Assembly: GCA_041649575.1 (NCBI GenBank)
Contig: JBAZMW010000003.1
Span: forward strand, 1-32,000
Length of the DNA: 32,000 nt
Source: Patescibacteria group bacterium
Lineage (GTDB): Bacteria; Patescibacteriota; Patescibacteriia; 2-01-FULL-39-33
Direction of reading: 5' to 3'
A program made the translations under genes and the position numbers. Below are positions 1-32,000 of the stretch, one piece after another (position 1 is the first letter of the stretch; the number at the start of each line of letters is the position of its first letter). The notes beneath the pieces are model-generated. The model was not told the DNA's origin, ran no database searches, and worked only from the letters and a program-made list of their open reading frames with translations.

Positions 1-125
1 TTCCCGCTGTTCGTCTCGTCGCTTCGCGACGTCGCCGAACAGCGGCTATCTGACGCTGGCGCTTCATTTCGCCAGTCCAAAAGCTGCGCTTTTGTCCTGA
101 CGAAACGACAGATAGCCGCGGCGCA
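1..125 (+). repeat. Conserved 166-bp ORF-less mini-cassette, copy A (first 41 nt cut off by window edge)
   Basis: Identical to positions 809-933, 1480-1604 and 2101-2225. Ends ...CCGCGGCGCA|TTAGGTG. Confidence 0.9.
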
Positions 126-175
126 TTAGGTGAAATCGTGCTAATTTTTAACAAATCAAATAAACCATAAAAACT

Positions 176-586
176 ATGAGAAAAACAACCCTGATTGCCA
201 TCATTGTAATCGCTACAGTTACCATTGGAGGAATTTATGCATGGCAAAGATTGAATATGCCATCAGAACAAAGCAAGTGTACTAAGCAAGGGGGAAATTG
301 GATAACGGGTTCGCCTGAGTATGGCTCAAAATGCATAATCCCATATTCAGATGCGGGGGAAAAATGTACAAGTTCAGAGCAATGTTTAGGTCAATGCGTA
401 ACTAATGTAATAAGCCAACTCGGGAAGGAGGGTACATGTCAAAAAAATAATGACAATCGGGGTTGTTTCAATGCAATAGAAAGCGAGAGGTTTAATTGTT
501 TACTGGATGATATAATGGTTAATTGTGATAGTAAACATTGGGAAACCATGTGCGACTCACTTAAAGGAAAAGAATTCTTTGAATAA
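176..586 (+). CDS. Small secreted/membrane-anchored Cys-rich protein (136 aa), cassette 1 cargo
   Basis: N-terminal hydrophobic helix (LIAIIVIATVTIGGIYAW) followed by a 12-Cys domain. It is the only long ORF in the cassette. Confidence 0.7.
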   Translation: MRKTTLIAIIVIATVTIGGIYAWQRLNMPSEQSKCTKQGGNWITGSPEYGSKCIIPYSDAGEKCTSSEQCLGQCVTNVISQLGKEGTCQKNNDNRGCFNAIESERFNCLLDDIMVNCDSKHWETMCDSLKGKEFFE

Positions 587-602
587 AAATTAGCACGACT
601 AT

Positions 603-773
603 CACCTAACATGTTTTATACGGTTGCGCCCCTCGGCTCGCTCTCTGAAATTTAACGGGACACCGCTTCGCTCGGGGCTCCACCTAACTTTTGTCCTCGC
701 TTATGCGGTGACCTCCGGTCAATTGTACCGCAACGCTCGGAACAAAAGTTCGTATAAAACGATAACGTTCAGC
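603..773 (+). other. attC-like recombination site of cassette 1 (variable class, AAC...GTT)
   Basis: Inverse core CACCTAAC (603-610) followed by ATGTTTTATACGG. The right side is CGTATAAAACGATAAC-GTTCAGC, with the G at 767. TTTTATACG and CGTATAAAA are complementary. Confidence 0.55.
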
Positions 774-933
774 GACATCGCTTCGCTCTGTCGCTGAATG
801 CGCCGCGGTTCCCGCTGTTCGTCTCGTCGCTTCGCGACGTCGCCGAACAGCGGCTATCTGACGCTGGCGCTTCATTTCGCCAGTCCAAAAGCTGCGCTTT
901 TGTCCTGACGAAACGACAGATAGCCGCGGCGCA
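768..933 (+). repeat. Conserved 166-bp ORF-less mini-cassette, copy B
   Basis: Starts TTCAGCGACA directly after the G of attC-like site 1 and ends GCGCA before TTAGTAGC. It contains its own inverse core TGTCGCTGAAT (789-799), complementary to its first 10 nt. Confidence 0.9.
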
Positions 934-994
934 TTAGTAGCCATATTGCTTTTTACAAAATATTTTTAGGGGTTGAAAAAAAAGGAGAATAACC

Positions 995-1204
995 ATGAAA
1001 CGTATTGATGTACTTTGCGAATTGCCATTTGCTGGATTTTTAATCTTTGTTGGGTTGACTATCCTTGCAGGCAGCGGCATATACGCGATGACAGCCATGT
1101 CTTTTGCTGGCCGCTGTATCGGCTATGCCGGATGTATTTGCGGATTTGTATTGGTGTTCTTACCATTCTTGGTCTTAAGCTGGAAGTTACACCGTAACCC
1201 ATAA
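995..1204 (+). CDS. Small two-TM membrane protein (69 aa), cassette 2 cargo
   Basis: GGAG 7 nt upstream of the ATG and two hydrophobic segments. Preferred over the overlapping frame 1015..1197. Confidence 0.6.
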   Translation: MKRIDVLCELPFAGFLIFVGLTILAGSGIYAMTAMSFAGRCIGYAGCICGFVLVFLPFLVLSWKLHRNP

Positions 1205-1302
1205 ATGGCAAAACGATTCAAGGGAAGGAATGATTTGCTGTTCCTTCCCCACCCCCTAAAAATATTTTGAATGGAAAAATGATATAATATAAAAGCAATA
1301 CA

Positions 1303-1444
1303 GCTACTAACACGTTTTATAAGGCTCGCCCATTACTAAGATAATCAGCTCGCGGACATTGCTCGTTCGCTTACGTGTTTGGCTCCGCGCATATTTTACC
1401 ACCACGCGAACTTCGCAACGTCTTATAAAACGATAACGTTCAGC
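1303..1444 (+). other. attC-like recombination site of cassette 2 (variable class)
   Basis: GCTACTAAC (1303-1311) followed by ACGTTTTATAAG. The right side is CTTATAAAACGATAAC-GTTCAGC, with the G at 1438. It shares the internal motif GCTCCGCGCAYATTTTACCACCACG with site 3. Confidence 0.55.
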
Positions 1445-1604
1445 GACATCGCTTCGCTCTGTCGCTGAATGCGCCGCGGTTCCCGCTGTTCGTCTCGTCG
1501 CTTCGCGACGTCGCCGAACAGCGGCTATCTGACGCTGGCGCTTCATTTCGCCAGTCCAAAAGCTGCGCTTTTGTCCTGACGAAACGACAGATAGCCGCGG
1601 CGCA
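1439..1604 (+). repeat. Conserved 166-bp ORF-less mini-cassette, copy C
   Basis: Identical to copy B by direct comparison. Confidence 0.9.
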
Positions 1605-1650
1605 TTAAGTGAAATTTGCTATTTTATTAAAATCTAAATAATAAACCGCT

Positions 1651-1893
1651 ATGAAAAAAACAATCATAGTAATAGTGGCAGTAATTCTCATAATTATTAT
1701 AACCTTTTTGGGCTACTGGTTTTTTCTGAGGAAAAACTGCAATCAATTTTCAGGTAATTTTTCCTGGGCATGGGGTCCAAACCTTGTTTCTAAATGCGAA
1801 AATGCCGGCTGTAAAACCAATATTAAAAACTGCTCAGGAAGTCAAGATGCGCCAGATAGTGTTATGTGCTATTTAGAATGCACCTCCAAATAA
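1651..1893 (+). CDS. Small secreted/membrane-anchored Cys-rich protein (80 aa), cassette 3 cargo
   Basis: N-terminal TM (IIVIVAVILIIIITFLGYWFF) and 6 Cys. Shares a C-x2-3-Q-x-x-G-N-[WF]...S-K-C block with the cassette 1 protein. Confidence 0.65.
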   Translation: MKKTIIVIVAVILIIIITFLGYWFFLRKNCNQFSGNFSWAWGPNLVSKCENAGCKTNIKNCSGSQDAPDSVMCYLECTSK

Positions 1894-1903
1894 AATAGCA
1901 AAC

Positions 1904-2065
1904 TTCATTTAACACGGTTTATGTGGTTCATCCGACACTTCCCATATTAAGCCGAGACATCGGTCGGATTCACCTAAATCGCTTGTCGTCTTAGGTGGTG
2001 GCGCTCCGCGCACATTTTACCACCACGACGACTGCGCGACTTCACATAAACCGGTAACGTTCAGC
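1904..2065 (+). other. attC-like recombination site of cassette 3 (variable class)
   Basis: TTCATTTAAC (1904-1913) followed by ACGGTTTATGTG. The right side is CACATAAACCGGTAAC-GTTCAGC, with the G at 2059. There is a 10-bp L-box pairing plus internal hairpins. Confidence 0.55.
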
Positions 2066-2225
2066 GACATCGCTCCGCTCTGTCGCTGAATGCGCCGCGG
2101 TTCCCGCTGTTCGTCTCGTCGCTTCGCGACGTCGCCGAACAGCGGCTATCTGACGCTGGCGCTTCATTTCGCCAGTCCAAAAGCTGCGCTTTTGTCCTGA
2201 CGAAACGACAGATAGCCGCGGCGCA
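2060..2225 (+). repeat. Conserved 166-bp ORF-less mini-cassette, copy D
   Basis: Identical to copy B except one T>C at 2075, inside the 11-nt loop of the first hairpin. Confidence 0.9.
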
Positions 2226-2282
2226 TTATCATAAAATAGTAAAAAACATTTTCTTTTAGACAATAATTTTGGTAATTTTACT

Positions 2283-2317
2283 AAAAAACCCCAGGCCAAG
2301 TGCGATACTTGGCCTGG
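2283..2317 (-). terminator. Rho-independent terminator of the cassette 4 reverse unit
   Basis: CCAGGCCAAG / CTTGGCCTGG 10-bp stem with a 7-nt loop, followed on the minus strand by GGTTTTTT. Confidence 0.75.
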
Positions 2318-2353
2318 TTGAAACAGGCAGATACTCGTTGCGGGCGGTGTTCA

Positions 2354-2647
2354 CTATAGGGGGACGGGAACGAGACGCGGGTCCCGCATCTTTTCCCCAA
2401 TCGCCAGACAGAGCCGCGTTAGTGCTTCCGAGAGTTGGACGCCAGGGCGTTGAGTCAGTGATCCGGTGATTGCTTTTACTCCGCCGACGGTTATTCCCGA
2501 CATGAGCGGAGTTACCCTCCTCGCCCACTTCTTACGGAAAGCGAGAAAGAATGCTCCCTGGTTTTCCGGCGCTGGCATTTGCTGATATATCTCGACCCAG
2601 TCACCGCAGAAGCCCAGTTGAAAAACACGCCTGAATCTACGTTGCAT
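2354..2647 (-). CDS. Hypothetical 97-aa protein, reverse-oriented GC-rich cargo of cassette 4 (could instead be a structured RNA)
   Basis: AGGAGGTGG lies 7 nt before the second in-frame ATG (2647). A strong terminator lies 37 nt after the stop. I recognise no family. Confidence 0.4.
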   Translation of the reverse strand: MQRRFRRVFQLGFCGDWVEIYQQMPAPENQGAFFLAFRKKWARRVTPLMSGITVGGVKAITGSLTQRPGVQLSEALTRLCLAIGEKMRDPRLVPVPL

Positions 2648-2798
2648 TATTAAACCACCTCCTCTCATAGCCAGTAAACCACCAAAAACAATTGAGAAAT
2701 CCTATCAACCATGATAAGATTCATATACGAAAGAACAAAAATTATCCTATATTTAATTCATTTAAAAGTCAAGGGCGGATTTCTCGTTTTTACTACAT

Positions 2799-2936
2799 CC
2801 GACAACACGGTTTAGACATAATCGCTTGGTCGCTTGCGCGATTGACTCCCGCCCCCACTAACGCTTCGGCTGGCAGGCCGTCAAATTATATCGCGCCGCT
2901 TCCGGCGCGACTTCACCTAAAACGGTGACGTTGGGC
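2799..2936 (+). other. attC-like recombination site of cassette 4 (variable class, not followed by the mini-cassette)
   Basis: CCGACAAC (2799-2806) followed by ACGGTTTAGAC. The right side is CACCTAAAACGGTGAC-GTTGGGC, with the G at 2930. GTTGGGC fits GTTRRRY. Sequence after GTT diverges from the other sites, which defines the junction. Confidence 0.55.
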
Positions 2937-2979
2937 AAAACTGAAAAAACTTTTAAATTTATTTTGTTTTGATTTCTGT

Positions 2980-3492
2980 ATGATAAAGATAAGAAAACAT
3001 TTAGAAAAAGATATTCCCTACCGCGTCAAGTGGTTAAGTAATCCCAGTGCCAACAAATTCATTGGTGATGAAATAGGGCAAAAAACAAATCTGCAAAAAG
3101 AAAAGAGGTGGTTTGCTAATTATAAAAAAGCTAAGAACAAAAAGTTTTTTACTATTTGTGATAATTTTAAGCCAATCGGGTTTATGGGGTTATCAAACAT
3201 TAATAAGGCGAATAAAAATGCAGATTTGTTTATTGCTATCGGTGAAGACGACTATCGCGGCAAGGGAATCGGAAAAATCGCCATGGGATGGATAATTGAT
3301 TATGGATTTAAAAAATTAAAACTTCATAAGATCAACTTGGGTGTTATTAAAAATAATGTTCCGGCAGTAAATTTATATAAATCTTTTGGATTTGTCATTG
3401 AAGGTGAAATGAAAGATGAAGTTCTTTACAGAGGGAGATTTTATAATTTTTTATCCATGGCGATTTTTAATAGAAATCAAAACAAAAAATAA
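2980..3492 (+). CDS. GNAT-family N-acetyltransferase, cassette 5 cargo
   Basis: YRGKGIGK acetyl-CoA binding motif (R-x-x-G-x-G), an NxxAxxLYxxxGF-like segment, and typical 170-aa size. Confidence 0.8.
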   Translation: MIKIRKHLEKDIPYRVKWLSNPSANKFIGDEIGQKTNLQKEKRWFANYKKAKNKKFFTICDNFKPIGFMGLSNINKANKNADLFIAIGEDDYRGKGIGKIAMGWIIDYGFKKLKLHKINLGVIKNNVPAVNLYKSFGFVIEGEMKDEVLYRGRFYNFLSMAIFNRNQNKK

Positions 3493-3802
3493 GGAATCAG
3501 ACGCGATAATAAATAATAAAATCTATAAAAAAACAACAACTGCCTTAATAGTTATTCTCATCCTGGTTTTGATATATTTAGCAATACCGAAGCCATATTC
3601 ACTATCTACCAACATAAAATCTTGCGTTGATTCAAAGATTATTTCTGCGGCATATCTCAACCAAGATTCAGGCTGGTGTGCTGGGATAGTTTACCCGTCT
3701 AACAGAGACGAAATATGGCGTAATCCAATATGTACAATGTCTATAAAAGGCTGGGATTGCTTTGGTTATAAATTCTTTAAAAAAACTTCAATGGCTTTAT
3801 AA
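3416..3802 (+). CDS. Small membrane-anchored Cys-containing protein (start uncertain; overlaps GNAT 3' end by 77 nt)
   Basis: TM helix ALIVILILVLIYLAI and 5 Cys. The only ATG in frame is 3416, preceded by AAGGTGA at 3401-3407. No canonical start codon exists after the GNAT stop. Confidence 0.5.
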   Translation: MKFFTEGDFIIFYPWRFLIEIKTKNKESDAIINNKIYKKTTTALIVILILVLIYLAIPKPYSLSTNIKSCVDSKIISAAYLNQDSGWCAGIVYPSNRDEIWRNPICTMSIKGWDCFGYKFFKKTSMAL

Positions 3803-3820
3803 TCTATTATTTATTACAGC

Positions 3821-3840
3821 GCCTAACACGTTTCATTAAC
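3821..3840 (+). other. Half attC-like site (inverse core plus left box only) marking the distal end of the array
   Basis: GCCTAAC-ACGTTTCATT matches the left consensus and is complementary, with 1 mismatch, to the cassette-5 start TTGGGC. I found no convincing right arm or GTT partner downstream. Confidence 0.4.
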
Positions 3841-3850
3841 TCAAATACTT

Positions 3851-4375
3851 ATGACAAAACAAGAAGGGCGGCCTGAAACAACGGAAAAAAAGGACTGTTC
3901 TTTCGAAGAAGGAGTTGAGCAAATAATAGAGCTGGCCAGTTCACTGCTCCTTGCTCAAGATTATGTCGTTGTGGCAATATCCGGGCCTCTCTCCGATGAT
4001 ACGAACGTTGGCAAAACTTTCCTTTCAAATGGCTTGGCCAGAGGATTTGCGCAACGGGGTATCTCTTGTATTGTCACATCAGATGAAGTTTCGCTTAGAA
4101 ACCACGCGTCAATCAAAACCGACAAGGGAGTTATAATTCTTGGTGCCATGGGAAGTCCCAGTAATCATACAAAACCAGAAACAGTGGCACGATATAGGGC
4201 CGGCCGAGATTCGGGCGTGCAAGCCGCGACAAATTCGATCGGGCTGCCCGTCTCCAAGGTTGATATTCATGTCTTTATTTATAGACCAGACAAGCCTGTC
4301 TGTGAGGGAGATCGTCTATATAACGACATAATCATAAAAAATGAAAATGCTATCGACGATCCTGATAAACTATAA
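3851..4375 (+). CDS. Hypothetical protein (174 aa) with degenerate P-loop-like segment
   Basis: Long ORF. AISGPLSDDTNVGKT resembles but does not satisfy Walker A. Confidence 0.55.
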   Translation: MTKQEGRPETTEKKDCSFEEGVEQIIELASSLLLAQDYVVVAISGPLSDDTNVGKTFLSNGLARGFAQRGISCIVTSDEVSLRNHASIKTDKGVIILGAMGSPSNHTKPETVARYRAGRDSGVQAATNSIGLPVSKVDIHVFIYRPDKPVCEGDRLYNDIIIKNENAIDDPDKL

Positions 4376-4453
4376 GAATCACAAAAAAATTGTGGAGGAA
4401 GAATCTCAATAAACATTCTGAATGAGAAAAACAAAGAAATTGAAATCTAAAAA

Positions 4454-4987
4454 ATGAGGCCTCTTTTTACAATTAAAAAAACCAAAGGGAATGGCCGCGG
4501 GGTCTTTGCGCTCACCGATATCAAAAAAGGCAGACACGTCATTAGATGCGATCTGACAAAGCTAAAAACATACTCATTAGAAAAACTGAAGAAGCACCCA
4601 CAGCGCAGGTCCGACCATTGGGACGAGGCAGGGAGAGGCAAGTGGGTTTTGGATTTTTCTCCGGCCTCTTACGTTAACCATTCTTGCGATCCCAATTGCC
4701 TGACAAAATATTATACCTTAAAGAAAAAAGATATTGTGGCCAGGCGAGACATAAAAAGCGGCGAAGAGATGACTGTAGATTATTCGACGGGAGCCATCTA
4801 CGGATTCAACAAAAAATCTCACATCACCGCTGGCGCTGGAATTATGAAGTGCCGCTGCAACAGCAAAAAATGCAGAAAAATTATTACGGATGACTTTTTT
4901 GAGCTGCCTAAAGGTTTGCAAAGAGAATATTTTAAGAACTTACCGCCTTCGATTAAAAGAAAATTTGTAAAGAGACCAAAAAGATAA
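4454..4987 (+). CDS. SET-domain protein (putative protein-lysine methyltransferase)
   Basis: NHSCDPNC motif, EEMTVDY motif, and a post-SET-like CRCNSKKC Cys cluster. Confidence 0.8.
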   Translation: MRPLFTIKKTKGNGRGVFALTDIKKGRHVIRCDLTKLKTYSLEKLKKHPQRRSDHWDEAGRGKWVLDFSPASYVNHSCDPNCLTKYYTLKKKDIVARRDIKSGEEMTVDYSTGAIYGFNKKSHITAGAGIMKCRCNSKKCRKIITDDFFELPKGLQREYFKNLPPSIKRKFVKRPKR

Positions 4988-5099
4988 AACGCATCATATT
5001 ATTACATCATACTATATAAATTTTGTCAATATTTAATAAATATAAAATAAACTCTTGTTTTATTTTCAAAAATAGATTATAATAACAATATAAAGATTT

Positions 5100-5120
5100 A
5101 TCCCCTGCCGAGGGGATTTT
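5100..5120 (+). terminator. Hairpin plus T-run upstream of secE
   Basis: ATCCCCT-GCCG-AGGGGAT followed by TTT. Confidence 0.45.
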
Positions 5121-5151
5121 AAGATAGAAAAATTACTTAAATTTAAACAAG

Positions 5152-5343
5152 ATGATGAAAGTTAGTGGCATCGGCCAATATATAAAGGATTCAATAAAAG
5201 AGCTAAAAAGAGTGACTTGGCCCACCAAACAAGAATTAAAACAACATACCATTATGGTGGTGGCCATCTCTTTGGGCGTAGCCGCTTTCTTGGGAATTGT
5301 CGACTACATCTTAACGCTGGGACTGGAGCAAATTATAAAATAA
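5152..5343 (+). CDS. secE: Preprotein translocase subunit SecE
   Basis: ELKRVTWPTKQE motif followed by a single C-terminal TM. Located upstream of nusG. Confidence 0.9.
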   Translation: MMKVSGIGQYIKDSIKELKRVTWPTKQELKQHTIMVVAISLGVAAFLGIVDYILTLGLEQIIK

Positions 5344-5378
5344 TTACGATAACCGATAACGGATGACCGATTACCGGT
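5344..5378 (+). repeat. Five tandem degenerate heptads (NNCSGAT; CCGATAA-type) after secE
   Basis: ttacgat aaccgat aacggat gaccgat taccggt. Confidence 0.7.
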
Positions 5379-5436
5379 AAAATGACACTTGAAAGCCGGC
5401 GGTGAATGGTTAACAGTGATCATTTAATAAAATATT

Positions 5437-5982
5437 ATGGCCAAACAAACTTTAAATTTAGGCAGGCGCTGGTATGTCCTGCACACTTATTCTGGCCTAG
5501 AGGAGGCCGTGGAGCACAACTTGAAGCAACGTATCGAATCCATGGATATGGAAGATAAAATTTTTGGCATACTGATTCCCAAAGAGAAAAAAATCAGAAT
5601 CAAAAACGGCAAAAGAAAAGTGGTTGAAGAAAAAATCTACCCCGGCTACGTGCTGGTGGAGATGATTGTCACCGACGACAGCTGGTATGTGGTGAGAAAT
5701 ACGCCTCATGTCACCGGTTTTGTGGGCTCTGGCACCACGCCGACCCCGGTTTCCGAGGAAGAAATCAAGAGTCTGCAAAAACGGATGGGAGTGGACGAAC
5801 CAGAATACCAGATTGATGTGGTCAAGGGAGACAGCGTCAGAATTACCGACGGACCGTTTAAAACCATGGAAGGCAAGGTGGTGGAAATCGACGAAAGCCG
5901 CGGCAAGATCAAGGTGCTAATCTCCATGTTCGGCCGCGAAACTCCGGTGGAATTGGATTTCTTGCAAATAAAAAAGATATAA
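5437..5982 (+). CDS. nusG: Transcription termination/antitermination factor NusG
   Basis: WYVLHTYSG, PGYVLVEM and a KOW region (GDSVRITDGPF...GKV). Confidence 0.95.
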   Translation: MAKQTLNLGRRWYVLHTYSGLEEAVEHNLKQRIESMDMEDKIFGILIPKEKKIRIKNGKRKVVEEKIYPGYVLVEMIVTDDSWYVVRNTPHVTGFVGSGTTPTPVSEEEIKSLQKRMGVDEPEYQIDVVKGDSVRITDGPFKTMEGKVVEIDESRGKIKVLISMFGRETPVELDFLQIKKI

Positions 5983-5983
5983 G

Positions 5984-6035
5984 TAGCGTATGGCGTATGG
6001 CATATAGCATATAGCATATGGCATATAGCGTATAG
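5984..6035 (+). repeat. Seven tandem heptads (N-TATRGC) after nusG
   Basis: gTATGGC gTATGGC aTATAGC aTATAGC aTATGGC aTATAGC gTATAG. Confidence 0.8.
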
Positions 6036-6167
6036 AAAATTATAAAAAATAATTTATTAACAGCTTCTTGCCAACAGTTTGGCAGTTAGTAAAATATATA
6101 AAATTTAACAAAAAGCTTATGACGTCTAGTCTATAGGAAAGTGCTCACCAGGGACATATTGCCAAAA

Positions 6168-6195
6168 CCTATAAACTATAAGCCATAAGCCATAA
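6168..6195 (-). repeat. Four tandem heptads of the same N-TATRGC family in inverted orientation, just upstream of rplK
   Basis: Forward sequence is cctataa actataa gccataa gccataa. The reverse complement gives TTATGGC/TTATAGN units. Confidence 0.7.
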
Positions 6196-6205
6196 ACTGA
6201 AATGT

Positions 6206-6628
6206 ATGGCAAAAAAAATAAAAACCATCATAAAACTACAGATTAAAGCGGGCGCGGCCAATCCGGCGCCTCCGGTTGGTCCGGCCTTGGGTCAGCACGG
6301 TCTAAACATCGCTGAATTCTGTCAGAAGTTTAATGCCGCCACTCAAGACAAGGCCGGCGATATTATACCGGCAGAAATCACGGTTTATGAAGACCGTACT
6401 TACAGCTTTGTCTTGAAGACGCCTCCAGCCGCCGAATTAATCAAAAAAGCCGCTAGCATTCCCAAAGGATCGGGCAAGCCGCTCAAGGAAAAAGTTGGCT
6501 CGATTACCAAGGCACAGTTAGAGCAGATTGCCAAGACCAAAATGCCTGATCTAAATACCCAGGATCTGGAAGCGGCTTGCAAAATTATTGCCGGTACTTG
6601 CAGGCAAATGGGCGTAGAGATTAAATAA
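6206..6628 (+). CDS. rplK: 50S ribosomal protein L11
   Basis: [26 protein letters not shown] hallmark. Confidence 0.97.
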
Positions 6629-6636
6629 TTTAACAA

Positions 6637-6711
6637 CGGATAACTATTGATCGATTACCGCTAATTGTGAATTGACTAAGAAACTATCGGTTATCGGTAA
6701 GCGGTAACCTT
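6637..6711. repeat. Two blocks of CCGATAA-type heptads in opposite orientation in the rplK-rplA spacer
   Basis: 6637-6664 reads cggataa ctattga tcgatta ccgctaa. 6684-6711 reads ctatcgg ttatcgg taagcgg taacctt. Confidence 0.6.
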
Positions 6712-6773
6712 CTAGCAAGTGGCAGAATCCCCTAGTCCGGGACTCGTTACGACCACTACAAAAATAAACAGCT

Positions 6774-7475
6774 ATGAAAAAAGTTGACCATCCAAAATCC
6801 AAAAGATTGAAGGAAGTGGAAAAATTAATTGATTTCAAAAAAATTTATCCTCTGGCCGAGGCGATCGATTTGGTCAAGAAGACCTCTACCGTCAAATTTG
6901 ACGCGGGCATTGAGGCTCACATCAACCTGGGCATCAATACTAAAAAAAGCGACCAACAAGTAAGAAGCACGGTTATTTTGCCTCATGGCAACGGCAAGGT
7001 CGTTAAGGTGGCGGTAGTGGCCACTAGCGGCGACCAACAAAAAGCCGCCAAAGAGGCCGGCGCCGACTTAATCGGCGAAAAAGATTTGATCGAGGACATC
7101 CAAAAAGGTAAGCTTGATTTTGATATTTTGGTGGCCACGCCTGATGCCATGAAAATGCTGGGCCTGGTGGCCAAAATTTTGGGTCCGAAAGGGCTGATGC
7201 CCAACCCTAAAGACGGCACTGTCGCTCAAAATGTGGGTGAGGCGGTCGCCAACCTGAAAAAGGGCAAGGTGAGCTTCAAAAACGACGACAGCGGCAACTT
7301 GCATGTGCTAATAGGCAAAATCTCTTTTGACAACGATAAGCTGACCGAAAATTTTAACGCCCTGGTAGAAAGCATCCGAAAAGCCAAACCGGCCGGCGCC
7401 AAGGGCAGCTATATCAAAAGCGTCAGTCTTTGCAGCTCGATGGGCCCGGGAGTTAAAGTGGCATACAGCGTATAG
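6774..7475 (+). CDS. rplA: 50S ribosomal protein L1
   Basis: KFDAGIEAHINLGI...VILPHGNGK, and position after rplK. Confidence 0.95.
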   Translation: MKKVDHPKSKRLKEVEKLIDFKKIYPLAEAIDLVKKTSTVKFDAGIEAHINLGINTKKSDQQVRSTVILPHGNGKVVKVAVVATSGDQQKAAKEAGADLIGEKDLIEDIQKGKLDFDILVATPDAMKMLGLVAKILGPKGLMPNPKDGTVAQNVGEAVANLKKGKVSFKNDDSGNLHVLIGKISFDNDKLTENFNALVESIRKAKPAGAKGSYIKSVSLCSSMGPGVKVAYSV

Positions 7476-7497
7476 CTGGTGGCTAATGGCTTATAGA
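7470..7497 (+). repeat. Four N-NNTRGC heptads overlapping the rplA stop codon
   Basis: gTATAGC tGGTGGC tAATGGC tTATAGa. Confidence 0.55.
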
Positions 7498-7513
7498 AAA
7501 ATTTGAGTTTTAT

Positions 7514-7542
7514 AAAACCCCCGCCAGTTGGCGGGGGTTTTT
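7514..7542. terminator. Bidirectional Rho-independent terminator between rplA and the convergent surface-protein gene
   Basis: AAAA-CCCCCGCC-AGTT-GGCGGGGG-TTTTT. Confidence 0.85.
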
Positions 7543-7555
7543 GTTCTCTAATTTT

Positions 7556-9037
7556 TTAACGAATATATCTATAGCTCAAAGATATTGGTGTTTTAGGAGT
7601 CACATCTATAAAATAGCCAATGTTTTGATCTATGGCCTGAATAGAATTACCATCAATGGAAAAATAAACATCGGACTCAGACGCATTGCTGGGTATATCA
7701 CAAATTATAGAATACTTATTTGTGCCGGTCTCCATTTGAACAGGAGTTGTCACTAAAAAGTAAGTTGTTTGACCGGGCGTAATAATAGCATTCTCAAAAT
7801 AGCCAGCGACGGGATTGCCATTTTTGTCTACAATTTTTTTAAGATTTATGGTTGAGGTGCCGTTGGTGCCATTAAATTTTACCGGTATTTTTTGAACCTT
7901 AATTGTATCCAGCCCTTTCTTTACAAAAATAAACGAACCCATATTAGCATTAATGGTGCCTGGCTTTATGGTTTGAGGAACATCAGCTGAATCCTTCTCA
8001 ATGCTTAGAGAACCACTAAGAAATGTTTGGGTGTTCAAATTAACAATTCCAGAAGCTGGAAAAAAGCTTATTGCCCGCCCGGAAATAGCATCGGTTGCCA
8101 AGATGGGCATTGAAAAGACTAAACGCATAGTCTGACCACTAACGGAATTTAAAACATCTGCCTTTATAATATACTTATTAACCCCAAACTTAGCCGTAAG
8201 TGGTGTGTCGAGTTTGAGTGCTGGAGTTAAGGGAGTAGTGGTGGTGTCCAGGATGAGTCTCGAAAGCATTCTACCGTCATCACTGAAAAGCTTGAAGTTG
8301 CTAAAATTATTGCTATTAATACCGCTTATTGGTGACCCCTGAACATACAAAGGCAATTTGTTTATAACTATATCATTATCATTTCTAACAATAAAATTAA
8401 AAGAACCAATTCCTACGTTAGATGTACCCACCTGAATGATTCCTGCTAGTACTATTTCACTTTTTTCTAAATTAACAGATCCCGCTGACAAATTTATGCA
8501 CGCCCCATCGCTACACCCATCAGGACATTTATAGAGCCAGTTGCTAACTGTGGGGGTGACGCCAGCTGAATTTTTTACAAACCCTTCCTGCAGACGGCAG
8601 TTCCTGTCAGTTTTACTGCAAGAAGCGACTGGCGTCGACTTGCAGGAAGTGCCACTGCAAACGTCAATTAGACATTTATCCTCATAGGCCGTGCGACTAC
8701 CGCCTCTGACGCAGTCGGCTGTGCTCTTATTATAAATATCAAAAAATTTAACGTTACCAAGGCCGCCGGTACTAGCATTAAAAGATGAGAGATAGGGAAT
8801 GGTAGAGATGGTGACATTATTATGCATTTCATTACTATTACTCTCTGAACAGGTCCAGGTAGAACCGGGCAGGGTGACCACCCCCGGCATGCCACCGGTG
8901 ATTATCTTAAAAATAAAAACGGCAATAACTGCCGCTGAACTGACTGTTAGTAGACCCATTAACACGCCCGGGTAGACCTTGACCTGGGATTTGGTAAGAG
9001 TTTGCATCTGCCTGGAGGCAGGGATAGCTTTGGCCAT
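7556..9037 (-). CDS. Large membrane-anchored/secreted protein (493 aa) with a Cys-rich module and repeated beta-rich domains
   Basis: N-terminal TM (GVLMGLLTVSSAAVIAVFIF), a multi-Cys segment, then two similar Ser/Thr/Asn/Gly-rich segments. Confidence 0.75.
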   Translation of the reverse strand: MAKAIPASRQMQTLTKSQVKVYPGVLMGLLTVSSAAVIAVFIFKIITGGMPGVVTLPGSTWTCSESNSNEMHNNVTISTIPYLSSFNASTGGLGNVKFFDIYNKSTADCVRGGSRTAYEDKCLIDVCSGTSCKSTPVASCSKTDRNCRLQEGFVKNSAGVTPTVSNWLYKCPDGCSDGACINLSAGSVNLEKSEIVLAGIIQVGTSNVGIGSFNFIVRNDNDIVINKLPLYVQGSPISGINSNNFSNFKLFSDDGRMLSRLILDTTTTPLTPALKLDTPLTAKFGVNKYIIKADVLNSVSGQTMRLVFSMPILATDAISGRAISFFPASGIVNLNTQTFLSGSLSIEKDSADVPQTIKPGTINANMGSFIFVKKGLDTIKVQKIPVKFNGTNGTSTINLKKIVDKNGNPVAGYFENAIITPGQTTYFLVTTPVQMETGTNKYSIICDIPSNASESDVYFSIDGNSIQAIDQNIGYFIDVTPKTPISLSYRYIR

Positions 9038-9119
9038 AAATTTAGTTTAGATTTTTTTGATGAAAATTAAGTATTGTTTTAATTATACCACTTTTTGCAC
9101 CGCTTTAGCTATAAAATAG

Positions 9120-9128
9120 TTATCCACA
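9120..9128 (+). promoter_or_regulatory. Isolated perfect DnaA-box consensus
   Basis: TTATCCACA in the 235-bp divergent intergenic region 9038-9272. Confidence 0.3.
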
Positions 9129-9272
9129 ACTAAATTGTCAAACAACCCGGCCGTGTTGCTTAACAAAAAGACATCTTGCACAAATCAATCCCTTTAACCC
9201 AAAAACGGATTGGCTATTTATGAGCTTTTCCGCTATAATAGAAGTGTTTTAAAAAACCAAATTTAAAAAACC

Positions 9273-10265
9273 ATGCCTTTAACCCTTTTGCCGGATCAGC
9301 AGAAATTAATAGCCAGAGAAAGAAAAAAATATCTTTGGTTTTTTTTGACCCCGCTGGCTCTGCTGATTCTGGATTTTATTTTATACAGTCTCCTTGCCTT
9401 GCTGTTTTCCAAAATCAACCCGGGCCAGGTGGCGGTGGTAATTAACGCCATTTTGGGTTTAGTTGGCGTTCTAGCCGTTGTTTTAATTATTGTATTCGCT
9501 ATCACGGGAATAATCGGTTATCTGACTTTCAAATATAGAATATTTAGAATATTGGAAAAAACTGAATATCAAAATCTGCCGCTAGAACAGATCGTCTTTA
9601 TCCTCCGCCCCAGTCTAGCGGCATTACTGGTTAGCCCGGTTTTTACTCTGGGCAATAAACTCTGTCTTTGGTCGATAATTCCGGTGATTTCTTGGCTGAT
9701 CGGCATTGTTTCCGTTTTTTATTCCAACCAGGTGATTTCCGTCATCATGCTGATCTTAGGATTAATCACTCTGGTCATCTCTCTTATCTTAACTGCCAGA
9801 GGCCGCGAATGGGCCTGGCGGAGGGAGCCTGCTCAAAACTTTAATCTTTTCAAAAAAAGACAGCGTCTTGTTAATATCGTGGCTCTTATCGTTCTGGTAC
9901 TGATGATAGTTACCGAACTGGTAGTGTTTATAGCAAATTTCAATCGCCAAACACTGGAACTCCAAAAAAACATGGCCAACGTCAGTGATGTCAATAATGT
10001 CGGCCAGGAAGAAAATATCGACGCTTTCCTAAAAATTTTCGAACTTAGGGGCATAAAAGTGACAGACCGAGAGCTCTTTAAGCAAGCGATGAACCAGGGT
10101 CTTAGCGACGGCGGCATACTAAAAGATATCGATCTGGAAAAACTGAAGAATCCCGATTTTCTTTTGGGTTATGGGGTGGGCTATGCCGCAGGCTGCCTGA
10201 AAGCCAAAGGTGATGAAAATTTTTGCCAAGATTTCATTAAAGAAAAAACCAAAGACTTGAAATAA
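9273..10265 (+). CDS. Polytopic membrane protein with soluble C-terminal domain (330 aa)
   Basis: Multiple hydrophobic helices. No family recognised. Confidence 0.7.
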   Translation: MPLTLLPDQQKLIARERKKYLWFFLTPLALLILDFILYSLLALLFSKINPGQVAVVINAILGLVGVLAVVLIIVFAITGIIGYLTFKYRIFRILEKTEYQNLPLEQIVFILRPSLAALLVSPVFTLGNKLCLWSIIPVISWLIGIVSVFYSNQVISVIMLILGLITLVISLILTARGREWAWRREPAQNFNLFKKRQRLVNIVALIVLVLMIVTELVVFIANFNRQTLELQKNMANVSDVNNVGQEENIDAFLKIFELRGIKVTDRELFKQAMNQGLSDGGILKDIDLEKLKNPDFLLGYGVGYAAGCLKAKGDENFCQDFIKEKTKDLK

Positions 10266-10323
10266 CAATACGCCGGACGAAAAAATAAAAGAATATTCCC
10301 GACCCTCTTGGGACAAATATTTT

Positions 10324-10770
10324 ATGGAAATCGCCAGACAGGTGGCCTTAAGGGCAACCTGCGACCGCGGCCGCAGCGGCTGTGTGATTGTCAAAGACCG
10401 CCACATTTTGACGACCGGCTATGTTGGCTCGCCGGTGGGACTGGAACATTGCGATGACGTTGGCCACCAGATGCATTCAGTTGTCAGTGAAGACGGCTCC
10501 AGCTCGCAACATTGCATTCGAACAGTGCATGCCGAACAAAACGCCATTTGTTGGGCGGCGCGACTGGGCATTCCTCTGGAAGGAGCGACTCTCTATTGCA
10601 AAATGACTCCCTGCTATGTCTGCGCTAAAACGATTATTAATGTGGGCATTAAACGAGTGGTTTGCGATAAGGATTATCACGTCGCCGACCTGTCCAAAAA
10701 AATCTTCGGCCAAGCAGGTATAAAACTGGATATTTTGAATCAGGAGGTAGAACAATATGAAAAACAATAA
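10324..10770 (+). CDS. Deoxycytidylate (dCMP) deaminase family protein
   Basis: Zinc-binding motifs VHAEQNAI and PCYVCAK (H-A-E ... P-C-x-x-C), with typical size. Confidence 0.85.
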   Translation: MEIARQVALRATCDRGRSGCVIVKDRHILTTGYVGSPVGLEHCDDVGHQMHSVVSEDGSSSQHCIRTVHAEQNAICWAARLGIPLEGATLYCKMTPCYVCAKTIINVGIKRVVCDKDYHVADLSKKIFGQAGIKLDILNQEVEQYEKQ

Positions 10771-11329
10771 AATAGTTTTGGGGCTGGCCGGAGAAATCGC
10801 CTCTGGCAAGGACACAGTGGCCCAATACTTGGAAAAAACGCATCGGGGAGGCACCATTAGCTTTTCCCGGCCCTTGAGAGATATTTTGGATCGGCTGGCG
10901 CTGCCGCAAACACGCGAAAACATGGCTTGGCTGGGCACCGACCTAAGAGCGAAGTTCGGCCAGGATCTTTTGGCTAAAGCGATTACCGCCGAAGTGCAAA
11001 AAAGCAAAAAAAGAATTATTACTCTGCCCAATGTGCGGCTGGAGTCGGATATAAAATACTTAAAAAAATTGCCTGGCTTCCACCTGGTTCGCCTAGACGC
11101 CGACACAAAAATCCGCTACCAACGCCTGTTAAAAAGAGGGCAAAATCCGGACGATAAGACTAAAACCTGGCAACAGTTTCTGAAAGATTCAAAATTGCCG
11201 ACGGAACTCGCTATTAGAAAAGTGGCCAAGAAAGCCAAATACCGATTAGATAACAACGGCGATTTTAAAAACCTATACCGACAAATTGAGAAACTGCTGA
11301 AAACTTTAAAACTTAAAACTAAGAACTGA
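10757..11329 (+). CDS. P-loop nucleotide kinase (dNMP-kinase / dephospho-CoA-kinase-like)
   Basis: N-terminal GLAGEIASGKDT P-loop. The SGKDT form recalls the phage-type dNMP kinase family. Overlaps the upstream gene by 14 nt. Confidence 0.6.
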   Translation: MKNNKIVLGLAGEIASGKDTVAQYLEKTHRGGTISFSRPLRDILDRLALPQTRENMAWLGTDLRAKFGQDLLAKAITAEVQKSKKRIITLPNVRLESDIKYLKKLPGFHLVRLDADTKIRYQRLLKRGQNPDDKTKTWQQFLKDSKLPTELAIRKVAKKAKYRLDNNGDFKNLYRQIEKLLKTLKLKTKN

Positions 11330-11352
11330 GTTTTCAAGAAGTCTGTCTTTAT

Positions 11353-11970
11353 ATGTTTAAAAACAAATATCCCGGCAAATTCATCGCTATTGAAGGCACC
11401 GATGGCAGTGGCAAGTCCACGCAAGTCTTTAAGTTAAAAGAATATTTCAAAATTCAGCATATCCCCTGCTATCTGACCCAGGAGCCGACCAGTAGTATTA
11501 TTGGCGGCATCATCCGAGGCCGGCTTACGGGCGATTGGCAGACTGTCAGCCCGACATCGCTACAGCTCCTGTTTGCCGCCGACCGAGCCAACCATTTGGA
11601 ATATGAGATTGTGCCACAACTGGAGAAGGGGGTTAATGTCATTACTGACCGTTATTTTCTTTCTTCACTGGCTTATGGCTCCATAGACATAAAAGATGAA
11701 AGCTGGCTAATGAGAGTTAATGATCTTTTTTTGATTCCTGATTTGACTGTCATTTTAAAAACTTCAATTAAAACGGCCATTAAAAGAATGAGGGAATCTG
11801 ATTTAAAATTAGAATTATTCGATGATGAAAAAACCATAGAAAAAGTTTGGCAAACCTATGAAATGATTTCTAAAAAATATCCCAACATAAAAGTGATTGA
11901 CGGCGATCAGGAAGAGGATGCGGTATTTAAAGAAATAAGAGAAACTCTTGAAAATTTACTATTAAAATAG
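11353..11970 (+). CDS. tmk: Thymidylate kinase
   Basis: IAIEGTDGSGKSTQ P-loop, FAADRANH, and DRYFLSSLAYG. Confidence 0.9.
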   Translation: MFKNKYPGKFIAIEGTDGSGKSTQVFKLKEYFKIQHIPCYLTQEPTSSIIGGIIRGRLTGDWQTVSPTSLQLLFAADRANHLEYEIVPQLEKGVNVITDRYFLSSLAYGSIDIKDESWLMRVNDLFLIPDLTVILKTSIKTAIKRMRESDLKLELFDDEKTIEKVWQTYEMISKKYPNIKVIDGDQEEDAVFKEIRETLENLLLK

Positions 11971-12028
11971 AGCTGCTTAAGACTAACCTTAATTCCTCCG
12001 CTAAGGGATTTTTTATTTTGGCAAAAAT

Positions 12029-12057
12029 TTGACTTTGAGCGGAGCTACTGCTAAATT
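12029..12057 (+). promoter_or_regulatory. Candidate sigma-70-type promoter for the islet
   Basis: TTGACT, 17 nt, TAAATT. Confidence 0.35.
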
Positions 12058-12096
12058 TGAGGTGCGATCTCGAACCTTAACATGGAGGAATTTAAG

Positions 12097-12783
12097 ATGA
12101 AAAAAGACGGTGGCAAGTTGCTAGTCTTGGAGGGCGGCGACGGCAGCGGCAAAGCCACCCAGACCAGGATGCTGGTTGAACGACTGCGGCGGCAAGGGCG
12201 GGATGTTTTCACGCTTGATTTTCCACGCTACGACGAGACTTTCGGCGGGAAAATAGCTCGGGCTTACCTCGATGGCCAATTCGGTGACCCCAAGAACATT
12301 GATCCCTACTTGGCGTCTATTCCCTACGCCATGGACCGCTATGAGAGCCTGCCCGCCTTACACGCCCAGCTTAACAAAGGTGGCTTGGTGGTAGTTGACC
12401 GCTTCCACACAGCCAACTTCATCCATCAGGGAGCCAAGATGGGCATCTCTGAAGACGGCCAGCTCAATGAGCCAGCCCTTCACGACCTGGTGTCCTTCTT
12501 GCAGCGACTGGAATTCGAGCTGCTCGGGATTCCCCAGCCGGATCTGGTGCTCTATCTGCACGTGGCACCACCAGTCGCGCAAACACTCATGGATAGTCAG
12601 GGCCGAGTCAAGGACGGACACGAGAAAGACGTGGCCTATGCCAAGAAGGTGGAACGAGTGGCCTTGTGGGCCTGTGAAGCCCTGGGCTGGAAACTGATTG
12701 AGTGCTGCCCGGACGAACAGACCATTCTGTCGCCGGAAGCAGTGAGTGACCTGATCTGGAACGAAGTAGAACGAGCAATATAG
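12097..12783 (+). CDS. Second thymidylate-kinase-family protein (GC-rich paralogue)
   Basis: LVLEGGDGSGKATQ P-loop and VVDRFHTANFIHQG (DRY-like). GGAGGA lies 7 nt before the ATG at 12097. An alternative start is 12082. Confidence 0.8.
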   Translation: MKKDGGKLLVLEGGDGSGKATQTRMLVERLRRQGRDVFTLDFPRYDETFGGKIARAYLDGQFGDPKNIDPYLASIPYAMDRYESLPALHAQLNKGGLVVVDRFHTANFIHQGAKMGISEDGQLNEPALHDLVSFLQRLEFELLGIPQPDLVLYLHVAPPVAQTLMDSQGRVKDGHEKDVAYAKKVERVALWACEALGWKLIECCPDEQTILSPEAVSDLIWNEVERAI

Positions 12784-12795
12784 GAGAAATGTCAG

Positions 12796-13788
12796 ATGAA
12801 TCAACACAAAGCGCTACCCACCCTGCATGTAGTCGGTGAAAGCATCCCGCAGGCCTATTTCCGAGCCATCAAGGCGGTTTGGGAACAAGGTCTGGCAATG
12901 AGAACCCAGTACGACCGCAAGAACGACGCTGGCGAATTCATTGACCCGCCCAGCCGCGACGCCCGTATGCTGATCGAAATCAAAGACCCGTTCGCTCAGC
13001 CGCGATTTCCGCCCATCTCCTTCTGTGAGATCGGTGTCTATATAGCCGAAATTCTGGGCGTCAAGAACCACCGCGTCCTGCCGATGTCCGTCCTGCTGGA
13101 TATGATCGACGGCCGGCCAGTACCGGAAGAACTGCGCAACCACTGGCCTTACACCTACCACCAGCGCCTGACAGCGCACCCGGAAAGCGACGGCCGAGTC
13201 GTCAATCAACTGAATATTGCTATCGGTGACGTGGCAAAAGTGCCGTACACGCGCCGTGCCATGTGCACTACGTCCGTACCCAACATCGATCCATTCTTGA
13301 AGGAAGACGTCCCTTGTCTACGCGAGCTGCAACTACGCTGCGTGGAGCAAGACGACGGCTTGCTCCTGCTCTGCCCGACCACCACCTGGCGCAGTCGCGA
13401 CCTGTACAAGGCCTGGGGCGATAATGTCATCGCCATTACCTTCTTGTTGCAGACAGTCGCCAAGGAAATCGCCCAGCGCAGTGGTCGCCGGGTGAAACTC
13501 GGTAGCTATGCCGACTTCAGCATGTCGCTACACATCTACGGCCAGGACTTTGGCGCGGTCGGCGGAGACCAGACACGCGGCATCCAAAGCTTCTTCGATA
13601 CCTTCGACGAAAAGGCGTTCATCGCCAGGTCGCTGACCAGCGAGATGGCCACGGAAATGCTGGTATTGCCACAACTGCAAGAGCTGCTGACTCCCGGGAA
13701 ACAGCAGGAGTGGGGTTTCCCGAAAAGCGCGGCCAAAGGCATCCAATCGCTCATCGACGAAATCAAGAGTGGCACATTGTTGGCCTAA
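12796..13788 (+). CDS. ThyA / dCMP-hydroxymethylase superfamily pyrimidine-C5 transferase (330 aa)
   Basis: By-eye alignment. TRRAM matches sRRii. VPCLRELQL matches PCHaffQF, keeping the catalytic Cys and the Cys-to-Gln spacing. WRSRDLYKAWGDN matches RSxDxxxGxPFN. SLHIYGQDF matches the phage HMase SLHVYSRHF. AGGAGA lies 8 nt upstream of the start. Confidence 0.7.
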   Translation: MNQHKALPTLHVVGESIPQAYFRAIKAVWEQGLAMRTQYDRKNDAGEFIDPPSRDARMLIEIKDPFAQPRFPPISFCEIGVYIAEILGVKNHRVLPMSVLLDMIDGRPVPEELRNHWPYTYHQRLTAHPESDGRVVNQLNIAIGDVAKVPYTRRAMCTTSVPNIDPFLKEDVPCLRELQLRCVEQDDGLLLLCPTTTWRSRDLYKAWGDNVIAITFLLQTVAKEIAQRSGRRVKLGSYADFSMSLHIYGQDFGAVGGDQTRGIQSFFDTFDEKAFIARSLTSEMATEMLVLPQLQELLTPGKQQEWGFPKSAAKGIQSLIDEIKSGTLLA

Positions 13789-13812
13789 CCTGATTCCGCC
13801 AAGAATCACATT

Positions 13813-13851
13813 CTCGCCTCTGAGGATACCAACCAAGGAGGCGAGTTTTTG
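13813..13851 (+). terminator. Rho-independent terminator after the thyA-like gene
   Basis: CTCGCCTC ... GAGGCGAG followed by TTTTT. Confidence 0.75.
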
Positions 13852-13855
13852 TTGT

Positions 13856-13885
13856 TTGACAAGGTTTGAGCTTTTTTGATAAAAT
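13856..13885 (+). promoter_or_regulatory. Candidate promoter of the dnaA gene
   Basis: TTGACA, 18 nt, TAAAAT. A DnaA-box-like TTATCAACA lies at 13931-13939, between the promoter and the start codon. Confidence 0.5.
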
Positions 13886-13966
13886 AATGTGTTGTACCTT
13901 GGTACGTTAACAGAGAGAGAAGTAAAGAGATTATCAACAACCGCGCTAAGCGGAAGGAGAATGGCC

Positions 13967-15364
13967 ATGTCGACTGACAAAAGCATTTGGCAGTCGATTA
14001 TGGATCGACTGCTAGAGTTACTCGACGACGAGAGCGCCTTCAAGAACTGGTTTGGTCAGACAGAATTCGTTTCACTTCAGAACGGCGTTCTGACCATTCG
14101 AGTGCCCAGCCAATTCTTTAAGGACTGGCTAACGGACCACTACCTCGATGAGATCAAGAAGGCCGCCGAGGCAGCCGGCCAGCACTGCACAGAAGTGGTA
14201 TTTGAGATAGATGGCAAGCTGGCAAAACAACCGGAGCAGCAGCCAGCCAACGAACAGACCCAAGAATCAGCGGCTCGGCCAAACCCAAAAAAGCAGGCCA
14301 AGCGGGAACCGGCCACCTTTGAGGATTTTGTGGAGGGCGCCGGTAACCGACTAGCGCTGGCCGCGGCCAGAGAGGTGGCTTTTGCCCAGACCTGTCCCTA
14401 TCCGATGGTCGCTTTATGCGGCGATCCGGGAGTCGGTAAGACCCACCTGCTAGAAGCCATCGCTCACGCCATCCGGCTGGAAAATCAGGCTAATACTGGT
14501 AACTGCCGCCAATTCCTGTTTACCAGCGCCGAGGCCTTCACTAATGAGTTTATGATTTCCTTGAGGGAGAAGAAATCAGATGCTTTCCGTGCCAGGTGGC
14601 GCAGGGTCGACGTGCTACTGGTGGATGAGGTGCAGTTCCTGGCGGGCAAGGAGGCGACTCAAGAAGAGTTCTTCCACACCCTTAATGCCATCGAACGTCA
14701 CAAAGGTATCGTGGCTATCACCTGCGACCAATCGCCGGACAAGGTAAGCGGCCTAGAGGAACGAATCCGGTCGCGCCTGATGCAGGGACTGGTCATTGAT
14801 ATCAACCCACCCAGTAGAGAAACACTACTAGCTATCGCCCGTGAATTGGCGAGTAAGTCCGGTTTCCGCTTTGATCCTGAAGCGCTGGAGTTGGTAGCCG
14901 ACTGTGTTTCTCCGGATGTCCGACGAGTGCAGGGAGCAATGCACAAACTGGCTCTGTGCGCACGTCTGGATGGCGGAGTCGTGACGCTGGAACTGGCCCG
15001 ACAGGCACTACGAGGGCTAGTCAACCTGAAAGGTAGTAAGCTGGTGACCATCGACTTGGTCATTGAGGCCGTAGCCAGGTATTCCGGTTTGACAGTCGGC
15101 GACCTCCGAAGCAGAAGGAGGGATCAAAGAGTGGCAACGCCGCGCCAATGGGCTATGTATCTCTGCCACCAGCTGATACCTTCAGCCACCCTAGCGAACA
15201 TCGGCCAGAAGTTCGGGCGGGACCACACCACTGTCCTGTACGCTTGCAGGGGCGTGGAGCGACGTTACCTGTCCGGCCGCAGTCTGCCGGGCACCAACCC
15301 AATAGAGGAGCTGCCGGGCACCAACCCAATAGAGGAGCTGCGGCAGATCATTCTCTCTGACTGA
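13967..15364 (+). CDS. dnaA: Chromosomal replication initiator protein DnaA (full length, GC-rich)
   Basis: Domain I (IWQSIMDRL...FKNWF...LTIRVPSQFFKDWL). AAA+ GDPGVGKTHLL and LLVDEVQFLAGKEATQEEFFHTLN. SRLMQGLVIDINPP. Domain IV PRQWAMYLCHQL...FGRDHTTVLYA. GGAG lies 7 nt before the ATG at 13967. Alternative starts are 13961 and 13889. Confidence 0.9.
   Translation: MSTDKSIWQSIMDRLLELLDDESAFKNWFGQTEFVSLQNGVLTIRVPSQFFKDWLTDHYLDEIKKAAEAAGQHCTEVVFEIDGKLAKQPEQQPANEQTQESAARPNPKKQAKREPATFEDFVEGAGNRLALAAAREVAFAQTCPYPMVALCGDPGVGKTHLLEAIAHAIRLENQANTGNCRQFLFTSAEAFTNEFMISLREKKSDAFRARWRRVDVLLVDEVQFLAGKEATQEEFFHTLNAIERHKGIVAITCDQSPDKVSGLEERIRSRLMQGLVIDINPPSRETLLAIARELASKSGFRFDPEALELVADCVSPDVRRVQGAMHKLALCARLDGGVVTLELARQALRGLVNLKGSKLVTIDLVIEAVARYSGLTVGDLRSRRRDQRVATPRQWAMYLCHQLIPSATLANIGQKFGRDHTTVLYACRGVERRYLSGRSLPGTNPIEELPGTNPIEELRQIILSD
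15284..15337 (+). repeat. Perfect in-frame 27-bp tandem duplication in the dnaA 3' end
   Basis: CTGCCGGGCACCAACCCAATAGAGGAG occurs twice, encoding LPGTNPIEE twice. Confidence 0.95.
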
Positions 15365-15428
15365 CTGGTTCTCGATAACGGCCGACTACCAAATCGACCA
15401 TTGTCGGGTCTGGTCATGACCCTTACGT

Positions 15429-15467
15429 CAACCCGAGCGTCTCACGCCGCTTGGGTTGATTTTTTTT
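15429..15467 (+). terminator. Rho-independent terminator after dnaA
   Basis: CAACCCGAGCG ... CGCTTGGGTTG (one G-U pair) followed by ATTTTTTTT. Confidence 0.8.
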
Positions 15468-15508
15468 GGCAAAAAGTATAAGATTAAAAAGAATTAAATT
15501 AATCTTTT

Positions 15509-17038
15509 ATGCCCAAATACGTACCAGTGATCGGCATGGAAATCCATGTCGAATTAAAAACCAAGAGTAAAATGTTTTGTTCCTGTTTGAACGGCTACGA
15601 ACTGCAAGAAAGGCCCAATCAAAACATTTGCCCGGTCTGCCTTGGCCATCCCGGCACCTTGCCGGTGATTAACCGTCAAGCGCTAACTTGGACAATTTTA
15701 GTCGGCCTAGCCCTAAATTGCCAAATTGCCAAAGTGACCAAATTCGACCGCAAAAACTACTTTTATCCCGACTTGCCCAAGGGCTATCAAATTTCTCAAT
15801 ACGACCGGCCACTGACTTTTGGCGGCCACCTGAAAATCGGCGATAAAAATATTTCCATAACCCGTATTCATTTAGAAGAAGATACCGGCAAGCTGATTCA
15901 TGTGGCTGGTGGCGCACTGGTAGATTTGAGCCGGGCCGGCACGCCACTGATGGAACTGGTGACCGATCCGGTGATTGAATCGGCCAAAGAAGCGCGTGAA
16001 TTCTGCCAAGCCTATCAGCAAATTCTGCGCTACCTGGAAGTTTCCGAGGCGGATATGGAAAAAGGCCAAATGCGCTGCGAAGCAAATGTTTCCCTGCAAG
16101 AAGCCAGCAAATTTGTAATTGAAAATAGCGAAGTCAAACCGCTTCTGGATTACAAATTAAATCCAAAAGTTGAATTAAAAAACATCAACTCTTTTAAGGC
16201 CGTCGAAAAAGCTATTGAGTATGAAATTGAACGCCAAACCAAAGCCCTGGAAACCGGCGAGAAGATTGTTCAAGAGACCCGCGGCTGGGACGAAGACAAA
16301 TTAATTACCTTCTCCCAAAGAAGCAAAGAAACGGCAGCCGATTATCGCTATTTTCCGGAACCGGACTTGCCGCCACTGGAAATAGCCGAGGAGCTAATTA
16401 GTAGCCTGAGGGCAACATTACCGGAATTGCCGCCGGCCAAACTGGAAAGATTTATACAGCAATACCAATTTGGGCTGGAAGACGCTAAAATCATCATCGG
16501 TGAAAAAAATTTGGCTGCTTACGCCGAAAAGGTTATTTCAGAATTAATCGGCTGGCTGGTGTCCCTGCCGGAAACCGAAGGCACGGAAGAGGAAATCTGG
16601 CGCCAAGAAGGTAAAAAATTAGTAAAAATTATCAGTAACTGGCTGATCAACCGACTTTTCAAACACTTAAATGAGCAAAAAATCAATATTAAAAATTGCC
16701 CCATAACCGCGGAAAATTTTGCTGAATTCATCACCTTAGTTTACCACGGCAAAATAAATAACTTGACCGCCCAGCAGATCCTGGAAGAAATGTTTAATAG
16801 CGGCGAATCCCCTGCTAGTATTTTGGAAAACAAAAATTTAGGGCAAATCAACAACCAAGGTGAGATCGCCGCGGTTATCGAGAAGATTATCGATCAACAC
16901 CAAACCGTGATTAGTGATTATAAAAAAGGCAAAGCCAACGCCCTGCAATTTTTGATCGGCCAGGCTATGAAAGAGACAAAGGGCAAAGCCAACCCGCAAA
17001 TGGTTAAGGAAATTTTGGAGAAAAAAATCAACCAATAA
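15509..17038 (+). CDS. gatB: Asp/Glu-tRNA amidotransferase subunit B
   Basis: GMEIHVELKTKSKMFCSC, NICPVCLGHPGTLP, YFYPDLPKGYQISQ, and a C-terminal YqeY-like tail. Confidence 0.95.
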   Translation: MPKYVPVIGMEIHVELKTKSKMFCSCLNGYELQERPNQNICPVCLGHPGTLPVINRQALTWTILVGLALNCQIAKVTKFDRKNYFYPDLPKGYQISQYDRPLTFGGHLKIGDKNISITRIHLEEDTGKLIHVAGGALVDLSRAGTPLMELVTDPVIESAKEAREFCQAYQQILRYLEVSEADMEKGQMRCEANVSLQEASKFVIENSEVKPLLDYKLNPKVELKNINSFKAVEKAIEYEIERQTKALETGEKIVQETRGWDEDKLITFSQRSKETAADYRYFPEPDLPPLEIAEELISSLRATLPELPPAKLERFIQQYQFGLEDAKIIIGEKNLAAYAEKVISELIGWLVSLPETEGTEEEIWRQEGKKLVKIISNWLINRLFKHLNEQKINIKNCPITAENFAEFITLVYHGKINNLTAQQILEEMFNSGESPASILENKNLGQINNQGEIAAVIEKIIDQHQTVISDYKKGKANALQFLIGQAMKETKGKANPQMVKEILEKKINQ

Positions 17039-17042
17039 TAAT

Positions 17043-17498
17043 ATGCCTTTTCTGGCACAGACCTCGATTCAAAAATTTGCTCCTAAAAAGGTCAAATTCA
17101 CTGAAGTTTACAAAAGCGTCACCAAAAGAAGCGACCTTTCGTCTCCCATGAGAAAAAAAATCTATGAGGTCTTGTCAAAAGCCGGATTCGACCAAAACCG
17201 AGCCAGTAGTATCGTTCATGACGATCAGCCGCTAACTGCTGTCGAGCTCAAAAACATTGCCAGCCTCTTAAACAGAGAAAAAATAAGCGGTTTTGAGGGC
17301 GATGTAAAAAAAGCGGTTCACGGCTATTTTCGCAAAGAAGCCGTCAAACAAAGAAATATCGCTTACGTTAGAAAAAAAAACATGCTCGAGTCTTTACAGG
17401 AAAACCTGGACGATTCCCCTAGCGGCCGACGTCTTAACGCCGGAACCAAAACCCCTAGCTCCAACTCCACCGGATCCAGACCCAAATTGCCTTTTTAG
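17043..17498 (+). CDS. Hypothetical protein (151 aa)
   Basis: ORF immediately after gatB. No motif recognised. Confidence 0.5.
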   Translation: MPFLAQTSIQKFAPKKVKFTEVYKSVTKRSDLSSPMRKKIYEVLSKAGFDQNRASSIVHDDQPLTAVELKNIASLLNREKISGFEGDVKKAVHGYFRKEAVKQRNIAYVRKKNMLESLQENLDDSPSGRRLNAGTKTPSSNSTGSRPKLPF

Positions 17499-17515
17499 AC
17501 AAAAACATCTTTTAT

Positions 17516-18433
17516 CTAGCGCTGACTTAAAAAATTACCTACCAATTTTTCAGCTTTTGAAAAATCGTTTAACCAAATAATTCGGGAATCGCGCCTAAAC
17601 CAAGTGAGCTGACGCTTGGCAAAATGACGAATCTCTCTGTTTAGTTGTTCTAACAATTCTTTGTAAGAAATTAAGCCGCGAAGATAACGAGAAATATAGC
17701 GGTATTCCAGGCCCCAACTCTCCATCTTTTTCCAGCTGATCCCGCGTTTTTTCAGAGCTCTGACTTCTCGGATCATACCCTGCCGTAAACGTTCTTTCAG
17801 ACGTCGGCTGACGCGATCATAAATCTCAGGCAAAGGAAAGGCTGTGCCTAAAATTAAAATATCGTATGGCGGCCGGAGTGGTTTCGGTTGCAGTGATTTA
17901 GGCCGGCCGGTTTCGTAGTAAATCTCCAAGGATCGTTGAACCCGACGACGATTTTTTTGATCAATAACCGAAAAAGTCTTGGGGTCGACTTTTTTAAGCT
18001 GCGTCAAAAGCCGATTTAGAGATAATTTATCCAATTTTTTTCTTATCTGTTTTTGTTTTTGGGGGTCGCTAGTGGGTAATTGGTAGCCCTTAATGACCGC
18101 GTCCAAATACAAACCAGTGCCGCCCACCAGAAAAGGCACTTTCTCCCGCTGCCAAATATTATTAAGAGCCTGATAAGCTAATTTTTGGTAGCGAGCCACG
18201 TTAAAATCGCCATGGGGTCCCACCACATCAATCAGATGATAGGGAATTTTTGTCCGACCGAGATGATAATCTTTTAAATCCTTGCCCGTGCCGATATTGA
18301 GGCCGCGATAAACTTGGCGGCTGTCGGCCGAAACAATTTCCCCTTTAAACCTTTTGGCCAAACTTACAGCCAGCTTGGTTTTGCCGGTGGCTGTCGGCCC
18401 AAGAATAACTATTAATTTTTTTTTGTCTGACAT
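17516..18433 (-). CDS. miaA: tRNA dimethylallyltransferase
   Basis: ILGPTATGKT P-loop and SADSRQVYRGLNIGTGK. Start placed at MSDKKK (18433) rather than the ORF-track ATG at 18487. Confidence 0.9.
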   Translation of the reverse strand: MSDKKKLIVILGPTATGKTKLAVSLAKRFKGEIVSADSRQVYRGLNIGTGKDLKDYHLGRTKIPYHLIDVVGPHGDFNVARYQKLAYQALNNIWQREKVPFLVGGTGLYLDAVIKGYQLPTSDPQKQKQIRKKLDKLSLNRLLTQLKKVDPKTFSVIDQKNRRRVQRSLEIYYETGRPKSLQPKPLRPPYDILILGTAFPLPEIYDRVSRRLKERLRQGMIREVRALKKRGISWKKMESWGLEYRYISRYLRGLISYKELLEQLNREIRHFAKRQLTWFRRDSRIIWLNDFSKAEKLVGNFLSQR

Positions 18434-18535
18434 AACTTTGATATCTTTTAGCAACGCTAGCTTAGCATAAAACAAATAAAAAAACAAAGAGAAATCAGTT
18501 GATTGTCTCTTTGCCGATAGCGGTTTATTTTTGTT

Positions 18536-18676
18536 TTAACTCGAATATAAAAATAAAGTCAAAATACCACCAATCGCGATCGCGGCGGCCCAAACCATTA
18601 AGGCCAGACCGACGGCCTTCTTCAGCTGCAAACCAACCTTGAGTTGAGTAGTTGTTGCCAGTTTTTTGGCGCCCAT
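18536..18676 (-). CDS. Possible 46-aa single-TM micro-protein (below ORF-track cutoff)
   Basis: Hand translation: MGAKKLATTTQLKVGLQLKKAVGLALMVWAAAIAIGGILTLFLYSS. Its ATG lies 4 nt after the upstream gene's stop. Confidence 0.4.
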   Translation of the reverse strand: MGAKKLATTTQLKVGLQLKKAVGLALMVWAAAIAIGGILTLFLYSS

Positions 18677-18680
18677 TTTA

Positions 18681-19805
18681 TTATTTGACAATTATCTTTA
18701 TTTTTTTCTCTTGTCGAGGCAATTTTTTGCTCCAAAATGGAGAGTTATAAACCTCTACCTCTTTAACCAAATCGGATTGCCTCAAGTACTCTTCAGCTTC
18801 GGCTAAGCTTTTGCCAACAAAATTACTTTTGGCCAGAATCTGATTGCTACTGTCCAAAATTACACCCAAGGTGTATTCTACCTTTACTAAAACGCTGCCG
18901 TCTGGATTATCGTCCAAAATCGTGTACTTTAAATCAGAAAAATCCAGATTATCAGGAGTCAAGCCGGATAAATCCATTGCTCCGATTTTACGGCCAATCA
19001 GATTGGCCAGTTGTTGATAATCCAAATCTAAAGCCTTAGCTTTAACCTTTAAACTCAGGTTGAAATCACTGGTTTCGACGCCAATTTTTTTGTCGACTTC
19101 AGTGCCGGTAATCTGAATTTCAACCTGGTCGGTATCACGAAGATTTAAATTTTTTCTCAACTCATCGGCTATTTTTTTGCTCAGCTCATCCTGGGCTCTC
19201 TTAAAATCGGCTTCTTTAAAAACCTTTACTACTCTAGCGCCGCCGATCAATCTGGTTTCGGCCAAACCGTAGATTTTATCTTGAGAGTTCTTGTTTAGTT
19301 TGATAATGGTTAACCGGCCCGGTTCGACGGCGACAAAATTTTTGGGATCGGCTGGATAAACATCGACGACAACGCTTTTGCCAGCTGGCACCACTACGGC
19401 CTGGTTTGTTCTGACAATGGTGCCCTGGGAATCCTGCAGTTGGGTGGTTTTAAGTAGCGGCTGATTGCGGCTGGATTCGTTAAGTATTTTTACCCTGCCA
19501 ACCAATAAAGAATCTACGGTGCTGGTGCTCAAAACAGAAAAATTGCCTTTTTCTTCGCCCTTAACAACCGCCAACTGGCCGCTGATTACATCTTTTTCCT
19601 CTAACTCTTCGGCGGTGGGACTGGTCTTGGCTTCGAGATTAAAACTTAAACTGATTTCTTTCTTTTCAGAAGTAACAATAATTGTGGCTTTGTTATAAAA
19701 ACTGAAAAAAACAGCAATGACCAATAAAATTGTGAAGATAACAAAAACCCAAGCTATTTTTCGATACAGACTGATGTGAGGCAATGGTATTTTGTAGGCC
19801 GACAT
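18681..19805 (-). CDS. Membrane-anchored hypothetical protein (374 aa)
   Basis: N-terminal TM (IAWVFVIFTILLVIAVFFSF) and a long soluble domain. Confidence 0.7.
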   Translation of the reverse strand: MSAYKIPLPHISLYRKIAWVFVIFTILLVIAVFFSFYNKATIIVTSEKKEISLSFNLEAKTSPTAEELEEKDVISGQLAVVKGEEKGNFSVLSTSTVDSLLVGRVKILNESSRNQPLLKTTQLQDSQGTIVRTNQAVVVPAGKSVVVDVYPADPKNFVAVEPGRLTIIKLNKNSQDKIYGLAETRLIGGARVVKVFKEADFKRAQDELSKKIADELRKNLNLRDTDQVEIQITGTEVDKKIGVETSDFNLSLKVKAKALDLDYQQLANLIGRKIGAMDLSGLTPDNLDFSDLKYTILDDNPDGSVLVKVEYTLGVILDSSNQILAKSNFVGKSLAEAEEYLRQSDLVKEVEVYNSPFWSKKLPRQEKKIKIIVK

Positions 19806-19824
19806 AGTAAAATTTAAATTGAAA

Positions 19825-20754
19825 CTATTTTTGACTGTGCCATTCTGCCACTACTTCCCTGACATCCTTGGCTTTGACTTCTGACTTTTGACTCTTTCTC
19901 GCGCCCAAAGAAACCCTTAGTCTTACCTTGCTGCAAGCCTCATCGATGGCATCAATGGCTTTATCGGGATAAGCGCGATTGGTAATAGGTTTAGTTGCCT
20001 GAATCGCTTCGGTGACGGCCTGGGGCAGAATCAAAACATTATGATATTTTTCATAAACCCCTTTAATGCCATTGACTATCTCCTCCGTCTGCCGAGCTGT
20101 CGGCTCGGAAACAAAAATCGGCTGCAAACGGCGATCTAGCGTCTTGTCTTTCTTGATAAACTGTTCATACTCCTCCCTGGTGGTAGCGCCAACTACCTGC
20201 AGCTCGCCACGAGCCAAAAGCGGCTTAAGGATGTCGGCGGCATTAATCGCCCCTTCAGCTTCACCGGCTTCGGCTAAAATGTGAATCTCATCGATAAACA
20301 AGATAATCGAACGCTGGGCCCTAACGATTTCTTCAATAATTCTTTTTAAACGCTGTTCAAATTCTCCGCGATATTTGGTTCCTGCCAGAATACTAGTCAG
20401 GTCCAAGGCAAGAACCCGTTTACCCAACAAGGCCGCCGGCACTCTTTTTTGGAATATCGACCAAGCCAAGCCCTCGACAATGGCAGTTTTGCCAATACCC
20501 GCCTTGCCAATTAAAACCGGGTTGTTCTTGGTGCGCCGAGAAAGTATCTGAATCACTCTGGTGATTTCTGCTTGGCGGCCAACAACCGGATCCAGCTTTT
20601 TTTCTGAAGCCAATTTGGTCAAATCACGGGAATATCTTTCTAAAGTAGCGGTCATCGAACCAAAGGCTTGACTGCCGCCATTAATCTGACGATAGAAAAA
20701 CCAGCCGACAATCAGCACCAGCAGTAAAACCACTAGAATGAGTAGCTCGGGCAT
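19825..20754 (-). CDS. Membrane-tethered Clp/Hsp100-family AAA+ ATPase consisting of the D1 module only
   Basis: N-terminal [46 protein letters not shown] (Walker A). ILFIDEIH (Walker B). [16 protein letters not shown]. There is no N-domain, M-domain or D2. Confidence 0.8.
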
Positions 20755-20799
20755 AAAGAAACAGTTTAATTACAACCACTTATATTATAACAAATTTTT

Positions 20800-23700
20800 T
20801 CAGTCAACAACAACCCGGCCACTACCAACTAGCTCTTCCAGCTCTTTGAAAAAATGATCATTATAACCAACGCGGAAGCTGGTTTTTATTTTTTGTTTAC
20901 TGCCGTCTAACCGATTGACAACCAATTCCAGGCCATGGAGACCGGAATTTTGATAGAGCAGCCCTATGACTTTTTGAGACAACCGATAATCCAGTGGTTC
21001 ATCTAGGTGCAGAGCCACGTTTTTGTGGGGATTAATTTTCTGAAAAAATTTTTTTACCTTCTCGCCCTCCCCAGATAAATTGCCCCTAGCTATGTCATCT
21101 ATGGTCTCCTTGATATTTTCTTTGTTTAAGACTGCCGCCCGATTGCAAAGCACTTTTACCTCATCATCCTTGTCAGAAATTTTGCCGGCGCAAATAATGA
21201 TATTATCCGGTTGCCAGATGTGAACATTTTGCTCCAACACCTTGGGAAAAACCAAAATTTCCACTTCTCCGCCATGGTCTTCGATTTTGGCGAATAACAT
21301 TAAATCGCCTTTTTTGGTTTGAATCCTTTTTACGCCGGTAATGACTCCCGAGACCCGTATCTCGGTGCCAGCAAGACAATTTTTCAAAGCCGCGCAATCG
21401 ACCACTAATCCCTGGAGTTCTTCTCTAAATTCACTCATGGGATGTTCGGAAACATAGAGGCCTAGATATTCTTTTTCCCAGGTCAATTTCTGGCGCTTGT
21501 CTAATTGCTCGGACAAATCCAGTCTTAAAGAAAATAAATTGACTTGAGGCATGACATTGAAGAGACTATCCTGGCCGTTATGTCCGTTGTTATTAACCTC
21601 CTGAACGAAAGTTAATATTTTTTCTAAATTAGACAACAGCTGGTTGCGTTCACCCAAGCTGTCGAGGCAGCCTGATTTAATCATTGATTCCAATGATTTT
21701 TTGTTCAGGTCTTTGGTTCTAACCCGGGTCAAAAAATCTTCCAAATTTTTAAAATTACCATTTGACTTGCGCTCTTTGACAATGGTTTTTACTATATTCT
21801 CCCCCAGGCCTTTAACGGCCAACAAGCCAAAACGAATACGCGGTCTAGCCTCCTCCAAACTTTGGGCCACCACGGTAAAGGTAGAAAAACTTTCATTAAT
21901 GTCTGGAGGCAAAACCTCAATGCCCATCTGCCGACATTCTTCCACTTCGATGGCAATGCGGTCGGAATTGGCCTGGTCCGAAGTCAGAAGCGCAGCCATA
22001 AATTCCGCCGGATAATTGGCTTTGAGATAAGCGGTCTGATAGGCGATCATGGCATAACAAGCTGCATGCGAACGATTGAAACCATAGGAAGCAAAAGGTA
22101 AAATAAATTCCCAAATCTTTATGGCAATCTTTTCCTCGATGCCGTTATTAACCATGCCTTTGATCATCTTGACTTCCTGTTCATGGAGCAGTTCCTTGAT
22201 TTTTTTACCGACAGCCTTTCTCAAAATATCAGCTTCGCCATAGCTAAAGCCGGCCAAATCGCGGGCGATTTGCAGTAGCTGCTCCTGATAAACCGCCACT
22301 CCATGGGTTTTTTCCAAAATCGGCTTGAGTTTAGGATGAAGATATTGCGGTTTTTTGCGGCCATGCTTGCCGGCAATATAATCGGGAATATATTCCATCG
22401 GTCCGGGACGATACAGGGCCACCATAACAATAATATCCTCTAAATCAGTGGGCAACAGCTGCCTTAAATAACGTTTCATGCCAGATGATTCTAATTGAAA
22501 AACACCGGTGGTCTTCCCCTGCTGAAACAGTCTGAAGGTCTTTTGATCATCCAGAGGAATTTTTTCGATGTCAATTTTTTGGCCGTGGATTTTTTCGATA
22601 ATTTCCAGCGCCTGCTCGATGATGGTCAGATTGCTTAGGCCAAGAAAATCCATTTTCAACAAACCCAGCGCCTCTACCGCGTGCATCTCATATTGAATAA
22701 CAATGGACTGGTCACCCTGGCTGCCGTATTGACGCGGGGAGTAGTTATCCAGAGATTCCGGAGTAATCACCACGCCACAAGCGTGGGTGGAAGCGTGGCG
22801 CACCACTCCTTCCAAACGTTTGGCGGTAGTGATTAATTTTTGCCCCTGCTCTTCGGCTAGAATCTCTTTGAATTCAGGAATGACTTCGGTAGCCTGGTCT
22901 AATTTAGTGAACATCGGGACAAGCTTGGCGACCCGATCGCAATAATTATAAGGCAGGCCCATCACGCGCCCAACATCGCGAATAGCGGCTCGCGCCGCCA
23001 TGGTGCCAAAAGTGATTATTTGGGCCACTTTATCCTTGCCGTATTTACCGGAAACATAATGCAAAACATCATCACGGCGGGCATCGGCAAAATCGGTATC
23101 AATATCGGGCATGGAAATGCGTTCGGGATTTAGAAATCTTTCAAAAACCAGGTTGTACTTAAGGGGGTCGATGTTGGTGATATTGGTCAAGTAAGCGACC
23201 AGACTGCCGGCGGCCGAACCGCGACCCGGCCCGACAACGATACCATTACTTTTGGCCCAGTTAATAAAATCCTGAACGATCAAAAAATAGCCGGCGTAAC
23301 CAGTTTTGGCGATCACTCCCAGCTCATAATTCAAGCGCTCTCTGATTTCGAGAGAAATATTGTCACCAAAATGCTTGGCCAAGCCTCTTTCGCACAGGTC
23401 TTTTAAATATTCGTCTGTGGTTTCGCCTTGGGGCAAGGGAAAATGCGGCAAAATCGTACTGCCCAATTTTAATTCAAAGCTACAAAGCCGGGCTACCTTC
23501 AGCGTATTTTCGATTACCTCCGGATGATCGGCAAAAGCGGCTTTCATTTCTTGGGGAGACTTAAAAGACAAATCAATCCCCACGTAAGACATCCGATCCT
23601 TGTCGGACAAAACTTTTTTGGTTTGAATGCAGAGCAAGACATCCTGGGCATAATCGTCTTCGCGATTAGGATAATGGACATCACCGGTGGCGATTATCGG

Positions 23701-24297
23701 CACGCCGGTTTCGCGGCCCAATTCAAAAATTTTCTCATTGACCCGTTGCTGATGAGGCAGACTGGGATGATGCTGAACTTCCAAATAAAAATTATCCTGG
23801 CCAAAAAGTTTCTGGTAACCCCCAATCATCTCCCGCGCCGACGACAAATCGCCATTGACAAGATGCGAGGCCAGCTCGCCATAGAGGCAGGCGGTGGAGC
23901 AGATTAATCCTTGATGATACTTTTCCAAAAGCTCCCAGTCAATCCGCGGCTTATAATAATAGCCGTCCAAGTGGGCGATGGTTGTCAGCTTGACCAGATT
24001 GCGATAACCCTGCTCGTCTCGAGCCAGGAGTATTAAATGATAAGGCTTAGTGTCTATCTGTGAACGCTTGTTTAGGTGACCGTTTCTAGCCACGTAGGCC
24101 TCAACACCGATAATCGGCTTGATACCCGCTTTTTTACACTTTTGATAGAATTCCACCACACCATACATGTTACCGTGATCGGTTAAAGCCAGAGCTGGCA
24201 TCTCATATTCTACGGCTTTCTTGACTAAATCTTCTATTTTTCCCAAGCCATCAAGGATGGAATAATGAGAATGAGTATGAAGGTGGACAAAAGACAT
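20800..24297 (-). CDS. dnaE: DNA polymerase III subunit alpha
   Basis: PHP domain FVHLHTHSHYSILDG, palm/fingers motifs (PDIDTDF), and 1165 aa. Confidence 0.97.
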   Translation of the reverse strand: MSFVHLHTHSHYSILDGLGKIEDLVKKAVEYEMPALALTDHGNMYGVVEFYQKCKKAGIKPIIGVEAYVARNGHLNKRSQIDTKPYHLILLARDEQGYRNLVKLTTIAHLDGYYYKPRIDWELLEKYHQGLICSTACLYGELASHLVNGDLSSAREMIGGYQKLFGQDNFYLEVQHHPSLPHQQRVNEKIFELGRETGVPIIATGDVHYPNREDDYAQDVLLCIQTKKVLSDKDRMSYVGIDLSFKSPQEMKAAFADHPEVIENTLKVARLCSFELKLGSTILPHFPLPQGETTDEYLKDLCERGLAKHFGDNISLEIRERLNYELGVIAKTGYAGYFLIVQDFINWAKSNGIVVGPGRGSAAGSLVAYLTNITNIDPLKYNLVFERFLNPERISMPDIDTDFADARRDDVLHYVSGKYGKDKVAQIITFGTMAARAAIRDVGRVMGLPYNYCDRVAKLVPMFTKLDQATEVIPEFKEILAEEQGQKLITTAKRLEGVVRHASTHACGVVITPESLDNYSPRQYGSQGDQSIVIQYEMHAVEALGLLKMDFLGLSNLTIIEQALEIIEKIHGQKIDIEKIPLDDQKTFRLFQQGKTTGVFQLESSGMKRYLRQLLPTDLEDIIVMVALYRPGPMEYIPDYIAGKHGRKKPQYLHPKLKPILEKTHGVAVYQEQLLQIARDLAGFSYGEADILRKAVGKKIKELLHEQEVKMIKGMVNNGIEEKIAIKIWEFILPFASYGFNRSHAACYAMIAYQTAYLKANYPAEFMAALLTSDQANSDRIAIEVEECRQMGIEVLPPDINESFSTFTVVAQSLEEARPRIRFGLLAVKGLGENIVKTIVKERKSNGNFKNLEDFLTRVRTKDLNKKSLESMIKSGCLDSLGERNQLLSNLEKILTFVQEVNNNGHNGQDSLFNVMPQVNLFSLRLDLSEQLDKRQKLTWEKEYLGLYVSEHPMSEFREELQGLVVDCAALKNCLAGTEIRVSGVITGVKRIQTKKGDLMLFAKIEDHGGEVEILVFPKVLEQNVHIWQPDNIIICAGKISDKDDEVKVLCNRAAVLNKENIKETIDDIARGNLSGEGEKVKKFFQKINPHKNVALHLDEPLDYRLSQKVIGLLYQNSGLHGLELVVNRLDGSKQKIKTSFRVGYNDHFFKELEELVGSGRVVVD

Positions 24298-24348
24298 AGA
24301 AAGGTAAAAAATTAGGGTTTAAGGCTTAAAATAGAGCCACAAAAAGCG

Positions 24349-24375
24349 AAAAAACCTCTTAACAGATGAGGTTTT
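24349..24375 (-). terminator. Hairpin plus T-run between the htrA-like gene and dnaE
   Basis: AAAACCTC ... GAGGTTTT stem, with further T residues following on the minus strand. Confidence 0.45.
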
Positions 24376-24487
24376 AATTAGTAATTTTCTAGGTTAATTA
24401 TAGAATAAAATCAGTTTAAAAACAAATGAAATTAAAAAACCACCACTGGTGGTGATTTTTATAAATTCATATTTTATTAACTGCTTA

Positions 24488-25579
24488 CTATTTCAAAACT
24501 ACTTCCACGCTTTCTTCTTTTTCGCCTCGTTTAACCAGCAATTCCACCTTATTTCCCGGCTGGTAACCATTAATGATTTCCGACAAACTTTGTGAAGCGT
24601 TTAGTTCTGTGTCGTTGACTTTTTTAATCAAATCACCGTCCTGGATTTTACCAAAAGCCGCACTGTCCTTGGCGGGGCTGCCATAGACCAGGGCGCCTTT
24701 TTCCCCAAATTCCACCAAGCCTTCTGTTTGCGACAGATCAAAATATTTAAGCCCCAGAGTGGGACGAGAAATTTTTTGTTTGTCTAAAACCTGACTGATA
24801 ATATTTTTGAAATAATCAGCCAAAACCACTCGCTGGCCGGCCACCAAGCCGACAATCTCCCCCTTTAGATTAACCACCACGGCGCCATTGTTTTCTTTTT
24901 CGGTTAAGTCTTCATCCAAAAAAAGCTCTTTGCCGAAATCCTCCGACGACTGAACCGCTTCCGGAACAGATTTAAAGTTATAGCCAATACTTCTGACATG
25001 AACCAAAGAAATTTTACTTCTCTGCGAAGCCAGGACTAGTGTTTGGCCAGAAATAAGCTCTTGAGATCTGCCGATTTTAGCTACGGTCAAACCGCTGGCA
25101 GACATTTTGCCAAAAACCAATCCGGTGGCTTCGTCGATGATGAAACTTTCCAACTGGTACTTCTTTGACTGATAGCCAATAGCCAGGTATTTACCTTTGA
25201 GGTTGGCGATGGTTTCTTTGGTGGTGACCACCCAGCCATCGGCTGTCAGGACAAAGCCCTGACCCAAAATTTCCGTCGGCAAGTAGGCCTTAGCCAGCAC
25301 CCCGCTACCTGATTTAATCGGATAAATATTAATCAGAGTCGGCAAAAAATCGTTCTCCACTTGCTTCAGCTGTAAGTCCTGCTCCACCACCACGTTGCGC
25401 GGCTGATCAATGACGATTCTCTGATTACTGTTAAGATCAGAAAAATTAAGACGGCCAAACAGCGGCCAGCCAACATTATTTAAGCCAAAAAGGGAATAGC
25501 CAATAATGCCCGATAAGAAGCCGACCACCAGCGAGATAACGACCGTCAAAAAAAGGCTATTTTTCATTATTTTTAACAT
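24488..25579 (-). CDS. HtrA/DegP-like trypsin-fold plus PDZ protein, apparently catalytically inactive
   Basis: N-terminal TM. GQGFVLTADGWVVTTKETI occupies the place of GSGF..DG.i.TNnHVv. KENNGAVVVNLKGEIVGL occupies the place of GNSGGpLvNl.GevIGi. A PDZ-like C-terminus is present. Confidence 0.75.
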   Translation of the reverse strand: MLKIMKNSLFLTVVISLVVGFLSGIIGYSLFGLNNVGWPLFGRLNFSDLNSNQRIVIDQPRNVVVEQDLQLKQVENDFLPTLINIYPIKSGSGVLAKAYLPTEILGQGFVLTADGWVVTTKETIANLKGKYLAIGYQSKKYQLESFIIDEATGLVFGKMSASGLTVAKIGRSQELISGQTLVLASQRSKISLVHVRSIGYNFKSVPEAVQSSEDFGKELFLDEDLTEKENNGAVVVNLKGEIVGLVAGQRVVLADYFKNIISQVLDKQKISRPTLGLKYFDLSQTEGLVEFGEKGALVYGSPAKDSAAFGKIQDGDLIKKVNDTELNASQSLSEIINGYQPGNKVELLVKRGEKEESVEVVLK

Positions 25580-25604
25580 CTTTGTGAAATTATATTATAA
25601 AAAA

Positions 25605-26369
25605 TTAGAGCCAGGCCGCTGTTACCAAAACTATTATAAGTACCAGCCCGGCAAAGAGACTATATTGCAAAACAACCAAAGTTGTCAAATTTTTATTAAA
25701 ACGCCTCAACGCAAAAGAAGTTAATAAATAGTAAGCCAACGACAGAATTAAAGCCAGCGCATAAATACTAAGCGGCAGAAAAGTCAGAACCAAAAACAAT
25801 TCCCAAAGCAAAAGCGCCAGCACCAAAGACTGAAAAACGTTGGTTCTAGGATTGTAGCCCTCGGCAAAAAAGCGGCTGGAAAGTAAAATCAAGCAGCCCA
25901 ATAAAAAAACCACTGAGAGGCCAAATAGATTAAAGTTAATAAAAGTATAAAAATTAATAAGAACGACGGAGCCAAAAAATAAAATTATTAAGTTAAGATA
26001 GGAAACGATATTTTTAAAATCCAACAAAAAAACTTTTTTAGTCTGATAAAAGAAATGGAAAACAGATTCTAAATAGATCAGATACAAAATCGGCCAACCA
26101 AAAGAGAAAATGGCAACCGGCAAGCTACCGCTTAAAAACAAAAAATAAATAAAACCAACGCTTACAAAAACCAAGGAATGTAAAAAAGCCAGCCAACTGC
26201 CTTTGGCTGTCGTCTTGATTTTTATCAGGATAAAATAAACCAGATCTAAGACTAGAGCTAGGGCCAAAAATAAGTACCACTTGTCAAAATAATAAATCAG
26301 TCCTCTGATAGCAAAAAAATAAACCAAGGGAATCAACCAAGAAAAAACCCTTAGCAACAGAAAAAGCAT
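25605..26369 (-). CDS. Polytopic integral membrane protein (254 aa)
   Basis: About 8 hydrophobic segments. Confidence 0.7.
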   Translation of the reverse strand: MLFLLLRVFSWLIPLVYFFAIRGLIYYFDKWYLFLALALVLDLVYFILIKIKTTAKGSWLAFLHSLVFVSVGFIYFLFLSGSLPVAIFSFGWPILYLIYLESVFHFFYQTKKVFLLDFKNIVSYLNLIILFFGSVVLINFYTFINFNLFGLSVVFLLGCLILLSSRFFAEGYNPRTNVFQSLVLALLLWELFLVLTFLPLSIYALALILSLAYYLLTSFALRRFNKNLTTLVVLQYSLFAGLVLIIVLVTAAWL

Positions 26370-26387
26370 AAATAATAATTATAAAAT

Positions 26388-26837
26388 TTAAAAATCGGTA
26401 ATCAGTTTGGCTAATTTATCCAAACCACTACCGATTAACTCTGACTGAGCGGCAGGCATCTTTTCCAAATCGGAGAGAATGATAACGGCTGAAAGGTGTA
26501 AGTCTTTGGATTCCGGCGGCACCGCTAACGCTAAAAGCCGCGCCTTGGCCTTTTTGGTCTGGCCGGCAAAATCAACCAGCTTCAAACCGTCAGCCGAACG
26601 GACTTGAGAAAGATAATCATTAAGCACTCCTTTAAAACTGGCGCGGTAATTATCGCTAAGCTTAACCGCGTCGGCTGTGGTCTTTGATTGATTTCCATTT
26701 CCGGCCGCCAGACGATAGTTTGCCGAGCGCTGGGAGAAAACCAGCAACAAACCAGCACCAATAATTCCGGCGACCAAGACGCCGATTATAACCCTACTGG
26801 CCACTCTGGTTGGCGATTTTGGCTCATTAGAAACCAT
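26388..26837 (-). CDS. Membrane-anchored hypothetical protein (149 aa)
   Basis: N-terminal TM VIIGVLVAGIIGAGLLLVF. Confidence 0.6.
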   Translation of the reverse strand: MVSNEPKSPTRVASRVIIGVLVAGIIGAGLLLVFSQRSANYRLAAGNGNQSKTTADAVKLSDNYRASFKGVLNDYLSQVRSADGLKLVDFAGQTKKAKARLLALAVPPESKDLHLSAVIILSDLEKMPAAQSELIGSGLDKLAKLITDF

Positions 26838-26847
26838 AAAATTTAGA

Positions 26848-27201
26848 TTACAAACCCTTAAAAACCAAAACTATAATAGCGGACAAAATTAATAAAGCAA
26901 AAATAAAGACCAAAACTCCTAAAATAACCCCCAGAGAAATCAGAGCTTCTCGATACTGATGATTGTGGGCCAAATAAGCGGGATAGCCAAAAATTAGGAT
27001 CCCAGAAACTGCCACTCCCAAAACCAAAAGAATTAAAAAAGCCATGAACCCGGCCAGGACTCCGCCTGCACCAACCGGAAACAAGGTTCCGGCCGCCAGC
27101 AGAAACAACGAAATCACAATGATAAACAAAGTCTCCAAAAAACCACAAACAACGCTTCTTCTAATAACCTCCCCTTCTTCATTCTTTTTGTGTTTGAACA
27201 T
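26848..27201 (-). CDS. Small multi-TM membrane protein (117 aa)
   Basis: Three or four hydrophobic helices. Confidence 0.6.
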   Translation of the reverse strand: MFKHKKNEEGEVIRRSVVCGFLETLFIIVISLFLLAAGTLFPVGAGGVLAGFMAFLILLVLGVAVSGILIFGYPAYLAHNHQYREALISLGVILGVLVFIFALLILSAIIVLVFKGL

Positions 27202-27223
27202 TTTTTTAAGATTAAATTATTAA

Positions 27224-27556
27224 CTATAATGAAAAAGATTCTTTTAAATCTATTTCCAGCCAGTCGTCCTGCGCTTCGTCCCATTTGTAAGCCTTGAGGG
27301 TGTGGCTGAATTCGTCGTTGGAATAGATATATTCCACAGTGGTATCAGAGCCAATGCGGCGCGAACCGATAGTTTTTTTATCTAAAATAACAGGCCGCGT
27401 AATATACTCGATCTTCATTTTGCCCAGTGGGCCGGTAAATAAAAGAGTTTCTTTGTTGCCCATTTCCGGTTCGGCCAACTTGGCTTCCAGAATTTCCGCG
27501 TCTTTAAATAAGTCTTGCACCTGGCCTTTGATTTGTTGCCACTTTTCCGGCGACAT
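27224..27556 (-). CDS. Hypothetical protein (110 aa)
   Basis: ORF in an operon-like minus-strand series. Confidence 0.55.
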   Translation of the reverse strand: MSPEKWQQIKGQVQDLFKDAEILEAKLAEPEMGNKETLLFTGPLGKMKIEYITRPVILDKKTIGSRRIGSDTTVEYIYSNDEFSHTLKAYKWDEAQDDWLEIDLKESFSL

Positions 27557-27623
27557 AAATTCAATGATTAACGACTAGGTTTTGGTTATTAATAATTATT
27601 ATAACACAAAATAAAATAAAAAT

Positions 27624-28160
27624 TCAATTTAAAGAAAACTCGCAACCGCAATAGTGCTGATGATAAAATCCTCTCTCTCGGCTAAAAGTCATGGCTTGTT
27701 TGAATCTGTCTTGTTTCTTCCAATCGCCAGCCAAAAATTTAATTGCCAATTCCCTCTCCAGCTCTTGGCCGATGGCATTTATAGCGCTGGCATCTTTATA
27801 CGGCGAGATGGCCAGAGTGGAGGCAAAATAATCAAAATCGTTATCCTTGGCAAACTTGGCCGTGTTTTTTAATCGCTCCCGATAGCAAACCAGACAACGC
27901 TTGCCTCGCTCCGGTTCGTTTTCCAGCCCCGAGACTACTTTCAGCCAAGCCAGATGGTCGTAGGACGCGGTCATAAAAGGAGTGCTCCCTTGCCGAAAAA
28001 AATTTTTCACTTCCTCCAAGCGATGTTGATACTCTGCTTCGGGAAAAATATTGGGATTGTCAAAATAAATACTGACCGCAAAATCGCGAGACAGCTCCCG
28101 CGCCAAAAAGCCGCTGCAAGGCGCGCAGCAAGTATGAAGCAATAGTCGCGGTTTGTTCAT
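27624..28160 (-). CDS. queH: Epoxyqueuosine reductase QueH (DUF208)
   Basis: LLHTCCAPCS N-terminal motif, a C-terminal HYCGCEFS motif, and about 180 aa. Confidence 0.85.
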   Translation of the reverse strand: MNKPRLLLHTCCAPCSGFLARELSRDFAVSIYFDNPNIFPEAEYQHRLEEVKNFFRQGSTPFMTASYDHLAWLKVVSGLENEPERGKRCLVCYRERLKNTAKFAKDNDFDYFASTLAISPYKDASAINAIGQELERELAIKFLAGDWKKQDRFKQAMTFSRERGFYHQHYCGCEFSLN

Positions 28161-28414
28161 TAAGCAACCTTTAAAACCTCGTCACCCTCCTTGACCAACT
28201 GATCAACCTTAAGCCCAAATGATTGACCCTTGGAAGCGTTGGCAACTTCCTGGTGATCAATCTGCATCGAGGTGACCGTCTGTTCGAATTCACCGGCGTG
28301 CGTTTTGACCTTAATGGTCTCGCCGACGCTTAGGTCACCGTCGGTCAGCTCGATGACACCGACGCCGATTTTGCCGAAATAGTGGGTAATGCGTCCGATT
28401 TTTTGTTCTGCCAT
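28160..28414 (-). CDS. Small EF-Tu-domain-2-like (translation elongation factor-like) beta-barrel protein
   Basis: IGRITHYFGKIGVGVIELTDGDLSVGETI pattern, 84 aa. Confidence 0.6.
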   Translation of the reverse strand: MAEQKIGRITHYFGKIGVGVIELTDGDLSVGETIKVKTHAGEFEQTVTSMQIDHQEVANASKGQSFGLKVDQLVKEGDEVLKVA

Positions 28415-28437
28415 AGATTTATTGGTTAATTTTATTT

Positions 28438-28902
28438 TTATTTTTTTAAACTCTGCCTATACTCATTTATCCTGGCGTTAACAAAGGAGTCTGCTTCGGC
28501 CAGAATGCCTTTCAAATTTTTGAAACGCAAATATTTATTGGCGGTTTTAAGGTTTAGCCAGGCATAACCGTTGTGTTCGCCAGAAATCTTTAATTCGGCC
28601 TGCAGCGGCAATTTAGCCAGAAATAAAATAAAATCTTTTTTGATTAATTGCGCTTTGCCACTACGCGCTTCCTTGAAGAAAAAATCAGTCTGCGCCCGCC
28701 AGCCATCAATCAACTTGATATCTTTAATGCCGGTTTCCTCTACTAGTTCCCTTTTAGCTCCCTGCTCTTCGCTTTCGCCGGCATCTAATTTGCCTTTGGG
28801 AAAATTCCAATAACTGCCTCGGTGGTAAAGTACCAGGTATTGCAAACCTTCCTTGGGATGTAGGCGAAAAACAATTACGCCGGCTGATTTTTCACGAATC
28901 AT
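28438..28902 (-). CDS. NUDIX hydrolase
   Basis: Nudix box GKLDAGESEEQGAKRELVEETGI. Confidence 0.9.
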   Translation of the reverse strand: MIREKSAGVIVFRLHPKEGLQYLVLYHRGSYWNFPKGKLDAGESEEQGAKRELVEETGIKDIKLIDGWRAQTDFFFKEARSGKAQLIKKDFILFLAKLPLQAELKISGEHNGYAWLNLKTANKYLRFKNLKGILAEADSFVNARINEYRQSLKK

Positions 28903-28985
28903 ATTGTTATTCCCCTCCTTTCAAAGGAGGGGCTAGGGGAGGTTTTAAAATATTTAAAATAGTTTCGATAAACCAATTTATATTA

Positions 28986-30248
28986 TTAATTATCTCCGAG
29001 ATACTTGTGGCCTTTGATTTTAGGGGGTAAATACTCTTGTTCCTCCTGATAATCATAATCCGGGCTGTATTTATAATCCTTGCCGTAATTCAAATCTTTC
29101 ATCAGCTTGGTCGGCGCATTACGCAAATGCAGCGGCACCGGCTCATCCATGGTTTCTTTGACGTCTTTTTGAACGGAGAGATAGGCGCGGTAGAGCTCGT
29201 TGCTCTTTTTGCACTTAGCCAGATAAACGACCACCTGTGCCAGAATCACATTGCATTCCGGCGTGCCGATATAATGGACGGCCTGGTAGCCGGCCACTGC
29301 CTGCTCCAAGGCGCGAGAATTGGCCAGACCGACATCTTCCGAAGCAAATCTTACCAAACGGCGAGCTACATACAGTGGGTCTTCGCCGGCCTCGAGCATA
29401 CGCGCCAGCCAATAGAGGGCGGCGTCGGCATCGGAACCGCGCAGAGATTTATGCAGAGCGGAAATCAGGTTGTAGTGCTGTTCGCCGTCTTTGTCATACA
29501 AACAGTGCGACTTCTGCAAAGAATCCCTGATAATTTTTTGATCTATTCTTATTATACCATCTTTGTCGGTTTTTGTGGCCTTGACCGCGAACTCCAAAGT
29601 GTTCAAGGCGATGCGCGCGTCGCCACTGGCAATTCTGGACAAGTATTTCAGCGCGGCTTCCTCGATATTAATTTTCAAATTGCCAAAACCTTTTCGCTGA
29701 TCAATAATCGCCCGCTTCAAAATATTGGCCAGATTTTCTTCTGATAGCTGCTCGAGCACAAAAACCCTGGCGCGAGACAGCAAGGCGGAATTGACTTCAA
29801 AACTGGGGTTCTCGGTGGTGGCACCGATAAGCGTGATGACTCCGGTCTCGACGTGCGGCAAAAGCGCGTCTTGCTGTGATTTATTCCAGCGATGAATTTC
29901 GTCGATAAAAAGCAGGGTGCGCTGGCCGTTAAACTTACGCCGATCCTGGGCTTTAGTAATAATTTCTTTTAAATCCTTAACGCCACAAGTGACGGCTGAG
30001 AAAGAAATAAAATCAGAATTGGTCAGATTAGCAATAATTCTAGCCAAAGTGGTTTTGCCCGATCCAGGCGGACCCCAAAAAATCATCGAGGGAATCTGGT
30101 CTTTTTCTATCAACTGCCGCAACAGCTTGGTTTCACCAATGATTTCGTTTTGGCCCACAAAATCGGCCAAGGTATCAGGCCTCATTCTATCGGCCAAAGG
30201 CGCTTCCAGGCCTAATTTTTGCCTTAAATTTTGATCAAATAAATCCAT
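28986..30248 (-). CDS. rarA: Replication-associated recombination protein A (MgsA/RarA AAA+ ATPase)
   Basis: LADRMRP, WGPPGSGKTTLARIIA, LFIDEIHRWNKSQQDALLPHVE, and a C-terminal MgsA domain (YDKDGEQHYNLISALHKSLRGSD). Confidence 0.93.
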   Translation of the reverse strand: MDLFDQNLRQKLGLEAPLADRMRPDTLADFVGQNEIIGETKLLRQLIEKDQIPSMIFWGPPGSGKTTLARIIANLTNSDFISFSAVTCGVKDLKEIITKAQDRRKFNGQRTLLFIDEIHRWNKSQQDALLPHVETGVITLIGATTENPSFEVNSALLSRARVFVLEQLSEENLANILKRAIIDQRKGFGNLKINIEEAALKYLSRIASGDARIALNTLEFAVKATKTDKDGIIRIDQKIIRDSLQKSHCLYDKDGEQHYNLISALHKSLRGSDADAALYWLARMLEAGEDPLYVARRLVRFASEDVGLANSRALEQAVAGYQAVHYIGTPECNVILAQVVVYLAKCKKSNELYRAYLSVQKDVKETMDEPVPLHLRNAPTKLMKDLNYGKDYKYSPDYDYQEEQEYLPPKIKGHKYLGDN

Positions 30249-30286
30249 GAGAACATTTTACTCTGGTTCTGTTTTTCTGCCAACTA

Positions 30287-30315
30287 TTGACAAAAATATT
30301 GAAGTATGATATAAT
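30287..30315 (+). promoter_or_regulatory. Consensus sigma-70-type promoter
   Basis: TTGACA, exactly 17 nt, TATAAT. Confidence 0.65.
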
Positions 30316-30385
30316 AGTAAATGTGAGTGTTTTAGAGAAATAGAGGAAAACAGCCAAAAACCGTGAGACATAGGAGGACTGCAAG

Positions 30386-30751
30386 ATGAAAGTTCTTTTC
30401 AAAACCGGCTGGCTGGTAGGCCGCCGCAAGTGGGCAAGCCGCCGGCGGCGCAGCAAAGCGTGGAAGCAGTTGAAGCGGGAGACCAACTGCCTCGAAGGTA
30501 TACTCCGCAGAATGGAGATGTACCACTCGTTGGAGAACTGGACTTCCCGAGAAGGGAAGGATATCAACAATAGAATGGTACTCCGTGAGGCGGCGGCCCA
30601 ACTCCCCAAGGTGGCGTCCGCGGAACAGCAATGCCGCCGCGTCGGCGTCAAGGAGGACGAGCTCGTCGCCATAGGAGAGCGACGAGCGCAGCATTGGAAG
30701 ATGGTGAGCGTAGTAGAACTGAGCCGCGCCGTAAACACGGCCGGGCTCTAA
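30386..30751 (+). CDS. Hypothetical basic, predicted-helical protein (121 aa)
   Basis: TAGGAGGA lies 7 nt upstream. Arg/Lys-rich N-terminus. No family recognised. Confidence 0.6.
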   Translation: MKVLFKTGWLVGRRKWASRRRRSKAWKQLKRETNCLEGILRRMEMYHSLENWTSREGKDINNRMVLREAAAQLPKVASAEQQCRRVGVKEDELVAIGERRAQHWKMVSVVELSRAVNTAGL

Positions 30752-30769
30752 CCGCGAAAGGAGAAGACC

Positions 30770-31246
30770 ATGAGCAACAAGCTGTTTGGGACCAGAGCCG
30801 CACTGTTCGCCTTGCCCATGATGGCGCTGGGCTGGACGTTGGTATTCGCGATCAAAAGGGGGTACACCGAAGAACTGGAGGCGTTGTTGTATGCTTCCTT
30901 CCTCTTCGCAGGGCTGACCTACTTCTGTTTGGCCGCCACCTGCGCCACCGCGTGCTACGACTGCTGCCGGCAGTTGTTGGGACGGCTGGAGAAAGCCTGG
31001 GCTGCCCGTACGGCCAAGGTGTCGGTGATCTGGTACGCCAACATAGCGGCCGGGGCAGCAATACTGCTGGTGGCCATCTACCTGGTGGCCTACCAGGTCG
31101 ACTGGCTCGAGTTCTTCGAGCTAAGGACGATGAGAGACAACGTACTACTCATCCTCCTGGCGACGCTGCTCGGCAGCGTCGGAGTGGCCGTCGGCGCCGG
31201 CACCAGCAATATGCTATCTATTCGCCTGTCACAGACGGACGAGTAG
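30770..31246 (+). CDS. Four-TM membrane protein (158 aa)
   Basis: AAGGAG upstream and four hydrophobic segments. Confidence 0.65.
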   Translation: MSNKLFGTRAALFALPMMALGWTLVFAIKRGYTEELEALLYASFLFAGLTYFCLAATCATACYDCCRQLLGRLEKAWAARTAKVSVIWYANIAAGAAILLVAIYLVAYQVDWLEFFELRTMRDNVLLILLATLLGSVGVAVGAGTSNMLSIRLSQTDE

Positions 31247-31257
31247 CTCGCAGTCAA

Positions 31258-31300
31258 CCGCCCCCAGAGTGAAAACTCTGCGGGGCGGTGAATTATTTTT
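31258..31300 (+). terminator. Rho-independent terminator
   Basis: CCGCCCCCAGAGT-GAAA-ACTCTGCGGGGCGG followed by a T-rich tail. Confidence 0.7.
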
Positions 31301-31305
31301 AACTC

Positions 31306-31334
31306 TTGACAACCCAGAAGCAATGCTCTAATAT
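31306..31334 (+). promoter_or_regulatory. Candidate sigma-70-type promoter
   Basis: TTGACA, 17 nt, TAATAT. Confidence 0.55.
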
Positions 31335-31373
31335 AAGATGTCAAGAGCGGTTGACCACAACGGAGGAGTAGTC

Positions 31374-31640
31374 ATGGCAACTATCATCCTTGTACTTTCA
31401 GCAATCGGGGCATTATGTAGCTGGCTGATGGAATTCTCCCTGCCGCCAGACTCGCGCTTTGCTGGCAACTGGTGGGCGGAGAACAGCATCACCATCGTGT
31501 TCTGGAGTAATATGGTTCTAAGCGCCATAGTGATCGTCTTGGAGTACGCCGCCCAGAAGATCCAACAGCGAAAGAAGACGCGGGGAGGAGTCTGGCTGAA
31601 GCGCAGAAATAGGGAGTGGGATGAGAAGGAGGCCCACTGA
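31374..31640 (+). CDS. Small three-TM membrane protein (88 aa from MATIILV; ORF-track start is 31338)
   Basis: GGAGGA lies 7 nt before the ATG at 31374. Hydrophobic segments are present. Confidence 0.55.
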   Translation: MATIILVLSAIGALCSWLMEFSLPPDSRFAGNWWAENSITIVFWSNMVLSAIVIVLEYAAQKIQQRKKTRGGVWLKRRNREWDEKEAH

Positions 31641-31658
31641 CAACAGTCTTGGCAGAGC

Positions 31659-31705
31659 AAAAACGTCCGACACCGGTGACTTTAGGTGTCGGACGTATTC
31701 TTTTT
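31659..31705. terminator. Bidirectional terminator shared by the islet and uppS
   Basis: AAAA-ACGTCCGACACC-(10 nt)-GGTGTCGGACGT-ATTCTTTTT, a 12-bp perfect stem. Confidence 0.85.
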
Positions 31706-31715
31706 GAAAGATAAT

Positions 31716-32000
31716 TTAATTGCCCCCAAATCTTCTGTTTCTCTTGTTGAATTCCTCGATGGCCGTATCTAAATCTGTTTGGGAAAACTCCGGCCAATGG
31801 CACTTCACAAAAAGCAACTCGCTGTAAACCGACTCCCAAGTCAGGAAGCCGGACAAACGCTGTTCACCGGAGGTGCGAATAATCAAATCCGGATCGGTTT
31901 GGCCAGCGAGCCAAATATTTTGAGAAATCAAATTTTCATCTATCTCTTGAGCCGGCCGACCGGACTGAACTATTTTTTTTACCGCTTCCACAATTTCCAA
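31716..32000 (-). CDS. uppS: Undecaprenyl-diphosphate synthase (isoprenyl transferase), C-terminal part; 5' end lies outside the window
   Basis: DLIIRTSGEQRLSGFLTWESVYSELLF...WPEF. Confidence 0.9.
   Translation of the reverse strand: MEIVEAVKKIVQSGRPAQEIDENLISQNIWLAGQTDPDLIIRTSGEQRLSGFLTWESVYSELLFVKCHWPEFSQTDLDTAIEEFNKRNRRFGGN

Follow-up and report, generated by a model that had tools for sequence, protein, structure and literature searches.

The integrases of integrons, IntI, are defined by an extra domain. Cassette capture is held to need this domain, which is also credited with having enabled the switch from duplex to single-stranded substrates, and the field notes that evolutionary intermediates for integrons are missing (PMC7790495). 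Archaeal IntIs also retain this IntI-specific additional domain (Ghaly et al., 2022; PMC9668308). In the searchable literature we found neither a description of the system reported here nor of integrons in Patescibacteria. We analysed a 32-kb stretch (the window) of a 191,558-bp contig. A preliminary description had called the genome CPR-like, and this agrees with the proteins identical to those of the window, which carry the name Patescibacteria in NCBI. It had also read the beginning of the window as an integron-type array. Judged from the sequence, window 1–3836 is probably the distal end of a chromosomal cassette array of Patescibacteria that would work like a sedentary integron. The system is integron-like, yet it is no canonical integron.

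Organization of the array

Window 1–3836 contains five ORF-bearing units and an ORF-less element, E, in the order E–c1–E–c2–E–c3–E–c4–c5. All five units had been described as ending in palindromes. Full imperfect palindromes (AAC…GTT) do close four of them, but the fifth closes with a left half only (3821–3836). The two conserved halves of the sites were located at five and four positions, respectively: the left half, AACAYGKTTTA, lies at 608, 1309, 1911, 2804 and 3825, and the right half, TAAAMCGRTRACGTT, ends at 769, 1440, 2061 and 2932. The site lengths from AAC to GTT are 162, 132, 151 and 129 nt, and these four sites show the imperfect R''–L''…L'–R' repeats with conserved AAC and GTT by which attC sites are recognized. 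The anatomy as first read has to be revised, since the starts at 126, 934, 1605 and 2226 do not follow directly on the site before them; E lies between, and four ORF-less cassettes had been overlooked.

All of the units lie on the + strand. Cassette 1 (126..767) starts with TTAGGTGAAAT and carries R'' CACCTAAC at 603–610; its site (608–769) matches R1, a covariance model of the sites, with 109.7 bits, and its ORF (176–586) encodes a Cys-rich protein of 136 aa with an N-terminal membrane anchor and no Pfam match. Cassette 2 (934..1438) has R'' GCTACTAAC, a site at 1309–1440 (R1, 128.3 bits) and an ORF (995–1204) for a membrane protein of 69 aa. Cassette 3 (1605..2059), with R'' TTCATTTAAC and a site at 1911–2061 (126.4 bits), encodes an anchored, Cys-rich protein of 80 aa (1651–1893). 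Cassette 4 (2226..2930), with R'' CATCCGACAAC and a site at 2804–2932 (69.5 bits), is not followed by E, and its ORF (2354–2668; 104 aa, no Pfam match) is on the reverse strand. The last unit or units (2931..3836) hold a GNAT acetyltransferase (2980–3492, Pfam GNAT) and a small membrane ORF (3500–3802), and end with R''–L'' only (GCGCCTAAC ACGTTTCAT, 3819–3836). R1 gives no significant full-site match here (8.6 bits), and it is possible that a site between the two ORFs was lost. Ordinary genes follow the terminal left half. As first reported, there is no integrase in the window: tblastn found no recombinase in the 32 kb. Two or more sites with no integrase in their vicinity may represent a CALIN (cluster of attC sites lacking an integrase), but here the array runs on past position 1.

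Complementarity between cassette ends

The start of each unit was said to pair with its own end. This holds for cassettes 1, 2 and 3, where the scores of own start against own end are 22, 20 and 20, cross pairs reach at most 12 and the 99.9th percentile of the null is 12.5. In the same three cassettes the complementarity extends 20–40 nt inside the cassette, again as described. The looser match noticed for cassette 4 corresponds to a weak score of 7, and the pairing claimed for cassette 5 is not significant on its own (4). The low score of cassette 4 raises the possibility of a fused or rearranged cassette, which it may be; its body is GC-richer and has a promoter-like site and a terminator-like site (2317–2291) of its own. 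The poor fit of cassettes 4 and 5 to the complementarity rule counts against our best explanation.

Ordinary genes, proposed in the preliminary description as a control, lack the complementarity: the flanks of 29 genes in the window have a median score of 8 and a maximum of 13, compared with 20–21 for cassette ORFs. Across 25 cassettes of the family, own start and end give a median of 13; the value drops to 4 when starts and ends of different cassettes are paired, and to 3 when the sequences on either side of a single site are compared.

The ORF-less element E

E is a GC-rich element of 166 nt (from TT to A). It is present at four sites in a row, in each case precisely at the crossover point, G|TT. 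The copies, all on the + strand, are near-identical. Copy 0 (1..125) is cut in its 5' part by the window start, has the sequence of the others and contains an internal site from AAC 38–40 to CATT 124–127 (R1 match at 30–133, 21.7 bits). Copy 1 (768..933) runs from TT to GCGCA with an internal site from AAC 846–848 to CATT 932–935, copy 2 (1439..1604) has its R1 match at 1509–1612 (21.7 bits), and copy 3 (2060..2225) carries one substitution, located in a hairpin loop. The full model matches in register in all four copies, with 13–22 bits. By direct reading, the start of E, TTCAGCGACATC, pairs with its own R'', GACGTCGCCGAA, at 10 of 12 positions. E ends in CATT rather than CGTT, so that the crossover there is A|TT. 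In locus L020, a diverged E preserves the helices through compensatory changes. E thus has the features of an ORF-less integron cassette, namely a TT start, a terminal site of its own and a start complementary to its own R''. We conclude that E is a mini-cassette with its own site that spread to four consecutive junctions; in compact form, it illustrates how a non-coding element seemingly spreads by cassette recombination itself.

Alternatively, E could be a gene for a small structured RNA, or a non-autonomous insertion element that targets the crossover point in the manner of IS1111-attC elements or of IS200/IS605 derivatives with hairpin ends, but this is unlikely. Such an origin would suit the four near-identical copies with TT at both sides, their GC content (0.61, compared with 0.31–0.39 in cassettes 1–3 and 5), the breaks of assemblies at E and the very stable fold, for which −101.5 kcal/mol (z −10.2) was obtained with the minus strand and a weaker −87.9 kcal/mol with the other. 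However, the full-length match to the site family and the agreement between start and own R'' are those of a cassette, the junctions of E are exactly as predicted for exchange of site with site, and CATT endings are found in ordinary sites of relatives too. Furthermore, E has no match in Rfam, and no longer or autonomous relative was found in genome and viral collections or among called proteins.

Anatomy and folding of the sites

Across 16 aligned sites, AAC and GTT are invariant. The earlier claim that pairing is kept while the sequence varies is borne out by the L-box helix, in which 90% of the cells are paired (28–41% in slid controls), compensatory changes occur at five pairs and the observed score was reached by none of 500 shuffles. 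Reconstituted circular sites fold as long rods in DNA folding, and the bottom strand is the more stable one in 48 of 50 sites (p = 1e-8). The folds show a one-sided bulge of 4–5 nt between the R and L boxes, not the classical single extrahelical G or T, and a conserved mismatch 9–10 nt into the R extension. Rfam gave no match to the sites.

These structures bear on whether the hairpin potential is incidental, the sites being duplexes for ordinary double-strand Xer recombination as in Acinetobacter pdif. The left half of every site (R''–6 nt–L'') is, as a duplex, a 9–6–9 core site, and solitary left halves, including that at 3821–3836, occur in arrays. This explanation is nevertheless very improbable. 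In the R and L arms, the four bases at the centre vary between cassettes but are complementary within each cassette, as selection for intrastrand pairing would predict and recognition of a duplex sequence would not. The asymmetry of stability toward the bottom strand also speaks against it, as do the cassette boundaries, which fall at G|TT on the L'–R' side, where the duplex spacer is 10–11 nt.

The site family in other Patescibacteria

R1 was run on 80 independent recombinase-bearing metagenome loci, in which the lengths covered upstream and downstream of the recombinase were about equal. Of 34 matches, 31 are found upstream of a tyrosine recombinase and in divergent orientation to it, and the same site family is present in other Patescibacteria contigs. 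In 16–20 other loci, the site family is accompanied by a tyrosine recombinase in divergent orientation and by a conserved attI. The attI-like site, TTCGYATAW-N6/7-AG|TTRNNNGAAAT, lies 60–150 nt upstream of the recombinase gene, and divergent arrays are seen in 16 relative loci. Locus L016 has an attI-like boundary with no recombinase alongside, so arrays can lack one. In this family half sites terminate arrays and some ORFs are nested inside sites; the simple form of our explanation predicts neither, and both count against it.

The window shares one cassette with these loci and has sites closely similar to theirs. Window 103–769 is 89% identical to L101 2763–3427; cassette 1 and its downstream site are common to both, the homology stops exactly at GTT and the neighbours differ on both sides. 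The long arrays of L101 carry NUDIX, GIY-YIG, Fic and HicAB cargo. The cassette 2 site is 88% identical to L009 3476–3608, and that of cassette 3 is 83% identical to L016 3967–4119.

Strongly structured palindromes downstream of ORFs could also be generic terminators, REP-like repeats or transposon ends, with the start/end complementarity as a by-product, but this is scarcely credible. A terminator scan found nothing at the sites, the complementarity is missing at ordinary genes, the ends vary from unit to unit, which the ends of a transposon family would not do, and the sites are strongly linked in position to one recombinase clade and attI. The R1 positions, the shared cassette ending at GTT and the ordinary-gene control contradict it.

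The array-linked recombinases

The recombinases linked to arrays in the relatives' loci are all 270–280 aa long and lack the additional (I2) domain of IntI. The alignment of the L011 recombinase with VchIntIA (PDB entry 2a3v) falls into two parts, and a stretch of 66 residues in IntIA is matched by 24 in the L011 protein. Against TIGR02249, the integron integrase model with an NCBI curated cut-off of 265 bits, six array-linked recombinases score 220–226 bits, compared with 392 and 406 bits for the control IntIs of L089 and L100. Against NF040815 (XerA; curated cut-off 220 bits) they match over their full length with 210–247 bits, five of the six above the cut-off, and the best full-length sequence matches include archaeal XerA (PDB entries 4a8e and 5hxy). 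In a neighbour-joining tree, which is crude, a single clade takes in all array-linked recombinases, and each member has an array or attI.

A canonical integron, with a normal IntI upstream of position 1 and the relatives' Xer-like recombinases as bystanders, would fit the crossover at G|TT, the conserved AAC and GTT triplets and, in three of the five cassettes, cores resembling RYYYAAC/GTTRRRY, all of which suit classical attC. We regard it as highly unlikely, since all 20 of the 20 clade members linked to arrays have an adjacent recombinase without the additional domain, the IntI loci L089 and L100 of the same scan show no match to the site model, and the 120 best homologues of the L011 recombinase include none on the contig of the window. 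The first reading as an integron stands as to mobile cassettes closed at G|TT and attC-like folded sites. The type is not canonical, the relatives' recombinases being without the IntI domain and below the TIGR02249 cut-off.

The layout of attI beside the gene recalls single-Xer systems such as XerS/difSL. The recombinase could accordingly be a housekeeping Xer and attI the chromosomal dif, with the cassettes as small Xer-exploiting (IMEX-like) elements stacked there. The XerA-type scores and the form of attI, a 9–6/7–9 inverted-repeat duplex adjoining the gene, are compatible with this, and CTX phage integrates as a folded single strand via Xer without I2 (PMC7790495). This is clearly unlikely, however: the array-linked clade is separate from numerous Xer-like proteins that are similar in identity and come with no array and no attI, and a location at the terminus predicts convergence of gene strands, of which maps of seven loci show no sign at the recombinase.

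Proposed mechanism and significance

In the integron-like mechanism that we propose, each cassette would formerly have been a circle with a TT start, a small ORF or none, and a folded recombination site at its end. In this site, R'' (…YAAC) and L'' are separated by 1 nt, a variable part with two hairpins comes next, and L' is followed by 5 nt of spacer, the last two being AC, and by G; the crossover is at G|TT (A|TT in E). Judging from the relatives, the enzyme would be a tyrosine recombinase of 270–280 aa from a distinct XerA/IntI-like clade without I2, encoded divergently at the array head behind an attI duplex in which inverted arms of 9 bp flank a centre of 6–7 bp (TTCGYATAW-N6/7 ending AG|TTRNNNGAA). 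Integrons and CTX phage suggest by analogy that the bottom strand of a cassette site, once folded, may mimic such a duplex core site, that one strand may be exchanged with attI or another site, and that replication may resolve the junction.

Nearly as probable as its opposite is the broader proposal that Patescibacteria have widespread integron-like gene capture, with a dif-like duplex attI, folded single-strand sites and a dedicated recombinase of the Xer type in which I2 was either never acquired or lost. The published view that cassette capture needs I2 counts against our explanation (PMC7790495). Monophyletic recombinases without this supposedly essential domain head arrays obeying integron cassette rules, and the system therefore bears on the origin of integrons. 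If a dedicated system without I2 is real, it would be a present-day equivalent of the Xer-like intermediate that has been postulated for that origin, and hairpin cassette recombination would be possible without I2. If the recombinases are active, they would provide a testable system for the origin of integrons, gene-cassette exchange would reach ultrasmall symbiotic bacteria with reduced genomes, and surveys requiring the IntI domain would overlook such recombinases.

Comparison with known systems

The present system shares several features with sedentary chromosomal integrons such as the superintegron of Vibrio cholerae, whose attC sites are of the VCR type: small ORFs mostly on the same strand, an imperfect AAC…GTT palindrome after each ORF, the G|TT crossover, cassette-specific R''/R' complementarity, related sites within an array, toxin–antitoxin (HicAB) cargo, ORF-less cassettes and an attI by a divergent tyrosine recombinase. 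There are also distinct differences. First, the host phylum is Patescibacteria, and its recombinase, of 270–280 aa, lacks I2 and falls below the TIGR02249 cut-off. Second, the R stem of the closed cassette extends over 20–40 bp, a 1 × 5-nt internal loop and a conserved mismatch seem to replace the usual spacer and extrahelical bases, and the variable part is a conserved two-hairpin junction. Finally, attI is a plain 9–6/7–9 duplex core site. Archaeal integrons (PMC9668308) are similar in that mining of MAGs extended integron architecture beyond the classical host range, but the Patescibacteria array-linked recombinases lack the additional domain.

Xer/dif with CTX phage and other IMEX resembles our system in the Xer-type recombinase without I2 and in a folded strand mimicking a duplex core site, and single-strand exchange is plausible here too. 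Here, in contrast, promoterless gene cassettes, each with its own site, form long arrays that follow the integron boundary rule, and the recombinase clade is specifically linked to them. Acinetobacter plasmid pdif modules are likewise serial, discrete gene modules bounded by Xer-type sites. The pdif sites are 28-bp duplexes in alternating orientation, and are not known to have a hairpin or complementarity between a module's own ends. Lastly, E can be compared with integron cassettes that lack an ORF, and with the IS1111-attC elements and group IIC-attC introns that target attC sites, in that it occurs repeatedly at the recombination sites of one array; E itself is non-coding. Unlike the IS1111-attC elements and group IIC-attC introns, E has a family-type site and cassette boundaries of its own. 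It encodes no enzyme, and its 166 nt are well below the size of any IS or intron.

Organization of the cassette array

Small units follow one another along the + strand of the window from 1 to 3836, and ordinary chromosomal genes come after, encoding an unknown 174-aa protein, a SET-domain protein, secE and nusG. The SET-domain protein (177 aa, 4454-4987) is the product of the second gene past the array end and has no flanking site. In a motif search, the left half of the site (AACAYGKTTTA) lies on the + strand at 608, 1309, 1911, 2804 and 3825, and the right half (TAAAMCGRTRACGTT) ends on the same strand at 769, 1440, 2061 and 2932; neither full motif occurs again anywhere in the 32-kb window. 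The array thus has four full sites (162, 132, 151 and 129 nt) and a fifth with the left half only, so that four of the five palindrome-ended units of the preliminary description are complete. A terminator scan found no terminator at any of the window sites, and an Rfam search of the window returned nothing relevant at gathering or permissive thresholds. As previously described, no recombinase is present in the 32 kb.

Beyond the array, a GC-rich block at 12000-17500 (0.51-0.56 versus about 0.42) contains a second thymidylate kinase gene, an unknown ORF and dnaA (13889-15364), whose 3' end carries an exact 27-nt tandem duplication (15284-15337). At about 17.5 kb the gene strand changes from + to - and the cumulative GC skew peaks; together these look like a terminus rather than an origin, despite dnaA.

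Covariance model of the sites

We aligned sixteen sites from five sources, and both ends align well. The AAC/GTT pair is invariant, and in the 12-pair L helix 90% of the cells are paired, compared with 28-41% after sliding the partner by 1-3 columns. Five pairs of this helix show compensatory changes, and the covariation score was reached by none of 500 shuffles. The covariance model built on this alignment, R1, recovers all of its seeds and finds extra sites, all on the cassette strand. The site length in the family is 49 to 187 nt (median 115). A simpler detector, AAC/GTT plus a stem, was discarded; it gave 4-14 matches per shuffled window, and the covariance model was therefore used instead.

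A short element between the cassettes

Searching for repeats and aligning the regions between ORFs revealed a GC-rich block, E, which lies 3' of GTT at four junctions and is missing at the fifth. Its copies, with TT on both sides, are located at 1-125 (cut by the window edge), 768-933, 1439-1604 and 2060-2225; three are identical and the fourth has one substitution. E is 164 nt long when counted between the TT dinucleotides at its flanks and 166 nt when taken as a cassette from TT to A. It went unreported in the preliminary description, and the cassette starts placed there at 126, 934, 1605 and 2226 come after E, not straight after the previous site.

Without filters, R1 matches every E copy over the whole model and in register (CGTCGCCG-AAC-A-GCGGCTATCTG ... 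GAAACGA-CAGATAGCCGC-GGCGC-A|TT), with 13-22 bits and E-values of 2e-4 to 0.02 for 4.2 kb. The E start, TTCAGCGACATC, is complementary to its own R'', GACGTCGCCGAA, at 10 of 12 positions, and on the bottom strand the other two would form G.T pairs. The junctions of E, …ACG|TTCAGCG… and …GCGCA|TTAGGTG…, are those expected from exchange between the E site and a resident site. A diverged E, 88-92% identical in the first half, was found in another metagenome (locus L020), again after ACGTT. Its helices are preserved by compensatory changes, in one from CAGCGACA/TGTCGCTG to CAGCAACA/TGTTGCTG and in a second from CTATCTG/CAGATAG to CATATCC/GGATATG. The CATT ending is shared by this copy and by a few ordinary sites in relatives. 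Judged from these sequence features, E is probably a cassette in its own right, and the array would therefore read E-c1-E-c2-E-c3-E-c4-c5, where c1-c5 are the ORF-bearing cassettes 1-5; E precedes four unrelated cassettes.

No sigma-70-like promoter was found in a scan of E, which also matched no Rfam family. Searches of the species-representative genomes and of viral contigs did not recover E, and a pseudo-peptide search for relatives gave only the diverged copy in L020. E is also a break point of assemblies from the same population, since look-ups of window proteins gave short contigs broken there.

Complementarity of cassette starts and ends

To score complementarity, we compared the first 40 nt of a cassette with its reverse-complemented final 40 nt in an anchored alignment. 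The rule that each start pairs with its own end, put forward in the preliminary description, holds strongly for cassettes 1-3 (22, 20 and 20), is weak for cassette 4 (7) and not significant for cassette 5 (4). Cross pairs between the window cassettes reach at most 12, and the 99.9th percentile for random TT-starting windows is 12.5. Equal complementarity at ordinary genes had been named as grounds for rejecting the array; since the flanks score 8 at the median and 13 at most for 29 ordinary genes of the window, versus 20-21 for the cassette ORFs, this objection falls away. Across the site family, 25 cassettes bounded by consecutive R1 matches give a median of 13 for own start and end, compared with 4 for cross pairs and 3 for the two flanks of a single site.

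On the minus strand of locus L031, two neighbouring cassettes (oriented positions 15380-16748 and 16866-17811) pair crosswise, each start being complementary to the end of the other cassette. The intervening site thus has mutually complementary flanks.

The last two window cassettes deviate in different ways. Cassette 4 (2226-2930) has a GC content of 0.45 versus 0.31-0.39 in the other ORF cassettes, and its 104-aa ORF (2354-2668), which has no Pfam match, lies on the reverse strand, together with a promoter-like site of its own at 2772-2744 and, at 2317-2291, a strong hairpin resembling a terminator. It starts with TTATCAT versus the TTGTCGG expected from its own end, and this mismatch is why cassette 4 may be a fused or rearranged cassette. 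In cassette 5, the region at about 3490-3529 pairs with the array end at 3796-3827 (score of 17 versus a null maximum of 16); this suggests that a site separating the GNAT gene from the last ORF (3500-3802) was lost, and the last ORF may be a separate cassette.

Folding of the sites

Bottom-strand folding with DNA parameters had been proposed in the preliminary description. Circle-like joins of the own start and own site of cassettes 1-3 fold into an almost continuous rod, in the order R extension, R box, one-sided 4-nt bulge, L box and two-hairpin junction. The bottom strand is the more stable (-51, -52 and -51 kcal/mol versus -46, -44 and -48 kcal/mol for the top strand), as it is in 48 of 50 sites of the family under the same parameters (Wilcoxon p = 1e-8). 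Cassettes across loci share the start TTRNNNGAAAT and the end CATCNNNYAAC (for example, window 126-136 and 599-610), so the closed stem has a conserved mismatch 9-10 nt from the crossover. The bottom-strand form of this mismatch (T.G, T.T) is milder than the top-strand form (A.C, A.A).

In favour of pure duplex recombination, as in pdif modules, are the left halves that occur alone at array ends or within arrays (window 3821-3836; 4825 and 5355 in L016, a Patescibacteria MAG; 6692 and 7488 in L101, a Candidatus Buchananbacteria MAG). Each of these (R''-6 nt-L'') is a complete 9-6-9 inverted-repeat duplex core site, for which the simple cassette model gives no account. However, the central arm bases differ between cassettes yet remain complementary inside each one, and fold stability favours one strand; recombination of the duplex only is therefore unlikely.

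Some sites contain nested ORFs, located from GGTTC, just past L'', to TCACCCAAAT (L101 3871-4590 and 12149-12890; L020 about 990-140, minus strand). This cargo comprises one unknown ORF, one hicBA pair and one 156-aa ORF, each with its own short flanking inverted repeat. The simple cassette model does not account for these ORFs either; they look as if the variable part of the site offered another point of insertion.

Relatives and a shared cassette

A degenerate two-half site pattern, scanned in one genome per species, gave 16 loci, which is about the chance expectation. Three are real, and R1 had no matches at the 13 chance loci. Two of the three, L011 and L016 (a 922-kb contig), are from Patescibacteria MAGs. 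The third, L009 (CAZCCC010000020.1, 2484-4210), is binned as Gammaproteobacteria; it carries the same site family, 88% identical to window site 2, and has a Cys-rich secreted ORF resembling window cassette 1, reflecting either mis-binning or spread outside Patescibacteria. Viral contigs gave only chance matches to the site pattern, none passing the covariance model.

NCBI proteins identical to those of the window are named from a 'Patescibacteria group bacterium' MAG. The cassette 1 protein has a copy at least 90% identical in L101, within a 13-kb run of more than 20 small same-strand ORFs whose cargo includes NUDIX, GIY-YIG, Fic, DHH, HicAB and methyltransferase. At the DNA level, window 103-769 and L101 2763-3427 are 89% identical, and the match stops exactly at GTT. 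In both sequences, the 22 matching nt ahead of the cassette start are the L' arm of the preceding site, which is a different site in each. The two arrays have different neighbours on both sides of the cassette. From this homology edge and the differing neighbours, the mobile unit consists of the ORF together with the site downstream of it, and its boundary is the predicted crossover. L101 and L102 are the same sequence and provide no presence/absence comparison.

The linked recombinase and attI

In L011, a 272-aa tyrosine recombinase (Phage_integrase and SAM_4 domains) is encoded divergently from the array, with about 130 nt separating it from the boundary of the first cassette. It passes the NCBI XerA model, named 'site-specific tyrosine recombinase/integron integrase' (239 bits; cut-off 220), and falls below the TIGR02249 integron-integrase cut-off (223 versus 265 bits), with the alignment in two pieces. 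The alignment to Vibrio IntIA (2a3v) is also in two pieces, with 24 residues against 66 of IntIA in the region of the IntI-specific additional domain, I2. Archaeal XerA (4a8e, 5hxy) aligns over the full length, with scores similar to the IntIA match. Five further array-linked recombinases score 220-226 bits with TIGR02249 and 210-247 with XerA. Canonical IntIs from the same scan (L089 and L100; 328 and 356 aa) have the ALxRKYP...W motif region and 392 and 406 bits with TIGR02249, and R1 had no matches at these two loci.

We retrieved 80 metagenome loci through an alignment of the closest homologues of the L011 recombinase and set the recombinase to the + strand. With R1 at 27 bits or more, the 226 kb searched upstream of the recombinase gave 31 matches on the opposite strand and 2 on the same strand, and the 214 kb downstream gave 0 and 1, respectively. 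Among loci with at least 600 nt upstream, a divergent array is present in 13 of 26 with 45-52% identity to the L011 recombinase, 3 of 10 with 40-45% and 0 of 17 below 40%. In a quick neighbour-joining distance tree built from 53 recombinases, a single clade of 20 contains all 17 that are array-linked; the upstream sequence of the other three is too short to reach a site, yet has the attI motif. The three R1 matches in L027 (5517-5611, 9495-9588 and 13515-13600) are on the same strand as its recombinase, a 406-aa protein that has a long N-terminal extension and belongs to a different clade. The arrangement in L027 may be unrelated, or the sites may be used there in another way.

In the array-linked loci, the first-cassette boundary, attI, is 60-150 nt upstream of the recombinase start and has the motif TTCGYATAW, 6-7 nt ending in AG, |TTRNNNGAAAT. 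It is composed of two inverted 9-bp arms (TTC....AA) flanking a short centre, and in this layout resembles an ordinary tyrosine-recombinase core site. Folded, the cassette site recreates this arm-centre-arm layout, one strand carrying 4-5 additional nucleotides. A second left arm (TTCGYATAA-like) is found about 45 nt upstream of the crossover-proximal copy in nine loci, upstream of the recombinase (L031, L032, L041, L043, L044, L045, L047, L048 and L052). The same attI boundary is present in L016, but the adjacent gene there encodes a penicillin-binding protein and not a recombinase.

In a less likely reading, the recombinase is also the Xer of the chromosome and attI is its dif site. Against this reading, the tree separates the array-linked clade from other Xer-like proteins, and the gene-strand and skew maps of seven loci show no sign of a terminus at attI and lend no support to a dif there.

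Comparison with known systems

Beside the observed anatomy, covariation, boundary rule, shared cassette and link to one recombinase clade and attI, we infer a mechanism that is computational in each of its statements. The recombinase of the array-linked clade would catalyse cassette exchange. By analogy with integrons and CTX phage, the folded bottom strand would be the substrate, and one strand exchange followed by replication would insert the cassette.

Our literature searches, whose coverage was not exhaustive, found no description of this system under integrons or attC in CPR/Patescibacteria, or under integron-like, Xer or XerA-type systems. Xer proteins are described as the closest relatives of IntI, with no known intermediates, and I2 is held necessary for cassette capture, as the innovation enabling single-strand recombination (PMC7790495). 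Archaeal integron integrases keep this domain (PMC9668308). Since the published view ties capture to I2 and archaeal IntIs retain the domain, an array-linked clade of I2-less recombinases is unexpected. The second left arm of attI is reminiscent of the accessory repeats to which the integrase binds in class 1 attI. The system lacks the defining protein features of an integron and is therefore not filed as one, yet it works like an integron.

Follow-up and report, generated by a model that had tools for sequence, protein, structure and literature searches.

A family of short elements that carry no ORF occupies most junctions of two diverged cassette arrays, and the family is real and reproducible. 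Its type member, element E, is a 166-bp sequence present in four copies in the 32,000-nucleotide stretch of DNA analysed here (the window). The neighbours of these elements vary on either side, so E is an independent unit and not the leader or trailer of one gene family. E is best explained as a member of a family of gene-less, attC-only cassettes that was probably spread by the presumed action of an integron-type recombinase.

Results

The array and its cargo cassettes

The window opens inside an array of co-oriented cassettes that extends over approximately positions 1-3860. Two ORFs lie downstream of the array (3851-4987), followed by housekeeping genes, namely secE-nusG-rplK-rplA from 5152 and then dnaA, gatB, miaA and dnaE. 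From gene content the hosts appear to be small-genome uncultured bacteria, and we found no literature on integrons in such organisms.

Five cargo cassettes, all on the plus strand, were delimited. C1 (126-767) carries a 136-aa Cys-rich ORF (176-586) and an attC at 603-767 in which the R'' box ends in CACCTAAC, the L'' and L' boxes read GTTTTATAC and GTATAAAAC, and the site ends GATAACG| (the vertical bar marks a cassette boundary). C2 (934-1438) carries a 69-aa membrane ORF (995-1204) and an attC at 1304-1438, and C3 (1605-2059) carries an 80-aa ORF (1651-1893) and an attC at 1906-2059. The 104-aa ORF of C4 (2226-2930) is on the minus strand (2354-2668), and its attC (2800-2930) is followed directly by C5. 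C5 (2931-3860) contains a GNAT acetyltransferase (2980-3492) and a second ORF (3416-3802), and the array ends within it in a truncated, terminal attC-like left half near 3820-3860.

The cargo sites share one layout: AAC, a spacer of 1-2 nt, an L'' of 9-11 bp, a branched interior, a complementary L', a spacer of 5-6 nt and G|TT. In C1-C3 the cassette's own last base, G, together with its first bases is complementary to the sequence that ends in its own AAC, which is the circular-permutation signature of cassettes.

No tyrosine recombinase turned up in Pfam scans of the window's ORFs, and no integron integrase or attI is visible there or in the related loci described below. The search covered an array that is already under way at position 1 of the window, and related contigs that terminate in repeats of the variant E2.

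Element E has cassette boundaries

A repeat finder and alignment placed the four copies of E, all on the plus strand, at the positions given by the original prediction. Copy a (1-125) is cut by the window edge and corresponds to E positions 42-166; contig L001 carries this truncated copy 12 nt further left, and the added sequence matches the full copy. Copy b (768-933) is complete and copy c (1439-1604) is identical to it. Copy d (2060-2225) has the single private substitution, T>C at 2075. It falls in the loop of hairpin 1, where it changes the bottom-strand loop from GAA to GGA and still leaves a GNA triloop. The copies are otherwise 100% identical. Their flanks, a cargo attC on the left and a cassette start on the right, are divergent by alignment, which upholds the predicted contrast between near-identical copies and diverged neighbouring sites.

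The predicted anatomy was also confirmed. The first bases of E, TTCAGCGACA, directly adjoin the last G of a cargo attC (…TAACG|). Between this start arm and TGTCGCTGAAT, the perfect complement of A+TTCAGCGACA, lies an 11-nt linker, TCGCTTCGCTC. The 3' end reads …GCGCA|TT, with the next cassette beginning at TT. When E is circularly permuted, its joined ends fold into the perfect 20-bp stem that had been forecast. The gapped pattern GAATGCGCCGCGG-N100-130-CCGCGGCGCATT has three matches in the window compared to 0.00 expected in shuffles. The minus strand of E is an open frame.

E precedes four of the five cassettes in the window. The exception is the junction at 2930|2931 (GGTGACG|TTGGGC), the 'empty' C4-C5 junction that had been reported to lack the element. 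A second array, described below, carries E2, a 148-bp variant of E found in five further metagenome contigs (L014-L018). "E-type" is used here for E, E2 and two 45-bp derivatives (minis), which together amount to 16 copies. All 16 have one orientation; each is preceded by a cargo attC ending in …AC[G/A] and followed by a cassette that starts with TT[A/G]. The original prediction held that copies scattered at unrelated sites would indicate a MITE; none was found outside the arrays in 27 kb of the window (5001-32000) or in about 6 kb of L015 that includes the mur operon (1-6100).

A circle or tandem junction of E is predicted to read ...GATAGCCGCGGCGCA|TTCAGCGACATCGC, and the predicted 'empty' junction attC_1|C2 would read …CGATAACG|TTAGTAGCC. 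Neither a circular form nor an empty/occupied polymorphism at one junction was found in the window and the related contigs.

Fold and strand bias of E

The features of the fold are given for the plus strand of copy b. Hairpin 1 (768-798) consists of the arm TTCAGCGACA (768-777), the linker (778-788) and the arm TGTCGCTGAA (789-798), and it joins the R'-type start of E to its R''-type inverse core. An AAT triplet (797-799) occupies the place of AAC in the R'' box. The 5' half of the outer, L-type stem, GCGCCGCGG (800-808), pairs with 924-932; its 3' half, CCGCGGCGC, and the terminal A cover 924-933, and the A|TT crossover falls between 933 and 934. The stem closes a three-way junction with two arms. 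Arm 1 (812-853) has the bottom-strand tip GCGAAGC and is kept in E2. Arm 2 (854-923), with the bottom-strand tip GCGCAGC, is replaced by an unrelated hairpin in E2 and is absent from the 45-bp minis.

E folds far more stably than shuffled sequence on both strands (z = -7.7 for the plus strand and -10.7 for the minus strand). With DNA parameters the bottom strand is favoured over the top strand both in E (-67.1 versus -60.2 kcal/mol) and in E2 (-59.3 versus -54.5 kcal/mol). GNA triloops closed by C:G at hairpin tips number 10 on the minus strand of the array and one on the plus strand. On the bottom strand, C-GNA-G mini-hairpins are located in the hairpin-1 linker and at both arm tips of E and E2 (GCGAAGC, GCGCAGC, GCGGAGC and CCGGAGG), and also at some cargo attC tips. 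Published attC sites have a more stable bottom strand, on average by 2.12 kcal/mol or 7.6%, and a GAA tip on that strand (PMC5027507). The match in bottom-strand stability and in GNA/GAA tips argues for a role of the bottom strand as single-stranded DNA, as in attC recombination, rather than for a structure selected in the sense mRNA.

The stem sequence of E is the same on either strand. With such a stem, strand choice would depend entirely on the arms, yet every copy has the same orientation. When E is integrated, both T's of the upstream crossover are paired within hairpin 1 in the minimum-energy fold.

A diverged variant occupies a second array

E2 was found by a protein-database search with the translated minus-strand frame of E. 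Its pseudo-ORFs were detected on JGI contigs L014, L015, L016 and L017, and ENA contig L018 was reached through a cassette protein. The linker, the AAT triplet, the outer stem and the terminal A are the same in E2 and E. Hairpin 1 differs by one compensatory pair, G:C>A:T (TTCAGCAACA / TGTTGCTGAA), so the circular-permutation signature is kept through a compensatory change. Arm 1 is about 90% identical between the two and arm 2 is a non-homologous hairpin. Single-sided substitutions distinguish E2 and E2', and these produce an A.C mismatch on the top strand and a G.T wobble on the bottom strand. The covariation is thin, with one pair in two lineages and a score that 31 of 500 shuffles reach. 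The two 45-bp minis keep just hairpin 1 and GCGCCGCGG[C/T]GCA, and one of them is the expected product of a deletion between GCCGCGG direct repeats inherent in the outer stem.

L018 and L015 combine into the order E2-K-J-E2-A-E2-B-E2-C-D-E2-F-mini-G-mini-H-E2'-I, in which E-type elements precede 8 of the 10 cassettes. The original prediction had described a strict alternation of elements and cargo; the two arrays bear out a frequent alternation, not a strict one. Walking left along this array toward an integrase added only cassettes K and J. Contigs L015 and L016 diverge exactly at the left edge of an E2, where one has cassette B and the other cassette X. Cassettes F and J have attCs that are 95% identical, and these are followed by a mini in one case and a full E2 in the other, with different cassettes downstream. 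Other cassettes of these arrays have common frames with unrelated ORFs. Contig L017 was considered as an excised J-E2-K circle and rejected: L018 has the linear order E2-K-J-E2-A, and the cycle derives from the E2 repeat in assembly.

The searches for further relatives were negative. A complete HMMER search with the translated element, covering 1.84 billion representative proteins, returned only two pseudo-ORFs, the one in the window and that of E2. This points to a family that is rare or seldom called as an ORF, and that is either restricted to its lineage or missed by protein-based searches. An exact 20-mer of E had seven matches in 185,579 species genomes, all of them chance occurrences in GC-rich coding DNA with the rest of E absent. 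The gapped stem pattern had no match in viral contigs and one in JGI metagenome contigs, an unrelated GC-rich palindrome (L013). Plasmid and phage collections had no BLASTN match to E. Rfam 15, searched with the window and loci at the gathering score and also at E<=10, yielded nothing credible, the best sub-threshold E-value being 2.2.

E compared with the attC consensus

Integron recombination is thought to need a near-invariant GTT/AAC triplet and unpaired features of the attC hairpin. E and E2 have AAT/ATT in place of AAC/GTT. E obeys the cassette rule with A/AAT: its last base and start form an 11-nt perfect run with TGTCGCTGAAT. This complementarity of its own ends to the inverse core is the same behaviour seen in C1-C3, and its retention in E2 supports the earlier proposal that E behaves as its own cassette. 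The L'' and L' boxes, GCGCCGCGG and CCGCGGCGC, close a two-armed junction just as they do in the cargo attCs of the same array, and the units are co-oriented with boundaries at N|TT.

E departs from the canonical site in other respects. The bottom-strand R' of E reads GCTGAAT and differs from the consensus RYYYAAC. There is no unpaired central spacer, the R-L spacing being zero on both sides, and the stem contains no extrahelical bases. At the junction, the 3' side of the bottom strand has three unpaired bases (GAA in E, GCA in E2) at a distance of 10 bp from the cleavage point, and these might act as extrahelical bases. The canonical features are important for IntI1 and VchIntIA substrates; for instance, deleting the extrahelical bases of VCR2 lowers its recombination 50-fold (PMC5027507). 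E would thus work like an attC that lacks two defining features of the canonical one.

The A-ending crossover is not unique to E. Among the distinct cargo attCs upstream of E-type elements, 3 of 11 end …ACA| with an R'' that is still AAC, which gives a T.G wobble on the bottom strand, and L010 has a further …AACA|TT junction without E. Both junction types that the original prediction distinguished, G|TT and A|TT, are present, but with these A-ending cargo sites the G/A division does not cleanly separate E from cargo. The series C:G, T.G and T:A looks like a compensatory pathway.

The consequences of the triplet change have been measured for IntI1, where ATT x ATT recombination is at the wild-type level and ATT x GTT recombination falls to about 3 x 10^-3 of wild type, approximately 300-fold less (PMC2811028, Table 4).

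Discussion

A model for the spread of E

E is envisaged as an extended attC-like hairpin plus an 11-nt linker that takes the place where other cassettes carry an ORF. The hairpin has an R-type arm (TGTCGCTGAAT / ATTCAGCGACA) and the L-type stem (GCGCCGCGG / CCGCGGCGC), from which two variable arms branch at a three-way junction. A circular E would be inserted and excised by the integron-type tyrosine recombinase of the array through bottom-strand exchange at N|TT. Exchange at this point predicts copies that start after the last base of a cargo attC and end one base before the next TT. The copies of one array would stay identical through repeated rounds of excision and re-insertion or through conversion of one copy by another. 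Different arrays hold different variants, E here and E2 with the 45-bp minis elsewhere.

In the proposed site the first-position pair is A:T on both halves instead of G:C. By analogy with IntI1, an E flanked by G-type cassettes would be difficult to excise again, and blocks of 'cargo + E' would be moved or deleted by E x E exchange, leading E to accumulate at most junctions. E sites that recombine mainly with each other could explain the retention of E, the identity of its copies and the arrays that differ at E boundaries. The sequences themselves show the boundaries, the pattern of copies, the structure, the strand bias, the variants, the single compensatory pair and the restriction to arrays; we infer the action of an integrase, the circular intermediates, the ATT/GTT orthogonality in this host and the mechanism of accumulation.

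Several observations weigh against the attC-cassette reading. No integrase or attI was seen, and the arrays could be attC clusters that lack an integrase. The missing central spacer and in-stem extrahelical bases count against it as well, as do the strand-symmetric stem in copies of one orientation, the thin covariation, and the lack of a circular form or of an empty/occupied polymorphism in the sequences searched. If ATT x GTT exchange is as poor here as it is for IntI1, then insertion of E beside G-type attCs would also be rare.

Alternative explanations

It is possible, if somewhat unlikely, that E was spread by the integrase and then kept by selection as a structural module of the array, a view compatible with the cassette model. 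In one version E acts as a lock. Its hairpin 1 would tie up the R' of the upstream cargo attC (bottom strand TGTCGCTGAA|C) as well as the R'' of E itself, and so damp cassette excision. The pairing of the crossover T's inside hairpin 1 in the integrated minimum-energy fold fits this idea. In another version E is an insulator or a stabiliser of mRNA ends between cassettes. Selection for a module would fit the presence of E-type elements at 4/5 and 8/10 junctions of two diverged arrays, but high occupancy is equally expected of a selfish element. Also in favour of this view, hairpin 1, the 11-nt linker and the outer stem are common to E, E2 and the 45-bp minis, whereas the arms differ or are missing. 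Against a regulatory role, E contains no recurring sigma-70-like promoter and no intrinsic-terminator signature, on which grounds a promoter or terminator cassette was rejected, and the favoured bottom strand is antisense to the cassette ORFs, which speaks against an mRNA structure.

A non-autonomous transposable element homing to ...ACG|TT is an improbable source of E. Such an element could be MITE-, PATE- or REP-like, or derived from an attC-targeting IS such as IS1111-attC. In its favour, E is a short non-coding sequence with a strong fold and several copies, the TT at either edge can be read as a 2-bp duplication, and attC-targeting parasites are known (IS1111-attC and group IIC-attC introns). 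However, E lacks terminal inverted repeats, since its start, TTCAGCGACA..., does not recur in inverted form at its other end, ...CCGCGGCGCA. Its confinement to the arrays is unlike a dispersing transposon, and the flanking TT is equally a cassette boundary. The window encodes no transposase, RAYT or DEDD protein and gave no Rfam match to a group II intron or anything else. An autonomous partner with the same ends and a transposase was not found in the window, the loci or the protein libraries (translated search). The complementarity of the joined ends to the inverse core, compensated in E2, is a signature of integrons and has no role in such transposition mechanisms. Two specific candidates were rejected. 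RNA-guided targeting by an IS110/IS1111 mini-element with a bridge or seek RNA is disfavoured by flanks common over just 3 + 3 nt (AC[G/A] and TT[A/G]). An IS200/IS605-type PATE that targets TAACG does not fit copies found at attC ends only, with E2 following ATACG, AAACG or GGACA.

We give as little credence to E as a dependent sequence that always moves with one neighbouring cargo cassette, whether as the second half of a two-site 3' end or as a constant 5' leader. If the IntI1 data apply, a G-type x G-type exchange from one cargo attC to the next would release 'E + downstream cargo', and an E x E exchange would release 'cargo + E'. The block E2-C-D-E2-F is indeed common to L015 and L016. 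Nevertheless, cargo attCs serve as boundaries without E at 2930|2931 in the window, at C|D in L015 and at K|J in L017 and L018. The 95% identical attCs of F and J precede different E forms and different cassettes, and the same E2 lies upstream of unrelated genes. With neither the left nor the right partner fixed, the two-site unit suggested by the original prediction finds little support. Its other suggestion, a conserved leader for the downstream ORF, is disfavoured by neighbours that differ between copies and between samples, and E is not the 5' UTR of one gene family.

That the identical copies are an assembly duplication or collapse is a negligible prospect: short-read contigs do break inside E (L001, L009, L011 and L014) and L017 closes on itself through E2, but the unique flanks of each copy recur at 100% identity in three assemblies made with different assemblers from different samples, including ENA ERZ27247363 (L001, L009 and L011) and Logan SRR8542065 (L010 and L012), L011 repeats the private substitution of copy d, and the diverged E2 shows the same arrangement in L014-L018.

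Relation to known elements

Gene-less promoter and sRNA cassettes are the closest described class to E. ORF-less cassettes are known as promoter cassettes in the Vibrio superintegron, as ORF-less cassettes in Treponema and as sRNA cassettes in Xanthomonas (PMC11014356, PMC6557892, PMC8876359). Like E, these cassettes are bounded by integron crossovers, have their own attC-type site, encode no protein and are co-oriented in the array. They differ from E in having a classical attC and a non-coding body, for which promoter or sRNA activity has in several cases been reported. E has only the 11-nt linker, identical copies at most junctions, the AAT/ATT triplet and no recurring promoter consensus.

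Canonical attC sites (59-base elements and VCRs) resemble E as imperfect palindromes at N|TT with R and L boxes, a variable terminal structure, a more stable bottom strand and purine-rich (GAA) tips on that strand. E is set apart by AAT/ATT, by the absence of a central spacer and of an in-stem extrahelical base, and by a stem that is identical on both strands; its 45-bp derivative has no terminal structure at all. The engineered ATT mutants of attCaadA7 and attI1 (Frumerie et al. 2010, PMC2811028) combine the G>A change in the triplet with the complementary change on the other half, as do E and E2. Those mutants are laboratory constructs used with IntI1, whereas E is a natural site in an unrelated host and is known from sequence alone.

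Elements that occupy attC sites in one orientation, as E does, include IS1111-attC and the group IIC-attC introns. The former encodes a DEDD transposase and the latter a reverse transcriptase and a ribozyme. E, by contrast, lacks both an enzyme and intron domains, and its ends are of the cassette type. REP/BIME, REPIN and MITE sequences are, like E, short, strongly folding, multi-copy, non-coding and homogeneous within a genome. They are dispersed through intergenic regions, whereas E-type elements were seen only at cassette junctions and are without terminal inverted repeats.

Implications for cassette arrays

Gene-less cassettes were already known, and what is new in E is a nearly bare recombination site with an ATT triplet. 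E is a natural, multi-copy, evolutionarily maintained ATT/AAT site that has no central spacer and has textbook cassette boundaries. If the host integrase moves E, the element would be a natural counterpart to the single-nucleotide 'docking' rule of the IntI1 mutants, and arrays could hold orthogonal classes of site that control which cassettes excise alone. A bolder extension of the IntI1 analogy, which we regard as unlikely, is that two interleaved recombination classes coexist and barely cross-react: an A-type class of E, E2 and a minority of cargo attCs in which G has changed to A, and a G-type class of most cargo attCs. E would then act as a natural specificity switch that divides the array into blocks, locks single cassettes and homogenises itself.

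An attC-only cassette that saturates the junctions of an array is a candidate parasite of integrons. Its empty 'frame', made up of a start arm, a short linker, an inverse core and an attC, may also represent a stage in the birth and death of cassettes, either as an acceptor or as a remnant, an idea supported by the common frames with unrelated ORFs in these arrays. E and the cassettes that share frames offer a lead on how cassettes acquire their attC sites, an unsolved question.

Cargo cassettes and the short element share an extended R box

The first 20-40 nt of each cargo cassette are complementary to the sequence immediately upstream of the cassette's own R'' AAC. In the window, cassette starts at 126-150, 934-972 and 1605-1630 pair with 586-610, 1250-1311 and 1888-1913, respectively. 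The ORF is thus flanked by a long inverted repeat that constitutes an extended R box. The 166-bp ORF-less element (E) shares this layout, with an 11-nt linker in place of the ORF.

Array end and a fused site

At 3820-3860 of the window, GCGCCTAACACGTTTCATTAAC looks like the left half (R''/L'') of an attC site and is complementary to TTGGGC, the start of the last cargo cassette (C5). It has no matching right half after it, and is apparently the terminal site of the array in truncated form.

Logan contig L010 from SRR8542065, which carries junctions of the window, contains a fused site at 440-500: the left part of attC_3, the cargo attC of cassette C3, runs into a right part other than its own (…GCGCAACTTCGAACAGACCGGTAACA|TTAGTAGCCATAAT). 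This cargo-type site has an A|TT junction and is followed by a VanZ-like gene without E. The fused site may come from a different array end or a different strain, or the k=31 contig may be a chimera.

Apparent circle and other structured stretches

E2 is a 148-bp variant of E found in metagenome contigs. The whole of contig L017 (2379 bp) has a terminal overlap of 127 nt that yields an apparent J-E2-K circle. An excised circle was rejected because the order in L018 is linear (E2-K-J-E2-A), and L017 is a repeat-induced assembly cycle.

On the minus strand of contig L015 (6150-5900), a GC-rich, structured-looking stretch of ~200 nt separates the final attC of the E2 array from murC; this stretch had no Rfam or tRNA/tmRNA matches. 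Short tandem motifs (GCATATAG / GCGTATGG; ATAAGCC) occur in the window at 5983-6035, 6170-6200 and 7476-7500, in intergenic positions near nusG, rplK and rplA. The JGI contig matched by the E stem pattern (L013, Ga0070685_10024772) opens with a near-perfect palindrome of ~240 nt (1-250). It was rejected as a relative of E, being an unrelated, GC-rich contig in which GAATGCGCCGCGGCGCATTC is present twice by chance.

Cargo placement in the E2 array

Cassettes D (11247-10259) and G (9073-7685), both on the minus strand of L015, have an ORF placed within attC, between the L'' and L' halves. Inverted repeats of ~20 nt flank the in-site ORFs, and that of cassette D is in reverse orientation.

Cassettes F (L015, 10110-9119) and J (L017 and L018; 874-2243 in L018) encode unrelated ORFs of 254 and 382 aa, respectively. 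The two cassettes have in common a 60-nt 5' leader (80% identity) and a 144-nt 3' trailer plus attC (95% identity), and a leader hairpin carries compensatory changes. F and J are one frame with different cargo.
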